A DNA stretch of 64,000 nucleotides from Mycobacteriales bacterium (GCA_038204125.1 JBBRDH010000003.1:7326-71325); one strand, 5' to 3'; positions 1-64,000 are shown, counted from the first letter of the stretch. Notes: generated by a model not told the origin, from the sequence alone. A program made the numbers and translations.

Positions 1-919
<919 letters not shown>

Positions 920-936
<17 letters not shown>

Positions 937-2341
937 GCCCCAGCTCCCGCGCCGGCCCGGCCGATCGCGACGGGCCGGTTCGAGGAAGGCAGGTTCCGGT
1001 CGGGTGGGGTCGCTGACCACGCGCGGCCGGTGTCTTCTCGCCGGCGGGCTTGCCGCGCTCGTCTGCGCCCTGGTTCTGGACGAACGCGACCTGGTGCGGA
1101 TCGGTGTGTTCGCCGCCGCGCTGCCACTCGTCGCGATCGGACTGACCGCATTGCGCAGCACCGCATTGACCGCACAGCACATGGTCGTCCCGGAGCAACT
1201 GCGGCCCGGTATGCCGGGACACGTCGTCCTCCAGCTCCGCAATGCCGGACCTGGTCGGACTCCGACCCTGGAGATCTCGGAGGCGCCGATCCCCGGGCTC
1301 TTCGCCGGAATGCGCTTCCTGCTTGCGCCCATCAAGCGGGGCGTTGGGTCAAGGGTGGTGTATCCGGTCAATGCCGAACATCGGGGTCGATTCGTGCTCG
1401 GTCCGCCCAGGGTGCGGGTCTGTGATCCGTTCGACCTGTGGGAAAGCACGAAGTCGTTGGATGTCCGCACCGAACTGCTGGTAGTTCCGGCGGTCGTCAC
1501 GCTGACCGGCATGCCGCGAAGTTCCGGGGCCCGGTCCGCCGCGTCCGGGCGGGCGGCGGTGGGCACCATCGGCGGCGACCCTGACATCGGTGTCCGGCAG
1601 TACCGCAACGGGGACGACATCAGGACCGTCCACTGGCGGGCCTCCGCCCGGCACGACGAACTCATGGTCCGGCTCGCCGAGCCCGTTTCCCACGGGGGCG
1701 CGACCGTGGTCCTCGACTCCCGGGTCGCCGCCCATCGGGGCGCGGGGCCGCAGTCAAGCCTGGAGACGGCGATCGTGATGGCCGCCTCTGTCGCCCTTCA
1801 TCTGATCGACTCGGACCATCAGGTCCGGCTGATGTCCCATGCCGGCCAGACGATCGCGCAGGGGCACGACATCGCCGACGACGTCCTGGCCGGTCTGGCG
1901 CTGCTGGACCCCGATCCCAGGCCCGCCTTCTCGGCGTTGAGCATCGGCCGGACCGGGCTCGTGGTAGCGGTGGTCGGGAGTATGAGCGTGGGCGACGCCA
2001 AGCTGCTGGCTGTCTCCCGCAGCCGCTCGGTCAACGCCATCGCCTTCATCCTGGACACCGAACATTGGGTCGGTGCCCGTCCCGGTCCCAGTCCGGCCGG
2101 TCCCAGTGCGGCCGGTCCCAGCGCGCCCGGAGACCGGGCCGCGCAGACGGCAACGGCTCTCGGCGACGCCGGCTGGCGGGTGGTGAGCATCAGACCCGGG
2201 GAGGATCTGGCGCTGGCCTGGCGCCGGGCCTGCGATTCCGACGACGGATACAGCCGGGGCGCTCTCCTGCGGCCGCCGGCTTCGGCTGCAGGTGGAGCAG
2301 GGGCCCGGGTCGCTGTGGCCGGCAGTCGGCGGCTCTCGTGA
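920..2341 (+). CDS. DUF58 domain protein (MoxR partner)
   Basis: N-terminal TM, VRQYRNGDDIRTVHWRASAR motif; overlaps MoxR stop. Confidence 0.9.
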
Positions 2342-4710
2342 GCACGCCCACGCTGACGCCCGGTCGCGACGGAGCCCTGGCAGGACGGCCGGGTTGGCCG
2401 CTCCCTCCGGTTCCCGGTGGCTCTCCGTCGGCCGCAACCCCCCACCCGACCGGCCCGGGCGCTCCGGCCGCGGCCCCCGTCGAGGCAGGTCCGACCTTCC
2501 TCGCCGCAGCAGCGATCGTCGCGGGCTCGACGGCGTTGAACACCTCACTGGTCGGCCGCAGCTGGGTGCTGCCACTCGTGGAGGTGGTGGCCGTCATCTG
2601 GCTGGTCGGGGTGGGTGGGCGGCTGATCAGGGTCCCAACGGTAGTCACCGTGTTGCTCCAGGCTGCGGGCTTCGCGATCGCGCTGACCTCGCTGTTCACC
2701 TCCAGCGGGTACGGCGGGGTGGTGCCGAACAGGGCGGTGCTGGGCGAGGCGGGCGCGCTGATCCGCGGGGCCTGGCAGCAGATCGTCGACACCGCCCCGC
2801 CGGCACCCTCGACGCCGGAGCTCAGCTTCCTGATCGCGCTGTCCGTCGGATGTGCCGCGATCATCGCCGACTTCCTCGTCGCGGAGGCCAGGACGCCGGC
2901 GCTGGTGGCATTGCCGCTGCTGTGCCTGTACTCGATACCGGCATCCATCGACGGGTCGATGTTGCCCTGGTACGCGTTCGCCGGACCGGCGGTGATCTAT
3001 GCCCTGATGCTCGCCGTCACCGGACAGCCTGGTCGACAGGTCGGCGGCCGGGCAGGTCTGGGGCTGGCGCTCAACGGAACCGCTATCACCGGGGCCGCGG
3101 CGGTTGCTGCGCTGGTACTCGCCGGTTCGGCGACCAGTGTCGGCACAACCGGTCGGCTACCGCATACCAACGGCCCGAACAGCCAGGTCGGGCTCAACCC
3201 CTTCACGTCTCTGCACGGCAGCCTTCGCGAGTCGGCGACGATCAACCTGATGACGCTCACCGGCCTGCCCGGCCCCGACTACCTGCGGACCGTGGCGCTG
3301 ACGAAAGTGACCCCGGCCTTCGGCTTTGCGCCAGGCGACCTGCGCGCCGATGCTGCGAATATCAACGGTGCGCTGCCCGGAAGTGGTCCAGGTCCGGACG
3401 ACGTCACCGTGACGGTCAACTCCACCAACTTTCGCGACAGGTACCTGCCGATCCTGTCCAACACCCGGTCGGTGACGGGCCTGAGTGATCCCTGGAACTA
3501 CGACGCCGGCCTGTCCACCGTTTTCCGGGCCGACCCGGTGAAGCCCAGCAACTATCAGGTCCGCGCCGACATTTCCAAGCCCACCCCGCAGGCGCTGCGG
3601 GCCGACACGGTGACCGGCGGCGGTTCGTTGACCGAGACGGGCGCCCTGTCCACCCTGGTCCTGACGAAGGCCCAGGAGGTCACCGCCAAGGCGCAGACGG
3701 CGTTCGACAAGGCCCAGGCCCTGACGAGATGGTTCACCGACCCCGCCAACGGCTTCCAGTACTCACTGTCCGTTCCGACCGGCAGTGGCGGTGACGCGCT
3801 GGTCGACTTCCTCACCAACAAGCGGGGCTACTGCGAGCAGTTCGCCTCCGCCGAGGGGGTGATGCTCCGGGCGCTCAACATCCCCACCCGAGTGGTCGTC
3901 GGCTTCACCCAGGGCGTCCGTCGTCCAGACAGCAGCTACCTGATCACCAACCACGACGCCCATGCCTGGGTGGAGGTCAAGTTCGACAGGGAGGGTTGGG
4001 TCCGCTTCGACCCGACACCACCGGTCGGCGGCCAGGGCGGTCAGCAGGGATTCGAAACCACACCCAATGCGCTCCCCACGCCGACCGGGGGCTCTTCGGC
4101 GTTTCCGACCCGGGCCAGCGCGAAGCTGCCGAACGATCCGGCGGAGCTCTCGTCCACCGGGCCTGCCCCGGGGGCCGGTACCCAGAACCTCGCAGGTGGC
4201 ACCGGCTCATCCTCGGCGTGGCGGCCGGTGCTCACCTCCGTCCTATTGGTTCTCGTCGTATTGGCGGTGCTGCTGCTACCCGCCGCGGTACGGCAGGGTA
4301 AGCGACGGCGGCGGCTCGCATTGATTGCCACCGGCAACCCGGGGGCAGCGGCGGCGGCCTGGACCGAGATCGAGGACACGGCCATCGACCACGGGGTCGT
4401 CCCTGCGGTCGCCGATTCAACCCGGGCCACAGCGAATCGGATCGCCCGTCGAGCGCACCTCGGCGAGGATGCCAAGAAGTCCCTGCGGGTCGTGGTCATG
4501 GCCGCCGAACGGGAGTGGTACTCGGCCGATTCCCCCGCCCCGGAGGCTGATTCTGCGGGTGCCCCCCGTCCCCACGCGCCCGGGTCGGCGGACGGGTTGC
4601 TGCCCGGCGCACTGACGGCGGGGGTGCGGACAGTGCGGGACGGCCTGCGCCACCATGCGCCACAACGCCCGCTGGCCCGGCTGGCGCCCCGCTCCCTTCG
4701 GCGTCGGTAG
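2338..4710 (+). CDS. Transglutaminase TgpA-family membrane protein
   Basis: Multi-TM N-terminus, GYCEQFAS catalytic Cys, HAWVEV, WVRFDPTP; GTGA overlap with DUF58 stop suggests start at 2338. Confidence 0.9.
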   Translation: MSTPTLTPGRDGALAGRPGWPLPPVPGGSPSAATPHPTGPGAPAAAPVEAGPTFLAAAAIVAGSTALNTSLVGRSWVLPLVEVVAVIWLVGVGGRLIRVPTVVTVLLQAAGFAIALTSLFTSSGYGGVVPNRAVLGEAGALIRGAWQQIVDTAPPAPSTPELSFLIALSVGCAAIIADFLVAEARTPALVALPLLCLYSIPASIDGSMLPWYAFAGPAVIYALMLAVTGQPGRQVGGRAGLGLALNGTAITGAAAVAALVLAGSATSVGTTGRLPHTNGPNSQVGLNPFTSLHGSLRESATINLMTLTGLPGPDYLRTVALTKVTPAFGFAPGDLRADAANINGALPGSGPGPDDVTVTVNSTNFRDRYLPILSNTRSVTGLSDPWNYDAGLSTVFRADPVKPSNYQVRADISKPTPQALRADTVTGGGSLTETGALSTLVLTKAQEVTAKAQTAFDKAQALTRWFTDPANGFQYSLSVPTGSGGDALVDFLTNKRGYCEQFASAEGVMLRALNIPTRVVVGFTQGVRRPDSSYLITNHDAHAWVEVKFDREGWVRFDPTPPVGGQGGQQGFETTPNALPTPTGGSSAFPTRASAKLPNDPAELSSTGPAPGAGTQNLAGGTGSSSAWRPVLTSVLLVLVVLAVLLLPAAVRQGKRRRRLALIATGNPGAAAAAWTEIEDTAIDHGVVPAVADSTRATANRIARRAHLGEDAKKSLRVVVMAAEREWYSADSPAPEADSAGAPRPHAPGSADGLLPGALTAGVRTVRDGLRHHAPQRPLARLAPRSLRRR

Positions 4711-4730
4711 CGATCGGTACGGCTCTTGGC

Positions 4731-4806
4731 GCTGATCAAAGTCGGCTGCGCTGATCAAAGTCGGGTGCGCGGACGAAAGTCGGCTGCGCTGATCAAATTT
4801 GGCTGC
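4731..4806 (+). repeat. Tandem array of four 19-bp units (GCTGATCAAAGTCGGCTGC consensus)
   Basis: Units at 4731, 4750, 4769, 4788 read directly. Confidence 0.9.
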
Positions 4807-4865
4807 GCGGACCAAATCGGCCCATTTGTGACGGGTGGGGCGGGTGAGTCCGACTTTGTCCGCGC
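4805..4865. repeat. REP-like imperfect palindrome, copy 1
   Basis: GCGCGGACCAAATCGG...CCGACTTTGTCCGCGC; similar to 19666-19725 and 19810-19870. Confidence 0.75.
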
Positions 4866-4981
4866 GACGGCCCCTCGACCGGCCCCTCGCAGCCCGATCG
4901 CACTCCTACCGCCTCGTCTTCGCGACGACGCGCATGCGACAGTCGATCACCAAGTTGGCGGACGAAGTCAAGGACTGAAGC

Positions 4982-5359
4982 TCAGCTCTGCTCGTCGAAC
5001 CGGCGGCGGAACCGCTCTTCCATCCGCTCCGAGAGCGACGACGAGCCGCCGGCGGGCGGGTCGGAGGCCTTGCCGGCCATCCGGGCACCGGGCTGGCCGA
5101 ACACGAACAGTCCGACCGAGCCGACCATGACCAGGAAACCGGTGACACTGACGATCACGCCCACGGTCAGAGCACCCTGGGTCGCGATCACCCCGACGAC
5201 GAGCAGAACCAGACCGACCAGGAACGCGGCGGCAGCGACGATCGGCCGACGCCGCCGAATCCGGCTGACGTTGACGCTGGTCGCAAATTTGGGGTCGTCG
5301 TGATAGAGCGCACGTTCAATTTCTTCGAGCATGCGCTGCTCGTGCTCGGAGAGCGGCAT
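4982..5359 (-). CDS. DUF3040 domain membrane protein
   Basis: MPLSEHEQRMLEEIERALYHDDPKFA signature, two TM helices, C-terminal RMEERFRRRFDE. Confidence 0.92.
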   Translation of the reverse strand: MPLSEHEQRMLEEIERALYHDDPKFATSVNVSRIRRRRPIVAAAAFLVGLVLLVVGVIATQGALTVGVIVSVTGFLVMVGSVGLFVFGQPGARMAGKASDPPAGGSSSLSERMEERFRRRFDEQS

Positions 5360-5458
5360 GTGTCCTCCTCCGGCAGCCGACGGGACGTGGTCGGTCGTTG
5401 GGGAAACGGACGTCAAACGACGACCTCTCCCAAGGATACGAGCACTCGGCGAGTACTT

Positions 5459-6739
5459 CTAGCCGCCGGTCGAATCTTGTTCAGAATCGGGCAGAACGGG
5501 TCTGGCCGGACGGTCGAAAAGAGCGGCCCGACGTACTGCGGCCAGGCCGCCGAAGCGGGCATTCGCCCGGTCCAGCGCCGACTCCGCCGCCCGCCAGCCG
5601 GGGCGCTCGTCGTCGACACCCAGGGTGAGCTGTTCGGTCACCCCGCCGGCCTGGACCAGCCCCTCCAGCCTGACGCCGAGCAACCGGATCAGCCGTCCGG
5701 TCGCCGACGACCTGGTCAGCAGGTCCGTGGCCGCCGCGTGGACCACGCCAGAAAGGTCGGTGGGCGTGGCCAACGTCCGCGAGCGGGTGATGGTGCTGAA
5801 GTCCTCGAAACGCACCTTGAGTACGACTGTTCGGCCACGGACGCCGGCCGCTCTGGCCCGATGTGCGGTGCGTTCGGCCAACTCGAGCAGCTGTCGGTTG
5901 AGAAACGCCCGATCGCGTGTGTCGCTGCCGAAGGTGTGCTCGGCTCCGATCGACGACTCGGACCCGGCGGGGTCGACCTGGCGGTCGTCCAGGCCGTTGG
6001 CGAGATCGTGAAGTTTGTTGCCTGCGGCCTCGCCGACCGCGCGGATCAGAGCCTTGCGGTCGGTGGCCGCGATTTCGCCGACGGTGAGCAGCCCCAGCGA
6101 CTCGAGTTTGACGGCGGTCCGGGGGCCGACACCCCAGAGAGCGCGGATCGGCAACGGTCGGAGCAGCCCGTTCACCTCGGCCGGGGGGACGACGAGCAGC
6201 CCGTCCGGCTTGGCCAGGCCGGAGGCGAGTTTGGCGACGAATTTGCTTGCGGCGGCCCCGACGCTGGCGGTCAGTCCGAGATCTGCGCTCAGTCGGGCCC
6301 TGATCGACGTCGCGATCCGGCCCGGCCTCCCGGCGAGCCGGCGGGCACCGGCCACGTCCAGGAAGGCCTCGTCGACCGACAGTTGCTCCACCAGTGGGGT
6401 GACGTCCCGGAAGATCTCCATCACCTGCCCGGATGCGGCGGCGTAGCTGCGGTGATCAGGCTCAACAACCACGATTCCCGGGCACATCACCTTGGCCCGG
6501 CTGGTGGGCATCGCCGACCGCACCCCACTCCTGCGCGCCTCGTAGGTCGCGGAGAGTACGACTCCCCGGCCACCGTCCACGGCCACCATCATCGGGCGCC
6601 CGCGGAGTTCGGGGCGCCGGCGGAGTTCGACACTCGCGAAGAAGGCGTCCATATCGACGTGCAGGATTGTGCACCGGCTGTCGTCAACTGCATCGACGTC
6701 ATCGGTGACGTGCCGGCGGCCGTCAGCACTTCTACCCAC
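5459..6739 (-). CDS. dinB: DNA polymerase IV (Y family)
   Basis: ILHVDMDAFFASVE, SATYEAR, SVDEAFLD, LWGVGP motifs; exact start uncertain. Confidence 0.95.
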   Translation of the reverse strand: MGRSADGRRHVTDDVDAVDDSRCTILHVDMDAFFASVELRRRPELRGRPMMVAVDGGRGVVLSATYEARRSGVRSAMPTSRAKVMCPGIVVVEPDHRSYAAASGQVMEIFRDVTPLVEQLSVDEAFLDVAGARRLAGRPGRIATSIRARLSADLGLTASVGAAASKFVAKLASGLAKPDGLLVVPPAEVNGLLRPLPIRALWGVGPRTAVKLESLGLLTVGEIAATDRKALIRAVGEAAGNKLHDLANGLDDRQVDPAGSESSIGAEHTFGSDTRDRAFLNRQLLELAERTAHRARAAGVRGRTVVLKVRFEDFSTITRSRTLATPTDLSGVVHAAATDLLTRSSATGRLIRLLGVRLEGLVQAGGVTEQLTLGVDDERPGWRAAESALDRANARFGGLAAVRRAALFDRPARPVLPDSEQDSTGG

Positions 6740-6820
6740 AGGTACTGGCCACTGGTGCTGCCCAAGGGTGTGACGCAGTGCCGCGACCCGTGCTGACGTG
6801 CATTGCGGGGCCTGTCCGTA

Positions 6821-7666
6821 TCAGGTTGTCTGCTGCCGGGCGGCTCCCGGCCGACCGCTGGAATCCGGTCCATCGGCAGCGGTAGCGTCCGGCTTGTGGG
6901 CGAGCGCATGCAGATCAGCGCCGATCTCCCGCAGCTCACGGTGCGTTGACAAGGCTGAGTCGAGCTTGATGAGTCCGTCTTCGGCGGTCCCCCGACGGGC
7001 ACCGGACAGCAGGCCGGATGCAACATCGACCCCGATCACCTCGTCGACAATCAACCCGCAACCGGTCAGCAGGTCGTTCAGACTGCTGACCTCGTAGCGC
7101 CGCAACAGGGGGTCACCCTGGCCGAAACTGCCGGCCGGATCGACCAGCATGGCCAGCGAATCGGCGGCCCGACCGGCGACGGCCTGACTGAGGATCGCGG
7201 CGAATCGACCGGCGACGAGGATGGAGACCACACCGCCCGGCCGCAGGGCGCCGGTGATCGCGGAAACCACCGCAGCGGGGTCGTCGACCGTTTCCAGCAG
7301 GTGATGGCAGAGCGCAAGGTCGGCGCCCCCCTGGGTGACTACGCCCGACAGAGCGTCGGCGTCGGCCTGAACCCCGGAGATCCGGTCCGCGACCCCGGCG
7401 TCGGCGGCCCGCCGGCCGAGGATGGCCAGCGCATCGATCGACGAATCGACAACCAGGACCGAGCAGCCCCGGCGGGCCAGCGGCACCGCTCTGGTTCCAC
7501 TTCCGCCGCCGACGTCGATGACCCTGGCTCCGGGCAGCCGCGCGGCGAGGTCGCCGAGGATGCCGTCGACCGGGTCGGCGGGCGCGGGTGATGGCCGTAC
7601 CGGCTTCGTGGGGTGATTCACCGCGGGATGGTGCAGCGCGGGTTGCTTCAGCGCCGGATCATTCAC
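6821..7666 (-). CDS. Class I SAM-dependent methyltransferase
   Basis: VIDVGGGSGT motif I, DLALCHHLLE, LRPGG; true start may be downstream. Confidence 0.85.
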   Translation of the reverse strand: MNDPALKQPALHHPAVNHPTKPVRPSPAPADPVDGILGDLAARLPGARVIDVGGGSGTRAVPLARRGCSVLVVDSSIDALAILGRRAADAGVADRISGVQADADALSGVVTQGGADLALCHHLLETVDDPAAVVSAITGALRPGGVVSILVAGRFAAILSQAVAGRAADSLAMLVDPAGSFGQGDPLLRRYEVSSLNDLLTGCGLIVDEVIGVDVASGLLSGARRGTAEDGLIKLDSALSTHRELREIGADLHALAHKPDATAADGPDSSGRPGAARQQTT

Positions 7667-7875
7667 TGCGCTCCCTTCTCTACGGCGGTCGGCCAGGTCG
7701 AGGACGGGCGGTCGAACGGGACGCGACAGAACGGTTCCGACCAGATATCCGGCGGGACGAAGCGTTGGGCAGGGGCCTGCGAACCGGCCGATGGACCGGC
7801 GAAAGCAGCGTATCCGGCAAAGGCCCCACGCCGAAGCGACGGACCGCGGATGTTCAGGTGGGAGGGCTGTACGGT

Positions 7876-8670
7876 GTGGCGGTGCTCGTGGCCGCCGTTC
7901 TCAGTCTGAAGGGTGGCGTGGGCAAGACGACGGTGGCGCTGGGCCTGGTTTCCGCGGCCGTCCATCGGGGTCTGGAGACGGTGCTGGTCGATCTTGACCC
8001 CCAGGGCAACGCGACCGCCACCGTGGATGCCGATCAGAGCGGCCCCAGCGTCGCCGAGGTGATGGCCGACCCCCGTCGTTCTGTCGTCGCGGCCGCGCTG
8101 CGGACGTCGTCCTGGGGCCCGAACCTACGCGTCATTCCCGGCAGCGAGGCCACGGAGGCGCACAACCATCCCGACCCGGGCAACAAGCAGTTGGCCCGAC
8201 TTGCCACGGCGCTGGGAAAGCTGGACCCCGCACCGGACCTGGTGATCATCGACTGTCCGCCTTCACTCGGTCAGCTCACCCGCAGTGCCCTGGTCGCGGC
8301 GGACCGGGCAGTTCTGGTCACGGAGCCATCCCTCTACGCGGTGACCGGCGTACAGCGTGCACTCGAAGCGGTGCAGACGGAGCGGCGGACGCACCGCGCT
8401 TTGCAGCCCCTCGGAGTGGTGGTGAATCGGGTGCGGCCCAGGGCGGCCGAACACGAGTACCGGATGGCCGAGCTGCGGGAGCTGTTCGGCCCGCTCGTCC
8501 TCAGTCCGATCCTCCCCGACCGGTCGGCGATCCAGCAGGCACAGGGCGCGGGCATCGCGATCCACCGCTGGCCGACCGCGGGTGCCCGCGAGATAGCGCT
8601 CATGTTCGATGTACTGCTGGACCGCCTGCTGAGGTCGGCGAAGCAGCCCGGTCCCCGCTCCCGCGGCTGA
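7876..8670 (+). CDS. ParA/Soj-family ATPase
   Basis: Deviant Walker A SLKGGVGKTT, DLDPQGNAT, IIDCPPSLG; GTG start inferred. Confidence 0.92.
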   Translation: MAVLVAAVLSLKGGVGKTTVALGLVSAAVHRGLETVLVDLDPQGNATATVDADQSGPSVAEVMADPRRSVVAAALRTSSWGPNLRVIPGSEATEAHNHPDPGNKQLARLATALGKLDPAPDLVIIDCPPSLGQLTRSALVAADRAVLVTEPSLYAVTGVQRALEAVQTERRTHRALQPLGVVVNRVRPRAAEHEYRMAELRELFGPLVLSPILPDRSAIQQAQGAGIAIHRWPTAGAREIALMFDVLLDRLLRSAKQPGPRSRG

Positions 8671-8920
8671 TTCGCCGGCTGCCGCCGCCGACCCGGGCCG
8701 GCGTTCCTCTCGCCCGCGGGTCGGCAGCCCCGCCGGTGTATCCGCGGGGTCGGCGGGCCCGCCGGCGCCTGTCACCCAAGCCTGAGCCACCACGGACCAC
8801 CGCACACAGCCAAAGCCAACCGGGGCTGATCGGCAGGCCTGATCGACAGGCTGGCCGGACACGTGTGACCGGACAGGCCTGATTCCGACTGCCTGCCTCG
8901 ACGGCCCGCCTCGACCAGAC

Positions 8921-9472
8921 CTACCCGGAGCGGGCCTGATCGGACAGGCTCCGCTCAACCAGGTCCAGGAACACCGCGCACTGCCGGACCATGTCGTCGG
9001 CCTCCCGTGGGGTGACGAGGCGGGTGATGCCGGCGTCTGCGGCCTGACGCTTCGCCGAGCCCGCCGCGAAGAAATTGGCCCATTCGGAGAACTCGGGCGT
9101 CAGCTTCCCCATCAACTCCCATGCGCTCGCCCGCCGACCCGGGAGTGGCCGGGCGCGCGCGGCGAGGATCGCGGCGGCGCCGCGGAGCGCCGCCAGGTGC
9201 GCCGCCGAATAGCGGTCGGTCGCCTGGTCGGCGCCGATCGCACGGCCCAGACCCCGTCCGGCGTCGGCCAGCAGATCCCTTGCCGCCTGCGGCACGCCGA
9301 GCGGACCGACAACCCCCGGCCAGGACGGTGCAGCGGGTCTCCGGCCCGGCGCCCTGGACTGACCGCTCCGCTTGCCGGGCGCCCTCGTCCCTGTCCTCAC
9401 CACTGCAGCCGACCGACGCTCCCGATGATCACCCGGGTACTCGACGGGATGTTCGATGGGGTCATCATTCAT
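8921..9472 (-). CDS. SAV_6107-like HEPN-domain protein
   Basis: RYSAAHLAALRGAAAILAARA, AWELM..PEFSEWANFFAAGS.KR, VTPREADDM; frame is open further upstream. Confidence 0.8.
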   Translation of the reverse strand: MNDDPIEHPVEYPGDHRERRSAAVVRTGTRAPGKRSGQSRAPGRRPAAPSWPGVVGPLGVPQAARDLLADAGRGLGRAIGADQATDRYSAAHLAALRGAAAILAARARPLPGRRASAWELMGKLTPEFSEWANFFAAGSAKRQAADAGITRLVTPREADDMVRQCAVFLDLVERSLSDQARSG

Positions 9473-9568
9473 GCTTGCCTCTTGGCGGCGGGTCGCTACG
9501 GTCGTCGTCACTGGAGTCTCACGGTCCTCTCCCACTTCGTCTCGGAATTCAGATTGCCGAACGCCACC

Positions 9569-9611
9569 CGACTGGGTGTCCAGCGACTGGGTGTCCAGCG
9601 ACTGGGTGTCC
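9569..9611. repeat. 15-bp tandem repeat x3 (CGACTGGGTGTCCAG)
   Basis: Read directly. Confidence 0.9.
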
Positions 9612-9665
9612 GCCGAGCCCTGGCTGCCAGCCACGCCGCATTCCACAACCCCGTTCTGCGGCGCT

Positions 9666-9681
9666 TCGAACCTGTGTTCGA
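9666..9681. promoter_or_regulatory. LexA (SOS) box, perfect consensus
   Basis: TCGAACCTGTGTTCGA matches TCGAAC-N4-GTTCGA; abuts TAGAAT (-10-like, minus strand, 9681-9686). Confidence 0.85.
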
Positions 9682-9903
9682 TTCTATACCCGGGGACGGC
9701 AAAGCGCCAGACCCGGAACCAGAATGGTTGTGCCACCGCGTCGGTAGCCGAACGCGCGGGCCGTGCTTCGATTCGCACGGCCGGAGGTCGGTTCAGCTCT
9801 TCCGGACCCCGTCGTGGTGGGATGAGGCCATGATTTGGAATTCCGGCAGGCGGGCGCCCGCTGTCACCCGGCTGCGGTTGCCACCTCCGGTGGGCGCGTT
9901 CCG

Positions 9904-10500
9904 GTGACCAATACGGTGACCGGCCTGCGGGTGCTGTCCCCGGCCACCTTCCGCCGACGCCTGCCGGAGCTGATCGGGGTCTATGTCGAGGCGATGAACT
10001 ATCCGCCGGGAATCGCCTCGGCGCGGTCGGGTCTGTGGGACGAGCACAGCCGACGGGAAGGTTTTGCCGCCGTCGTCGCCCTCGACCCGACCGAGCAGAT
10101 CCGCGGGCTTGCCTACGGCTACATCGGTCGGCCGGGCCAGTGGTGGTTCTCCGAGGTGCATCGGGGCCTGACCGTCGAACAGCTGATGCGTCGCAGCGAA
10201 ACCACTTGGCTCGCCGACTTCTTCGAGCTGACCGAGTTGCACGTGCGGCCGGACTCGCAGGGCGCCGGACTCGGCCAGGGACTCCTGACGTCCCTGCTCG
10301 CCGACCGACAGGAGTCCGCTGTACTGCTGTCCACCCCCGAAGGCACCAACCGGGCGTGGCGGCTCTACCGCCGGATGGGCTTCGTGGACGTGCTGCGCAA
10401 CTACCGGTTCACCGGTGACCCGCGGCCGTTCGCGGTGCTCGGTCGCCGGCTGCCGCTCCCGCCCGACAACCAGCCGAACGACCGGCAGTCCGGCGGGTGA
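9904..10500 (+). CDS. GNAT-family N-acetyltransferase
   Basis: LTELHVRPDSQGAGLG acetyl-CoA motif, AWRLYRRMGF. Confidence 0.88.
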   Translation: MTNTVTGLRVLSPATFRRRLPELIGVYVEAMNYPPGIASARSGLWDEHSRREGFAAVVALDPTEQIRGLAYGYIGRPGQWWFSEVHRGLTVEQLMRRSETTWLADFFELTELHVRPDSQGAGLGQGLLTSLLADRQESAVLLSTPEGTNRAWRLYRRMGFVDVLRNYRFTGDPRPFAVLGRRLPLPPDNQPNDRQSGG

Positions 10501-10539
10501 CCACAGCGCGCCCGGTCCGGCAGGCTGCGGCCGGGCCGG

Positions 10540-12285
10540 CTACAGAGCCGCGAGCTGCTTGGCCAGCGGATCCAGCCCCATCCCGCCCAGGTTGAGCGCG
10601 GCGGTGTGGAACTTCTTCAGATCGAAGTCCGGGCCCTGCCGGCGGCGGGCGGCCTCCCGGCCGGCCAGCCAGACCCGCTCACCCAGCTTGTAGGACGGCG
10701 CCTGCCCCGGCCAGCCCAGGTACCTGTCGATCTCGTCACGGCAGTGGGCCTCGTCGGTCAGCGTCCTGGTGGTCAGGAACTCCAGGCCCAGATCGGGCGT
10801 CCAGCGTTCGCCTTCGTGGAACCCCGTTCCCGGCGGGATCTTCTCCCCGAGATGCATCCCGATGTCGACGATCACCCTGGCCGCCCGGAACAGTTGCGAG
10901 TCGAGCATTCCCAGAAGGTCGCCCGGATCCTCGAGATACCCGAGCTCCCTGACGAGCCGCTCGGCGTAGAGCGCCCAGCCCTCGGCGTGTCCCGACGTCA
11001 CGGCCAGCAGTCGCTGGAAGTCGTTGAGCCGCTCCCGCGCGAACACCGAAGTGGCAATCTGCAGATGATGGCCAGGCACCCCCTCGTGGTAGACGACGGA
11101 AGTTTCGCGCCAGGTGGAGAACTGCTCCCGGTCCGTCTCCACCGACCACCACATCCGGCCGGGGCGGCTGAAGTCATCGCTCGGGCCGGTGTAGTAGGCA
11201 CCGACCCCCCCACCGGGCGGCGCGATGCGGCATTCGAGAGTGCGGATCGGCTCCGGAATGTCGAAGTGGCTGCGGCCGAGTTCGACGACGGCGCGGTCCG
11301 ACAGGTCCTGCATCCAGCGCTTGAGCCCGTCCTGCCCGTGGACCTGATAGGCGGGATCGGCATCCAGGGCCGCTGCGGCCGCGCGGGCTCCATTGCCCCC
11401 GCCGTGCTTCCCGTTGCCCTGCTTCCGGTTGACCTGTTCCCGATTGACCACTGCGGCCACTTCGGTCATTTCCCGTTCGATGGCAAGGAACTCGGCCCAG
11501 CCCCAGTCGTAGGCCCCACCGAGGTCGACCGTGGCTCCGAGAAAATCGCGGGAGGCGAGAACGTAGCGCTCCAGGCCGACCGCGTCGTTTTCCGGCGCCG
11601 CGGGCGACAGCTCGTCCTCCAGGAACGCCGCAAGGTCGGCGTAGGCGGCGTCCGCGCTGCGAGCTGCCGACCGGAGTTCCTCTGGGCTGGCCGCCGGGCC
11701 CGGCAGGCTCTGCGCCATCCGCCGGAAGAAGCCGTCGTGCTCGGCGGTGCCGGCATATGTGCGGCACTGCTGGGCGCACTTGACCACCTGCCGCACCGCG
11801 GCAACCTGGCCCCGGCCGGCAGCCAACCGCAGGCTCTCCCGGTAGCCGGCAAGCGCTTCGGGCACCGCGCGCATCCGGGCGGCCATCACCGCGACCTGCT
11901 CGGGGGTGTCGGTCGGCATCAGGTCGAAGACCATCCGAACCTCCTGCAGCGGCGACTCGATGACGTTGAGGGCGGCGTGCAGCCAGCCGGAGTGGTAGGT
12001 GTCGGCGGAGACGGCCAACCGCTCGAGGAGTACGGCCTTCGCGACGTCGTCCGACGGCCCGGTCGATGCCGCCCCACGGAGGGCTGTCATCGCCTGCTCG
12101 GCCAGATCGTGCCGTGCGTCGAGACCGGCCGGTGACAGGTCGTCGATCCGGTCGTCGAACCCAGGGATGCCGGCCATCGTGGCCAGCAACGGCGATGCCG
12201 CCGCCAGGTCGGCCACGAATTGGTCGGACAGCGCATCAATGGTGCTGGTTCCGGCTGGGGGCCCTGCCGGTATGTCGTCGGTCAT
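10540..12285 (-). CDS. DUF885 domain protein
   Basis: YHEGVPGHHLQ, AEGWALYAE, PGQAPSYKLG motifs. Confidence 0.9.
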   Translation of the reverse strand: MTDDIPAGPPAGTSTIDALSDQFVADLAAASPLLATMAGIPGFDDRIDDLSPAGLDARHDLAEQAMTALRGAASTGPSDDVAKAVLLERLAVSADTYHSGWLHAALNVIESPLQEVRMVFDLMPTDTPEQVAVMAARMRAVPEALAGYRESLRLAAGRGQVAAVRQVVKCAQQCRTYAGTAEHDGFFRRMAQSLPGPAASPEELRSAARSADAAYADLAAFLEDELSPAAPENDAVGLERYVLASRDFLGATVDLGGAYDWGWAEFLAIEREMTEVAAVVNREQVNRKQGNGKHGGGNGARAAAAALDADPAYQVHGQDGLKRWMQDLSDRAVVELGRSHFDIPEPIRTLECRIAPPGGGVGAYYTGPSDDFSRPGRMWWSVETDREQFSTWRETSVVYHEGVPGHHLQIATSVFARERLNDFQRLLAVTSGHAEGWALYAERLVRELGYLEDPGDLLGMLDSQLFRAARVIVDIGMHLGEKIPPGTGFHEGERWTPDLGLEFLTTRTLTDEAHCRDEIDRYLGWPGQAPSYKLGERVWLAGREAARRRQGPDFDLKKFHTAALNLGGMGLDPLAKQLAAL

Positions 12286-12417
12286 CCGCTGACGATAGGG
12301 CGCCGCTCCCGGCGATCACCAATCCGACGGGTTCGACCGGGTAGACCTTTGGCGGCGCTTCGTCGGGCCCCCGGCCCGGACGCCACTCCTGGAGCGATCG
12401 TCCCGCGGCGGCCCGGC

Positions 12418-12507
12418 TCAGCGCCCCGGGTTGCCCTCGTCCCGCTGCACCTTGCGGCGGGCCAGCTTCGTGACGATCCGGTCGATCAATCGCATGATGG
12501 CGCCCAT
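12418..12507 (-). CDS. Candidate 29-aa basic small protein
   Basis: MGAIMRLIDRIVTKLARRKVQRDEGNPGR with AGGAGA Shine-Dalgarno 5 nt upstream; mostly G/C third positions. Confidence 0.45.
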   Translation of the reverse strand: MGAIMRLIDRIVTKLARRKVQRDEGNPGR

Positions 12508-12670
12508 GTTGACTCTCCTGCCGGTTGGGTGGCCGTTGTTCGGCCGACCGGACCAAGAGTGCCACGGGGCGAGCCGGCCGGGACCCTGACCGGGGCGAGT
12601 TGCCATCGCGCACCTGAACGAGCCGCCGGGCGTCCCCCAGGCGCGGGAAACGCCCCTTCGCGGAGACCCG

Positions 12671-13393
12671 TCAGCCGGACTCGAAGGCGTCACCGCCCGG
12701 CCGGAGGTGGGCCGTGGCGCGGCGGGCGTCGGTCTCCAGGTCGGCAAAGGCGCCCCGGATGGCGTCCAGGGATTCGTTGACCTCGGCAACCGGGTCCGGG
12801 CCGTCGATGGGGGGCAGATCCGCCGTGGTCGACAGTTCCAGCAGCTTGGTATAAAGCTCGCCGACCCCGTCGACCCCGGCAGTCAGCTTGTCGAGCAGCT
12901 GCTGACGCCTGGCTACCATCCTTTCCACCGGTCCGGCGACGCGCTCGACCGACGACATCTGCCGCACAACCTCCCCGGCCCGCCCCAAGGCTCCATCGAG
13001 AGAGTCGATGGCCAGCGCGACCTCGGTAGCAGAGGTCTTGGCGGTTTCGCCGGCTGCCACCGCGGATGACGCCTGTGACGCCAAGGCTGACCCGAGCCGC
13101 TGCTTGTTCAGGCTCGAAAGGTCTGCGCAATACGATCTCAGCGTCTCGACCAGCCGATACTGCTCGGTGCCCTGGCGGAGCATTCGCAGGTTCGAATCCT
13201 GGTCCACGACTGCCTGCCCATGAATCATGGATCCCACCCCTGCGGCGACGGCCAACATTCCGACACCGACGCCGCCGATGCCGACCAGCGGCAGCCCGAC
13301 TGCCCACGCGGATCCGGCGCCGACCGCCGCTGCCAGCAGGCCCCAGGGGTCGCGGAGTGCCTGCGCGGCACGGCGCATCCGGGACTCGACCAT
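12671..13393 (-). CDS. Hypothetical membrane protein (N-terminal TM hairpin plus helical region)
   Basis: LRDPWGLLAAAVGAGSAWAVG TM segment then long helical region; downstream of SBP-vWA gene, same strand. Confidence 0.7.
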   Translation of the reverse strand: MVESRMRRAAQALRDPWGLLAAAVGAGSAWAVGLPLVGIGGVGVGMLAVAAGVGSMIHGQAVVDQDSNLRMLRQGTEQYRLVETLRSYCADLSSLNKQRLGSALASQASSAVAAGETAKTSATEVALAIDSLDGALGRAGEVVRQMSSVERVAGPVERMVARRQQLLDKLTAGVDGVGELYTKLLELSTTADLPPIDGPDPVAEVNESLDAIRGAFADLETDARRATAHLRPGGDAFESG

Positions 13394-13511
13394 CGATGTC
13401 TCTCTCGTTTTCGACTTCCGGGGACCTCCGGAAGGTCCATTCGACAGGTCCGGCGGCGACCGGGTGTGGAACCGACCTCGACCGCCCACCGAGACGACGC
13501 AAGCGCGTGGG

Positions 13512-15353
13512 TCAGAAATTGCTCAGCACGTCGCTGAACACCTTGGTGATGTTCTCCGGCTTGCGGGCATCGTAGGCCGCGGCCCGCGACGCCTCGGAAA
13601 TCTGTTGCAGTGTGCCCAGGTCCGCCCCCTCGCCGTAGGCGATGGAGAACACCCGGACCCCGTTCTCCAGGCCGCTGTCCTTCAGATTCTTGACCAGGGA
13701 CGCAAGGTCGGCGTCGGGCGGGTATTCATTCTTCCCGTCGGTCATCAGCACCACGGCGTTGATCACGTTCGGGTCGTTGCTCGCGTTCATGAACGCGGCG
13801 GCCGCCCGGGTCACCGCGTAGAGGGGCGTGCCGTTCTCCGGGGTCAGCTTGGCGATGGCCGAGGTGATCGCTGCCTTGTCGGCCTTCAACGGTGCGATCG
13901 GCACCAACTCGGTGTGGATCTTCGCCGGGTTCTCGGTATCGGTGGTGAACGACCACAAGCCCACCTGGTCGGTGTCGGCGAGCTGGCCGAGGCCCTCGGT
14001 GGCGGCCTGTTTGGCCAGCTCCAGCCTGGTCTTGCCACTCCCGCCGGCATCGGACTGCATGGAACCGCTCACGTCGAGAACGACCAGCACCCTGGCCCGT
14101 TTGCGCAGTTCCGACCAGAGTGCGCGGACCCCGTTCAACACGGCAGGAGCCGGCGGGTCGAGGGCGATCGTCACGCCGTCGGCTTTGACGAAGGTGCTCT
14201 TGGTGATCGGGGCGCCCGCCTTCTGGTCGAAGGTGCGGAAGTTGGCGTCGGTGAACAGCTTCTGCTGCTCCGGCGCGCGCAGATAGGTGAGGAAATCGGC
14301 CGCGCCGGCCTTCTTCTCCGCAGTGGACCAGGGAGCGTTCAGCACGACGTACGGGCTGTCGCTGTAGAGCGTGCCCTCCTTCGGGTAGATCGCGACCAGC
14401 GGAACCTTTGGCGGTGCGTGCGTGCCCAGGGTGGCCGGGTCGCCGCTGGGGTTGCCGGCGTTGTAGTCGAGGACGGATTTCTCTTCTACCGAGACCGCGG
14501 ACAGGTAGCTCAGGGCCGCCCCGCCGTCGTCGGCCCGCTGCAGGTTCGACAGGTACGTCAGCGTCGTGTCGCCGTAGTGAACCACCGAGTGCTCCACCGC
14601 CGCGGCGTAGTCGCGGACCTTCGGGTTCTTCAGGTCGGCGGCGGTCAGATCGGAGGACTTGCCGGTGGCCGCGACCAGCGCGCCCACGGTGGCGGCAAGA
14701 CCGGAGGTGGAGATGGTGGGGTTCGTCTTGCCCAACTTGAACGCGCCCCACTCCGGGTGACCCTTCGACGCCCAGCCACCCGGGGCCTTGACCAACCCCA
14801 GCACGTCCGCCCAGCCGAGCACCACCTTCGGCCAACCGAGCGCCCTGGCCATCGGCTCCGGCATCGCGAGCACCAACGGCGTCGAGGTCACCGACTGGCT
14901 TTCGGCCGGCAGGATGTCCGGTCGGTCCTTCGCGGTGAGATCGGCCCGGAGCAGACCGAGCCAGGTGGAGGCCGCCGGAGACCACACGTCGGGTGCCGGC
15001 CCGGAAACGTCCGGGTCCCAACCGGCGGCCAGGTTCTTCTCACCGGTGCCCGAGGCCAGGGTGGTCACCGTGAAGTCGTAGCAGGCACCGTTGACCTTCC
15101 GATCCGAGGCGCTGTACGCGGCGGCGATCTTCCGCAGCAGAGCCGCCTTCTCACTGGAGGCGGCAAGCGTGACTACCGCGCAACCGGCCCTGGTGGGCGG
15201 GGACCCAGCGGTTGCGCCGACAGTCGAAGAGGAGGTTGCAATCGATCCGCCCGCCGGGCTACTCCCACGGGTGCTGACATACCGGATTCCGGCGATCAGC
15301 AGCACGCCGGCGATCACCGCCGCGATCAGCGGGACCTTGCTCTTACCGGCCAT
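13512..15353 (-). CDS. Substrate-binding and vWA domain protein
   Basis: N-terminal TM, PDVWSPAAS / STPLVLAMP SBP motifs, C-terminal MIDAS VLDVSGSM, GTPLY, VVLMTDGKN. Confidence 0.9.
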   Translation of the reverse strand: MAGKSKVPLIAAVIAGVLLIAGIRYVSTRGSSPAGGSIATSSSTVGATAGSPPTRAGCAVVTLAASSEKAALLRKIAAAYSASDRKVNGACYDFTVTTLASGTGEKNLAAGWDPDVSGPAPDVWSPAASTWLGLLRADLTAKDRPDILPAESQSVTSTPLVLAMPEPMARALGWPKVVLGWADVLGLVKAPGGWASKGHPEWGAFKLGKTNPTISTSGLAATVGALVAATGKSSDLTAADLKNPKVRDYAAAVEHSVVHYGDTTLTYLSNLQRADDGGAALSYLSAVSVEEKSVLDYNAGNPSGDPATLGTHAPPKVPLVAIYPKEGTLYSDSPYVVLNAPWSTAEKKAGAADFLTYLRAPEQQKLFTDANFRTFDQKAGAPITKSTFVKADGVTIALDPPAPAVLNGVRALWSELRKRARVLVVLDVSGSMQSDAGGSGKTRLELAKQAATEGLGQLADTDQVGLWSFTTDTENPAKIHTELVPIAPLKADKAAITSAIAKLTPENGTPLYAVTRAAAAFMNASNDPNVINAVVLMTDGKNEYPPDADLASLVKNLKDSGLENGVRVFSIAYGEGADLGTLQQISEASRAAAYDARKPENITKVFSDVLSNF

Positions 15354-15390
15354 CCCCGTCCCCTCACCCGATCGGTCGTCCTGGGCGAAA

Positions 15391-15430
15391 CATACCGAAC
15401 CGCCGGGTCGCCGGTCGGCGGTTCGGTATG
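15391..15430 (-). terminator. Intrinsic terminator of nrdJ
   Basis: Perfect 15-bp stem CATACCGAACCGCCG, 10-nt loop, followed by TTT on minus strand, 24 nt after nrdJ stop. Confidence 0.8.
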
Positions 15431-15454
15431 TCCGAGTTCTGGGGCAGCTACCGG

Positions 15455-18400
15455 TCAGCTGCAGCCGGAGGTGGAACCACATCCTTCGCAGACGTAGCAG
15501 GCTCCCGACGGGCGCATCTTGGTGCCGCAGGTGAAGCACAGTGGAGCGTCGGCGGATTTGCCGATCACCATTTCCAACAGTTCGGTGGACGAGCCCGCCT
15601 TCCGGCCGGCGAGGCCGACCGGCGGCGCGGCCTTCGGGCCGGACTCGACAGCCGAAACAACGGCCGGGCGGGCTTCGACGGTGGATCGCATCTCCTCCAC
15701 AAGGTCGTCGGTCTCGCCGGAGTCGAAGGGGCCGTAGGAGGTAGCGACCTGAGCGGTGCGTTCCTCTGCAGAGAAAATCCCCAGTTCCGCCCGCGCGTCG
15801 ACCGGCAGGTAGTCCAGAGCGATCCGCCGGAACAGGTAGTCCATCACCGAGGTGGCGATCCGGACGTCGGGGTCGTCGGTCATACCCGCCGGCTCGAACC
15901 GCAAATTGGTGAACTTCGCGACGTAGGACTCCAGCGGAATGCCGTACTGCAGACCCACCGACACAGCGATGGAGAAGGCGTCCATCACACCGGCCAGCGT
16001 CGAGCCCTGCTTACCCAGTTTGATGAAGACCTCGCCCAGCCCGTCGTCCGGGTAGGAGCCGGTGGTCAGGTAACCCTCTGCGCCGCCGACCGTGAAGGAG
16101 ACGGTCTGCGACGGCCGCTTCTTCGGCAGCCGCCGGCGGACCGGCCGGTGCGACTCCGGCGCCGGTACGGCTGCCCCGGCCTTTGGGTCGCTCTTGTTGT
16201 TCTTCGAGGCGGACAGCGGTTGGCCGACCTTGCAGTTGTCGCGGTAGATCGCCAGCGCCTTCAGGCCCATCTTCCAACCCTGGAGGTAGATCTCCGCGAC
16301 GTCGTCGACCGTCGCCTCCTCTGGCATGTTGACCGTCTTGGAGATCGCCCCGGAGATGAACGGCTGGACGGCCGCCATCATCCGCACGTGACCCATCGGC
16401 GCGATGGACCGCTCGCCCATCGCGCAGTCGAACACCGAATAGTGGGTGTTCTTCAGTCCGGGAGCGTCGACCACATGGCCGTGCTCGGCGATGAATTCGA
16501 CGATTGCCTCGACCTGCTCCACCTGGTAGCCCAGCGAGGAGAGCGCCCGCGGCACGGTCTGGTTGACGATCTGCATCGAGCCCCCGCCGACCAGCTTCTT
16601 GAACTTCACCAGCGCCAGGTCGGGCTCGATGCCGGTGGTGTCGCAGTCCATCATCAGGCCGATGGTCCCGGTCGGCGCAAGCACGGAGGCCTGGGCGTTC
16701 CGGTAGCCGTTCCGCTCGCCGGTGGCCAGGGTCTGCGCCCAGGTCTGGGTGGCCAGCTTCAGCGTGGTCGCGTCGTTGCCGCCGTAGGTGCGGATCTCAT
16801 CGTTTGCCGCCGCGTGCTTGCGGATCACCCGCTTGTGGGCGTCGGCGTTGCGCGCGTAGCCGTCGTACGGTCCGACGACGGCCGCCAGTTCGGCCGAACG
16901 GCGGTAGGCGACACCCGTCATCAGCGAGGTGATCGACGCGGCCAGCGCCCGGCCGCCGGGTGAGTCGTAGGCATGGCCGGTGGCCATCAGCAACGCACCG
17001 AGGTTGGCGTAGCCGATCCCCAGCTGACGGAAGGCCCTGGTGGTCTCGGCGATCGGCTGGGTCGGAAAGTCGGCGAAGCAGATGGAGATGTCCATCGCGG
17101 TGATGACGAACTCGACAGCCCTGGCGAAGGTTTCGGCGGCGAAAACGCCGTCGTCGGAGAGAAACTTCATCAGGTTCAGCGATGCCAGGTTGCAGGAGGA
17201 GTTGTCCAGGTGCATGTACTCGCTGCACGGGTTGGAGGCGTTGATCCGGCCGGATTCGGGACAGGTGTGCCAGTCGTTGATGATGTCGTCGTACTGGATA
17301 CCAGGGTCGGCGCAACCCCACGCCGCCGTGTTGATCTTGGTGAACAGCTCCCTGGCGTCGACCGTTTCGATGACCTCACCGGTCTGCCGGGCGCGCAGGC
17401 CGAACTCGGAGCCCGACTCGACCGCCCGCATGAAATCGTCGGACACCCGCACCGAGTTGTTCGCGTTCTGGTACTGCACGGAGACGATGTCCTCGCCGCC
17501 GAGGTCCATGTCGAATCCGGCGTCGCGCAACGCCCGGATCTTGTTCTCCTCCTTGGCTTTGGTTTCGACGAATTCGACGATGTCGGGGTGGTCCACGTCC
17601 AGTACGACCATCTTGGCTGCCCGCCGGGTCGCCCCACCGGATTTGATGGTGCCCGCGGAGGCGTCCGCCCCGCGCATGAAGGAGACCGGCCCTGAGGCAG
17701 TGCCGCCGGACGAGAGCAGCTCCTTCGACGACCGGATCCGGGACAGGTTCAACCCCGCCCCCGAGCCGCCCTTGAAGATCAACCCCTCTTCCCGGTACCA
17801 GTTCAGGATGGCGTCCATGGTGTCGTCCACAGAAAGGATGAAACAGGCCGAGACCTGTTGCGGCGACGCTGTTCCCACGTTGAACCAGACCGGCGAGTTG
17901 AACGAGAACACCTGATGCAGCAGCATCCAGGTCAGCTCGTTGGAGAAGATCTCCTCGTCCGCATCGCCGGCGAAGTAGCCATTGGCCCGCCCGGCGCGGG
18001 TGTATGCGGTCACCACCCGGTCGATGATCTGCCGGAGGCTGGACTCGCGCTGCGGGCTGCCGACGGCGCCGCGGAAGTACTTGCTGGTGACAATGTTGGT
18101 GGCGTTGATCGACCAGGTCGATGGAAACTCCACCCCGCGCTGCTCGAAGTTGACGGTGCCGTCCCGCCAGTTGGTCATCACCACATCCCGCCGCTCCCAG
18201 CTCACCTCGTCGTACGGGTGGACGCCCTGGGTGGTGAAGAGCCGCTCCAGCCGAAGACCGCCCGGCCCGTTGGATCCGGCGTCACCGACCTGTTCGCCGT
18301 GCCCGTCGCCTTGTGTCCGCAAAGATCCGGACGATGCGGGTCCGGACGACGCGGGTCCGGACGACGCGGGTCCTGATGAGGTGCCGAGGGTCTCGGTCAT
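15455..18400 (-). CDS. nrdJ: Class II vitamin B12-dependent ribonucleotide reductase
   Basis: FNSPVWFN, QVSACFIL, ASNPCSEY, APTGT, ISKTVN, C-terminal CFTCG..CYVCEGCG; no intein evident. Confidence 0.97.
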   Translation of the reverse strand: MTETLGTSSGPASSGPASSGPASSGSLRTQGDGHGEQVGDAGSNGPGGLRLERLFTTQGVHPYDEVSWERRDVVMTNWRDGTVNFEQRGVEFPSTWSINATNIVTSKYFRGAVGSPQRESSLRQIIDRVVTAYTRAGRANGYFAGDADEEIFSNELTWMLLHQVFSFNSPVWFNVGTASPQQVSACFILSVDDTMDAILNWYREEGLIFKGGSGAGLNLSRIRSSKELLSSGGTASGPVSFMRGADASAGTIKSGGATRRAAKMVVLDVDHPDIVEFVETKAKEENKIRALRDAGFDMDLGGEDIVSVQYQNANNSVRVSDDFMRAVESGSEFGLRARQTGEVIETVDARELFTKINTAAWGCADPGIQYDDIINDWHTCPESGRINASNPCSEYMHLDNSSCNLASLNLMKFLSDDGVFAAETFARAVEFVITAMDISICFADFPTQPIAETTRAFRQLGIGYANLGALLMATGHAYDSPGGRALAASITSLMTGVAYRRSAELAAVVGPYDGYARNADAHKRVIRKHAAANDEIRTYGGNDATTLKLATQTWAQTLATGERNGYRNAQASVLAPTGTIGLMMDCDTTGIEPDLALVKFKKLVGGGSMQIVNQTVPRALSSLGYQVEQVEAIVEFIAEHGHVVDAPGLKNTHYSVFDCAMGERSIAPMGHVRMMAAVQPFISGAISKTVNMPEEATVDDVAEIYLQGWKMGLKALAIYRDNCKVGQPLSASKNNKSDPKAGAAVPAPESHRPVRRRLPKKRPSQTVSFTVGGAEGYLTTGSYPDDGLGEVFIKLGKQGSTLAGVMDAFSIAVSVGLQYGIPLESYVAKFTNLRFEPAGMTDDPDVRIATSVMDYLFRRIALDYLPVDARAELGIFSAEERTAQVATSYGPFDSGETDDLVEEMRSTVEARPAVVSAVESGPKAAPPVGLAGRKAGSSTELLEMVIGKSADAPLCFTCGTKMRPSGACYVCEGCGSTSGCS

Positions 18401-18496
18401 GAATCGGTTCCTTCCCTGTACAGGCGGTCGACCCGGTGATGGCCGAACAACCTGAACGGTGACGAGTAGTGGGCGGGACTTCGCTGGTAGGTCTGG

Positions 18497-18524
18497 CTGG
18501 GTAGGTATGACTGGGTAGGTATGA
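18497..18524. repeat. 14-bp direct repeat x2 (CTGGGTAGGTATGA)
   Basis: Read directly; resembles units of the 36737-36876 array. Confidence 0.85.
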
Positions 18525-18648
18525 CTGGCGAGCGGGGTTTTGACTCCGCGATCGGCCGGTTCGCTTTCACGTGCGGGTTTGGAGATGTCGCCAGGAAGGT
18601 TGTGCTTCAGCGCGGCCTGACGGTCGATCCGCGGGATGGCCTGTCCGG

Positions 18649-19215
18649 TCAGGTCGGCAGTGCTCCGAGGGGTTCGACGCCACGGTCGAGCGGAGGTCCT
18701 TTCGCTACGCCGCCGTCCGTTACCCTGCTGACAGTCGCTGCGCTGACCGTCGCACGATCCCCGGCGTCCGCTGGCTCCGCGCGTAACAACTCGATCTCGG
18801 CGGCGAAGTCCGCCGCCGACTCGAAGGACCGGTACACCGAGGCGAATCTCAGATAGGCCACCTCGTCCAGGGCCCTGAGTGGACCGAGGATCGCCAGCCC
18901 GATCTGCTGACTCGGAACTTCAGCGGCGCCGGTGGCCCGAACCGACTCCTCCACCTGCTGGGCGAGCAAAGCCAGTGCGTCCTCGGAGACGGGCCTGCCC
19001 TGGCACGCCCGACGCACCCCGTCCACTACCTTCGACCGGCTGAACGGTTCGGTGACGCCGCTACGTTTGACAACCGCCAACAACGCTTCCTCTACGGTGG
19101 TAAACCGCCTCGCACATTCCGGACAGGTCCGGCGACGGCGGATGAGCTGCCCGTCCTCCACCTCCCGACTGTCCAGCACCCGGGAATCGGGATAGCGACA
19201 GAACGGACACCTCAT
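18649..19215 (-). CDS. nrdR: Transcriptional repressor NrdR
   Basis: [30 protein letters not shown] cone, [10 protein letters not shown]. Confidence 0.97.
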
Positions 19216-19381
19216 CTGTGCTCCCCCATCCCGCTCGCTCCCCCGGACTGCTGTCCCGCTGTCGAGCTGCCAGCTGCTACCCGCGGCCAAGTTTGTGGGT
19301 AGTGCGTGCACCGTTGGTGCACAACGCCCGATTGGTGTGGCACAACCTGGGTGATCGTGTGGAAGACATGTTCACTGGTTC

Positions 19382-19429
19382 ACCACCACCTGTGGATAGC
19401 TTACATCTCTGTAACTACTAGATGTAGGG
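19382..19429. promoter_or_regulatory. Tandem NrdR boxes
   Basis: ACCACCACCTGTGGAT (19382) and ACTACTAGATGTAGGG (19414), 32 bp apart, upstream of nrdR-nrdJ. Confidence 0.7.
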
Positions 19430-19665
19430 CCTGACGGTAGAGGCCCTCTGCATGCGCACGCAACCTCCGTGCGGCGTGTCGCCCGGTTTTATCGAAGCTC
19501 GGCAGTTCGCAGACGCAGTCGGGCGACGCCGGCAGGCTCCCAACCTTCGATTGCGCCTGGCTGCCGAGCCGGTGCATCGGACGACGGCGCCGGTGGCGTC
19601 CGCCGACGGGTGCCGGCTCGGGCACACCAGGTGGATACGCCGACCCGCACGTCGGAGGGCCGACT

Positions 19666-19725
19666 GCGCGGACCAAAATGGGTCCTTGGGGCCTGTGCGA
19701 CAGGCGGGCCCTACTTCGTCCGCGC
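19666..19725. repeat. REP-like imperfect palindrome, copy 2
   Basis: GCGCGGACCAAAATGGGTCC...GGGCCCTACTTCGTCCGCGC. Confidence 0.8.
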
Positions 19726-19809
19726 CGCGCCCAGGGTTCGCGACAGCCCCTCTGCCGCAGCCCGGCCTCGGTGGGGTGGAGGGGCTGTCCGCGCGGACAA
19801 CGCTCGGCT

Positions 19810-19870
19810 GCGCGAACCAAATGGGACCGTTTGGTGCCGGTGCGACAGGTGGGTCCTACTTCGTCCGCGC
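19810..19870. repeat. REP-like imperfect palindrome, copy 3
   Basis: GCGCGAACCAAATGGGACC...GGGTCCTACTTCGTCCGCGC. Confidence 0.8.
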
Positions 19871-20046
19871 CGCACCGCCGAATCCCCGACATCCGCCTCG
19901 GCCCCGCCCCCCGGCACCCGTCGGGCCAGCGCGGACTTGCAGGTAACAGGCCCGCCCGACCAGGACTCGCAGGCGCCCGGTTCACGTCGGCCGCAACCTG
20001 CGTTGTTCGGGGGCGACCAGTTGGCGTTCGCCGGGGCGGCCGCCGC

Positions 20047-20811
20047 TCATGGCCCACTGGAAACGCCGCCGGACAGCTTGTCGGAGACCTCGGGGGCGAA
20101 TCGGACCTGCAGCAGGGTACCGACTGCCAGGACGTCGGAGTCCAGACCGTTCATCTCTTCGATCTGGCGGACGACCAGACCGGTTTCGGCCGCCGGCTGG
20201 GCCATGGCTGCGATCGACCACAGCGTGTCGCCGGCCACGACCCGCACCGGGACGACAGTCGTTTCCGGGGAGGGAGCCAGCAGCGACCGGATGAGAATGG
20301 CAGCCGCGGCAACCGTCAGGACCGTGGTGGTCAACCGGGCCAGTCGCCCCATCCGGTAGCCGACGAGGTGGGCCAGGTGGTCGCTCCCCGCCGATACTGT
20401 GGCCGAGGTACGGCTGGTGGAAGGCAGCAACCCGGAAGGCGGGCGGCGGAACGCGGTCAGCCGCGCGCGTCGCCGTCTGAACGCCCGCTCGCCGGCGGCC
20501 GTCCGCGGCCCCGTTGTTGCCGGCTCGGCAGCTGCCGGTTCGGCATCCGTTCGCCGGGTCGTCGCCGGTGGGGGCAGCAACCAGGACACCGGGCCATCCC
20601 AGGGGGCTGCTGATTCCTCGTATTGCACTGCCAGGTCAGTCATCGCCCAATTGGTTGCCCAGTCGGTCGCCCACTCAGGTGTCACCAGGTCGGTTGTCGC
20701 CAAGTCGGTTGTCGCCGAGTCGGTTGTCGCCAGGTCAGGTGTCACCAGGTCGGTTGTCGCCAGTTCAGTTGTCGCCAGGTCGGTTGTCGCCAGGTCGGTT
20801 GTCATAGCCAA
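20047..20811 (-). CDS. Membrane-anchored LysM protein divergent from lexA (ChiZ/YneA-like candidate division inhibitor)
   Basis: TM then VRVVAGDTLWSIA...IEEMNGL..DVLAVGTLL LysM motif; conserved position opposite lexA. Confidence 0.8.
   Translation of the reverse strand: MAMTTDLATTDLATTELATTDLVTPDLATTDSATTDLATTDLVTPEWATDWATNWAMTDLAVQYEESAAPWDGPVSWLLPPPATTRRTDAEPAAAEPATTGPRTAAGERAFRRRRARLTAFRRPPSGLLPSTSRTSATVSAGSDHLAHLVGYRMGRLARLTTTVLTVAAAAILIRSLLAPSPETTVVPVRVVAGDTLWSIAAMAQPAAETGLVVRQIEEMNGLDSDVLAVGTLLQVRFAPEVSDKLSGGVSSGP
20674..20805. repeat. 15-bp tandem repeat, about 9 units (encodes TTDLA/TPDLA)
   Basis: GTCGGTTGTCGCCAG-like units read directly. Confidence 0.9.
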
Positions 20812-20880
20812 ACCCCACTGTCAGCGGCCGATCAACGGCCGTCCACCGGTTCGGGCCAGGAGGGCAGGGAGCTCTCCAGG

Positions 20881-20896
20881 TCGAACGAGCGTTCTA
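20881..20896. promoter_or_regulatory. LexA box
   Basis: TCGAACGAGCGTTCTA, one mismatch, in lexA/LysM intergenic region. Confidence 0.75.
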
Positions 20897-20912
20897 ACGA
20901 ACGCCTGACCGA

Positions 20913-20934
20913 GTTCTACACCTCTTCACCGACA
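20913..20934 (-). promoter_or_regulatory. PafBC/RecA-NDp-type promoter candidate for the LysM gene
   Basis: Minus strand TGTCGG-N10-TAGAAC; last base departs from TAnnnT. Confidence 0.5.
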
Positions 20935-20959
20935 GTCGGAAGATTTATCGGCGTGTCCG

Positions 20960-20975
20960 TCGAACGCATGTTTGA
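20960..20975. promoter_or_regulatory. LexA box
   Basis: TCGAACGCATGTTTGA, one mismatch, upstream of lexA. Confidence 0.8.
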
Positions 20976-21124
20976 ATTGTGACCCGCACGGTCGTAGCGT
21001 GGCAGACACACCAGGGCAAGGATCCAGATCGGCCCCGTTACATATGAAGCGACAGTTCCGGCACGACATACCTGGCCCTACACATCTGGCGTGACTCATC
21101 TGGCGCGACTCATCTGGGGACGAC

Positions 21125-21910
21125 ATGACGAACAGAAAGGCATCGAACGTGGCGACACGAAGCAAACCTCAGAGCAACGAACCGAGCGGGGATCAGGCGG
21201 CAGATCGCGAGGCCGGCGGTCCCGAGGTGATCCCGGGCGGGCGGGCGCCAGTGGAGGTTTCCGAGTTTCCCGAGGTCGACAACGGCCGGGTAATGACCGT
21301 GCGTCAGCGAAAGGTTCTCGAGGTCATCCGCGACTCCGTCCAGCGCCGGGGGTACCCGCCCAGCGTCCGCGAGATCGGCGAGGCAGTCGGCCTCAAGTCC
21401 CCGTCGTCGGTGGCCCATCAACTCGGGGTACTGCAGCGCAAGGGGCTGCTGCGAAAGGACCCGAACCGGCCCAGGGCCGTCGACGTCCGGTCGGCCGAAG
21501 AGATGACCGAGGCCGGGAATCCGAGTGCCTATCCGCCGCCCTCGTACGTGCCGGTAGTCGGCCGGATCGCGGCAGGTGGACCGATCCTGGCGGAGCAGGC
21601 CATCGAAGACTTCTTCCCGCTACCCAAGGACCTGGTGGGCGAGGGAACGCTGTTCCTGCTGCGGGTCGTCGGCGACTCGATGGTCGGAGCGGCGATCACC
21701 GACGGGGACTGGGTGGTTGTCCGCCAGCAACAGGTCGGAGAGAACGGAGACATCGTGGCCGCGATGATCGACGGTGAGGCGACGGTGAAGACCTACCGGC
21801 ACAAAGACGGGCACCTCTGGTTGATGCCCCACAACCCCGCTTACGAGCCGATCCCAGGGGACGACGCGGTGATCCTCGGACGCGTGGTCGCGGTGTTGCG
21901 AAAGCTCTGA
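21125..21910 (+). CDS. lexA: SOS repressor LexA
   Basis: [26 protein letters not shown] cleavage site, GDSM, EATVK. Confidence 0.98.
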
Positions 21911-21985
21911 CGGCGGGCGAACCGCCCGGACCGCATCGGCGGCGGATCGGCCTCCGGGAAACCCCAGGGGCCGGTCCGCTGCGAT

Positions 21986-22354
21986 TCAGCCGAGATTCGC
22001 CGACCCGGCCACCGGGTTGCTCACGGATTCCTTGACAATCGAGGGCTGGACCAGGGGAACAGCCTGGACCAGCGGCTGCTCTACCGGCGGCTGAACGATC
22101 ACCGGTTGTACTACAGGTGACGGGGCGAGCTGCGAAGGCGCCTGGGAAACGGAGGCGGCCGGCGTGCTGCCTGTCGGGTTGACGGACACGCTCGTGGTCC
22201 CTGCGTCGTCTTCGTGCATCGCACTGACCTCGGACTTCAAGATGCGCAGCGACCGGCCGATACCGCGGGCCGCGTCGGGAAGCTTCTTCCCGCCGAAGAG
22301 CACGAGGAAAACAACGACGATCAGGATGATGTGCCAGGGCTGTAATCCGCCCAT
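21986..22354 (-). CDS. tatA: Sec-independent translocase subunit TatA (stand-alone)
   Basis: [43 protein letters not shown]; GGAGG RBS. Confidence 0.9.
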
Positions 22355-22656
22355 GTCGACCTCCAGGTCGGGTAGTCGGTCAGAATCGGTCAATCAACCA
22401 CAGCGGGAGAATCCCCGCAGAGAAATATCGGTGAGCCGACACCATAAGGTCGCCTTCGGCTTCGATCCGAAGGATTTCAGGTGAAGTCGCGCCTCAAGCA
22501 CGTTCGCTGCTGATCGGATCAAGGATGGGTCGGTGCACTGCAAGGCTACGCTGTCGGGCGGTCCCGGGTAGGGCAAGCGATCGTGGTGAAGACGTCGCGA
22601 CCGCCGGGGGCGTCGCAAAAGGCAGGCCCAGAAGGGCGGCCGAAGCAGACGGTCAT

Positions 22657-24177
22657 TCAGACGCTTGCCACGGCCCGAAATCCGGCCAGTGCGCCGGCCA
22701 ATGCCGGATAGACCTTCGCGGTGATCAGGGTGCCACCGCCGGTGTGCTCCTCGGCGAGCACAGTGCCCTCGGTGTGGATTCGGGACACCAGGCCCCCCTC
22801 GGAGAATGGCAGGAGCACCCGGACCCGCATGGCCGGATCCGGCAGGGCCGCAGCGATCACCGAGCGCAGTTCGTCCAGACCCTCGCCGGTCCGGGCAGAG
22901 ACGAATACAGCACCCGGAAGCAGGTGACGGAGGCGGCCGAGAGTGATCTCGTCGGCGGCGTCCACCTTGTTGACCACCAGGATTTCCGGCACCGACGCCG
23001 CGTCGATCTCGGCCAGCACCTCGCGCACCGCGGTCACCTGTGCCTCGGGGTGCAGATCGGCACCGTCGATGATGTGCAGGACCAGGTCGGCGTCGGCGAT
23101 CTCCTCCAGCGTCGACCGGAACGATTCGACCAGCTGGTGCGGCAGATGGCGGACAAAACCGACGGTGTCGGTGAGGGTGTAGAGCCGCCCGTCGAGCGTC
23201 TTCGACTTCCGGGTGGTCGGGTCCAGGGTCGCGAACAGCGCATCCTCGACCAGCACGCCCGCATCCGTGATCGCGTTGAGCAGGGACGACTTGCCGGCAT
23301 TGGTGTACCCGGCGATCGCCACCGCGGGCACCGCATTGGCCCGTCGCTGCGACCGCTTGGTGTCCCTGACCTGCCGCATGGCGGCGAGCTCGCTGCGGAG
23401 CTGGGCTATCCGGCGGTGGATCCGGCGTCGGTCGATCTCCAGCTTGGTCTCGCCCGGACCACGGGATCCGATGCCCGCGCCGGCGGCGACCCGGCCACCC
23501 CGTTGCCGGGAAAGGGCGGCACCCCAGCCCCGAAGACGCGGCAACAGATAGTTGAGCTGGGCCAGTTCGACCTGGGCCTTGCCCTCCTTGGATCGGGCGT
23601 GCTGGGCGAAGATGTCGAGGATGAGCGCGGTCCGGTCGACGACCTTGACCTTGAGCTGCTCCTCCAGGTTGCGCAGCTGGCCGGGAGTGAGCTCGCCGTC
23701 GCAGATGACGGTGTCTGCGCCGGTGGCCTGGACCACCTCGGCCACCTCGCGCACCTTGCCGGAGCCGATGTAGGTGGCGGCGTCGGGATTGCGGCGTCGC
23801 TGGGTCAATGCGTCGAGGACGACGGAGCCGGCGGTCTCGGCCAACCGCGCCAACTCGATCATGGACGACTCGGCGTCCTCGGCAGTCCCTTCGGACCAGA
23901 CCCCGACCAGGACGACCTGCTCGAGTTGCAGGTCGCGGTACTCGACCTCGGTGATATCGGCGAGCTGGGTGGACAGGCTCGCAACCCGGCGCAGCGCGGC
24001 CCGGTCCGCGAGGTCGCGATCGCCCTGGGTCCCGGAGTCGGCGAAGTGGTGGTCAGGGGCCGCCGTCCGGACGTCACGCGGTTCGGGTTCGCCGATCTCG
24101 ACAAATCGTGGCTCGCCGCCCGGTCGGATCTCATTGGCCGACACGGCGCTTGCGGGGACTTCGTCATGGATCGTCAT
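22657..24177 (-). CDS. hflX: GTPase HflX
   Basis: IDRTALILDIFAQHA-like segment, QVELAQL.YLLPRL, GPGETKLE.DRR, GYTNAGKSS, DTVGF. Confidence 0.97.
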   Translation of the reverse strand: MTIHDEVPASAVSANEIRPGGEPRFVEIGEPEPRDVRTAAPDHHFADSGTQGDRDLADRAALRRVASLSTQLADITEVEYRDLQLEQVVLVGVWSEGTAEDAESSMIELARLAETAGSVVLDALTQRRRNPDAATYIGSGKVREVAEVVQATGADTVICDGELTPGQLRNLEEQLKVKVVDRTALILDIFAQHARSKEGKAQVELAQLNYLLPRLRGWGAALSRQRGGRVAAGAGIGSRGPGETKLEIDRRRIHRRIAQLRSELAAMRQVRDTKRSQRRANAVPAVAIAGYTNAGKSSLLNAITDAGVLVEDALFATLDPTTRKSKTLDGRLYTLTDTVGFVRHLPHQLVESFRSTLEEIADADLVLHIIDGADLHPEAQVTAVREVLAEIDAASVPEILVVNKVDAADEITLGRLRHLLPGAVFVSARTGEGLDELRSVIAAALPDPAMRVRVLLPFSEGGLVSRIHTEGTVLAEEHTGGGTLITAKVYPALAGALAGFRAVASV

Positions 24178-24327
24178 ATACCTCCAGGGTGCCTGATCGG
24201 AGCCCGGTCGTGCCACCCAATTGCCGGACGGGTCCTGCGTGGCGGTTCCGGGGCACCCTGGCTTTGCTCCGGGCCGGCTCCGCGGCACCGATTGACACCA
24301 CCGAACAGGGGGACCAGCATCGGTCCG

Positions 24328-25677
24328 GTGAAGGCCGATCCACCGCCAGATGCGTCCAGCCTGTTTCATCACGTCGACTTCCGGCGGCTGTGGATCGGCG
24401 ACACCGGTTCGCAACTCGGCACCGCGTTGGGATATCTCGCGATTCCTTATCTCGCGGTCACCGCACTGCACGCGAACGCCTTCCAAATGGGGTTGCTGGG
24501 CACCGTGGCCGGGATGGGCTTCCTGATCATCGGATTACCGGCCGGCGCGTTGGTCGATCGCCGCAGTAAACGGCGGGTGATGATCGTCGCCGACATCTGC
24601 CGCGGCGCACTGCTTCTCACAGTGACGATCGCCTGGTGGCTGCACGTGCTCACTTTCACGCAGATACTGGTGGTCGCAAGCGCCGTCGGCGTCCTGACGG
24701 TGTTCTTCGACGTCTCCTACCAGTCCTATCTGCCATTGCTGGTCTCCCGCGATCAGGTGGTGGACGGCAACGCCAAATTGCAGGCCAGCCAGTCGGTCTC
24801 GCAGTCGGCGGGCCCGGCTGTCGGCGGGCTGCTGTTGAAACTCATCGGGCCGGCCGTCGTCATCGCCACCAACGCCGCCGGTTATTTGGTTTCCGCTTAT
24901 TTCCTGGGTCGAATTCAGCACCGCGAGACGGTTTCGGAGCCGTCGAGCCGTCGCCCACTCGTCACCGAAATTGGCGAGGGGTTCAGCTTTGTCGTCCGAC
25001 ATCATCTGCTGCGCAGGCTGATCGCCTGCACCGGAATCATTAATTACGCCAGTAGCGGCGCCGGTTCGCTGCTTGTCCTCTATCTGGTCCGCGACCTGCA
25101 TCTGGCGCCGCTGACCATCGGTGCGCTGGATTCGGCAGCCGCGCTGGGCGGGCTTCTGGGCGCTCTGCTGGCCACCCGCCTGGCTCGCCGGATCGGCGAG
25201 GGCCCGGCCATCCTGGCCACCTCTGCGGTGGCGGCCGCCGCAGCCTTCATCAATCCATTGGCGTCGGTGTTGCCGGCGATACCCACGCTGCTGATCGGCG
25301 GTTTCGCCGGAATGGCGGCAATAGTCACCTACAACATCGCCACCGTGAGCTTCCGGCAGCGCCTCTGCCCGCCGGAACTGCTCGGCCGGATGAATGCAAC
25401 CGCCCGTTTTCTCGTCTGGGGAACGATGCCGCTGGGCTCCATCACCGCCGGCGTGCTGGGTTCCCACCTCGGCGTACTGACGACGCTCTGGATCATGGCG
25501 GCGACCGGCTGCCTCGCTCTGCTACCCGTTGTGCTGTCGCCGTTATGGACTCTTCGTACCCTGCCGGCCGAAGACCCGACGCCCCCGTCCGGAGAGAACC
25601 TGTTGCCCCGGTCCGACAAGATTCGGAGCGAACCGGAGCCACGTTCGGCCGATCCCTTCGAGGTCGGCGAGCGCTGA
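24328..25677 (+). CDS. MFS transporter
   Basis: FRRLWIGDTGS, GALVDRRSKRR motif A, about 12 TM; the listed 1050-aa ORF includes an antisense run over hflX. Confidence 0.88.
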   Translation: MKADPPPDASSLFHHVDFRRLWIGDTGSQLGTALGYLAIPYLAVTALHANAFQMGLLGTVAGMGFLIIGLPAGALVDRRSKRRVMIVADICRGALLLTVTIAWWLHVLTFTQILVVASAVGVLTVFFDVSYQSYLPLLVSRDQVVDGNAKLQASQSVSQSAGPAVGGLLLKLIGPAVVIATNAAGYLVSAYFLGRIQHRETVSEPSSRRPLVTEIGEGFSFVVRHHLLRRLIACTGIINYASSGAGSLLVLYLVRDLHLAPLTIGALDSAAALGGLLGALLATRLARRIGEGPAILATSAVAAAAAFINPLASVLPAIPTLLIGGFAGMAAIVTYNIATVSFRQRLCPPELLGRMNATARFLVWGTMPLGSITAGVLGSHLGVLTTLWIMAATGCLALLPVVLSPLWTLRTLPAEDPTPPSGENLLPRSDKIRSEPEPRSADPFEVGER

Positions 25678-25699
25678 CGACATCGACCAACCCCTCGGT

Positions 25700-26530
25700 C
25701 TACCGGGCAGCGGCCCAGAAGTCGGCGTCGATGATCCCGGTCGCCACGATCACCGCCGGGCCGGTCAGGGTGGCGCTGCCGGCGCGGACATCGACCCGCA
25801 CCGAACCACCGGGCACCTGCACGGTCACCGTCCCGTAGAGGTCGCCATTCTCGTCCGGACGGATGCTGTCCAGATAGACGGCGGCCGCCGCGACCGTGCC
25901 GGTACCGCAGGATCGCGTTTCACCCACCCCCCTTTCGTGCACCCGCATCCGCACGGCGCCGGGGCCGTGCACGTTGACGAACTCGACGTTGACGCCGGCC
26001 GGGAAAAGTTCGCTGTCGACGTCCGGTGCGCGAGTCAGGTCCAGCTCTGAAAGGTTCGAATCGGTGAGGCAGACCAGGTGCGGATTCCCGACGTCGACAG
26101 CAAGGCCGGCAAATCCGACGCCGCGCACAACCGCAACCGCGGGCGCCCCGACCCGGACCGGACCCATCCCGATACTCACGTCGCCGACGTCGCCCCGCAG
26201 CTGAGCGGTGCGCATCCCGCCGCGGGTCTGGAACTCGAAAGTGCCGACGGATTCCAGACCGGACGTCACGAGATAGCGGGCGAAGAGCCGCGCGCCATTG
26301 CCGCACATCTCGGCGACCGAGCCGTCGGCATTGTGATAGTCCATGAAGTATGCGCCGTCATCCCCCGGCGCAATACGGATGATCCCGTCGGCACCTAATC
26401 CGCCGTGCCGGTCACATAACGCCCTGACCTGGCCGGGGGTGATCTGCAATGTGCCGGCGAGGTCGGGCAGCAGGACGAAGTCGTTCTCGGTTCCATGGCC
26501 CTTGACGAACGGGATCCCGGAAACGCTCAC
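25700..26530 (-). CDS. dapF: Diaminopimelate epimerase
   Basis: FVKGHGTENDF, EMCGNG, VGNPH, GVNVEF, ERGVGETRSCGTG. Confidence 0.97.
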   Translation of the reverse strand: MSVSGIPFVKGHGTENDFVLLPDLAGTLQITPGQVRALCDRHGGLGADGIIRIAPGDDGAYFMDYHNADGSVAEMCGNGARLFARYLVTSGLESVGTFEFQTRGGMRTAQLRGDVGDVSIGMGPVRVGAPAVAVVRGVGFAGLAVDVGNPHLVCLTDSNLSELDLTRAPDVDSELFPAGVNVEFVNVHGPGAVRMRVHERGVGETRSCGTGTVAAAAVYLDSIRPDENGDLYGTVTVQVPGGSVRVDVRAGSATLTGPAVIVATGIIDADFWAAAR

Positions 26531-26540
26531 CGGGTCGATC

Positions 26541-27500
26541 TTACGGTCCGGCCCAGCCGACCCACCGGCCCTGTGATACCTCCGGCCTGCCGGTCACGGC
26601 CGCGAGCACCAGCTCGACCACATCCGCGGCCGCCGCGTCGAGTCTGATCGGTCGCGGATCCCGCCCGAACCAGGAGCGCTGGCGACGGACGAACCGCCGG
26701 GTGGCCCGGACGGTGTCGGCGGCTGCCACCGACTGTTCCGAGATTCCATCCAGGACGTCCAGCATCTGGCGGTACCCCAACGCCCGCGAGGCCGTGAGAC
26801 CGGACCGCAGACCGGCCTGGTCCAATGCCCGCACCTCGGCCAACAGGCCTGCCGCCAGCATGGAAGAAACCCTTGCCGCCAAACGGTTGTCCAATTCGGC
26901 GGTCTCCCGGTCCAGGCAGAAGTAGCAGGCGTCATAGCGCGGCGGCCCGGGTTTCGGCATGGTTGCGGTGAACGGTCGACCGGTGATCTCGACCACCTCC
27001 AGGGCGCGGACCAGACGGCGACCGTTGCCCGGTTCGATCGATCCGGCCGCGACCGGGTCGACCGCCCGCAGCCGATCGAGGAGAAGCGAAGGGCCGCCCT
27101 CCGCCAATTCGGCCTCGAGGCGACGCCGGACGCCGGGATCGGTTCCGGGGAAGTCGATCTCGTCGATCACCGAGCTGACGTACAAGCCCGAGCCGCCCAC
27201 CAGGATCGGTGTCCGGCCGCGACGCAGGATGTCCTCGATGGCGGCCCTGGCTGCACTCTGGTAGCTGGCGACGCTTGCCGTTTCGGTGACGTCGAGGACG
27301 TCGAGGAGGTGGTGCGGGATGGCTCGACGATCGGCCGCCGGAATCTTGGCCGTGCCGATGTCCATACCGCGGTAGAGCTGCATCGAATCGGCGTTGACCA
27401 CTTCGGCGTCGAGCATCTCCGCCAGGTCCAGAGCCAGATCCGACTTGCCGGTGCCGGTGGGGCCGGCGACGACGATCAGCCGTCCGACGGCCACTGCCAC
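26541..27500 (-). CDS. miaA: tRNA dimethylallyltransferase
   Basis: GPTGTGKS, NADSMQLYRGMDIGTAK, VGGSGLY, TRRFVRRQRSWF. Confidence 0.97.
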   Translation of the reverse strand: MAVAVGRLIVVAGPTGTGKSDLALDLAEMLDAEVVNADSMQLYRGMDIGTAKIPAADRRAIPHHLLDVLDVTETASVASYQSAARAAIEDILRRGRTPILVGGSGLYVSSVIDEIDFPGTDPGVRRRLEAELAEGGPSLLLDRLRAVDPVAAGSIEPGNGRRLVRALEVVEITGRPFTATMPKPGPPRYDACYFCLDRETAELDNRLAARVSSMLAAGLLAEVRALDQAGLRSGLTASRALGYRQMLDVLDGISEQSVAAADTVRATRRFVRRQRSWFGRDPRPIRLDAAAADVVELVLAAVTGRPEVSQGRWVGWAGP

Positions 27501-28291
27501 GTCCCAACCAGGTAGCCGACGCCGAACGGGGCGCCGTCGTAGAGCAGGTCCGCAGTGGCCGCACCCCGCGGGCGGGCTAGTTCGGCCAACGCGGACAACG
27601 CCGGTAGGCCCGCGACCAGTAATTCAGGGGCCAGGGGCCCGGCCGCTGCCACCGCGGCAGCCAGGTTGCCCGGGTCCCCGGAACGGAACGCCGATGCCAA
27701 CCGCTGGTCGTACCCCGGCGCGCGGTCGTCGCGACCGCCGGGCGAATCGGCGCCCCGGCAGCCCGACGCATCGGCGATGACCAGCACACCGATCCGGTCG
27801 GCAGTATCGGCGACGATGCCCCAGTCGGCGGCATCACCGGGCGCGGCCAGGGCTACCGAACAGGGCAGGCCGATTCCGGTCGCGGACAACAGCGCAAGCC
27901 CGACCAGGCCCCCGGTACTCGCCTCGGCGATCTGCCCGGGCGAAACGGGCTCGGGGTTCGAAGGGGACAGACCCGACCGGCCACCATGGTCGGGGTCGCG
28001 GCCGCGAAGATCGCTGCGGCCGAACGGCGTCGGCGACTGCCCGGCGCCGGAGTCGGCACCCAGGAAGTCGACGCCGGCAGAGCCCGCGCCGGAACGTCGA
28101 GGACGCACCCGCGTCACTCGCGTCCCCGGACCGGATGCGGCGACCACGACGAGCACCCGGTCGACCGACCGCAGGGTGCCCACGGCGCGGCGGCAGGCCT
28201 CGACCAGATCGCCGGCCACCGCGGCCAGCACTGGTGCGACACCCGGGATCAGCATCGGCGCGCCTGGGCACAGAGCTACCGCCGTGATCAC
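27476..28291 (-). CDS. Conserved actinobacterial protein upstream of miaA (extradiol dioxygenase subunit B-like)
   Basis: MITAVALCPGAPMLIP, LLYDGAPFGVGYLVGTW; matches recalled Rv2728c position. Confidence 0.8.
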   Translation of the reverse strand: MITAVALCPGAPMLIPGVAPVLAAVAGDLVEACRRAVGTLRSVDRVLVVVAASGPGTRVTRVRPRRSGAGSAGVDFLGADSGAGQSPTPFGRSDLRGRDPDHGGRSGLSPSNPEPVSPGQIAEASTGGLVGLALLSATGIGLPCSVALAAPGDAADWGIVADTADRIGVLVIADASGCRGADSPGGRDDRAPGYDQRLASAFRSGDPGNLAAAVAAAGPLAPELLVAGLPALSALAELARPRGAATADLLYDGAPFGVGYLVGTWQWPSDG

Positions 28292-28511
28292 CCCTGCAGG
28301 CTAATCCGAAGTAAAGGTGACCGAGGCAGACGAGCCCGTCGACCTCGCCTCCGGGAACCCGGGCTTTGCCCCGGGCTAGTGGAGCCTCCCCTCCAGCGGG
28401 CACACTGTGAGCGTGCGGATCCACGACGGGTCCACCGCGCCGTAACAGGGGCACCCCCGGGTGCCGGGAGTACGTCATCTCCCAGCAGGATCACCAGAAA
28501 GGCCCACGACC

Positions 28512-30764
28512 ATGACCGAGGACGACACAACGCAGACCAGCTCCGAGGACCTGCCAGGGAGCAAGGATCCGGCCTTGCCAGGTGAAGGTCCGTCAGCGGC
28601 GTTGTCTTCGGATTCGCGGGCGGACGTCAACGCCACGGCCGTCCCCCCCCGGTCCGATCAGATTCTGGTCGATGACGCTGCGGCCGACGGGACCGAGGCT
28701 CGGGGCAAGGCGGAGGTGCAGGTGGCCGCAGCAACCGGACCGGGGGCAGTCGACAACGAACCGGCGCCCGCCGAGAACGAAGCCCCCACCGAACCGGCGC
28801 CCGACGACACCGAAGCCCCCACCGAACACGTTGCTGCCGACACCGCGCTGAGCCCCACCCCGCCGACCGCACACGATCTGGCGCCGGCGGACTTCCCGGA
28901 CTACGGACAAAATCTCCGACCGGTCGAAGTTCAGCCGCCCGTTCTGGATGTGCGCCCGGCCCAGGCCGGCGAATCGTTCTCAGTTCCTGCGGTACCTCTC
29001 GGGCCCGATGTGCCGGACATTCCCCGTCGGCCTGATGTCGACCCGACACCTGACTCGTTCCCTGGCTCTCCGGGACCCGACTTCCCCTCCCCGCCGCCGC
29101 GACCAGACGTCCCGGGGACACCCGAGCCCTCCGGCCCGGTAGTTCCGGAGCTGACTCCCGGGGTGGGTGCGGAACCGATGATCCCGGCGTCACCCGCCGA
29201 CCCGTCCGAGCACGCCGACCCTTCGGACCCCACCGACTTGTCGCAACCGGGTACCCCCTCCGAACCCGCCGAACCCGCCGAACCGGCGGAACCCGCGGAC
29301 CCGGCGAGCCCGGCCGCGGCCGGGCCGGAAACGGTCGGCTCAGACCCGGAACAACAGGCGGTCCCGCCCAGCTCCGCGCCCACCTCGCCGACCGCCGGGC
29401 CCGAGCGCCGGCCGGGCGCCGGAGCCGGGCTGCCGGGAGCGACGGGCGGTCGACGAACTGGCCGGCCCGGCGCCTCTCCCGGGAACGCCAAGCCGGCCCG
29501 GTCACGTCCGGCGGGCGGGCATGCCCCGCCGACCCTCGAATCAACGGCGGAGCCGACAGATCCGCACAAATGGGGTCGGATCGACCCCGACGGCGTCGTC
29601 TACGTCTACAGCTCGACCGGCGAGCGTGCTGTCGGTAATTGGCAGGCGGGAGAACCCGAGGAGGGATTGGCCCACTACGCCCGCAGGTTCGACGACTTCG
29701 CCACCGAGATTGCGCTGCTGGAAACGCGCCTCGCCACCGGGTCCGGTGACCCGAAGACGACCAAGGCCCACGCCATCGAACTCCGCGAATCCGTGGACAC
29801 CCTCGCCGGTGTCGGTGATCTCGACTCGGCGGCGGCTCGGCTCGAGATCGTCATCGGCGCGGCCGATGCGGCCATTGCCGGCGCCTCCACCGCCAGGGCA
29901 GCGGCCCGCGCCGCTGCTGTCGCAGCGAAGGAGTCCCTGTGCTCGGAGGCCGAGAATCTCGCAGAGTCCGAACAGTGGAAGTCGACCGGCGATCGGTTGA
30001 AGGAGATCGTCGACGAATGGCGCAATATCCGCGGGATCGACCGAAAGACCGATGACGCACTGTGGAAGCGCTTCGCAAAGGCCCGCGATGCGTTCACCCG
30101 GCGGCGGGGGACCCACTTCGCCGATCTGGACAAGCAGCGGACCGCCGCAAAGGACGCCAAGGAGGTACTGATCGCCGCCGCGGAGACACTCTCCGAGTCG
30201 AGCGAATGGGGCAAGACGGCCGGTGAGTACCGCACCTTGATGGAGCAGTGGAAGGCGTCCGGCCGGGCCCCGCGGGATGTCGAGGATGCCTTGTGGGAGC
30301 GCTTCCGGGCAGCCCAGGAGAAATTCTTCTCCCGACGAAACCAGACGTTCAGCCAGCGGGACTCCGAATTCGAAGCCAACGCCGCCGCGAAGGAAGCACT
30401 TCTGGCCGAGGCCGAGAAGATGACCACTGCCGGCGGTGTGGACACGGCGAAAGCGGCCCTGCGCTCCATCCAGGAGCGGTGGGAGGCCGCGGGGAAGGTA
30501 CCCCGGGAGCGCATCAAGGAGTTCGATGCCCGGTTGCGGGCGGTCGAGGACCGGATCAGATCCGCCGAGGATTCGCACTGGCGGCGGACGGATCCGGAGA
30601 CCTCCGCTCGGATCGAGCAGTTCCGGTCCAGGGTCGAGTCCTACCAGGCCCAGGCGGCGAAGGCCAGGACGGCGGGAAACGAGCGCAAGGCCAGGGAAGC
30701 TGAGCAGCAGGCCGCCCAGTGGCAGGAGTGGCTGGCAACGGCGGAGGGATCGGTGGAACGCTAG
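28512..30764 (+). CDS. DUF349 domain protein with long Pro-rich N-terminus
   Basis: [23 protein letters not shown], repeated W..F..A segments. Confidence 0.9.
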
Positions 30765-32302
30765 CCGACTCCGCAGGCTGGACCGGGTGCAGCCGTGTCC
30801 GGCTTGGGCCCGATGCCCGGAAGTCCAAGACCGACCCCGGGGGTGCGCGGGGTCAATCCAGCGGCGTGCGCATCCCCGGCCCTGGTGCGCCGATGGCTGA
30901 GCAGCGGCCCGTCCGCGACCACGTGGTGCGGCGCGCCGTAGCTGACCTCCGTGGTCACCACATCTCCCGGGCGGACACCGCCGCGGACGGCCGGGCCTGC
31001 GGGCATGAAGTGGACGAGCCGGCCGTCGCGCGCCCGGCCGCTGAGCCGTTCGGTCGCGGAGTCCTTGCGACCCTCGCCCGCCGACACCAGCACCTCGACG
31101 GTGGTGCCGATCAGCGCGCGGTTTCCGTTGAGCGCGGTGCGGTCGACGACCTCTTTGAGCCGCTGGTATCGCTCGGTGACCGCGTCCGCAGGCACTTGAT
31201 CGGGCATCGCGGCGGCCGGCGTGCCCGGCCGGGGCGAGTACTGGAATGTGTACGCGGTGGCGAATTTTGATTCCTCCGCCACGCGCAGGGTCTGCGCGAA
31301 GTCGTCCTCGGTCTCGCCCGGAAACCCGACGATGATGTCCGTGGTAATGGCCGCGTCCGGCATCGCGGACCGGACCTCGTCGAGAATCCGCAGGTAACGC
31401 TCCGAGCGGTAGGAGCGGCGCATCGCCCGGAGCACCCGGTCGGAGCCTGACTGGAGCGGCATGTGCAATTGGTGGCAGACATTCGGCGTCTGCGCCATAG
31501 CGGCGATGACGTCCGAGGTGAAGTCGCGCGGGTGTGGGGACGTGAAGCGGACCCGCTCCAGACCGTCGACCCGGCCGCAGGCCCGCAGCAGCGAGGCGAA
31601 TGCCCCGCGGTCGCCGACTTCGGCACCGTACGAGTTGACGTTCTGGCCGAGCAGCGTGACCTCGAGAACACCGCCGGCGGCGAGCATCTCGACTTCGGCG
31701 AGGATGTCGGCGGGACGTCGGTCGGATTCCTTGCCGCGCAGGGCCGGAACGATGCAGAACGTGCAGGTGTTGTTGCAGCCCACCGAAATCGACACCCATG
31801 CGGCCGACGCCGAGTCCCGCTTCGCCGGCAGGCTGGAGGGAAATACCTCCAGCGATTCGAGTATCTCGACCTGCGCCTGGTCGTTGTGCCTGGCCCGGTT
31901 CAGCAGCGTCGGCAGCGAGCCGACGTTGTGCGTCCCGAAGACCACGTCGACCCAGGGGGCGCGCCGCAGGATCTCGCTGCGGTCCTTCTGGGCCAGGCAT
32001 CCGCCGACAGCGATCTGCATGCCAGGCCGGCCGACCTTCTTCGGCGCCAGCATTCCCAGGTTCCCGTACAGCTTGTTGTCGGCGTTCTCCCGGACGGCGC
32101 AGGTGTTGAAGACGACGACGTCGGCGTCCTGCCCCTTGGCCGCCGCCACGTAGCCGGCCCCCTCGAGCAGACCCGCCAGTCGCTCCGAGTCGTGCACGTT
32201 CATCTGGCAGCCGTAGGTGCGGACCTGGTAGGTGCGGGCAGCCTCTCCGGCAGCGGGTCGGGCGGCATCGTCCAGGGCAGCAGGGTGCAGGGCGGTACTC
32301 AC
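30761..32302 (-). CDS. miaB: tRNA methylthiotransferase MiaB
   Basis: [45 protein letters not shown]-like C-terminus. Confidence 0.97.
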
Positions 32303-32375
32303 CTCGCTGAGGTTACCGGCCGGGCTACCGGGCTCTGGCCGTCCAGTTGGCCGGCGTCGGCGCAGCGGCACCTGA

Positions 32376-34496
32376 TCAGCGGGCGATCTCGGTCGCCCTG
32401 GATTCGCGGATGACGGTCACCCTGACCTGACCCGGGTAGGTCAACTCCTCCTCGATCTGCTTTGCCACCTCCCGGGCCAGCACATGCGCCTCGAGGTCGT
32501 CGATCACTTCCGGTTTGACCATCACCCGCAGTTCCCGGCCGGCCTGCATCGCGAAGACCTTCTCGACTCCCTTCTTCGCCCCGGCGATGGCCTCGATGCG
32601 TTCCAGCCGCTGGACGTACGACTCCATGGATTCCCGGCGCGCGCCCGGACGGCCACCCGAACAGGAATCGGCGGCCTGGGTGAGTACGGCCTCGACGGTG
32701 CCGGGGGGGACTTCGTCGTGGTGAGCCTCGATGCAGTGGGCGACGTCCTCGGATTCGCCGTAACGGCGGGCCAACTCGGCACCGACGATCGCGTGTGATC
32801 CCTGGGCCTCGTGGGTCAGCGCCTTCCCGATGTCGTGCAGGAAGGCCCCGCGCGCGACGATCGTCGGGTCCATGCCCATTTCGGCGGCCATGATCCGGGC
32901 GATGTGCGAAGTCTCGACGAGGTGGCCGAGGACATTCTGGCCGTAGGACGTCCGGTACTTGAGCCGGCCGATGAGGGTCACCAACTCGGGGTGCAGATCC
33001 GTGACACCGACTTCCAGCATCGCGTCCTGGGCCGCGCGTTGGCACAGCGCCTCGACCTCTTCACCGGCCCGCTCGAACGCCTCCTCGATGCGATGAGGAT
33101 GAATCCGGCCGTCGTCGATCAGCATCTGCAGGGTCAGCCGGCCCACCTCGCGACGGACCGGGTCGAAGCAGGACAGCAGCACGGCTTCTGGTGTGTCGTC
33201 AATGATGACGTTGACGCCGGTGACGGTCTCGAAGGTGCGGATGTTCCGGCCCTCGCGGCCGATGATCCTGCCCTTCACCTCGTCCGCGGGCAGATGGACC
33301 ACGGAGACCACGCTCTGCGCCGTCTGATCGGAGGCCACCCGCTGGACCGCCTCGGAGACGATCGCCCTGGCCCGGACCTTGGCGGTCGCCTCTGCTTCGC
33401 TCTCCACCCGGCGGATCATGAAGGCGGCGTCGCGCCGGACCGCGGCCTCCTGGGAGGACAACAACTCGGTCCTGGCCGCGGCAACGGTCAGGCCCGAGAT
33501 GCGGGTCAGCTCCGCCAGCTGGGTCGCCGCGGAGGAGTCCAGCTCGACTGTTCGCGACTCGAGCTCGGCCGCCCGCAGCGCGAGTAGCTCGGCCTCTTTG
33601 CGCAGGCCCTCTTCCTTGGCGTCCACCGCAGAGCGCGAGCGACTGATTTCGGTCCGTTCGGCGTGCAGTCGTTGCTGCTCATCCGTGAGCGCCCGGCGGC
33701 TCTCGGTGAGCACGCCGCTCGCGTCGGTCAGCCGTTTTTGGGCGCCGGCCAATTCCTCACGTTCGGCGACCACTGCGGCGAGGGCCTCTTCGGACAATCG
33801 CTTGCGCTCGGCGGACAGTCCACTGCGCAACGCCGCAGCTTCGGCCTGCGCGGAGCTCACGGTCCGCTCGGCCTCCGCCCGCGCCGTCTGTACTGTGCGG
33901 TCGGCCTCTGCCCGTCCTTCCTCCCGGGCGCGGGCCGCGTCGATCGCCGACCGCTCGTTCATCGAGTTGGCGGCCTCGGTCGCTATCCGCCGGATCTCGG
34001 TCGCCGCCGCCGTGGCCTCCTGGTGCAGCAGCCGCAATGCGCGCACGTCCTCAGTACCACCGCCGTCCGCTCGGCGAGCCGACGGGTCGGCTCCTCCCTC
34101 CGGGTCAGCACTACTCCGCGGACCGACATCAACCAGCGCGGTGCTGCTACTGGTCTGTCCCGCCGGGGGATGGTGTTTACCCGGCGCCGGGGGCGAGCCT
34201 CCGGGGGGCACCGGTTGTCCGGTGGGCACGCTTCCGGTCGTCGGCTTTTCCACGCCACGGTCCAAGCGCGGAGGATCGCGCAGGTCTGCGTCGGGCAGTA
34301 ACGCGCCAACAGCCGGACGATCCGAATGCGCCGCCAACCTGTCCGATTGCTGGTTCAGCGCGAGAGACTCTGCGAACAGGCGCCTGATGGCCGATTCATC
34401 GAGGGCGGATGAGGCCGGAGGACGGCGGAGCACCAACACAGCAATCAGCGCAAGGATCAGCGCGACCACCAAAATGATCAACAACGTGTTGGGCAT
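32376..34496 (-). CDS. rny: Ribonuclease Y
   Basis: N-terminal TM, coiled coil, [17 protein letters not shown] domain [18 protein letters not shown]. Confidence 0.95.
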
Positions 34497-34840
34497 GTCG
34501 CCTCCCTACTTGTCACCGTCCGTGGACGGAGGGAGGATCGCGGGCGCCCGCCACTGCGGCGTCGACCGTGGCGCGGCCGATCCCTTGACGGGTTCAGCGC
34601 GTTCAGCCCGGGTGGGGCAAAGGCGGCAACTTTCGCCGCTATCGATCGCGCACTCCAAGGTCCGGGTGCGCTTCGTGATTCTCCTGTGACTTGAGGTTAA
34701 AGATGTGCACACACAGGGTCAAGCTGGGGTCCACCTTCCGGGGCGGGAAACCCACCGGCAGCCGTCCGGCGTCCGGTCGCCGAAATGCCCGGATGGTGCC
34801 GGGCGGCGGGGCGGGACCATCCCGAGCCGCCCGGGCTCCG

Positions 34841-35437
34841 CTAGATCGGGTCCTCCCCGTCGGCCCCGTCGAGGTCTTCGAGGTCGGTGTAGGCCGCCAC
34901 CACTTCGTTCACGACCGACCTGGCCACCCCCGGCGAGTAGCCGCGCCGGGAGAGCAGCGCCAGCAAGCGTCGGCGCCCGGCCACCACACCGTGCGCCATC
35001 GCCGAATCGACCCGCTTTTCGATCAGTTCTGTCGCACGTCTGTACTCGGCATCGCGGTCGACGGAGTCCACCGCAGGCCCCGCAAGCTCGTCGGCCACCC
35101 CGAGTCGGCGCAGTTCCATCTGCAACGCCGAGCGTCCGAGGGCGCGATCCCGGTGTTTGGCGCGGACGAACGCCTGGGCGTAGGCCGCGTCGTCGATCAG
35201 GCCGACGTCGGTGAGCCGGTCGAGCACCTGATCGGCAACCTCTGCGGGGATGCCCTTCCGCTGCAGCGCCTGGAACAGACCGGCCCTGGGACGCGGCGCG
35301 ACGGTGAGCAGCCGCAGGCAGATCTCCCTCGCCAGGCTCGTCTGATCGCCGGTCTCTTCCCCTGGTGGGATGGGGCCGGGCACCAGCTTGCTCTTTATGG
35401 TCCCCGCGTCATCGATACGGGTGCCGGTCTGTGCCAC
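34841..35437 (-). CDS. recX: Regulatory protein RecX
   Basis: GLIDDAAYA, ELRRLGV, LSRRGY; directly after recA. Confidence 0.92.
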   Translation of the reverse strand: MAQTGTRIDDAGTIKSKLVPGPIPPGEETGDQTSLAREICLRLLTVAPRPRAGLFQALQRKGIPAEVADQVLDRLTDVGLIDDAAYAQAFVRAKHRDRALGRSALQMELRRLGVADELAGPAVDSVDRDAEYRRATELIEKRVDSAMAHGVVAGRRRLLALLSRRGYSPGVARSVVNEVVAAYTDLEDLDGADGEDPI

Positions 35438-35451
35438 CGTGGTGCCCCCGG

Positions 35452-36489
35452 TCAGAACTCGACCGGCGCCGGCGCGACCGCGTCAAGATCGACACGGGCC
35501 CCGACCCCGAGCTTTTCCTTGATCCGCTTTTCGATCTCCTCGCCGACGTCGGGATTTTCCCGCAGGAACGTTCTGGCATTCTCCTTGCCCTGGCCCAGCT
35601 GCTCGCCGTCGTAGGTGTACCAGGCGCCCGCCTTGCGGACGATGCCCTGCTCGACCCCCACGTCGATCAGCGAACCCTCACGGGAGATTCCCTGTCCGTA
35701 GATGATGTCGAACTCGGCCTGCTTGAACGGGGGAGCCATCTTGTTCTTGACGACCTTGACCCTGGTGCGGTTGCCGACGATCTCGGTGCCGTCCTTGAGT
35801 GCCTCGATGCGGCGGATGTCGAGCCGGACGGAGGCATAGAACTTCAGCGCCTTTCCGCCGGTCGTGGTCTCCGGAGAGCCGAACATGACGCCGATCTTCT
35901 CGCGCAGCTGATTGATGAAGATCATCGTCGTGTTCGTGTTGCTCAGTGCGCCGGCGATCTTGCGGAGCGCCTGGGACATCAGCCTGGCCTGCAGACCGAC
36001 GTGGCTGTCACCCATCTCGCCTTCGATTTCGGCCCGCGGCACCAGTGCCGCCACCGAGTCGACGACGACCAGGTCGATGGCACCGGACCGGATCAACATG
36101 TCCGCGATCTCCAGTGCCTGCTCGCCGGTGTCCGGCTGGGAAACCAGCAGGGAGTCCGTGTCGACGCCGAGGGCCTTGGCGTACTCCGGGTCCAGCGCGT
36201 GCTCGGCATCGATGAATGCGGCGATCCCACCGGCGGCCTGGACGCTGGCGACGGCGTGCAGGGTGACCGTCGTCTTGCCGGAGGACTCGGGGCCGTAGAT
36301 CTCGACCACCCGGCCGCGCGGCAGTCCGCCGATGCCCAGCGCCACATCCAGCGCGATGGATCCGGTCGGAATGACCTCGACGGGCGCACGGCCCTCGTCG
36401 CCGAGTCGCATCACCGATCCCTTGCCGAACTGCTTCTCTATCTGTGCGAGCGCAATCCCCAGCGCTTTTTCACGATCCGGTGCCGTCAT
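35452..36489 (-). CDS. recA: Recombinase A (no intein)
   Basis: [39 protein letters not shown]. Confidence 0.99.
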
Positions 36490-36564
36490 GCCAACCCCGT
36501 GCCTTCCATCTGCTGTGTCGTCGGCTGCTGGCCCCGACGGATTCCGTTTGTGCTGTCCGAAACG

Positions 36565-36586
36565 ACGCTAGAACCGCGCACCGACA
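36565..36586 (-). promoter_or_regulatory. PafBC/RecA-NDp-type promoter of recA
   Basis: Minus strand TGTCGG-TGCGCGGTTC-TAGCGT = TGTCGG-N10-TA-N3-T. Confidence 0.75.
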
Positions 36587-36641
36587 GTGCCCCGCAGCAG
36601 TCGCATATTGTGGACAGCTGGGAGTATGGGGACAACTCTAG

Positions 36642-36657
36642 ACGTACAGATGTTCGA
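36642..36657. promoter_or_regulatory. Degenerate LexA box upstream of recA
   Basis: ACGTACAGATGTTCGA: one perfect half-site, two mismatches in the other. Confidence 0.6.
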
Positions 36658-36736
36658 CAGGACATGTGGCCTTCGGCGTGTCGCCGACCGTTGCGAAACC
36701 GTCCGTAGAAGCCCGGTCGTGAGTCACCCGGTGCGG

Positions 36737-36876
36737 TCCGGTCGGTATGAGTCCGTCGGTATCACTGGGTCGGTAAGAGTCGGTCGGTAAGAGTCGGTCG
36801 GTAAGAGTCGGTCGGTATGAGGCGGTCGGTATGAGTCGGTCGGTATGAGTCGGTGGGTAGCACTCGGTAGGTATGA
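36737..36876. repeat. 14-bp tandem array, 10 units (GTCGGTCGGTAWGA)
   Basis: Read directly; no spacers; starts 1 nt after DUF3046 stop. Confidence 0.95.
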
Positions 36877-36877
36877 G

Positions 36878-37087
36878 TCAGTCGGGCAGGCCGTGCCGGA
36901 GCCGGTCGGGCACGTCGAAGGCATCACACACCGCGCGCCAGACCGACCTTGGGTTCTCACCCGCATGCAGGGCCTCGTTCACCGTCCGGCCACCCAGCGC
37001 TGCGAAAACGTGGTCGGTGGCCACCGACGAGGCCCGGTGGGGACCGAAATGGGTCGTCATCAGGGCACGGAACTCGGTCAGGCGCAC
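36878..37087 (-). CDS. DUF3046 domain protein
   Basis: MRLTEFRALMTTHFG...GGRTVNEAL.AG..PRSVWRAVC; conserved upstream of recA. Confidence 0.93.
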   Translation of the reverse strand: MRLTEFRALMTTHFGPHRASSVATDHVFAALGGRTVNEALHAGENPRSVWRAVCDAFDVPDRLRHGLPD

Positions 37088-37161
37088 GAGCCCGATGGTA
37101 GCCAGCCCGCCGGGTCCCCGGCGCCGGAGGCGGTCCCGGACATCCCGCCCAGTCTGCCTGG

Positions 37162-38100
37162 TCAGTCGGCGGGACCGGCCAGCTCCCGGAGGCCGAGGGC
37201 GAGCGCCCGCAGCCGCTCGATCTGTTCCTGCAGCTCACCGGTCGGCGATTGACCGGCCGCCCCCCCGCCGATGGCCTTGCGGTCCGGCGCCGGGACGACC
37301 GTCGTCGAGGGTGCGCCGGCTTGAAGTGCGGCCGCTGCGGACGTCACCGCCGCCGTGGCTTCGACCAGCTGGCCGTAGTGCGCGACCCCGGCGCCGATCT
37401 CTCCGGCCAGCAGACCGGCCGTTGAAGCGGCCGACGCCCCCGGCGCGCGGGTGCCGGTCCTCGCCAGGCCGGTGTAGTCCTGCGCGAGCTGCCGCAGTTG
37501 GCGCTCGGCCTGGTCTGCGGCCATCACCACGTCCCGGAGCTGAACGGCCAACGGTCCGGGCGGGGCCGTCGACCGCCCGGACACCGAGCCGGCGGCGGAT
37601 GCCGAGACGAGGGACCGCAGACCGTCCGAATAGTCGTTCAGCCTGGCGATCTCGGACCGGATGCCGGGCGCGACCGCCGGCCGACCCGGTTGTGGCGGGG
37701 GCAACGCCGCGACCACCCGGCTGGACCTGCGCAGCACGGCGACCGCCCGGACCAGACCGGTGACCGCCCAGATCAGCAGGGCCAGGACCAACACGGCGGT
37801 GGCGGTGGCGGTGGCGGTCAGCCCATCCTGGGCGATCGTGACGGCTACTCCGGCGGCGCCCGCCAGCCCCACCACTGTGGCGGCGGTCCACAGCCCCCGC
37901 CGCCGGACAGCTGCCCGGCGGCGGCGGGCGGCGATCTCTGCGGCATCGCGCCTGACCCGCATGAACTCCCGGGAACTCGCATTGACGGTGCTCGCCACCT
38001 CGAAGCCCTTGGCCAGCGCCGGGGCAGCCGAAAAGGACCCCGGACGGGAGCCCCTCCTCGCCAGCGCCGCGGCCAACGCCCGACGCGCCCCAGGCCGCAT
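37162..38100 (-). CDS. PspM/Rv2743c-like membrane partner of PspA
   Basis: Two TM helices; TGATG overlap with pspA stop; recalled synteny. Confidence 0.7.
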   Translation of the reverse strand: MRPGARRALAAALARRGSRPGSFSAAPALAKGFEVASTVNASSREFMRVRRDAAEIAARRRRAAVRRRGLWTAATVVGLAGAAGVAVTIAQDGLTATATATAVLVLALLIWAVTGLVRAVAVLRRSSRVVAALPPPQPGRPAVAPGIRSEIARLNDYSDGLRSLVSASAAGSVSGRSTAPPGPLAVQLRDVVMAADQAERQLRQLAQDYTGLARTGTRAPGASAASTAGLLAGEIGAGVAHYGQLVEATAAVTSAAAALQAGAPSTTVVPAPDRKAIGGGAAGQSPTGELQEQIERLRALALGLRELAGPAD

Positions 38101-38912
38101 CAGGCCTGTTTGTTGAGTTCGATTCCGGGCGTCGCCGCAGCAGCGTTACCGGTCGAGCTGTCGATCGCCCGGGCCTGCTGACTCGACAGTTCCGGGTGGA
38201 GTTGGGCGCGCAACTGGTCGAGCCGCGAAGCGCCGGCCATGTCGAGCGTCGACTTCTGCACCTCCATCATCCGGCCTTCGACCGAATTCTGGCTCAGCTC
38301 GGCCGACCCCAGAGCGTTGGCGTAGCGCCGCTCGATCTTGTCCCTGACCTCGTCGAGCGAGGGCGTGTTGCCGGGGGCGGCCAGCTGCGACATCGACTGC
38401 AGGGAGGCCGAGACCTGCTCCTGCATCTTGGCCTGCTCCAGTTGGGAGAGCAGTTTGGTCCGCTCCGCAATCTTGGTCTGCAGGTTCATCGCGTTGTTCT
38501 CGACCGCCTTCTTGGCGGACTCGGCGGCCTGCAGCGCCTGGTCGTGCATCGTTTTCAGGTCTTCCATCTGCTGCTCGCCCGACACCAGCTGGGTGGCGAA
38601 CGCCTGCGCCGTCTGCTCGTACTGCTGCGCCTTGGTCGCATCGCCCTTGGCCCGGGCCTCGTCGGCGAGAACCAGAGCCTGGCGGGCGGAAGACTGCAAC
38701 CGCTCCACGTCGCCCATCTGGCGGGTCAGCTTCATCTCCAGCTGCCGTTGGTTACCGATGACCGCGGCGGCCTGCTGCGAGAGTGCGGCGTGCTGACGCT
38801 GGGCGTCCTCGATGGCCTGCTGGATCTGCACCTTGGGATCTGCGTACTCGTCGACCTTCGACGAGAACAGCGCCATCAGGTACTTCCAGGCCTTGAAGAA
38901 GGGATTGGCCAT
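38100..38912 (-). CDS. pspA: PspA/IM30 family protein
   Basis: [49 protein letters not shown]. Confidence 0.95.
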
Positions 38913-39454
38913 CGCAGATTTCCTCTCACATGTTGCGCATCGCTGCGCTGCCGACGTCGGCAGGACAAAGAACCGATCGTAGGTAACCGATCGCCTTGAC
39001 TCATCGTGCCAGGTCCGGTCGAAGTTCCGGGGCGAAATGTCAGGCGAGATATCGCCCTCATCGTCTCAGGTCCGGAGACGGGCAACCACACTCGGGCAGG
39101 CTGCGGGGGGCACTTCCGGGGTCATTTCGGGAACAACCCCCAATCGCACCCTGACGGCGTATCGCGCCGTCGCCGGTCTCCTCGATCATTCAGGGGCCGG
39201 GGCGCCGTCGGGCCACGGACCACCATCCGGCCACGGACCACCCATCCGGCCCCTGACCACCCATGCGCCGCGGCACAGCTCGGCGGCGGCCCGGTCACCC
39301 AGCGTCGATGACGCGCACAGGGCGGGAAACCCGTGGGGTGCAGCGACGCATGAAAGCGTGGATACAGTTGATGGGTGTCGTCACTCCTGGTAGAGGGCCA
39401 CCCGAGTGGCGGCGGTGATCTGAAAAGTCCCGACAGAGAAAACGAGCACTGCGA

Positions 39455-40840
39455 ATGAGCACCGGCATGGATGGGCAGACGGGGCGGCACGCCACGGATG
39501 TACGGCGCCGCGGGATCGCGGCCTGGCCAGTCATCGCCACGGGCGCGGTGGTGTTGCTGGTCGTAGCGACCATCGTGTACTTCTCCCTGAATCGACAACG
39601 GGCAGTCGCCAGTTGTGCCAAGGAGCGCGTTCTCCACGTCACCGCCTCGTCCGGGGCGCTCGCCGCCGTCATCGACGCCGCTGCGGCCTTCGACCGCACG
39701 GCTCCGGTGGCCCGATCCACCTGCGTCAGGACCGCCGTCACGGCTGCGTCGGGACCGACGGTCGCGGTCGCGCTGACGGGCAACTGGAAGAACCAGCAGG
39801 CGCCGGCACCTGATCTGTGGGTGGCCGACTCCGAAGCTGACGTGGCCATGGTCGACGCCGAAAACTCCTCCGTCACGGCCGGGCATCCGACGGCTCCGTT
39901 CGCCACTTCCCCATTGGTTCTCGCCGTCCGGAGCGATCGGGCGGCCGCGATGCAGGGCATCAGCTGGAAGGATCTGGCCTCGGGCAGCGGTGTCGGTCGG
40001 AGCCTGAAATTGGCCCTCCCCGATCCTGTGGCGAATCGGGCCACGGCGGCAACCCTCGAGTCGTTGATCGGAGCTTCGCGCCCGAACGGCGGACCGGCGG
40101 CCGTCGACCGGTCAGCGGTGGATGCGGTCCGGGTCAGGCTGGCAGTACTGCTGCGTGGTATCACGTCTGTGACGTCGACGACCGCCCAAGCCCTCACCCG
40201 GCTCAGTCAGGATCCTGGAGACAACGAGGCAGCCGTCGTTCCGGTCATCGAATCCGAATTGGCCGCATTCAACACCGCCAACCCAGGAAAGCGTGCGCTG
40301 CAGGCGGTTTACCCGACCGGCGCGGTCGGCGGCGACACATTGCTCGCTGTTCCGATCACCGCGGACTGGGTAGACCAGACCTCGAGCGCGGCCAGCGCCA
40401 CCTTCACCGCCTACCTCGGAAGTGCCGCCGGAAAGTCGGTCCTGGCCGGGTCCGGCCTACGAACTTCTGCCAGTCCCCCTGCCACCCCGGCCGGAATCGA
40501 CCGGTCCCACCCCGTGGTGTTGCTGCCGGCAGCCAATTCACAGGTGCGCGGGTCGATCGCTGCCCTGTGGAAGGCTTCGACGACCCCGTCCGGCGGAGGG
40601 TCGTCGAGCCCGGCGACCGCCACCGCCACCGCCACCGCCGGTCCAACCACCGCAACATCGACCGCCGCAACGACAACGGCTGCGACTAAAACGGCTGCGA
40701 CTAAAACGGCCGCGACTAAAACGGCCGCGACTAAAACGGCCGCAACCACAACGGCCGCACCGAAAACGGCAGCAACTAAAACGGCTGCAACCACAACGGC
40801 TGCACCGACAACGGCTGCACCTGACACGCCGACGAGCTGA
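39455..40840 (+). CDS. Membrane-anchored substrate-binding-domain protein with Thr/Ala/Lys repeat tail
   Basis: TM, PDLWVADS, FATSPLVLAV, AVYPTG resemble SBP part of 13512-15353; no vWA. Confidence 0.75.
   Translation: MSTGMDGQTGRHATDVRRRGIAAWPVIATGAVVLLVVATIVYFSLNRQRAVASCAKERVLHVTASSGALAAVIDAAAAFDRTAPVARSTCVRTAVTAASGPTVAVALTGNWKNQQAPAPDLWVADSEADVAMVDAENSSVTAGHPTAPFATSPLVLAVRSDRAAAMQGISWKDLASGSGVGRSLKLALPDPVANRATAATLESLIGASRPNGGPAAVDRSAVDAVRVRLAVLLRGITSVTSTTAQALTRLSQDPGDNEAAVVPVIESELAAFNTANPGKRALQAVYPTGAVGGDTLLAVPITADWVDQTSSAASATFTAYLGSAAGKSVLAGSGLRTSASPPATPAGIDRSHPVVLLPAANSQVRGSIAALWKASTTPSGGGSSSPATATATATAGPTTATSTAATTTAATKTAATKTAATKTAATKTAATTTAAPKTAATKTAATTTAAPTTAAPDTPTS
40665..40820. repeat. 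15-bp tandem repeat (TKTAA/TTTAA)
   Basis: ACGGCYGCRACTAAA-like units read directly. Confidence 0.9.
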
Positions 40841-40878
40841 TCGAGGGACCCGCGGGCTCGGATCCGTCAGCTCGGCTC

Positions 40879-41574
40879 TTACAAGTGCTCGCCGGGCGGC
40901 GGCGCAGCCTCCAGTCGTCGGGTCTCCAGCATGATCCCGGCGAGCACGATCAACAGCACCCCCGCCGCTCCCCAGACCGCCCGATTGCCGATCTGATGGG
41001 TCAGGAAGGCCCCGCTGACGGCCCCGACGACGAACCCGGCAATGACACCCCCCAACCGCTTCGCCCGGCGGCCCGCATCCTGATCCCCGGTCGCGAGCCG
41101 CTTGTACAGCTCCGCCGACATGCTCCGCAGGTCCCCGGTGATCATCGTGGTGCTGTAGGCCGTGTCGACCAGCAACCGGAAGGTGGAGACCTGCAGCGCC
41201 GCCACGAACGACACCGCAGCCGTGATCGGCAAATCGGGGGCGCCGGCCGGAACCGCGCCCAACACGGTGAGGACCGCCGCTTCAACGACGAGCACCACCC
41301 GGGTCGGACGTCGAAGAAACGCCTGCACCGCCGGGCGTCCGAGCGTTTCGGCGACCGCCACGCCGAGCAGGAACGCCAATATCGACGGCAGGTGAACCAG
41401 CGCACGGCCCCAGTTTCCGCCGGCAATCTCGACGCAGGACAACACCACATTGCCGGTTTGAGCCGTGGCGAAGGCGCCGTGCCCGACAAAGGCGTGCGCA
41501 TCGAGATACCCGCCGACCACGGCCAACAGGATGCCGAGGGACAGTGCTTCCGGTCGGGTACGAATCGCGTTCAT
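40879..41574 (-). CDS. YoaK/DUF1275 family membrane protein
   Basis: GGYLDAHAF, FATAQTGNVV, YSTTMITGDL, GFVVGAVSG. Confidence 0.9.
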   Translation of the reverse strand: MNAIRTRPEALSLGILLAVVGGYLDAHAFVGHGAFATAQTGNVVLSCVEIAGGNWGRALVHLPSILAFLLGVAVAETLGRPAVQAFLRRPTRVVLVVEAAVLTVLGAVPAGAPDLPITAAVSFVAALQVSTFRLLVDTAYSTTMITGDLRSMSAELYKRLATGDQDAGRRAKRLGGVIAGFVVGAVSGAFLTHQIGNRAVWGAAGVLLIVLAGIMLETRRLEAAPPPGEHL

Positions 41575-41796
41575 CGAGAGATCCTCGCTCACACCCACTC
41601 GTCTGTCCCACTGCGGCGGACACCGACGGTGCTTGTCGTTGATGCGCCCTCGGCATCCGAATGCTTGCACCAAACACTTCTGTGATTCGAGGATTCACTA
41701 CCGGTTCGAGAACGGTTGTGGCATGCTACTTCTCACATTTCTTCCTCGGGAAAAGGAGCCGGCGCGCACGTTCGCAGCCTTGCCCGGACAGCACCG

Positions 41797-42196
41797 GCAG
41801 TGGGGTGCGGCGTAACGCTGGCCTGCTTCCGCCTGACGTCGACCAACCTCACCGCCCAGGCTCTGCCGGTGCTGGACCCGGCCGCTGGCGTCGACCTCGA
41901 TGCCCGGATCGATTGCGGCGGGACCATTCAGTGATGTCGAGGACAAGGCGAGCACAGTATCGGCGTCCGGGGGTCCTGCCGTCGCCCGCGGATCGTTCAA
42001 GTTGCCCAACGGTTTGCCGGCCGCAAAAGTGAGAGTCACCATCGCGCCGCGTCAACAAAGCGACCGATATGCGATGGTCTCGGTGAAACTGCTGAAAGGC
42101 GGCACCGAACCGATCACAGGCTGCGTTGTCTACTACCAGGCCGGCACGGTCAGAGACGTGCAGCGCTGCTTCTGCCAGTTCCAGATCGGCAGTTGA
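41797..42196 (+). pseudogene. Possible frameshifted small secreted-type protein
   Basis: Coding-like codon bias shifts frame near 41915-41930; product unrecognised. Confidence 0.3.
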
Positions 42197-42222
42197 CTGC
42201 GCACCGGGACAGGCGTCGCCGG

Positions 42223-43167
42223 TCAGCTCAGCCAGGGCAGCGGACCGTCGGCGATGCCGATCAGCGACGCGCCCAGCAGCGCTGCACCGTTGACCACCGC
42301 CGAGCATTCGATCGCTCCACCGGCCCGCTGCTGGGTCGCCTCCACCCGGACGGCACCGGCCAGCGTGGGGTCAGCGGTCCGCATCATCATTGCCGCGAAC
42401 GAGCCGCACGAGCGCCCGATAGCCGCGAGACCTGCCGCGTCGGACTGGCCGGCCGCTTCCGGGGTGGTCCAGCCGAGGCGTTCCCTGGCATGCGGTGCCG
42501 AACACGAGACCGGGACCCGGTCCGCTGCGCGCTTGCCGGCCGAGCAGTCGGCGTAGGCCGACGGCGCCCGGCCGCCGCTGATCGCCGCGCGCGCCGTGCC
42601 CAGGTAGCTGAGCAGATTTGCCGGACGCACGATGCAGGCGGACCAGTCACGGCCCACCGCCCGTTCCAGCACGTTGGCGCGGACATGCTGGCCCAGGACC
42701 TCGAGATATGGGCGCCACTGCACATTCTCGGCCGTCGGTTCGGTCAGCTGGGGTTTGCCCCCGACCTCGGGATAGCCCACGTACGTGGTCGCCCTGGCCC
42801 AGCAGTCGTCGACTGCGCCCGCGTCGACGGCACCCGGGTCCGCGGCGCCCGGGTCCCCGGGGCGATTGGATACCCGGCCGGATGCGGCGGCGATCGCCAC
42901 GATCTCCCCCGCCACCACGCCGCTGCACGGACCGAAGGAGACACTCCCGTCGGCCGTGCCGGTCCGCAGTGCGACCGGGGTCGGGTCCGGGTCAGGCGCC
43001 CAGAGCACGCAGTCCCCGACCCGGGGCAGCGGGCCGACGGAGATCGGCCGCGGCGACCCCGCGATCCGGGTCACGACCGCGTTGCCGGTCCCGAACAGAG
43101 AGGAACCGGCGATCAGCGCTGACACTGCGACCACCAGGAGGAGCAGCCCCGCCATGCGACGGCCCAT
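42223..43167 (-). CDS. Septum-formation-family-like membrane-anchored protein, paralog 1
   Basis: TM, GPLPRVGDCV, C.G...GEIVA, GRDWSAC, C..PH..E, C-terminal ASLIG..DGPLPW. Confidence 0.65.
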   Translation of the reverse strand: MGRRMAGLLLLVVAVSALIAGSSLFGTGNAVVTRIAGSPRPISVGPLPRVGDCVLWAPDPDPTPVALRTGTADGSVSFGPCSGVVAGEIVAIAAASGRVSNRPGDPGAADPGAVDAGAVDDCWARATTYVGYPEVGGKPQLTEPTAENVQWRPYLEVLGQHVRANVLERAVGRDWSACIVRPANLLSYLGTARAAISGGRAPSAYADCSAGKRAADRVPVSCSAPHARERLGWTTPEAAGQSDAAGLAAIGRSCGSFAAMMMRTADPTLAGAVRVEATQQRAGGAIECSAVVNGAALLGASLIGIADGPLPWLS

Positions 43168-43252
43168 GAGTCAATCTACCGCCGTCATCCGGGGTTGAGA
43201 AGGACCTTCCGAGCGAACCGGAATGGGAAATCTGCCGGCCGGGCGGTTCGCC

Positions 43253-44350
43253 TCACCCCAGCGGAAGGTCTGCGCCACCGATGCCGATCAGTGTCCCGGT
43301 GAGCCGGCCGGGACCCACCGGCGTGACGTAGCAATTGACCAGATACCGCATCCGGCCCTGCGCTGCGTGCCCGGCCGGGCTCTTGCCGTCCGGATCGCGG
43401 GCGGCCGTACGGGGAACCTCAGCGTCCGCCATCGGTGGCATCGTCCACAGCGTCGAGGCCACGAAACCTATTTGCAGGGCGCCGCCGGCGGTCGGGTCCG
43501 GGCGCCGCATCACCATTGCCACGACGGTGGCACACCGCTCCCGGGCATCTCGCAGCGTCGGCAGTCCGGCCAGGTCGGCGAGGATCTCGAAGGCATGGGG
43601 GCGATCGCAGCGGATGAAGTCCGGGCCGATGGGGTCGCCCAGGATCGACGAGTCCGGGGCCTGCTCGTGCTGGCACCAGCCGAACGCCGCCGGCAACCGG
43701 CCGTCGCCGAACGCCGCCCGGGCCGAGCCGCCATAGCCGCCCGGGACGTCGAGCACCAGCAGACATCCGGACCACCGTTGCCCCATCGCGGCCTGCCTCC
43801 GGTCGGGTCCGATCGCGAGGCTGTGCGCGGTCAACGGCACCGTCGGACGACCGAGAGCAAGCCCGTCGACCGGTGCCGTCGGCCAGCCGAGATAGCGCTG
43901 CTCGGCGACGGTGCAATCGTCCAAGGCCGGATCCTCGGCGACCCGACTGCGTGCCGGATGCAAGCCCGACGCGTCGATCGAGGTCACCTCGCCCACCAGG
44001 ACACCGGAGCAACTGCCAACCACCACCGACGTCCGGCCGACGGCCGCCGAGTTCGCCTCGAGGCCCTGCGCGGGAGCGCTGGTGGTGGGAACGCTGGCGG
44101 TGGGAACGCCGGCGGTAGGAACGCCGCCGGTGGGAACGCCGCCGGTGGGACCGCCGCCGGTGGGACCGTAGGTGGGCGGACCAACGGTCCCCGGCACCAG
44201 CGCCGTGACGCAACTGCCCACCACGGGCGGGCCACTGATCGGCGGCGGCGCAGCCGAGCCGGCCACCTGCCGGCCGATCGCACCCGGGGCGGCGACCAGC
44301 AGCACCAGTCCGAAGCACAAGGTGAGTGCCCCGGTCGACCGCCGGTTCAT
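43253..44350 (-). CDS. Septum-formation-family-like protein, paralog 2
   Basis: TM, GPPVVGSCV, CSG...GEV, GQRWSGC, CDRPHAFE, GTLIGIGGADLPLG. Confidence 0.65.
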   Translation of the reverse strand: MNRRSTGALTLCFGLVLLVAAPGAIGRQVAGSAAPPPISGPPVVGSCVTALVPGTVGPPTYGPTGGGPTGGVPTGGVPTAGVPTASVPTTSAPAQGLEANSAAVGRTSVVVGSCSGVLVGEVTSIDASGLHPARSRVAEDPALDDCTVAEQRYLGWPTAPVDGLALGRPTVPLTAHSLAIGPDRRQAAMGQRWSGCLLVLDVPGGYGGSARAAFGDGRLPAAFGWCQHEQAPDSSILGDPIGPDFIRCDRPHAFEILADLAGLPTLRDARERCATVVAMVMRRPDPTAGGALQIGFVASTLWTMPPMADAEVPRTAARDPDGKSPAGHAAQGRMRYLVNCYVTPVGPGRLTGTLIGIGGADLPLG

Positions 44351-44361
44351 CAGCCGAAAGT

Positions 44362-44389
44362 ACTCGTCTGCCCAGGCCCTGACATTCCC
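44362..44389 (-). promoter_or_regulatory. ECF-type promoter candidate
   Basis: GGGAAT-N17-CGAGT ending 11 nt before the ATG at 44350. Confidence 0.4.
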
Positions 44390-44419
44390 GGTCGGACCCG
44401 AAGCTGTCAGAGTCGGTGG

Positions 44420-45928
44420 ATGCCAGCAGAACCCAAGTCCGACGGCGGTGACCCCATCTTCGACAGAATCCCGCCTGCCGACGAAACCTCCGTCCAGCAT
44501 TTCGATGTACTGATCATCGGCGCCGGACTGTCCGGCATCGGCGCCGCGCATCATCTGCAGGACAAGTGCCCCGGCACGACCTACGGGATCCTCGAGGCCC
44601 GCGACCGGCTCGGCGGGACGTGGGACCTGTTCCGCTATCCGGGCGTCCGGTCGGACTCGGACATGTTCACGCTCGGCTATCGACTCAGGCCGTGGTCGGC
44701 CGGACAGGCGATCGCCGACGGACCCTCGATCCTGGGCTACGTCGAGCAGACCGCCCGCGAACAGGGCATCGACCGGCACATCCGGTTCGGGCACCGGGTC
44801 GCCCGGGCCCGTTGGTCGACGGCGCAGGCCTGCTGGACGGTCACCGCACAGCGGGCCGACGACACGATCGAATTCACCTGCGGTTTCCTGTACTGCTGCA
44901 GTGGCTATTACCGTTATGACGAGGGTTTCACGCCGACCTGGCCCGGCACGGAAACGTTTGTGGGTCGCCTCATCCATCCTCAGCACTGGCCTGCCGACCT
45001 CGACTACGCCGGCAAACGGGTTGTCGTCATCGGTAGCGGAGCCACGGCCGTCACCCTGGTACCCGCAATAGCAACCACCGCCGCCTCGGTGACGATGCTG
45101 CAGCGCTCACCGAGCTACGTTCTGGCGATACCCGCCGACGACGTGATCGCCGTTGCGGCACAACGTTTCCTGCCGCCGAAGCCGGCTTTCCTGCTGATCC
45201 GGTGGAAGAACATCCTGACGAGCGCGATCATCTACGCGATCAGCCGTCGCCGGCCGGAATTTCTCAAGAAGTTGATTCGCCAGGGCGTGCAGAAACAGCT
45301 ACCCGACGGTTACGACGTCGACAAACATTTCGCCCCGACCTACAACCCCTGGGACCAGCGGCTGTGCCTGGTGCCCGACGGCGATCTGTTCACCGCGATC
45401 AGAACCGGCCGTGCGTCGATAGTGACCGACCAGATCGACACCTTTACCGGGAACGGGGTGAAACTCTCCTCAGGTCGCGAACTCGAGGCCGACATCGTCG
45501 TCACCGCAACGGGTCTGAATCTGCTGGCTTTCGGCGGAATACAACTCAGCGTTGACGGGAAGCCGGTGGACCTGCCGGAGACGATGGCCTACAAGAGTCT
45601 GATGCTGACCTCGGTGCCCAACTTCGCCTTCGCCGTCGGCTATACCAACGCGTCGTGGACGCTCAAGGTGGACCTGACCTCTGAGTACGTCTGCCGGTTG
45701 CTCAATTTCCTGGACGCCAACCACTACCGTTGGTGCGTACCGGTTCCCAGCGCGGGGGTCGAAGGGCAGCCGTTCCTCGATTTCCGGGCCGGATACGTGC
45801 TGCGGTCGCTGCACGAATTTCCGAAACAGGGCAACAGGGTTCCGTGGCGGGTGACGATGAACTACCTGCGGGATCTGCGCGCCCTGCGCCGTGGGCCGGT
45901 CACCGATGAAATGCAATTCCACCGGTGA
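44420..45928 (+). CDS. Flavin-containing (Baeyer-Villiger-type, EthA-like) monooxygenase
   Basis: IIGAGLSG, GGTWDLFRYPGVRSDSD, HPQHWP, VIGSGATA, LQRSPSY, TATG. Confidence 0.93.
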   Translation: MPAEPKSDGGDPIFDRIPPADETSVQHFDVLIIGAGLSGIGAAHHLQDKCPGTTYGILEARDRLGGTWDLFRYPGVRSDSDMFTLGYRLRPWSAGQAIADGPSILGYVEQTAREQGIDRHIRFGHRVARARWSTAQACWTVTAQRADDTIEFTCGFLYCCSGYYRYDEGFTPTWPGTETFVGRLIHPQHWPADLDYAGKRVVVIGSGATAVTLVPAIATTAASVTMLQRSPSYVLAIPADDVIAVAAQRFLPPKPAFLLIRWKNILTSAIIYAISRRRPEFLKKLIRQGVQKQLPDGYDVDKHFAPTYNPWDQRLCLVPDGDLFTAIRTGRASIVTDQIDTFTGNGVKLSSGRELEADIVVTATGLNLLAFGGIQLSVDGKPVDLPETMAYKSLMLTSVPNFAFAVGYTNASWTLKVDLTSEYVCRLLNFLDANHYRWCVPVPSAGVEGQPFLDFRAGYVLRSLHEFPKQGNRVPWRVTMNYLRDLRALRRGPVTDEMQFHR

Positions 45929-45956
45929 CCGGTCGCAGTCCGAAAGGCGGGATGGC

Positions 45957-48890
45957 TCAGGCGTACGCCTCGACCGGCGGGCACGAGCAGACCAGATGCC
46001 GGTCACCGAAGGCGCCGTCGATCCGGGCCACCGGCGGGAAGTACTTGCGGCCGGGTACCACCCCGGTTGGAAAGACGGCCTCGCTGCGGGTGTACGGATG
46101 GTCCCACTCCCCGACGAGTGAGGCCGCGGTGTGCGGAGCGCCGCGCAGCGGATTGTCGGCGGCGGGCCAGGTACCGTCTCCGACCTTGTCGATCTCGCCC
46201 TTGATCGCGATCATCGCGTCGCAGAACCGGTTGATCTCGGCCAGGTCCTCGCTCTCCGTCGGTTCGACCATCAACGTACCGGCCACCGGGAACGACATGG
46301 TCGGAGCGTGGAACCCGTAGTCCGCCAACCGCTTTGCCACGTCGTCGACGGTGACCCCGGTGGCCGCGGTGATCGGCCGCAGATCGAGGATGCACTCGTG
46401 GGCGACGAATCCGCCGGCGTCGGTGTACAGCACCGGGTAGTGCTCGTCCAGGCGTCGAGCGATGTAGTTCGCCGAGGCGATCGCGGTGAGGGTGGCCCGC
46501 CGGAGCCCCTGCGCGCCCATCATCCGGATATAGGCCCAGGAGATCGGCAGAATCGACGCGGACCCCCAGGGCGCGGCCGAGATGGCGCCGATCCCGGTCG
46601 CCGGGCCGGCTTGCCGCACCAGCGGCGAATTGGGCAGGAACGGCGCCAGGTGGGCCGCCACCCCGACCGGACCGACCCCGGGACCGCCGCCGCCGTGCGG
46701 GATGCAGAACGTCTTGTGCAGGTTCAGGTGCGATACGTCGCCGCCGAACGCGCCGGGCTTCGCGACGCCGACCAGCGCGTTGAGGTTGGCTCCATCGACG
46801 TAGACCTGGCCGCCCGCCGCGTGCACGATCTCGGCCAGTTCGGTGATGGTGTCCTCGAAGACGCCGTGGGTGGAGGGGTAGGTGACCATGATGGCCGCCA
46901 GCACGTCCGCGTGCGCCTCGACCTTGGCCCGCAGGTCGGCCATGTCGATGTTGCCGGCCTTGTCGGTGCCGACGACGACGACCTTCATCCCGGCCATCAC
47001 CGCGGAGGCCGCGTTCGTGCCGTGCGCGCTCGCCGGGATCAGGCAGACGGTCCGCTGCCCGTCGCCTCGGGACCGGTGGTAGGCGCGGATGGCCAGCAGA
47101 CCCGTCAATTCACCCTGCGACCCGGCGTTGGGCTGCAGGGAAACCGCGGCGTAGCCGGTGATCTCGATCAGCCACCGCTCCAACTGCCCGATCAACTCCA
47201 GCAGCCCGGCCGCGTCCTCTAGCGGCGCGAACGGGTGCAGCCCGGAGAATTCCGGCCAGGTCACCGGTTCCATCTCGGTGGTGGCGTTGAGCTTCATGGT
47301 GCACGAACCGAGCGGGATCATCGTCCGGTCCAGCGCGAGATCCAGGTCGGACAGCCGGCGGAGGTAGCGCATCATCGCGGTTTCCGACCGGTGCTCGTGG
47401 AACACCGGGTGCGTCAGGTATTCCGACGTCCGGCCCAGTTCGCCGAAGCCACCCAAGCTCTCGGAGCCGTCGAGATCAACCGCGACCTGAAAAGAGCTCG
47501 GCGGGACTTCCGCTGCTCCGAAGGCAGCCAGGACCGAAGACAGATGAGCAGCACTCGACTTCTCGGACACCGAGATCTGGACGGCGTCCGGGCCGTCGGC
47601 CCACAGGTTGATCCCCGATTCGCGGGCAGCGGCCAGCACCTGCGCCGAGCGGCCGGGGACCAGGGCCCGCACGGTATCGAAGAACACCTCGTGCTCGATG
47701 TCGACGCCGGCAGCCCGCAGCTCCTGCGCCAGCAGGGCAGCCTGCAGATGCGCCTTTCCGGCGATCCGGCGCAGACCCTCGGGCCCGTGGTAGACGGCGT
47801 ACATCGACGCCATCACCGCCAGCAGGACCTGCGCAGTGCAGATGTTGGACGTGGCCTTCTCCCGGCGGATGTGCTGCTCCCTGGTCTGCAGGGCCAGCCG
47901 GTACGCGGTCGACCCGGCCGCGTCGTGGGACACCCCCACCAGCCGGCCGGGGAGCTGCCTCTGGAGGTCGGCGCGGACGGCGAGATAGCCGGCGTGCGGG
48001 CCGCCGAAACCGATCGGCACCCCGAACCGCTGCGAGCTGCCGACCGCGACGTCGGCGCCGAAATCACCCGGCGGACGCAGCAGAGCCAGCGCCAGCAGAT
48101 CGGCCGCCACCGCCACCTTCGCGTGCCGGTCGTGCGCTGCGGTGACGATCTCCGACTGGTCGCGAACCGCCCCGGACGCCCCCGGGTACGACAGCAGGAC
48201 GCCGAAGAAGTCACCGTCCGGCAGGCCACCGCCGGCGGCGTAGAGGTCGGTGATCACCACTTCGATGCCCAGCGGCTCCGCCCGGGTGGTCAGCACCGCG
48301 ATCGTCTGCGGCAGGGTGTCGGCGTCGACGACGAACCTGTTGGACTTCGACTTGGCGGTGCGGCGGATCAGGGTCATCGCCTCGGCCGCCGCGGTCGCCT
48401 CGTCGAGCATCGAGGCGTTCGCGATGTCCAGACCGGTCAGGTCCGTGACGGTCGTCTGGAAGTTGAGCAGCGCCTCGAGCCGACCCTGGGAGATCTCCGG
48501 CTGATACGGCGTGTAAGCCGTGTACCAGGCCGGATTCTCCATCACGTTGCGCTTGATCACGCCCGGGGTGATGGTCTCCGAATAGCCCATCCCGATCATC
48601 TGCACCATCGGGGTGTTGTGCGCCGCGAACCGGCGGAGTTCGGCCAGCGTCTGCGTCTCGGTGGCCGGTGCCGGCAGGTCGAGCGGATCGGTGAGCCTGA
48701 TCGCCGCCGGGACGACGGAGCGCTCCAGCGCGTCGAGGTCGGCCTGGTCGAGTGCCGAGAGCAATGCCGTGAGGCCGGGGGCGTCAATGCCCACATGCCG
48801 GTCGGCGAACGCCTCCGGGTCCAGCGGGGACGGACCGGACAGGTCGGTGTGCGCGGCCACGCTGCGATTCGTGCGGTCGATCGGGCTCAT
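45957..48890 (-). CDS. gcvP: Glycine dehydrogenase (glycine cleavage P protein)
   Basis: [48 protein letters not shown]. Confidence 0.98.
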
Positions 48891-48994
48891 CTGTTCGCCT
48901 GTTCTGCTCCGGCGGCCGGTGGGCCGGGACCTGATGAAAGGGACGGGATCAACGACGCCGCTGGGCCGGCAAACCGGCACGCTGCGGCGTCTCC

Positions 48995-49255
48995 CCCTCT
49001 GTCATCGGTGCCTGAGAGCTTCTCCCGGACGTTCCCGGTGACCGGCCGAAATCTGGCCGTCAACGGAAATGCGCGGGCTTGCCCCTTCGGCGGAGCGACC
49101 GGATGACCGGTCGCCCTCTTTCCAGAGGTGTCTGTCCCCCACGGTTCGGCGGCCTGAGAGTTTGGCGGGGAGAGTTGCTCCTTCGGCGTCCGGGTCGGCC
49201 CGCCGTCCACCCTGATCAAACGGGCCGGCCGACCGCTCGAACTCTCCCGTGGGGG
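48995..49255 (-). ncRNA. Tandem glycine riboswitch
   Basis: Minus strand: ACGGGAGAG..GCCGAAGGAGCAA..AAACTCTCAGGC..GGACAGA..CTCTGGAAAG..CCGAAGGGGCAA..GCTCTCAGGC..ACAGAG upstream of gcvP. Confidence 0.93.
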
Positions 49256-49325
49256 GTCAAGCGACCTCACAACGGTACCAGCGGGTGCCCGTCGCAAGCC
49301 GAATGTGACCGACTCGGCAGGTCGG

Positions 49326-50774
49326 TCAACGCCGGTCGTTGACCAGGGCGACGTGGTGTTCAGCCCCTCGGTGCAGGTCCAGTTGGACCGAGACGCCCGT
49401 GCTCCGGGCAGCCAGTAGCGCGGTTCCGGCGGTGGCGAGGACACAGACGCCTCCGGACACGACGAGCGCCACCGGCGCCCCCCAGCGCTCGGTGATCGCC
49501 CCCACCACCACAGAACCCAGCGGGGTGCCGCCCATGAAGACCAGCATGTAGAGGCTCATCACCCGCCCCCTGAGTTCGGGAACGGTGGACAGCTGGACGG
49601 TCGAGTTGGCCAGGGTGTTGAAGGTGACCGAGAGGAATCCGGTGACCACCAGCAGCGCGACGAACAATGGGAACCAGCCGGCCGCGCCGAGCAGGACCAG
49701 CAGGACGCCGAAGCCTGCGGCCGAGCCGAAGAGCAGCGCGAGGCGACCGGTCACCCGGCGGGCGGCGAGCAGCGCCCCGGCCACCGAACCGCCGGCGATG
49801 GCCGTGTTGAGCAGGCCGTAGATGTCGGCACCGGAGTGAAAGACGTTCTTCGTGTAGGCGGACAGAATGATGGCGAAGTTATAGCCGAAGGTGCCGATGA
49901 AGAAGACCAGGACGATGGGCCACAACAGTTCCGGACGGCTCCGCACGTATCGCAGGCCCTGCATGATCTGGCCCGGTCCGCGGTCGGCATGTGGCTGCCG
50001 CTGGAGTTCCCCGGTGCGCATCGCGACCAGGCCGGCCAACACGGCGAGATAGGTCACCGCGTTGCCGGCGAACGCCCAGCCGGACCCGACCACGCTGATC
50101 ACGATCCCGGCCAGCGCCGGACCGAGCATTCTGGCCAATTGGAAATTGCCCGAGTTCAGGCTGACCGCGTTGCGGACCAGCCGCGGCGGGACCATCTCGT
50201 TGACGAAGGTCTGCCGGGCCGGGTTGTCCACCACGGTGGCGACGCCCAACGCGAACGCGATGACATAGACCTGCCACACCTGCACGCTGCCGCGCAGGGT
50301 CAGTACCGCGAGCAGCGCGGCCAGCAGACCCATGCACGACTGGGTGATCAGCATCAGCGTCCGCTTGGGATAGCGATCCGCGATCAGGCCTCCCCACAGC
50401 CCGAACAGCAACATAGGCAGAAACTGCAGCGCGGTGGTGATGCCGACCGCGAGCGGCGAGTTGGTCAGCTGCAGCACCAACCAGTCCTGGGCGATCCGTT
50501 GCATCCAGGTGCCGGTGTTGGACACCACCTGCCCGACAAAGAAAAGCCGGTAGTTGCGGACGGCCAACGCCGCAAACATGGGCACCCGCCCCGTTGATTC
50601 CACCGTGGATTCCCCCAGTGATGCAGCCGGTGATCCAGCCGGTGATTCAGCGCGTGATTCGGCGCGTGATCCCTCAGGTGAGTCCTGCGGCAGGCCGGTA
50701 ACCGGCTGATTGGCGACCGGCAGGGAGCTGGTGTCCCTGGTCCCGGTGCTCACTCGAGCCCGCGCGGGGGTCAT
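49326..50774 (-). CDS. MFS transporter
   Basis: NYRLFFVGQVVSNTGTWMQRIAQDWLVL, GLIADRYPKR, ELRGRVMS; ATGA overlap with marR. Confidence 0.92.
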   Translation of the reverse strand: MTPARARVSTGTRDTSSLPVANQPVTGLPQDSPEGSRAESRAESPAGSPAASLGESTVESTGRVPMFAALAVRNYRLFFVGQVVSNTGTWMQRIAQDWLVLQLTNSPLAVGITTALQFLPMLLFGLWGGLIADRYPKRTLMLITQSCMGLLAALLAVLTLRGSVQVWQVYVIAFALGVATVVDNPARQTFVNEMVPPRLVRNAVSLNSGNFQLARMLGPALAGIVISVVGSGWAFAGNAVTYLAVLAGLVAMRTGELQRQPHADRGPGQIMQGLRYVRSRPELLWPIVLVFFIGTFGYNFAIILSAYTKNVFHSGADIYGLLNTAIAGGSVAGALLAARRVTGRLALLFGSAAGFGVLLVLLGAAGWFPLFVALLVVTGFLSVTFNTLANSTVQLSTVPELRGRVMSLYMLVFMGGTPLGSVVVGAITERWGAPVALVVSGGVCVLATAGTALLAARSTGVSVQLDLHRGAEHHVALVNDRR

Positions 50775-51247
50775 TCCAGCTCCGCCAGGCGGCGAAGAGC
50801 CGGGCCGGCGGCAGCCAGGACCGCCTGATCGGCGTCATCGAGCCGGCTGAGCTGAAAAGCGAGCCAGGCCGTCCGGACCAGCCGCGACTGTTCGACGAAT
50901 TCATCGCCGGCCGGCGTCCGGGAGACCAGCACCTGACGTCGGTCGTCCGGGTGCGGATCGCGCCGCAGATATCCCCTGGCCTCGAGTCGCTCGATGATCC
51001 TGGTCATCGAGGGAGGCTGGACGTGTTCACATCTGGCGAGTTGTCCCGGCGTCATCGGGCCTGCCGCACCGACTCGGCCCATCACTGCCGACTCGGAGGG
51101 CGACAGGTCGTCGCCGGCCTGTTGCTGCCGGAGCCGCCGGCCCAGGATCAACACCGCGCCACGCAGCACAGCGACCTCGTCGCCGACGTCCGGGGTACGG
51201 ACCGCGGTGGGGTCGGTCGGTGTACCTGGGTCAACAGCGTGGGTCAT
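50771..51247 (-). CDS. MarR-family regulator
   Basis: LSPSE, MTPGQLA..EHVQPPSMTRII..LE..G...R.PHPDDRR. Confidence 0.92.
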   Translation of the reverse strand: MTHAVDPGTPTDPTAVRTPDVGDEVAVLRGAVLILGRRLRQQQAGDDLSPSESAVMGRVGAAGPMTPGQLARCEHVQPPSMTRIIERLEARGYLRRDPHPDDRRQVLVSRTPAGDEFVEQSRLVRTAWLAFQLSRLDDADQAVLAAAGPALRRLAELE

Positions 51248-51358
51248 GTCCTTAGTTTACCTCATAGTTAGGTAGACTCAAGGGATTGGGTGCGCCGTGC
51301 GGAGGGCGCCGTCGGCCGCGCTACAACGACACGAAGGCAGCTGCAAACGTCGGGAAAA

Positions 51359-51898
51359 TCAGCTGGCGCGGGATTGCCGCCGCTTGGCCAGTTCGTCCTG
51401 CGCTACCGGCACCACCCGGTCGCCGTCGACCCGCTCCGCGGGAAATTCCGCGAGGGTGCCGGTCATCTCACGCATGGCGCCGCCGACCGCGATCCCGAAA
51501 ACACCCTGTCCGCCTTGCAGCAGGTCGACAATTTCCTCCGGCGAGGTGCACTCGTAGACCGTCGACCCGTCGGAGAACAGCGTGACACCCGCCAGATCCT
51601 CGACGCCCCGGAGCCGCAGGTGGTCGACCGCGACCCGGATGTTGTGCAACGAGACCCCGGTGTCCAGCAGCCGCTTCACGACCTTGAGTACGAGGATGTC
51701 CTTGAACGAATAGAGCCGCTGGGTGCCTGAGCCGGTCGCATCCCGCACCGTCGGCACCACCAGCGAGGTCCGCGCCCAGTAGTCGAGCTGGCGGTAGGTG
51801 ATCCCGGCAGCCTGACAAGCCGTGGTGCCTCGGTAGCCGACATATTCGTCCGGCAACGAAGCGTCCGGGAACAGTGCCCCCTGCTCGCTGCCTCGCAT
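51359..51898 (-). CDS. MerR-family regulator (Rv1830-like)
   Basis: GYRG..AC.AAGITYRQLDYWART, GSGTQRLYSFKDILVLK. Confidence 0.93.
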   Translation of the reverse strand: MRGSEQGALFPDASLPDEYVGYRGTTACQAAGITYRQLDYWARTSLVVPTVRDATGSGTQRLYSFKDILVLKVVKRLLDTGVSLHNIRVAVDHLRLRGVEDLAGVTLFSDGSTVYECTSPEEIVDLLQGGQGVFGIAVGGAMREMTGTLAEFPAERVDGDRVVPVAQDELAKRRQSRAS

Positions 51899-52099
51899 GC
51901 CGCCGCCCTCCTGCCGATGCTGCCCGACGCACTGCCTCGCGGGCCTCGCATGTCCTGCCGCAATCAATCCTGCTGCAATAAGTCCTGCCGTGATGTGAGC
52001 TGCCGTCTCGGGTCCACTTGGACGACGAATGACAAAAGCGCAACTCCTGCTGACGGTAGGCCCGCCACGGTCGGTGGTCAACGTCCGGACCGGGCGTGT

Positions 52100-52124
52100 C
52101 CTCTACCTTCGCTCAAGGTAGAGG
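52100..52124. promoter_or_regulatory. Perfect 10-bp inverted repeat (operator or terminator)
   Basis: CCTCTACCTT-cgctc-AAGGTAGAGG. Confidence 0.6.
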
Positions 52125-52165
52125 CTTGAACGGCCGGAAGCTGACACCCCGGCCCCGCGACTTCC

Positions 52166-52951
52166 TCAGGCGGCTCGGCGGTGGCCCCCCGATCGGCCCG
52201 ATCGGCCGGCCCGGTATCCACCCGACCGACGGCGGGCGGGCCCGGATGTTCCGACCGTCGGGCGATTGCGGGTCAACACGTCGTCGTCGGTCACTACATC
52301 GTCGTCGTCGGTCAGTCGGGCGTGATCCACGCCGGCCGGTAGCGGTTGCCGGGCCGTCCGGTCGACCAGGAACAGCAGCAGCAATCCGATCACGAGGAAG
52401 ATGTGCGTGCCCAACCTGGCGGCGGTGACCTGGCGGGAGGTGATGTCGGTGATCGACACGATGGTCAGGACGAGAACGAAAACCCCCAGTGCGGGCAGGA
52501 ACCCCCGGGCCAGCCGGGGCCACACCGCTGCGGCGAGCAGTCCGATGGCCACCGCGATGTTCCAGGCGGTGCTCTCGTTGAACAGGTGGTCCACGGCGGT
52601 AACCGGCGCCATGGCCATGCCTTCGTGAGCCGACCCGAAGAGCTGCGCCAAGCCCAGCGCCAGCTGCCCGAACCCGACCAGGCCGAGGTCGGCTCGCAGC
52701 AGCGCACCGGCTCGTCCGGGCACCGGCGCGGGGCGGGCGGCCTCGGCGGCCCGCAGGATCGGTCCGCTCAGATCGGCCCCGGCACTGACCTCCCGGACCC
52801 GCAGGCGACGCGTCAGTGCCACAGCCGCGGCGGCCCAGTCCCGGCAGGCCGGACAGTCCTCGACATGGTCGTCGATCTGCCCGGCGGGCAGCAGCGTCAG
52901 CTCGCCGTCCATCCGAGCGGACAACTCTTCCCGGTAGCGGTCGCAGTCCAT
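52166..52951 (-). CDS. zf-HC2 (ZAS-type) membrane anti-sigma factor
   Basis: MDCDRYREELSARMDGE, HVEDCPAC (HxxxCxxC), about four TM segments; divergent from ECF sigma. Confidence 0.85.
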   Translation of the reverse strand: MDCDRYREELSARMDGELTLLPAGQIDDHVEDCPACRDWAAAAVALTRRLRVREVSAGADLSGPILRAAEAARPAPVPGRAGALLRADLGLVGFGQLALGLAQLFGSAHEGMAMAPVTAVDHLFNESTAWNIAVAIGLLAAAVWPRLARGFLPALGVFVLVLTIVSITDITSRQVTAARLGTHIFLVIGLLLLFLVDRTARQPLPAGVDHARLTDDDDVVTDDDVLTRNRPTVGTSGPARRRSGGYRAGRSGRSGGHRRAA

Positions 52952-52959
52952 GGATTGGC

Positions 52960-52987
52960 AGTCGCGCCGGCCACCCTATTAGTTCCC
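52960..52987 (-). promoter_or_regulatory. ECF promoter of the anti-sigma gene
   Basis: GGGAAC-N17-CGACT, 8 nt before the ATG (leaderless geometry). Confidence 0.75.
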
Positions 52988-53075
52988 GGGCGGTTCCCGT
53001 CGTCGGCCGCTTTCCGCCCGGGGTACCCGATTCTGGGTATGACGGCCAGTGACCTGCCCGCCATAGGGTGTTGGG

Positions 53076-53690
53076 GTGGACCAGTCCGGCGGTATCGACG
53101 AGGTCACCCAGCTGGCCCTGGCCGCCCGGTCAGGTGACCCCCGGTCCATCGGCGAATTCATCCGGGCCGCCCAGCGTGACGTGTGGCGGTATCTGGCCTT
53201 TCACGCCGGAGCCGGCGACGCTGACGATCTGACCCAGGAAACCTTCCTACGAGTACTGGGGGCGCTTCCCAGGTTCGAGGGTCGCTCGTCGGCCCGGACC
53301 TGGCTCCTTTCCATCGCCCGACGGGTGTTCGTCGACCACCTGAGGCGTTCCGCTGCCCGCCCGCGCACCATCGGGTCCGACAACTGGGAAGGGGTCGCGG
53401 AAGACCAGTTGCACCGCAGAGCCGCTCCGGCCGCCTTCACCGACCTCGTCGAGATCGACATGCTGCTCGGCGCCCTGCCGGCCGACCGGCGGGAGGCGCT
53501 ACTGCTCACGCAGGTGCTCGGCCTGAGTTATGCAGAGGCCGCCCAGGTCTGCGACTGCCCAGTCGGCACGATTCGCTCCCGGGTGGCCAGAGCCAGAGAC
53601 GACCTGGTCCGTGCAGACCGGCTGCGATCACCGGAGCGGCGGGGCAACCCCAGCTCAGCTCGATCCCTCGGATCGATCGGTTCGCGGTGA
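53076..53690 (+). CDS. ECF RNA polymerase sigma factor, SigC-like
   Basis: FIRAAQRDVWR, ADDLTQETFLR, FEGRSSARTWLLSIAR, CPVGTIRSRVARAR; close to recalled mycobacterial SigC; TAGGGT 6 nt before GTG. Confidence 0.92.
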   Translation: MDQSGGIDEVTQLALAARSGDPRSIGEFIRAAQRDVWRYLAFHAGAGDADDLTQETFLRVLGALPRFEGRSSARTWLLSIARRVFVDHLRRSAARPRTIGSDNWEGVAEDQLHRRAAPAAFTDLVEIDMLLGALPADRREALLLTQVLGLSYAEAAQVCDCPVGTIRSRVARARDDLVRADRLRSPERRGNPSSARSLGSIGSR

Positions 53691-53705
53691 CCCGGCCAAG
53701 TTTCC

Positions 53706-55673
53706 TCAGAAGATGTTGATGCGGACGGTGGTGGTGACGGCGTCGAATTCCGTGGCGCGGACGGCGACGGAGAAGGTCCACAGGCCGGTGCCGGGCAGCA
53801 GCACCTCGTAGGCCTGATACGCCAGCGGTCCGGACGGCCGGAGCGGTATGGGCAGGGGGCCGAGCTGTTGGGCCGGTAGCGAAGCGGTGGCGGTGACCTG
53901 CTCGGGCACCCCACCTCCGTGAATGGTGAGCTTGACGGTGAAGGTCCCGGTGTGGCCGGAAGGGATGACGCTCACCGTCACACTGCGACGGTCGTCAAGC
54001 GTCGCGTCGCCGGATGCCGCGACGAACGTCGCCGAGGCGGCTGGAATGGCGGCGGCGGTCCGGGCCGGCGGCAGCGCGACCAGGACGCCGCTGACCGCCA
54101 GCACAATCGCGGCGAGGATCAGCTCGAACAACACCGAGCGCCGAAGCCCTCTGGTCTGCCCGGATGTTTCGCGATCGAGGTCGCCCGGGAGTTCGAGCAG
54201 ATCAAGGCGGGGGCCGACCGGTTCCACGCCGACATCTACCGGGCCTGGCCCGTCGCGGCCGGCGCCGAGTTCCGCCGCCGGGGTTCGCCCGCCGTTCAGC
54301 ATCAGGGGCGTGTCGACGAACCGACGCTGTACGGCCGACCGGGACACGCTGCCGGCAAGGAGCAGGCCGATGAACAGGGCCACCTTGAGTAGGACCAGCC
54401 GTCCGTATCCGGTGATCAAAAGGGCCACGACGCTGCCGGACTCCCGCCACGCCTGGTAGGTCCCGGTCGCCGCAATGACCACGACACACCCGAACGCGAC
54501 CCGGGAAAAGGTCGGTAGGACCGCCCTCAGTTCGGTCCGATCGGCACGAGGCAGCAACGCCGCCGCAAGGACGACCAGGCCACCGAGCCACGCCGACATC
54601 GCCGTCAGGTGGGCCATATCGCTGGACAACGCCAACCAACCGGGCCGGGCGACCCCGGCGTGGCCACTCGCGGAGATCGTGTACACGACGCCCAGGAACA
54701 GCAACGGACCCAGCCAGACCCGGCGCAACACAGGCCGGAGTTCAGAGGCCGGGCGGTGATCCACCGATGGGGACCACAGCATGATGTCGAGGGCGACACC
54801 CAGTCCTGCCAGCAGGAAGATCCGCGCCAGGTGCAGCCGACCGTACAAGGTGCCCACTGTGTCGGTGAGCAACCCGAACCGCCAGATACCGCCCACTCCG
54901 GTGCCGGCGGCATACGGTCCCTGCAGCAACAATTCCGCCACGGCACCGACGAGGCAGAATATCCAGCCCGTCGACACCAACCGACGCGCCGCCGGGCAGC
55001 GCCGCCCGGCCGGCCAGATGCTCAGCAGCAGCCACCCCCCGCCGAGCAACGCCAGGGCGGCATAGGTGACCGTTCGCGCGATGTCGAAAACTATTCTGGT
55101 GCTGGCTGGATCGACCGGCCCCGACGACGGGGGCAGAGCCGCCAGCGCCCCGTTGCCCACGACGAACCGGAAAGTGCCGTCGATCGGATGCGAATCGGCC
55201 GAGGTGACCCGCCAGCTGACGATGTACGTGCCGTCACCCAGGCCCGGTTTCAATGCAACCGCGACGACCCGGCCCTGCCCGTCGGGATGGGTCACGGCGC
55301 CCGCCCCGACATCCAACCCACGGGCGCTGATCACCCGCAGGTATCCCAGATCGGCACCGACGGGTTCGTCGAAGGTGATGCTGACCTGGGCGGGCGCTTT
55401 CCCCAACCTGGACCCGTCGGTCGGATCGGACGCCGCGACCGTCGCGTGCGCCGACGCCGGGGGGGCCAGCATGACTGCGCCTGCCAGCACACCGACGATC
55501 ACCAGGACCAACGCGGCAACGCGGAGAACCGTGCTCCGAACGGCTGCAAACGCCAATGTGGTCCCGATGTCAGACCACCCGCTTTGCCCTGGAAGAAACC
55601 GCCCTCCCATTGTGTCGTGCCACTGCTGTTTCGCCGATTCTGCGCCGTACAGGCGACGGTGACCTGCGGTCAT
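53706..55673 (-). CDS. CopC-CopD fusion copper uptake/resistance protein
   Basis: ASA|HATV..SDP..G...APAQV.ITFDEPV, WRVTSADSHP CopC; HLAR, GHAG, HLTAMSAWLGGL CopD; ATGA overlap with ycnI stop. Confidence 0.92.
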   Translation of the reverse strand: MTAGHRRLYGAESAKQQWHDTMGGRFLPGQSGWSDIGTTLAFAAVRSTVLRVAALVLVIVGVLAGAVMLAPPASAHATVAASDPTDGSRLGKAPAQVSITFDEPVGADLGYLRVISARGLDVGAGAVTHPDGQGRVVAVALKPGLGDGTYIVSWRVTSADSHPIDGTFRFVVGNGALAALPPSSGPVDPASTRIVFDIARTVTYAALALLGGGWLLLSIWPAGRRCPAARRLVSTGWIFCLVGAVAELLLQGPYAAGTGVGGIWRFGLLTDTVGTLYGRLHLARIFLLAGLGVALDIMLWSPSVDHRPASELRPVLRRVWLGPLLFLGVVYTISASGHAGVARPGWLALSSDMAHLTAMSAWLGGLVVLAAALLPRADRTELRAVLPTFSRVAFGCVVVIAATGTYQAWRESGSVVALLITGYGRLVLLKVALFIGLLLAGSVSRSAVQRRFVDTPLMLNGGRTPAAELGAGRDGPGPVDVGVEPVGPRLDLLELPGDLDRETSGQTRGLRRSVLFELILAAIVLAVSGVLVALPPARTAAAIPAASATFVAASGDATLDDRRSVTVSVIPSGHTGTFTVKLTIHGGGVPEQVTATASLPAQQLGPLPIPLRPSGPLAYQAYEVLLPGTGLWTFSVAVRATEFDAVTTTVRINIF

Positions 55674-56509
55674 CTCGCGGACGACCGTCGCCGGACGGCG
55701 AGCGCCAGCGTCACTCCTGACGCGCCCAGCACCGCTCCGAGGGCTCCGATCACCAACGCCCACGTCACCGATCCCTCGCTCGCCCCGTCGTTCCCGGCTG
55801 AAGCGGCCGGCGCCGCGACGACCGACACGGCCGGGTCGGTGGCCGACGACGCCGACGCCGTGACGGCGGGCGACGACCCGGTCGCGGTGACCGAAGTCAA
55901 GGATTCCGGTGCTGTCGAGGATTCCGGCGCTGACGACGTTCCGGCGGGCGTGTCCGGTGCCGCCGCTGCCAACTTCAGCACCGGCGCGGGATGCTCGGGT
56001 TCGGTTGCGCTGCCAGGGGCGGCCACCTCGATCCAGGCCACCACAGATTTGTCGCTGTAGGTCTGCACCGCCTTGAACGTCAGCGTGGATTCACCGTCCG
56101 GAAGTTTGCCGCCGATGATGGTGAACTCGCCGAAGAAGCCGGGCTTGATATCGGAGTTCGCATCCGCGGTCCAGTCGACCTCCGACACCACCTCGGTGAT
56201 CTCGCCGTCGTCTGTCTTGATTGGCGCGGCCAGTTTCATGGTGATGATCTTCGCGGTCCAACCCGGCAGCGGCGCGACCAGCACACCCGCGATCGGATGG
56301 GCCGTCGGCAGCTGAACCTTGAACCCGACGGTGCTTGCCGAAGCGCTCTCATCCGGTACCCGGAACGTGATGGCCGCATCACTCGCCCCCACTGTCACCC
56401 CGGGCGCAGCGACCGTGACATGCGCCGATGCCACACCGGCCCCGAGCAGGACCAGCCCAACCGTCAGCCCGAAGATGCTCACGACCCTGCCCGCACCCGT
56501 TCTTGCCAC
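55670..56509 (-). CDS. YcnI-family copper-binding membrane protein (DUF1775)
   Basis: ASA|HVTV, ITFRVPDES, FKAVQTYSD...V.WIE, EHPAPVL, C-terminal TM; AAGGAG RBS. Confidence 0.92.
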   Translation of the reverse strand: MARTGAGRVVSIFGLTVGLVLLGAGVASAHVTVAAPGVTVGASDAAITFRVPDESASASTVGFKVQLPTAHPIAGVLVAPLPGWTAKIITMKLAAPIKTDDGEITEVVSEVDWTADANSDIKPGFFGEFTIIGGKLPDGESTLTFKAVQTYSDKSVVAWIEVAAPGSATEPEHPAPVLKLAAAAPDTPAGTSSAPESSTAPESLTSVTATGSSPAVTASASSATDPAVSVVAAPAASAGNDGASEGSVTWALVIGALGAVLGASGVTLALAVRRRSSAR

Positions 56510-56559
56510 TGACAACTCCTTCACCCCCAGGACCGATTGATCCGGCCCGACGAATGGGT

Positions 56560-56587
56560 AGTCGCAGCGGACGGCACCTGAGTTCCA
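56560..56587 (-). promoter_or_regulatory. ECF promoter of ycnI-copCD
   Basis: TGGAAC-N17-CGACT, same motif and spacing as at 52960-52987. Confidence 0.75.
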
Positions 56588-56773
56588 GGTGGAGGTGCCC
56601 ACGCGTCGGCGCCGGAGCCTGCGGGCCCGCAACATGACAAAACTGTCATGTTGGCGTGTCCCACCCGGCCAACTGTGATGCCGGTGATAGCCAATGAGTG
56701 CCCCGGGGCGACTGGTTCGTCGTCGTCCCACGGTGCCCGTGGTCGGACGGCGCAGTTCGATCTCTGCGCTTGA

Positions 56774-57682
56774 CTATGCCCAGGGGATGGGGAGTTCGCC
56801 GAGCGCCACCAGGCTGCCAGCGAGTCGTCGACTGCCGACGACGCTGATTCCGCACCCGAGCTTGGCTACTACCGGGAGGCCGGCCGAGTCGATCGAGGCA
56901 CCGGAGTTGTCGGTAGTCCGCACCTCGACAGCCAGTGCGCCTTTAGCCGTGACATCGGGCAGGGTGGTCAGTCGGTGAGCCACCTGCACACAGGTTCGTT
57001 CAAGTTCGTCGCGGGAGACATGACCGTCACCCATGCCGGACGCGAGGACCTGGAACTCATGCGGCGATGAACACATCGATACGTAGCCGGTCGTCCAGTC
57101 ACGGCCGGAACCGCAAGATCCCAACAGCTCTCGCTCATTTCCGGTGGACAACGCATTGCGAAGCGAGCCGTCGTAACGCGCGACCGCCGTCTGAGCCGGA
57201 TCAGCTGGGATGAACATGGCGCAGGCGAGCCAATGCTGCCCCACCGCCTGTTGCAGCGGTGCTGGACTGAACAGCGCCGAGAACGCATAGATTCTGGGGG
57301 ACCAGTACTGGAACAGCGGGACGGCCCCGACGTAGCTTGATCCTGCGTCGAGACAAGCACCGGGGTTGGGATCGCCGACCGACCGACCGGTGTTGCTTCC
57401 CGTGGTCGCCGGAGCCTGGGCCGGATTGGCGAGGACGGCGACAACTTCGCCGAACCGAAATCGGTCGCAAGATTTGAACTGCAGCTGAGGATAGATGTAG
57501 TCGCCAGTCTCCCAGTTCACTGGGTTCACCGGGTCAGGGACACAGTCACCCACGGTCGGCGGACCAGGCACCGATAGGGCCTGTGGCAACCCGGCGACCC
57601 GACGTGGCTCGAGCCCCGCGAACACCAGGACCACCAGCACCGCAACAGCGAGGAGCAGCACGCCCAGCTGTCGGCGTTCCAC
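56774..57682 (-). CDS. Septum-formation-family-like protein, paralog 3
   Basis: TM, GPPTVGDCV, C...FGEVVAV, GQHWLAC, GSLRNA, CSSPHEFQ, GSLVALGELPIPW. Confidence 0.7.
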   Translation of the reverse strand: MERRQLGVLLLAVAVLVVLVFAGLEPRRVAGLPQALSVPGPPTVGDCVPDPVNPVNWETGDYIYPQLQFKSCDRFRFGEVVAVLANPAQAPATTGSNTGRSVGDPNPGACLDAGSSYVGAVPLFQYWSPRIYAFSALFSPAPLQQAVGQHWLACAMFIPADPAQTAVARYDGSLRNALSTGNERELLGSCGSGRDWTTGYVSMCSSPHEFQVLASGMGDGHVSRDELERTCVQVAHRLTTLPDVTAKGALAVEVRTTDNSGASIDSAGLPVVAKLGCGISVVGSRRLAGSLVALGELPIPWA

Positions 57683-57861
57683 AACAACACGGTAAACCCA
57701 TCAAACCCGGCAGAATAGAGCTCGCTCAGCGAGAGCTTTCCTACCGAATCAGGTGAGCTACCCGGTCGGGTACCGGCCAAGGGTCCTGAGCCGGCCGCGA
57801 TGCCCAGCCGAGCTGCCCACGTGTCAGAGCGGCCTGCACGTATCGACTCATCCTGGACTGC

Positions 57862-58380
57862 TCAGGGTTTGTCGCCGCCGAAGTCCTCCGGCGAGACCGA
57901 GTCGAGGAATTCGCGGAAACGTTCGACCTCGTCCTCGGCCTCCTCCGGGTCCTCGTCAGGCGCATCGGGATCCACCTCGTCGGTCTCCTCGGTGACGACC
58001 ACGCCGGCTTCGTCGAGCACGGCGTCCTCGACGAATACCGGAATCCCGACCCGGACCGCCAGGGCGACCGCATCTGAGGGCCGGGCGGACACGGTGGTGC
58101 CGTCGTCGAAGGCCAACTCGCCGAAGTAGGTGCCCTCCCGGAAGTCCACGACCCGGACCTGGTCGACCCGGCGGCCGAGCGCGGTGATGACCTGCCCGAG
58201 GAGGTCGTGGGTCAGCGGGCGGGCGGGCCGCACGCCCTGAAGGTGCATGGCGATCGCGGTCGCCTCCACCGAACCGATCATGATAGGCAGGCTGCGCGGC
58301 CCGGAAACCTCGGCCAGCATCAGGATTGGTTGCGAATTGGGCATCTCCACTCGGACGCCGACGATGCGCATCTCGATCAT
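57862..58380 (-). CDS. Bifunctional nuclease family protein (DUF151)
   Basis: LPIMIG..EATAIA, RPLTHDL, VSARPSDAVALA. Confidence 0.95.
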   Translation of the reverse strand: MIEMRIVGVRVEMPNSQPILMLAEVSGPRSLPIMIGSVEATAIAMHLQGVRPARPLTHDLLGQVITALGRRVDQVRVVDFREGTYFGELAFDDGTTVSARPSDAVALAVRVGIPVFVEDAVLDEAGVVVTEETDEVDPDAPDEDPEEAEDEVERFREFLDSVSPEDFGGDKP

Positions 58381-58505
58381 CTCGGTTGGCCTTTCTGCTT
58401 CACGTCCGAACGCTACACGGGGTCACGATCGAACGGCCCGCGCTCGGGCCTGTGCTGCCGGCGGAACATTCGCGGCCGCCGAACTGCCCGGTCAGCGGGC
58501 CGGAG

Positions 58506-59225
58506 TCAGCGGCCGAGTTCGCGGCGCAGTCCGGCTTTCACCAGCAGGGCGTGCAGCCGCAGGACTGTCGCGGACACGGCCGCAGCGGTGGCTCCGGCCC
58601 GCTCCCGCGCGTCGGGGTCCCGCTGCCGCGCCTGGGCCGAGACCAGTTGCGCGATCAGCGACGATTCCCGTTCGGCGGCGGTGCGGAACGGCCTGAGATG
58701 GCGTGGTTCCAGGCCGGCCGCCAGCAGCTCGCCGGCGGTGGTGGCAATCAGCGCCGAGTCCGCGTCGAAATAGCCGCCGGGACCGGCCGAAAGCAGCCCG
58801 TACTGCTCCAGTTCGGTCAGGTCGGAAGCCTCCAGTCCGCTCTCCGCCAGCAACTCGGCCCTGGTCATTCTGATGTCCCTGACCGGGGCCGCGTCCCGGG
58901 CCGACCCGTTGGTAGAGACCAGCGCCCGCGGCAACCGGGCGCTCGGCGTCGCCGGTTCCAGCCCGCGGTCGATCGCGTCGAGGTGGTCCTTGATCACCTT
59001 GAGCGGAAGGTAGTGATCGCGCTGGGCGGCCAGCACGTAACGCAGCCGCTCGACGTCGACCGCCGAGAACTGCCGGTACCCGGAGGGGGTGCGGCGCGGG
59101 GTCAGCAGTCCCTCGGACTCCAGAAATCGAATTTTGGAGATGGAGACGTCCGGAAATTCGGGTTTCAACGAGGCCAGGACGGTGCCGATACTGGCCATTC
59201 CGTAGGGAAGGCCCGCCGCCGTCAT
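58506..59225 (-). CDS. MerR-family regulator (FtsR/Rv1828-like)
   Basis: SIG.VL..L..EFPDVSISKIRFLESEGL..P.RTPSGYR, HYLPLKVIK. Confidence 0.93.
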   Translation of the reverse strand: MTAAGLPYGMASIGTVLASLKPEFPDVSISKIRFLESEGLLTPRRTPSGYRQFSAVDVERLRYVLAAQRDHYLPLKVIKDHLDAIDRGLEPATPSARLPRALVSTNGSARDAAPVRDIRMTRAELLAESGLEASDLTELEQYGLLSAGPGGYFDADSALIATTAGELLAAGLEPRHLRPFRTAAERESSLIAQLVSAQARQRDPDARERAGATAAAVSATVLRLHALLVKAGLRRELGR

Positions 59226-59677
59226 GACCCGGCGTCACCCTCCGCCGGGCTTCCGGTCAGGAAGACCAGCCGGAACTTCCCGATCTGCACCTCGTCGCCG
59301 TTCGACAGCGTCGCCGTCTCGATCGATTCCCGGTTGACGTACGTGCCGTTCAGCGAGCCGACGTCGGAAACCTCGAATCCCCGACCGGTGCGGCGGAATT
59401 CCGCGTGCCGGCGGGAGACCGTGACGTCGTCCAGAAAGATGTCGCTCTCCGGATGGCGGCCGGCGCTGACCAGGTCCTTGTCGAGTTGGAAGCGGGACCC
59501 GGCGTTGGGCCCGCGCTTGACGACCAGGAGGGCGGCGCCGCCGGTGAGAGCTTCCAGGCCACCCAGGCTTTCGCTGTCACGCTCGACTTCGGGGTTGAAG
59601 AAGCCGGCTGCGAATATAGTGGTCGATTCGACGGGGTTTGCCACGGGGGAATTCGTGGCCCGCTCGCTGTTGGTCAC
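59222..59677 (-). CDS. garA: FHA-domain regulator GarA/OdhI
   Basis: LLVVKRGPNAGSRF, GRHPESDIFLDDVTVSRRHA, DVGSLNGTYVNR, GKFRLVF. Confidence 0.92.
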   Translation of the reverse strand: MTNSERATNSPVANPVESTTIFAAGFFNPEVERDSESLGGLEALTGGAALLVVKRGPNAGSRFQLDKDLVSAGRHPESDIFLDDVTVSRRHAEFRRTGRGFEVSDVGSLNGTYVNRESIETATLSNGDEVQIGKFRLVFLTGSPAEGDAGS

Positions 59678-59895
59678 TCCGGGACTCCTGTCGTCAATAA
59701 GCCATGACCGGTCGGCTGATCGGGGTGGGTACGGGAGGCCCGCATCCCGGCTGTTGCTGCCATCTCGGACAAACCACCCCGTGGACCCGTCTGGCCTACC
59801 CGGTCGCATGGGCATCGCCCCTGCCGTCGGACTGTTCCAAGAACCGTACCGTGCCGGGCTTGCGGGGTACACCGTTCGGCCGATGATCAAGCGGG

Positions 59896-60279
59896 TCAGG
59901 CTTCGTCGACGAGTTCCCCGTAGGCCGCGGCATCGAGCAGGTCGGACAATTCCCCGGGGTCGGAGAGCTGGACCTCGATCATCCACCCGTCGCCGTAGGG
60001 ATCTGCGTTGACCAGTTCGGGCGCCGAGTCCAGCGCATCGTTGCGAGCGATGACGGTGCCGTTGACCGGCGCGAAGATGTCCGACACCGACTTGGTCGAC
60101 TCCACCTCGCCGATCGAATCCCCCGGCGCGACCATCGTGCCGGCCTCCGGCATCTGGACGAAGACAATGTCGCCCAGAGCATTCTGCGCAAAATCGGTGA
60201 TGCCGATGTGGACGGTGTCCACACCCGAGCTACGGATCCACTCATGATCGGAGCTGTACTTCAAGTCCTGCGGGATCAC
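59896..60279 (-). CDS. gcvH: Glycine cleavage system H protein
   Basis: YSSDHEW, GITDFAQ..LGDIVF, EVESTKSVSD lipoyl-Lys, VNADPYGDGW. Confidence 0.97.
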   Translation of the reverse strand: MIPQDLKYSSDHEWIRSSGVDTVHIGITDFAQNALGDIVFVQMPEAGTMVAPGDSIGEVESTKSVSDIFAPVNGTVIARNDALDSAPELVNADPYGDGWMIEVQLSDPGELSDLLDAAAYGELVDEA

Positions 60280-60384
60280 GGGCGGCGGCCTTCCGTCGGT
60301 CGGGTGGTCGGGTCGAACCGGTCGGCCGGAATCCGGCGGCCCGGCACCGGCTGGAGGAGCGTACGCGAGCGGCCTGACCGGGGT

Positions 60385-61065
60385 TCAGCCGCCCGCGGGC
60401 CGAGCGTAGGTCGGCTTGCGGGACGGTCTCAAGGCGTCGATCCGGATCTGTTGGGACTGAACGGTACCCATCGTGCCGCCGGCCCGGCGGACGGTGTCCA
60501 GGACGCCACCCGGAATGGCCAGTGCAGCGGCCAAGGTGGGCGGGTCGCCGATGGCCAGGATCCCGTAAGGCGCGGTCAACGCCACGCCGTCCAGCACGAT
60601 CGAGCCGCCGCCCCCGCTGAAGGCCGAGTCGACGCCGATCCGGACGTCACCGACCTGGAATGCCTCGGCGCCGGCGTTCCGCAGTTCTTCCACGGCGTCC
60701 AGTAGCAGTTCCGGCGGAACCCGGCGTTGCGGATCGGTGATGGTGATCGCCACCCCGGTTCCAGCCGCAGGCACGGTCCCGGCCAGGATCCCCAGCGCCT
60801 CCGCCTGCCGATTCGCCTCGGCCAGGGCTTCAGCGGAAGAGACACCGCTGCTGCGCAGCCGGGCCAGCGTCGCCCGAAGGTCCACGACCTCCTTGTTCAG
60901 GTCGTCCTCACGGCGTTGCAGACCGTCCAGGATCTGCACCAGATCGTCCGGCCGGGCAGCTGCCAAGGTATCGCCGGCGGCGGTACTGCGCACCTGTATC
61001 ACCCCGGCGAACCCCAGCACCGCGCACAACCCGGCCACCGTGATCCGCGAGGCGGTGACTCTCAT
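60385..61065 (-). CDS. DUF881 domain protein
   Basis: AGTVPAAGTGVAITITDP, DAVEELRNAGAEAFQV, PY.I.AIGDP..L..AL.IPGG. Confidence 0.9.
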   Translation of the reverse strand: MRVTASRITVAGLCAVLGFAGVIQVRSTAAGDTLAAARPDDLVQILDGLQRREDDLNKEVVDLRATLARLRSSGVSSAEALAEANRQAEALGILAGTVPAAGTGVAITITDPQRRVPPELLLDAVEELRNAGAEAFQVGDVRIGVDSAFSGGGGSIVLDGVALTAPYGILAIGDPPTLAAALAIPGGVLDTVRRAGGTMGTVQSQQIRIDALRPSRKPTYARPAGG

Positions 61066-61394
61066 GCCTTGAAGATGTGCCGGCGGATGGCTGCCGCGTT
61101 GCCGAAGATCCGAATGCCCAGCACCACCACGACCGCCATCGAGAGTTGCGAACCAACGCCGAGTTGGTCGCCGAGGAAGACGATGAACGCGGCGACGACG
61201 ACGTTGGCGACGAAGGAGATGACGAAGACCTTGGCGTTGAAAATGTGATCGAGCCTGGCCCGGAGCCCGCCGAAAACGGCGTCCAGCGCGGCGATCACCG
61301 CAATCGGGAGGTAGGGGGCGAGCCACTGTGGAACCGTCGGGTGGAGAAAAAGGCCGACCACCACCCCGATGACGAGAGCGAACGCGGCATACAC
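61062..61394 (-). CDS. Small basic family protein (DUF1290)
   Basis: YLPIAVIAALDAVFGGLRA, GIRIFGNAAAIRR. Confidence 0.93.
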   Translation of the reverse strand: MYAAFALVIGVVVGLFLHPTVPQWLAPYLPIAVIAALDAVFGGLRARLDHIFNAKVFVISFVANVVVAAFIVFLGDQLGVGSQLSMAVVVVLGIRIFGNAAAIRRHIFKA

Positions 61395-61516
61395 GTGGTC
61401 GCCCCCCGGCTCGGCTGGTGGTGGGCCGCCGGGCGCCGTCGGATGTCGACGGCTCCCAATCGGACGGCTCTGAAACTCGGACCGGATCGACTGACTCGCC
61501 CGGTCCGGACCCGACC

Positions 61517-62527
61517 TTACTTCGTGGTGGGAACTCCCGACGGCGCTGTGCGGGGAAGGTCGGACCGGGCCGTCGTGGGAACACCGGACGGCGCAGCTGC
61601 GAACCGGAGATCCGGGGCCGGCCCGGCCGGCAGCATGAGTTGCGGAGCGTCGGTGATGTCGAACCGGATTCCGTAGAGCGAAGCCAGGGACGAGAGGCGG
61701 CCGAACCCCGTGGTGCCGACGAAGTTGACGTGCATCGCCGACGGACTCCCGACGGCGTTGATGGTGATCGGCCAGAACACCGGCCGGTTGTCCACCAGGA
61801 TCGCCCCGCCGGCCTGCCGGATTGCACTGGTGGTGCGGAGCCTGATGCCGCCGATCGAGATCGCTTCGGCACCGGCCGACCACAGTCCGTTGACCAGCAG
61901 CTGGATATCGCGGTCGAGGATGGCGCCGCGCACTGCGGTCGGGGGCGCGATCACCTGGCTGGGACCGGCTGTCACACCGACTGGCGGCCCATCGATCAGA
62001 ACAGTCAGCCCTGGCCCGGTCACAGCGGTCTGAGCGCCCTGCACCGCCAGGCTCTGTACCTTCTGCAGCGGGCCGGCGGCTCCGAGAGCCGCCTGGCTGG
62101 ACCGGATCTCCGAGCCGAGCGAAGTGGCCAGTGCCGCCAACTGGCCCTGCCGACTCTGCGCCTGCTCGATATCGCCGATCAGCGCCTCGCGAGTCGCCCG
62201 GGCGCCCAGGGCGGAATCCCTCCTGACCCCGGCCGCGATCCCGAAAATGGCGCCGACGACGAGCACAGTCACCGCGACCAGGGCAGCGGCCCGACGGCGG
62301 CTGCTCCGGTCGGGTGGAGCCCCGGCGGTCCGGCGGGCGGCGGCCGCGTATCCGGGGTCGAGATGGTCGTTGACCAGGGACTCGAGCAGCGGCCGCCGGG
62401 ACCGGGACACGGGGGTCGGCCCCTGCGATGTAGGCCCGGGTCCCGGAGCGACTTCCGGCCCCGGTCCGGCCCGTTGTCCCGGCTCCGGTCCTGGCTGTTG
62501 TTCCGGCTCGGGTTCAGCCACCTGCAA
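61517..62527 (-). CDS. DUF881 domain protein
   Basis: DHLDPGYAAAA, VTGPGLTV, DRDIQLLVNGLWSAGAEAISIGG.RL. Confidence 0.9.
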   Translation of the reverse strand: MQVAEPEPEQQPGPEPGQRAGPGPEVAPGPGPTSQGPTPVSRSRRPLLESLVNDHLDPGYAAAARRTAGAPPDRSSRRRAAALVAVTVLVVGAIFGIAAGVRRDSALGARATREALIGDIEQAQSRQGQLAALATSLGSEIRSSQAALGAAGPLQKVQSLAVQGAQTAVTGPGLTVLIDGPPVGVTAGPSQVIAPPTAVRGAILDRDIQLLVNGLWSAGAEAISIGGIRLRTTSAIRQAGGAILVDNRPVFWPITINAVGSPSAMHVNFVGTTGFGRLSSLASLYGIRFDITDAPQLMLPAGPAPDLRFAAAPSGVPTTARSDLPRTAPSGVPTTK

Positions 62528-63371
62528 CTCCGGTGTCCTGCGCCGGTGTTCGGCCCGGTGGCGCGGACGCCCGGCGCGGGGCCAGCGGGGTTCGCCGGAT
62601 CACCCACGTCACCTGCCGTGCGTACAAGGCGCCCGACCAGAGATACAGCACCACCCCCCACACGGTGAACGCGATCCCGAACGGCAGGGTGAGGTGGGCG
62701 AGCGTCGATCCACCCCCCGTCGATCCACCCCCCGTCGATCCAGCCCCGGTCGATCCAGCCCCGGTCGATCCACCCAGGGCGAGCAGCAGCAGGGGAAAGG
62801 CGTACAGCAGGCAGAAGGTGGCCGCCTTGCCGATGTAGTGGACCGGCAGTGCCGGGTATCCGTGCCGGCGGACGATCGGGACCCCGACAGCCAGTATCGC
62901 ATCGCGGCCGACGATGAGCGCCGCCACCCACCACGGAAGGAAGCCGCGGACCACGAAGGCGACCAGCGTGGCGAAGATGTACAGCCGGTCGGCCGCCGGA
63001 TCGAGCAGTTCGCCGAGCTTGCTGTACTGCCCGAGCAGCCGGGCGAGCTTGCCGTCCGCCCAGTCGGTAACGGCCGACATGGCCAGCACGGCGAACGCCC
63101 AGCCGTCCCGGTGGGGGGTGGCGAGCAACAGCCAGAGGAACACGGGGACCCCGAGCAGCCGGAGCGCCGACAAGGCATTGGGGATGGTGAGAATCCGGTC
63201 GGACGAATGAGCCTCGTCGCTGCCCAGCCGGACCTTCGGCTCGTCGGTGATCGGTGGCTCGGAGATCGCCGAGAGTTCGGCGCCGCCTGTTGGCACGCCG
63301 GGCGCGGCCTGCGTGGGGCGGGCGGTAGGGCCGCCAGGACCGGTCGGCGTACCGGCCGACCCATCGGACAC
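62514..63371 (-). CDS. CDP-alcohol phosphatidyltransferase (PgsA2-like)
   Basis: TIPNALS.LRL, TDWADGKLAR..GQ.S.LG.LLDP.ADR, GKAATF. Confidence 0.95.
   Translation of the reverse strand: MSDGSAGTPTGPGGPTARPTQAAPGVPTGGAELSAISEPPITDEPKVRLGSDEAHSSDRILTIPNALSALRLLGVPVFLWLLLATPHRDGWAFAVLAMSAVTDWADGKLARLLGQYSKLGELLDPAADRLYIFATLVAFVVRGFLPWWVAALIVGRDAILAVGVPIVRRHGYPALPVHYIGKAATFCLLYAFPLLLLALGGSTGAGSTGAGSTGGGSTGGGSTLAHLTLPFGIAFTVWGVVLYLWSGALYARQVTWVIRRTPLAPRRASAPPGRTPAQDTGVAGG
62704..62775. repeat. 15-bp tandem repeat x5 (GSTGA/GSTGG)
   Basis: GTCGATCCASCCCCS-like units read directly. Confidence 0.9.
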
Positions 63372-63566
63372 CGGTCCACCTTTCCTCGCCTGCGATACCA
63401 GCGCAGCTTAGTTCAGGTCCGCCGCAGCAGAGGGCGACGGAGTTCCAGCTCGGCCAAGATCGGGCCCATCCGAGCAGACGTTTCGTCAGCCGAGCAACAG
63501 TTCCAGGGCCCAGCACGAGGTGCTCGGACCGTACAACGTTGCTCGGATCATCAGGCGGCCGGCAGA

Positions 63567-64000
63567 TCAGCGGTGCAACATGAGCAGGGCGTAGGCGGCA
63601 ATCGTTGCGGCGTCGATGATCTCGCCGTTGATGATCATCGCGCGAAATACGCCCTCGGTGACCTCGCGGTGCACCATGTCGGCCTCGGAGGGTTCGCGGG
63701 CATGCGCCCCGGCGATCAGTCCGGTGGCGTGGAAGATGTCGAATCCCTGCGAGCAGAACCCGACGGCCTCGTTCAGCCGGCCCAGGTGGCGCCAGCTGCC
63801 GGCGGTGAACCCGGTCTCCTCCCGCAACTCCGCTTTGGCCAACTCGAGCGCCGTACCGCCCGCGCTGCCGACCGGCCAACCACCCATCGGGAACTCCCAG
63901 GAGCGGCGGGCGATCGGATAACGGTACTGCTCGACCAGGTGGAAGGACCCTTCGTGCTCCGGGATGACGATCGCGAAATCGTTCTTGTCGACCACTCCGT
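63567..64000 (-). CDS. NUDIX hydrolase (5' truncated by window end)
   Basis: LVEQYRYP, WEFPMG, AKAELREETG Nudix box. Confidence 0.92.
   Translation of the reverse strand, partial: GVVDKNDFAIVIPEHEGSFHLVEQYRYPIARRSWEFPMGGWPVGSAGGTALELAKAELREETGFTAGSWRHLGRLNEAVGFCSQGFDIFHATGLIAGAHAREPSEADMVHREVTEGVFRAMIINGEIIDAATIAAYALLMLHR

Follow-up and report, generated by a model that had tools for sequence, protein, structure and literature searches.

A putative self-contained ECF36/SigC-type sigma factor locus with a predicted membrane anti-sigma factor and a predicted copper-import operon in a Mycobacteriales bacterium

Which protein holds SigC-type sigma factors in check, and how is it linked to copper? 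SigC protects Mycobacterium tuberculosis from copper starvation, with ctpB and the nrp operon under its control; an anti-SigC factor is not known there, and how copper starvation is sensed has been posed as an open question (PMC7924339). A 64,000-nt stretch of a Mycobacteriales assembly (the window) bears on this question. A preliminary description of its sequence had reported an ECF sigma gene, a head-to-head anti-sigma candidate and a ycnI-copCD operon within positions 52166-56587. Pfam searches and the sequence itself confirm all four genes at these positions. The same description stated that M. tuberculosis SigC lacks a cognate anti-sigma, which holds for that species as published (PMC7924339) but not elsewhere: in the M. 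avium complex, sigC is fused to an Rv0093c-like anti-sigma, according to a review (PMC7563442), and DUF2275-type fused anti-sigmas have been described for ECF36 (PMC8999054). Judged from its sequence, the locus appears to be a member of the ECF36/SigC group that carries its predicted, uncharacterised anti-sigma and has an unusually self-contained regulon.

The sigma gene (53076..53690, plus strand) encodes a 204-aa protein composed of sigma-2 and sigma-4 domains only (Pfam Sigma70_r2, 4.3e-17; Sigma70_r4_2, 5.3e-17), with sigma-3 absent. Against the NCBIfam SigC model PRK09649 it scores 217 bits, 2 bits under the cut-off of 219, and its top solved-structure matches in the PDB are the sigma-2 and sigma-4 domains of M. 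tuberculosis SigC (2o7g, 9.5e-32; 2o8x, 1.9e-20). These matches bear out its description as SigC-like and suggest, at the level of homology, an ECF36-type sigma factor.

Divergent from the sigma gene and separated from it by 124 bp lies the anti-sigma candidate (52166..52951, minus strand; 261 aa), which matches Pfam zf-HC2 (E=1.7e-7). Its zinc motif is a complete C-H-C-C set (C3, H29, C33 and C36), and this H-x3-C-x2-C arrangement with an upstream Cys is the pattern expected of a predicted class I (ZAS-type) anti-sigma domain. In an alignment of 92 family sequences (A2), no variation occurs at H29, C33 or C36, and C3 is conserved in at least 90%; zf-HC2 is matched by 90 of the 92, and a profile of the family picks up the anti-sigma domain of RsiW (E=2.6e-6). 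The preliminary description had noted an HxxxCxxC motif and about four transmembrane (TM) segments, and an AlphaFold2 model (mean pLDDT 81) agrees, with four long helices at residues 80-104, 117-143, 146-171 and 177-201. Searching the PDB with this model gave no significant whole-chain match and no structural relative of the four-helix membrane domain; the N-terminal domain is weakly similar to RsiW and MucA. The DUF2275 model (PF10039) is not matched by the window protein at E<=0.01 and is matched by just one of the 92 family members. Mycobacterial homologues with 32-38% identity to it nevertheless contain PF13490 and PF10039, so the window protein is a relative that falls outside the present DUF2275 model.

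To place the pair in context, we compared 80 related genomes or loci that carry the anti-sigma. A SigC-like sigma gene lies within 7 kb of the anti-sigma in 75 of the 80 and is immediately adjacent in 65; the two genes are divergent in 54, co-directional in 11 and nearby in 10. In every one of the 80 loci, GGGAAC(T/C)-N16-CGAC lies 9-10 nt ahead of the start codon of the anti-sigma gene, and in-frame anti-sigma-SigC fusions occur in four Mycobacterium genomes that we examined. Within that genus, the anti-sigma family is found in 130 of 201 sampled genomes, many times within open frames of 460-600 aa, and this sampled search gave no match at the position expected of M. tuberculosis Rv0093c. Because of the linkage, the predicted sigma-type promoter in all 80 loci and the natural fusions, the zf-HC2 protein is very likely the anti-sigma of this sigma factor, as the preliminary pairing had it. 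That it merely belongs to the regulon, for instance as a membrane protein that handles metal, and does not regulate this sigma factor would fit a gene transcribed divergently from the sigma gene, not in a sigma/anti-sigma operon, and a four-helix membrane domain that stands alone among known structures. Set against the zf-HC2 signature, the RsiW profile match, the near-universal linkage to a sigma gene and the natural SigC fusions, we regard this reading as very improbable.

The pair is joined to its neighbours by a shared promoter motif. GGAACT-N16-CGACT occurs twice in the window, against 0.03 expected (0 of 100 shuffles reach two), and five times in the host assembly, a 5.5 Mb, 96%-complete metagenome-assembled genome (MAG) of 295 contigs. 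Three of the five copies lie inside coding frames, and the other two are the module promoters, predicted upstream of the anti-sigma gene (52960..52986, minus strand) and of ycnI-copCD (56560..56586, minus strand). The CGAC of the former ends 9 nt upstream of the ATG, so the anti-sigma mRNA is probably leaderless, whereas the latter lies about 50 nt upstream of the ycnI start codon. A position weight matrix (PWM) built from 73 anti-sigma promoters ranks the window anti-sigma promoter as the best match in the host genome (19.7 bits) and the ycnI promoter seventh (15.6 bits). Exact GGAAC and CGAC cores coincide between genes at these two module sites only; no other intergenic site among the top 30 PWM matches in the host genome has intact cores, and additional host targets were rejected on this basis. 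The motif is likewise absent from the host Cu-ATPase/CopZ export loci (contig C91) and from a CtiP-like gene (C38). The module had been proposed to be self-contained, and the predicted regulon is indeed limited in the host genome to its two promoters; further targets may be missing from this count because the assembly is an incomplete, fragmented MAG. A scan for sigma-70 promoters and terminators returned nothing useful.

The sigma gene itself does not seem to belong to this regulon. No SigC-type motif is found upstream of it at the locus, and such a motif precedes the sigma gene in just 1 of 83 relatives; sigma autoregulation was rejected accordingly.

The operon under the ycnI promoter encodes proteins suited to copper handling. 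YcnI, a putative copper-binding protein (55670..56509, minus strand; Pfam DUF1775, 4e-41), is preceded by a ribosome-binding site (AAGGAG, 56521-56516) and has a signal peptide that ends ASA|H (GVASA|HVTV), exposing an N-terminal His, with an RVPDE motif downstream and a TM anchor at the C terminus by hydropathy. The ycnI stop codon and the copCD ATG overlap as ATGA. The downstream gene (53706..55673, minus strand) encodes a YcnJ-like CopC-CopD membrane fusion in which Pfam detects CopC (1.1e-21, residues 106-202 of the long ORF) and CopD (4.1e-13); the scores fall under the cut-offs of the NCBIfam CopC/CopD equivalog models, and the copCD start codon is uncertain, with the ORF open to 55763. 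Past its signal anchor the CopC domain starts with His (PPASA|HATV) and contains a DSH motif (SADSHP), and we take this N-terminal His and D-x-H to be the Cu(II)-site ligands of CopC. About 9-10 hydrophobic segments follow from the hydropathy plot, and an additional C-terminal extracytoplasmic domain extends beyond the last TM helix.

The four genes had been expected to co-occur as a unit. A gene-neighbourhood comparison does not bear this out for most genomes: ycnI-copCD adjoins the pair in loci L005, L034, L049, L082 and L113/L114, and ycnI alone does so in L051. Of 25 pair-carrying genomes, 24 encode DUF1775, and the motif lies upstream of ycnI solely where that gene sits beside the pair; copies placed elsewhere in these genomes have no such promoter. 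We therefore rejected ycnI as a universal target and consider ycnI-copCD a lineage-specific one, since most ycnI-copC operons in pair-carrying genomes lack the promoter. The copper theme, in turn, persists across genera. Behind extra motif sites in 42 loci, the first genes encode PepSY_TM (9), HMA (6, including 4 P1B ATPases), Peripla_BP_2 (6), DUF5134 (5), Caa3_CtaG (4), PCuAC (1) and TauD (1) proteins. The genes that follow the motif in other lineages are thus those of copper ATPases, CopZ, DUF5134, CtaG, PCuAC, PepSY and metallophore importers. In closer relatives, sigma, DUF5134, Cu-ATPase, CopD/CtaG, CtaG, anti-sigma, YcnI and CopCD genes form an island, and CtpB-like ATPase genes adjoining mycobacterial sigC carry GGGAACT-N16-CGACT (L047 and L073).

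Does this regulon answer to too little copper or to too much? A response to excess, in which copper-bound anti-sigma releases the sigma factor and YcnI/CopCD sequester or resist the metal, would agree with the original naming of CopC and CopD as resistance proteins and with the P1B-type ATPases, CopZ-like HMA proteins and DUF5134 among the relatives' targets. Those targets also include oxidase-assembly factors and metallophore-type importers, however, and the motif is missing from the CopZ-ATPase export loci on host contig C91. Bacillus subtilis ycnJ and ycnI are moreover induced by copper limitation. M. tuberculosis SigC itself counters copper starvation, and its prolonged induction leads to signs of copper overload (PMC7924339). 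On balance we judge control by excess improbable and lean towards copper shortage as the condition that inactivates the anti-sigma.

The anti-sigma has features that suit a sensor at the membrane. Its outer TM1-TM2 loop (residues 105-121) is, as across the family, rich in His (9.9% vs 3.6% overall) and in Met (6.9% vs 1.6% overall), and is free of Cys. Among the 92 aligned sequences H122, D169 and H183 are invariant and E126 is conserved in at least 90%; the first three are placed at the outer ends of TM2-TM4, a geometry inferred from the helix ends. Copper sensing at the membrane by the anti-sigma is plausible and agrees with the conserved residues. In its specific form, with extracytoplasmic copper bound by the His/Met loop together with the H122/D169/H183 cluster (plus E126) on the outer face, sensing is a serious candidate that we put forward with reserve.

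The same wiring could instead respond to an indirect signal, namely a failure in cytochrome aa3 assembly or in electron flow, the redox state of the membrane, or thiol oxidation at the zinc site. In Corynebacterium glutamicum, copper deprivation and disturbed heme a insertion both induce the sigma-C regulon, and the proposed stimulus was a defective aa3 oxidase and not copper as such (PMC7337898), which counts against direct copper sensing. The complete C-H-C-C motif and the presence of the oxidase-assembly genes CtaG and PCuAC among the targets point the same way. Conversely, a His/Met-enriched, Cys-free outer loop and His/Asp/His residues at outer helix ends suit a metal site, not a redox or quinone site. 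We consider an indirect signal rather unlikely.

The C-terminal tail of the anti-sigma, Arg-rich and disordered, ends in Ala-Ala, as do 70 of the 80 anti-sigmas against a background of about 3%. This cytoplasmic terminus could make the anti-sigma a ClpXP-type substrate, a suggestion that we hold more loosely than that of the outer copper site.

Together these elements suggest how the locus might work. We think it probable that it forms a minimal ECF36 (SigC-type) switch that, in the host, is predicted to act on nothing but its own anti-sigma gene and the copper-import operon. The sigma gene, outside its own regulon and presumably constitutive, would supply a factor that the membrane anti-sigma sequesters through its cytoplasmic zinc-binding domain. 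Freed sigma would drive the two GGAACT-N16-CGACT promoters: the first would yield YcnI and CopCD to bind Cu(II) outside the cytoplasm and move it inward, and the second a leaderless anti-sigma mRNA that provides negative feedback and resets the switch. A bolder version, which is speculative and more doubtful than the proposals for copper site and degron taken singly, identifies the Rv0093c/DUF2275-related four-helix protein as the missing anti-SigC and a direct copper sensor: copper would keep it stable and holding SigC, copper loss would expose it to ClpXP via its native Ala-Ala, and the sigma-dependent leaderless mRNA would reset the system. If true, this would be a proteolytic homeostat unlike the usual site-1/site-2 protease cascades and would account for copper-starvation sensing in Mycobacteriales and Pseudonocardiales. 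With a predicted host regulon of two promoters within 4.4 kb, the module is small enough to make reconstitution of the signal path attractive, and the cultured, non-pathogenic relatives Amycolatopsis bartoniae (DSM 45807, L049) and Kutzneria viridogrisea (DSM 43850, L082) have the same layout.

The effector pair resembles that of B. subtilis ycnKJI, where YcnI (DUF1775) accompanies YcnJ, a CopC-CopD fusion; a Pfam control search detected DUF1775 in that species. Control of the B. subtilis genes lies with the repressors YcnK and CsoR, and no ECF sigma/anti-sigma pair is known to take part. Coupling of metal status to transcription by ECF sigmas is known from CnrH-CnrYX (Ni/Co) and from CorE of Myxococcus (Cu) (PMC6851896, PMC3107203). 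In CnrYX a separate periplasmic protein senses the metal and CorE binds copper itself without an anti-sigma, whereas here the part of sensor would fall to a zinc-finger anti-sigma with four membrane helices. The C. glutamicum sigma-C regulon (cydABDC, ctiP and the copC/PCuAC operon) is likewise of the actinobacterial SigC type and is linked to copper deprivation and cytochrome oxidase supply, and genes of the CopD/CtaG (CtiP-like), CopC and PCuAC types turn up again among the relatives' targets; it differs in that HrrA represses sigC and no anti-sigma is known (PMC7337898).

M. tuberculosis SigC (Rv2069; ECF36; regulon ctpB and ppe1-nrp) is the best sequence match and has a role in copper acquisition like the one proposed here. 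It is also reported not to be autoregulated (Chang 2012, as cited in PMC7924339), as the window sigma gene, free of the motif, would not be. The window sigma differs in adjoining a predicted cognate anti-sigma and in having ycnI-copCD as its predicted target where M. tuberculosis SigC targets ctpB/nrp. The Rv0093c-like/DUF2275 (PF10039) proteins of the M. avium complex and other ECF36 members are putatively of the same family and occur as SigC fusions, while the window pair are separate divergent genes and the DUF2275 model is unmatched. In the literature searched, we found no function or signal for this family and no occurrence of the term 'anti-SigC'. A sigma/anti-sigma association was already predicted in classification work and reviews; what this locus adds is mechanistic detail and testability. 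Together with more than 400 relatives, it suggests that SigC-type sigma factors usually have a dedicated membrane anti-sigma as partner, one with candidate metal ligands that are conserved, a predicted sigma-dependent, leaderless promoter at a fixed position and a terminus resembling a degron.

The four genes within 52166-56587 have the identities given in the preliminary description. An anti-sigma candidate of 261 aa (52166-52951, minus strand; Pfam zf-HC2, E = 1.7e-7) is divergent, across a gap of 124 bp, from an ECF sigma factor of 204 aa (53076-53690, plus strand). The minus-strand ycnI gene (55670-56509; DUF1775, 4e-41) is followed downstream by a CopC-CopD fusion on the same strand (copCD, 53706-55673; CopC 1.1e-21, CopD 4.1e-13), the ycnI stop overlapping the first copCD ATG as ATGA; the GTG at 56509, six bases past AAGGAG, is the likely ycnI start. 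The sigma factor scores 217 bits against the NCBI SigC model PRK09649 (cut-off 219 bits), and its top solved-structure matches are both domains of M. tuberculosis SigC (9.5e-32 and 1.9e-20). After its last transmembrane (TM) helix, CopCD carries a beta-rich extracytoplasmic domain of ~120 aa (53706-54100) that has no Pfam match at E ≤ 0.01 and is a possible counterpart of the YtkA-like domain in B. subtilis YcnJ.

The module is seemingly inserted in a gcvH/FHA (garA-like)/MerR/bifunctional-nuclease/MerR cluster (51359-52081 and 57862-60279; identities by Pfam), with the apparent break between a nuclease-domain gene (57862-58380) on one side and a MerR gene (51359-52081) on the other. We take these neighbours to resemble the mycobacterial cluster, which is presumably contiguous in M. 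tuberculosis (Rv1826-Rv1830). A minus-strand gene immediately upstream of the ycnI promoter (56774-57682) encodes a 302-aa protein with a single N-terminal TM helix and several Cys residues; the protein has no Pfam or NCBIfam match, and a homologue is absent from the best 80 of 409 related loci. Just past the MerR gene, a MarR regulator gene and the start of an MFS_3 (enterobactin-exporter-like) transporter gene overlap (49326-51247, minus strand); neither showed a link to the module.

Two copies of the candidate SigC-type promoter GGAACT-N16-CGACT occur in the 64-kb window, where 0.03 are expected and 0 of 100 shuffles gave two. Both are on the minus strand: one (56560-56586) is ~50 nt upstream of ycnI, and in the other (52960-52986) CGAC ends nine bases ahead of the anti-sigma ATG, a spacing too short for a leader, so that this transcript is probably leaderless. 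Across the entire 5.5-Mb assembly there are five exact copies, and the three outside the module all fall within coding frames. A weight matrix built from 73 related anti-sigma promoters and scored over the whole genome placed the anti-sigma promoter at rank 1 (19.7 bits) and that of ycnI at rank 7 (15.6 bits); five of the top 30 matches are intergenic, and both cores are intact only in the two module promoters. The motif is absent at the genome's other copper loci, namely two P-type ATPases and CopZ on one contig (C91) and a CopD/CtaG protein on another (C38). Because the remaining exact copies are in coding frames and the other copper loci lack the motif, the earlier view of the module as 'self-contained' is supported for this genome, as far as a 96%-complete MAG of 295 contigs can show.

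A scan of species-representative genomes returned 409 loci encoding an anti-sigma relative, the best 80 of which span Rhodococcus, Nocardia, Mycobacterium, Amycolatopsis, Saccharopolyspora, Lentzea, Kutzneria, Actinokineospora, Actinocatenispora and others. Among these 80, a SigC-like sigma gene is divergent from the anti-sigma gene within 400 bp in 54, immediately upstream and co-directional in 11, 1-7 kb off in 10 and not seen in five, two of which are cut by contig ends. GGGAAC(T/C)-N16-CGAC precedes the anti-sigma gene in all 80, with a spacing from the end of CGAC to the start codon of 9 nt in 72 loci and 10 nt in eight, and is kept even when it is embedded in the 3′-terminal part of the sigma gene. 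No such motif precedes the sigma genes, of which only 1 in 83 exceeds 12 bits, in agreement with the absence of sigC autoregulation in M. tuberculosis reported in work cited by PMC7924339. Some genomes contain two pairs (L061 and L082 in Kutzneria viridogrisea; L017 and L075 on one MAG contig; L007 and L014 in a Rhodococcus MAG), and the adjoining candidate targets differ from pair to pair, suggesting paralogous copper or metal circuits that are insulated from each other.

In the genus of M. helveticum, 130 of 201 sampled genomes have an anti-sigma match, many in open frames of 460-600 aa. The four such genes that we fetched (L115-L118, from genomes G114, G133, G160 and G136) are in-frame fusions of ~455 aa, all with the anti-sigma N-terminal and a SigC-like sigma, 56-58% identical to that of the window, C-terminal. 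Taken together, linkage, shared promoter and natural fusions make it very likely from sequence that the sigma factor and the zf-HC2 protein are partners. The GGAAC motif is absent upstream of the four fused genes; a different conserved sequence, ...TTTGCGC...GCAACGATGCAGGGATG, is found there. Other Mycobacterium homologues (genomes G198, G199, G119, G165, G117 and G188) are broken by a single TGA or TAG and may be pseudogenes or sequencing errors.

All four ligands of the zinc-binding anti-sigma domain are present (C3, H29, C33 and C36), and an anti-sigma family profile finds an RsiW anti-sigma domain (E = 2.6e-6). Across a 92-sequence alignment D15, E17, H29, C33, C36, L89, H122, A129, D169 and H183 are invariant, and C3, E126, W130 and N131 are kept in at least 90%. 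The AlphaFold2 model (mean pLDDT 81) consists of three N-terminal helices, four long helices (80-104, 117-143, 146-171 and 177-201) and a disordered tail; with it, Foldseek finds the N-terminal domain weakly RsiW/MucA-like and returns no significant relative of the membrane bundle. Given a cytoplasmic anti-sigma domain, the TM1-TM2 loop (105-121) and residues H122, E126, D169 and H183 would be located at the outer face of the membrane, and the Arg-rich tail in the cytoplasm. The loop has no Cys and is enriched in His (9.9% versus 3.6% in the whole protein) and Met (6.9% versus 1.6%), as is typical for copper sites of an oxidising compartment. Invariant H122 directly follows the loop, D169 is at the outer end of TM3, and H183 at that of TM4. 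Direct copper sensing by the anti-sigma could be the sensing step, at somewhat short of an even chance. Ala-Ala forms the C terminus in 70 of the best 80 of 409 homologues (VA, AG, AS or TG in the remainder), against a background of ~3% in those same loci; the fusions have a linker in its place. In actinobacteria, ClpXP recognises a C-terminal Ala-Ala, an example being the ECF sigma AntA (PMC8999054), and ClpXP turnover of the anti-sigma, regulated or constitutive, would be a reasonable hypothesis that we hold tentatively and with more doubt.

In the loci examined, ycnI-copCD adjoins the pair only in some lineages. The order anti-sigma, ycnI, copCD recurs in three Amycolatopsis species (L005, L034 and L049); ycnI-copCD also accompanies the second pair of K. 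viridogrisea (L082), with GGGAAC-N17-CGAC ahead of both the anti-sigma gene and ycnI, and the pair of a metagenomic relative (L113/L114), and ycnI alone is beside the pair in Kutzneria sp. 744 (L051). DUF1775 genes are present in 24 of 25 other pair-carrying genomes, and those sited away from the pair lack such a promoter within 1.4 kb. As a module, the four genes are therefore not conserved.

Judged from gene content, the copper theme is conserved across relatives. Extra motif sites of at least 14.5 bits, found in 42 of the best 80 of 409 loci, precede genes of the families PepSY_TM (9), HMA (6, comprising four P1B-type ATPases and two CopZ-like proteins), Peripla_BP_2 (6), DUF5134 (5), MFS (5), Caa3_CtaG (4), FecCD (3), CoA-transferase (3), PCuAC (1) and TauD (1). 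The anti-sigma genes whose products are most similar to that of the window (57-60% identity) reside in an island of sigma, DUF5134, Cu-ATPase, CopD/CtaG, CtaG and anti-sigma genes, which in L113/L114 has YcnI and CopCD in addition. A cluster encoding a methyltransferase, FecCD permease, ABC ATPase, Peripla_BP_2 protein and PLP-dependent cysteine-synthase-like enzyme recurs beside the pair (L004, L021, L023, L036, L040, L069, L074 and L080), several times with SigC-type promoters, and possibly serves to make and take up a chalkophore-like metallophore.

As read from these promoters, the sigma factor is without autoregulation, the anti-sigma gene has a conserved sigma-type promoter placed for a leaderless transcript, which would provide negative feedback, and a second sigma-type promoter serves the copper-import operon. 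By analogy with data from M. tuberculosis and C. glutamicum, and because of the nature of the targets, the operon would rather probably be induced by copper shortage. The interpretation in the preliminary description is largely right on gene identities and wiring in this genome, but the four-gene unit is not conserved across genomes, and an anti-sigma for SigC-type sigma factors had already been predicted. That SigC has no cognate anti-sigma holds insofar as M. tuberculosis SigC, now ECF36s4, is said to have no discernible one (PMC7826278); however, fusions to an anti-sigma factor that has a DUF2275 domain and three to four TM helices occur in part of the ECF36 group (PMC8999054), and in the M. 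avium complex sigC is fused with Rv0093c, bearer of an 'anti-sigma signature' (PMC7563442). Mycobacterial homologues of the window's anti-sigma contain zf-HC2 plus DUF2275, which places it in the same family; the DUF2275 model matches 1 of the 92 anti-sigma sequences and not the window protein. The term 'anti-SigC' was not found in the literature searched, and the pairing is therefore predicted rather than characterised. As far as we found, the predicted universal leaderless, sigma-dependent anti-sigma promoter, the apparent family-wide lack of sigma autoregulation, the candidate outer-face metal site with its His/Met loop, the Ala-Ala terminus of the anti-sigma family and the regulon cut down to two promoters in this genome are new. 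In C. glutamicum, copper deprivation induces the sigma-C regulon (PMC7337898), and CtiP and the CopC/PCuAC operon serve to supply the oxidase with copper (PMC9145763), a copper link matched by the targets found in relatives. These copper-related targets likewise match the M. tuberculosis SigC regulon, which includes ctpB and the nrp operon and plays a part in preventing copper starvation (PMC7924339).

Follow-up and report, generated by a model that had tools for sequence, protein, structure and literature searches.

The window, that is, the whole analysed stretch of 64,000 nucleotides from the draft genome of a Mycobacteriales bacterium, carries at 53076..53690 on the plus strand a gene for an ECF sigma factor of 204 aa with the Pfam domains Sigma70_r2 and r4_2. 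Against the NCBIfam model PRK09649 for SigC the protein scores 217 bits, at an equivalog cut-off of 219, and other ECF models reach 88 bits at most. In the PDB it matches best the SigC domains of Mycobacterium tuberculosis, 2o7g at E = 1e-31 and 2o8x at E = 2e-20; read by eye, the alignment shows about 60–68% identity to M. tuberculosis SigC over the sigma-2 and sigma-4 domains. By these matches the sigma factor of the window is SigC-like. The ECF36 subgroup assignment is taken second-hand from the literature.

Divergently to the sigma gene, at 52166..52951 on the minus strand, lies the gene for an anti-sigma factor of 261 aa (Pfam zf-HC2, E = 1.7e-7). The N-terminus of the protein matches PF13490 (zf-HC2/ZAS) with 31.6 bits at a cut-off of 22.2. 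The residues H29, C33 and C36 of the H-x3-C-x2-C motif are invariant in 18 homologs, and an upstream cysteine is also part of the invariant signature. The AlphaFold2 model has four predicted transmembrane (TM) helices (80–106, 118–143, 145–171 and 177–200). At the outer ends of TM2–TM4 we find H122, E126, D169 and H183, which are invariant as well, and the outer loop is variable and rich in His and Met. The tail is disordered and ends in Ala-Ala; this C-terminal Ala-Ala is cytoplasmic and almost universal among the homologs. A perfect 10-bp hairpin (52100..52124, minus strand) follows 42 nt past the stop codon. Its fold energy is -27.3 kcal/mol (z = -4.5), and none of 200 shuffles is equally stable. 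The hairpin is probably a terminator, and the anti-sigma gene would thus be monocistronic in its own genome. Farther downstream lies a MerR-family gene, which was rejected as a part of the system: it is conserved in none of 46 related loci, and the strong hairpin lies between it and the anti-sigma gene. An Rfam scan of 51500–57500 gave no credible match.

Also on the minus strand, at 55670..56512, is ycnI, which codes for a YcnI/DUF1775 copper-binding protein of 280 aa (Pfam DUF1775, E = 2e-41) and has the ribosome-binding site GAAGGAG. The ycnI operon continues with a second gene, copCD (53706..55610, minus strand), which codes for a CopC–CopD fusion resembling the copper importer YcnJ (Pfam CopC, E = 1e-21; CopD, E = 4e-13). 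Its start is uncertain and could be the ATG at 55610 or the TTG at 55556. The gap between ycnI and copCD contains neither a SigC-type motif nor a terminator-like site. A DUF1775 protein and a CopC–CopD membrane protein are both present, the combination that marks copper acquisition of the YcnI/YcnJ type. Within the same order, many genomes have ycnI linked to the anti-sigma gene.

A first reading of the sequence alone had placed GGGAAC-N17-CGACT 8 nt before the anti-sigma ATG and TGGAAC-N17-CGACT about 50 nt before ycnI. Both elements are found there, the second with an exact gap of 47 nt. The SigC-type promoter of the anti-sigma gene occupies 52960..52987 on the minus strand, with the -35 element GGGAACT at 52987–52981 and the -10 element CGACT at 52964–52960; in full form it is GGGAACT-N16-CGACTG. 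The minus strand from 52986 to 52960 reads GGAACTAATAGGGTGGCCGGCGCGACT, with one G directly 5′ in the window, and the gap of 8 nt between CGACT and the ATG at 52951 is GCCAATCC. The SigC-type promoter of ycnI-copCD (56559..56587, minus strand) has its -35 element TGGAACT at 56587–56581 and its -10 element CGACTA at 56564–56559, in full form TGGAACT-N16-CGACTA. Here the minus strand from 56586 to 56560 reads GGAACTCAGGTGCCGTCCGCTGCGACT, with a T directly 5′ and an A directly 3′. The 47 nt run from CGACT to the GTG of ycnI at 56512, and the predicted 5′ UTR of ycnI is about 40 nt long. At both sites the -10 element (CGACTG and CGACTA, respectively) lies 17 nt past GGAAC, which is ECF-type spacing (16–17 nt). 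The SigC consensus which that reading had named agrees with the experimentally defined consensus of sigma-C from Corynebacterium glutamicum, that is, -35 GGGAACT and -10 CGACTA (PMC5483222), and the sigma factor itself is SigC-like. A promoter of the sigma-C class, Pcg2556, has been validated by in vitro transcription (PMC5483222).

Two such motifs could be chance matches in GC-rich DNA without any promoter function, and mere counting would be in line with this. The loose pattern GGAAC-N16-18-CGACT has two matches in the window at 0.65 expected, and 12 of 100 shuffles reach two or more, which is not significant. In the whole genome GGAAC-N17-CGACT has 17 matches compared with 9–18 at other spacings, thus no excess. 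As the loose pattern is too weak by itself, the genome-wide scan was made with a PWM trained on 33 anti-sigma promoters from other genomes, the window being left out. Applied to the own draft genome, this foreign-trained PWM places the ycnI site at rank 3 and the anti-sigma site at rank 4 of 11.07 million positions. Ranks 1, 2 and 5 fall inside open reading frames; the pair in the window has the top intergenic scores genome-wide, and both sites are at most 3.6 kb away from the sigma gene. Conservation also speaks against chance. In 34 of 36 non-redundant related loci GGAAC-N17-CGACN precedes the anti-sigma gene at a fixed distance from its start (the spacer is N17 in 33 of the 34 and N16 in one locus), and the set spans Mycobacteriales, Pseudonocardiales, Micromonosporales and Acidimicrobiia. 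The motifs are thus significant because of their position and conservation and not because of the loose pattern count. A chance origin is effectively refuted by the conservation and retains practically no probability. By sequence comparison, both motifs of the window are confirmed as real and conserved and are very probably promoters of a SigC-type sigma factor, and the claim that the anti-sigma gene is driven by the adjacent sigma factor gains support from the fixed distance.

The start codon of the anti-sigma gene lacks a purine-rich Shine–Dalgarno sequence, and the distance of 8 nt between the -10 element and the start is conserved. In 33 loci an ATG or GTG is located 6–10 nt past CGACN, with a mode of 8. 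Because of this arrangement a leaderless mRNA is indicated for the anti-sigma gene.

It could further be asked whether these promoters, although real and of the ECF type, are read by a different ECF sigma factor encoded in the genome. The -35 element GGAAC is common to many ECF groups, and promoters of C. glutamicum sigma-H, for example, likewise contain GGAA (PMC5483222). The -10 element CGACT(A), however, is a specific mark of sigma-C, whose promoters are reportedly recognised by no other sigma factor (PMC5483222). Moreover, the motif tracks the sigma/anti-sigma pair. Motif and pair were found together in every lineage examined, and a SigC-type promoter is present at ycnI in 8 of the 11 genomes that possess the anti-sigma gene, compared with none of the 18 without it (Fisher p of about 4e-5). 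The identity of the sigma-2 and sigma-4 domains to M. tuberculosis SigC also speaks against a different sigma factor, and we consider its involvement highly improbable.

In the related genomes the motif precedes genes for CopC–CopD, YcnI, PCuAC, SCO1, MauE/DoxX–thioredoxin, PepSY_TM proteins of the cg2556 type and CopD–Caa3_CtaG fusions of the CtiP type. YcnI genes with the motif directly upstream occur in the loci L013, L089 and L094. Judged by their predicted products, all targets in the relatives belong to copper handling or cytochrome oxidase assembly. In the own draft genome we inspected 15 higher-scoring PWM matches outside the locus, and none is convincingly upstream of a copper-related gene. 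The CtaG-like gene (C38) and the MauE-like gene (C84) of this genome have no motif upstream, homologs of PepSY_TM and PCuAC proteins were not detected in the draft genome with the queries used, and a target of the cydABDC type was not found there either. Thus, in the own draft genome the regulon appears to consist of the anti-sigma and ycnI-copCD units only.

The sigma gene itself is organised differently. Upstream of it a canonical sigma-70 promoter with -35 and -10 elements was not found. There is no recognisable -35 element, and the only candidate is TAGGGT at 53064..53069 on the plus strand, a -10-like hexamer of the form TANNNT, 6 nt before the GTG at 53076 as the sequence-only reading had described. 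The TAG within this hexamer doubles as the in-frame stop codon which bounds the sigma open reading frame, and a purine-rich Shine–Dalgarno sequence is absent. TANNNT is present 6–8 nt before the sigma start in about 20 of the 36 relatives. A SigC-type motif is absent before the sigma gene of the window, and among the 36 loci only L025 has a possible one. We predict that TAGGGT is a leaderless promoter of the housekeeping type, and expression of sigma from a housekeeping promoter, as originally proposed, fits these observations.

The TANNNT element alone is no proof of constitutive sigma expression. The promoter might itself be regulated, be it by a repressor, an activator or another sigma factor, in which case the induction would be partly transcriptional and the anti-sigma loop would not be the sole control. 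There are precedents: HrrA represses sigC in C. glutamicum (PMC7337898), and sigC of M. tuberculosis is affected by SigK and SigF (PMC4821874). In addition, about 40% of the relatives have a Shine–Dalgarno leader on the sigma gene instead of the leaderless TANNNT layout, and the missing -35 element points in the same direction. On the other hand, a non-exhaustive search of the 124-bp divergent region gave no conserved operator-like repeat, and a conserved -10 element at leaderless distance is the typical architecture of actinobacterial sigma-A promoters. Regulation of this promoter is possible, although we rather do not expect it, and it would modify the main model and not replace it.

We suggest, with a probability of roughly 0.85, that the locus by itself makes up a complete switch for copper starvation, of the SigC (ECF36-like) type, which operates as follows. 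The sigma gene would be transcribed from its ordinary TANNNT promoter into a leaderless mRNA, without autoregulation. The sigma protein would then be held by the divergently encoded zinc-finger anti-sigma factor with its four TM helices. Once freed, sigma would let RNA polymerase recognise two GGGAACT-N16-CGACT(A) promoters. The promoter of the anti-sigma gene would start transcription on the A of the ATG or directly beside it and yield the leaderless anti-sigma mRNA; the new anti-sigma factor would sequester sigma again and switch off the response. The second promoter, about 40 nt upstream of ycnI, would serve ycnI-copCD, a copper-acquisition pair like YcnI/YcnJ. In this scheme we infer the transcription start sites, the sigma dependence, the binding of sigma by the anti-sigma factor and copper as the signal. 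The negative feedback, which the first reading had already put forward, would follow logically from the promoter that the anti-sigma gene shares with ycnI, the SigC-type consensus of this promoter and the sigma gene without the motif.

A precedent for such a feedback is sigH-rshA of C. glutamicum (Busche et al. 2012, PMC3489674). The logic proposed for the window is found there too: sigH has housekeeping promoters, and the gene for the ZAS anti-sigma factor has its own promoter dependent on the cognate sigma factor, for a quick shutdown of the response. The system differs in that it belongs to the ECF12 group and that its anti-sigma factor is soluble and redox-sensing. Furthermore, rshA is also co-transcribed with sigH, whereas the genes of the window are divergent and the anti-sigma gene therefore would depend wholly on its own promoter.

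Corynebacterium and Mycobacterium had already revealed the outline of the circuit, of which the window is a compact example. SigC or sigma-C responds to copper deprivation in M. tuberculosis (PMC7924339) and in C. glutamicum (PMC7337898). The sigma-C regulon of C. glutamicum (Toyoda & Inui 2016; Dostalova et al. 2017, PMC5483222) has the same -35 and -10 elements as the window, is induced by copper deprivation or by a defect of the aa3 oxidase, and has targets of the same kind, namely the PepSY_TM protein cg2556, CopC, PCuAC and the CopD–CtaG fusion CtiP. However, an anti-sigma-C gene beside sigC is not described for C. glutamicum in the literature cited here, whereas the window has the divergent gene for a ZAS protein with four TM helices, and this anti-sigma gene is itself the best-conserved target, with a predicted leaderless mRNA. 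M. tuberculosis SigC (ECF36) has a role in copper acquisition, as is predicted for the system of the window. In that species sigC forms a monocistronic unit, away from the putative anti-sigma gene at another place on the chromosome, whereas in the window the pair is adjacent and wired by a promoter. In Mycobacteriaceae the homologous zf-HC2 membrane protein is encoded beside genes for PepSY_TM, CtaG and a P-type ATPase.

Is the zf-HC2 protein the cognate anti-sigma factor at all? It could be a mere member of the regulon, for example a membrane protein for copper handling, while the sigma factor is under intramolecular conformational control. M. tuberculosis SigC has been suggested to be controlled in this way (PMC8999054), up to 2021 no experiment had identified an anti-SigC (PMC7924339), and the mycobacterial homolog is not encoded beside sigC. 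Against this stand the invariant signature of H-x3-C-x2-C and the upstream cysteine, the position of the homologs next to genes for SigC-like sigma factors in 36 loci, and the report that in members of the M. avium complex SigC is fused to a protein of the Rv0093c type (PMC7563442), Rv0093c being the putative anti-SigC rscA (PMC6917791). Rv0093c is presumably homologous to the anti-sigma protein of the window, as the Mycobacteriaceae homolog P0015 and the literature suggest. We regard a mere regulon member as quite improbable; the adjacency in the 36 loci and the published sigC-Rv0093c fusions argue that the anti-sigma factor of the window binds the sigma factor of the window.

The four-TM ZAS protein might even be the missing anti-SigC and the copper sensor at the same time. 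The copper site would consist of H122, E126, D169 and H183 and the outer loop rich in His and Met. When copper is lost, ClpXP would gain access to the protein via the C-terminal Ala-Ala and so free sigma, and the sigma-dependent leaderless mRNA of the anti-sigma gene would allow the inhibitor pool to be rebuilt rapidly. This full reading with sensor and ClpXP is rather doubtful and we put it forward tentatively. If true, it would explain how SigC-type factors, including M. tuberculosis SigC, sense copper shortage.

M. tuberculosis needs SigC for acquiring copper and for virulence, and in C. glutamicum the factor controls the response of the respiratory chain and to copper. The locus of the window and its about 36 relatives offer a simple, readable version of the circuit: a plain sigma promoter, a membrane ZAS anti-sigma factor as the most conserved target and a small regulon of copper uptake and oxidase assembly. 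The promoter finding is confirmatory and not surprising. It provides a precise model, GGGAACY-N16-CGACT(A) and 8 nt further on a leaderless start, with which regulons can be predicted throughout Actinomycetota. More interesting as a lead is the anti-sigma family with its conserved His, Glu and Asp residues at the outer face and its C-terminal Ala-Ala, and the protein of the window is a tractable sensor candidate.

The copper genes of the window have a parallel in ycnKJI of Bacillus subtilis, where YcnI (DUF1775) is likewise paired with a YcnJ-like CopC–CopD importer and where the operon is induced at copper limitation. Control there lies with the repressor YcnK and with CsoR, whereas in the window an ECF sigma/anti-sigma pair would take this place.

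The motif observation is confirmed: the two promoter motifs that the sequence-only reading had placed before the anti-sigma gene and before ycnI were found exactly as described. The first, GGGAACT-N16-CGACTG (52987-52959, minus strand), has its CGACT 8 nt before the ATG of the gene for the 261-aa zf-HC2 anti-sigma protein (52166-52951, minus), from which the gene for the 204-aa ECF sigma factor (53076-53690, plus, GTG start) diverges. The second, TGGAACT-N16-CGACTA (56587-56559, minus), has its CGACT 47 nt before the GTG of ycnI (YcnI/DUF1775; 55670-56512, minus), which carries a GAAGGAG ribosome-binding site and is followed by a CopC-CopD fusion gene (copCD; 53706 to about 55610, minus). The bare pattern alone is no more than chance. 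It matches twice in the window against 0.65 expected, at least two matches arose in 12 of 100 shuffles, and in a genome-wide count the N17 spacing was no commoner than other spacings. The significance comes instead from position and conservation.

For comparison we used 27 loci encoding sigma relatives with 44-66% identity (from Mycobacteriales MAGs, Amycolatopsis, Micromonospora, Phytohabitans, Jatrophihabitans, Pseudonocardia and Acidimicrobiia) and added 19 further loci from genomes of the same order. GGAAC-N17-CGACN lies directly upstream of the anti-sigma homolog in 34 of the 36 non-redundant loci with such a homolog, and N16 occurs in one. An ATG or GTG follows CGACN after 6-10 nt in 33 of the 34 motif-bearing loci, most often 8 nt (21 loci) or 9 nt (8 loci). 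We note an extra GGGAAC at 52994-52999 (minus), 13 nt upstream of the GGGAAC of the anti-sigma -35 element; an additional upstream GGAAC is also present in the related loci L022 and L006, with a spacing that is not conserved.

A genome-wide motif scan, which the sequence-only reading had named as a check, was carried out with a weight matrix built from 33 foreign anti-sigma promoter sites, the window excluded. In the organism's own draft genome (5.5 Mb, 11.07 million positions scored), the ycnI site came third and the anti-sigma site fourth. Since ranks 1, 2 and 5 fall inside long open reading frames, these are the two best intergenic matches, both at most 3.6 kb from the sigma gene and each lying in the right orientation upstream of a gene. 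A natural control is offered by 29 YcnI loci from related genomes. There ycnI is linked with a SigC-type promoter, directly or through an anti-sigma-led operon, in 8 of 11 genomes with the anti-sigma gene versus none of 18 without it (Fisher p about 4e-5, own arithmetic). This co-occurrence supports the assignment of the motif to this sigma system.

The sigma factor consists of regions 2 and 4 only. It scores 217 bits against the NCBI SigC equivalog model, whose cut-off is 219, and at most 88 bits against other named ECF models. The best solved-structure matches are the M. tuberculosis SigC domains sigma-2 (2o7g, E 1e-31) and sigma-4 (2o8x, E 2e-20), with roughly 60-68% identity in the alignments. 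The SigC consensus invoked in the sequence-only reading agrees with the experimentally derived sigma-C consensus of C. glutamicum, -35 GGGAACT plus -10 CGACTA (Toyoda & Inui 2016, cited in PMC5483222). In vitro transcription and a two-plasmid assay confirmed one member of this class, Pcg2556, and no sigma factor other than sigma-C is said to recognise such promoters (PMC5483222).

The sigma gene itself appears to be served differently. The TAnnnT element reported 6 nt before its GTG is borne out as TAGGGT (53064-53069), the TAG of which is an in-frame stop, so that the reading frame cannot start further upstream. TANNNT occurs 6-8 nt before the assigned sigma start both in the window and in some 20 of the 36 relatives (e.g. 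TAGGGT, TAGGCT, TAGGAT, TAAGGT); given the base composition of this DNA, we estimate that chance would place it there about 1% of the time. Most of the other relatives carry a Shine-Dalgarno leader in its place. No -35 hexamer can be recognised before the window sigma gene, as is usual among housekeeping promoters of actinobacteria. A SigC-type motif upstream of the sigma gene was seen among the related loci in one possible case only (L025). Thus the sigma factor appears not to be autoregulated, while the anti-sigma gene appears to depend on it, which would amount to a pure negative-feedback design. Negative feedback had been proposed from the sequence, and the motif before the anti-sigma gene, with none before the window sigma gene, supports it at that level. 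Experiments on C. glutamicum sigH-rshA have shown the same logic (PMC3489674). The sigma promoter may or may not be truly constitutive, since HrrA represses sigC in C. glutamicum (PMC7337898) and SigK and SigF affect it in M. tuberculosis (PMC4821874). As far as sequence analysis allows, the earlier interpretation is supported, and promoter class, sigma family, copper theme and feedback logic all have published precedents.

A more novel lead is that the anti-sigma family is possibly a direct copper sensor with a built-in degron. The protein has the H-x3-C-x2-C signature, with H29, C33 and C36 invariant among homologs. Its AlphaFold2 model (mean pLDDT 76) has four long helices (80-106, 118-143, 145-171, 177-200) and a tail disordered from about residue 209. 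H122, E126, W130, D169 and H183 (about 52586-52403, minus) are invariant or nearly so. If the N-terminal domain is cytoplasmic, they are predicted to lie at the outer ends of TM2-TM4, beside a variable, His- and Met-rich first outer loop, and could make up a site for metal binding. An Ala-Ala C-terminus (52166-52171 in the window), preceded by a disordered, variable tail, is found in 16 of 18 database homologs (e.g. ...GRRAA, ...DGNAA) versus 1.4% of long open reading frames in this genome; on a full-length anti-sigma factor, it resembles a degron of the ClpXP type. Rv0093c has been named putative anti-SigC (rscA) (PMC6917791), sigC-Rv0093c fusions are reported in the M. avium complex (PMC7563442), a 2021 paper states that no anti-SigC was identified (PMC7924339), and according to an ECF review an anti-sigma factor is missing from only some ECF36 members (PMC8999054). 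Thus, the pairing is a putative one that has been anticipated bioinformatically.

In same-order genomes (e.g. L138) the usual layout is sigma gene, divergent SigC-type promoter, anti-sigma gene, copC-copD, ycnI, PCuAC, SCO1 and MauE-thioredoxin, often with a second SigC-type promoter just downstream of the sigma gene, before MauE/DoxX or PCuAC. The motif also precedes PepSY_TM genes of the cg2556 family (L002, L004, L009, L012) and a CtiP-type CopD-Caa3_CtaG fusion gene (L004). This gene set points to a regulon of copper capture and cytochrome-oxidase metallation, the same theme as for C. glutamicum sigma-C under copper deprivation (PMC7337898, PMC9145763) and M. tuberculosis SigC (PMC7924339). 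The Mycobacteriaceae anti-sigma homolog P0015 has as neighbours genes for DUF5134-PepSY_TM, for a protein with a CtaG domain and for a P-type ATPase, and the PepSY_TM gene has a SigC-like promoter. In Amycolatopsis, a gene for a small Cys-rich protein (..TTFCGNCDCGCPELFLD..) without Pfam match (L002 about 8161, L004 about 8168, minus) follows a high-scoring SigC-type promoter (21-26 bits) and may be an uncharacterised regulon member. Another small Cys-rich, motif-preceded frame without Pfam match lies at L152:6431-6745. In the Mycobacteriaceae locus L081 (5889-6000, 8749-8780) the anti-sigma homolog has CGACTA 8-9 nt before its GTG with a degenerate -35, and AGGAACT-N15-CGACC lies near the start of the neighbouring PepSY_TM-DUF5134 operon.

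The window operon is rearranged: the anti-sigma gene stands alone with a strong hairpin after it, and ycnI-copCD has its own promoter copy. The hairpin (52100-52124, minus; z = -4.5), 42 nt past the anti-sigma stop codon, has a perfect 10-bp stem, CCUCUACCUU/AAGGUAGAGG, lacks a U-tract and is a probable terminator. The module is old and patchily retained; within the same GTDB genus only 6 of 37 genomes have the anti-sigma gene, but 15 of the order's 23 genera do, which implies that loss or transfer has been frequent. Downstream of the anti-sigma gene lies a MerR-family regulator gene (51359-52081, minus), conserved beside this system in none of the related loci; its HTH begins only at residue 83 of the longest frame, so the true start is probably later. 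The gene immediately upstream of the ycnI promoter (56774-57682, minus) encodes a membrane-anchored protein of 302 aa that contains Cys, has no Pfam or NCBIfam match and lacks homologs in the related loci. The sigma gene and copCD converge, their stop codons only 15 nt apart (53691-53705) and no terminator-like structure between them, and their transcripts may overlap and pair in antisense.
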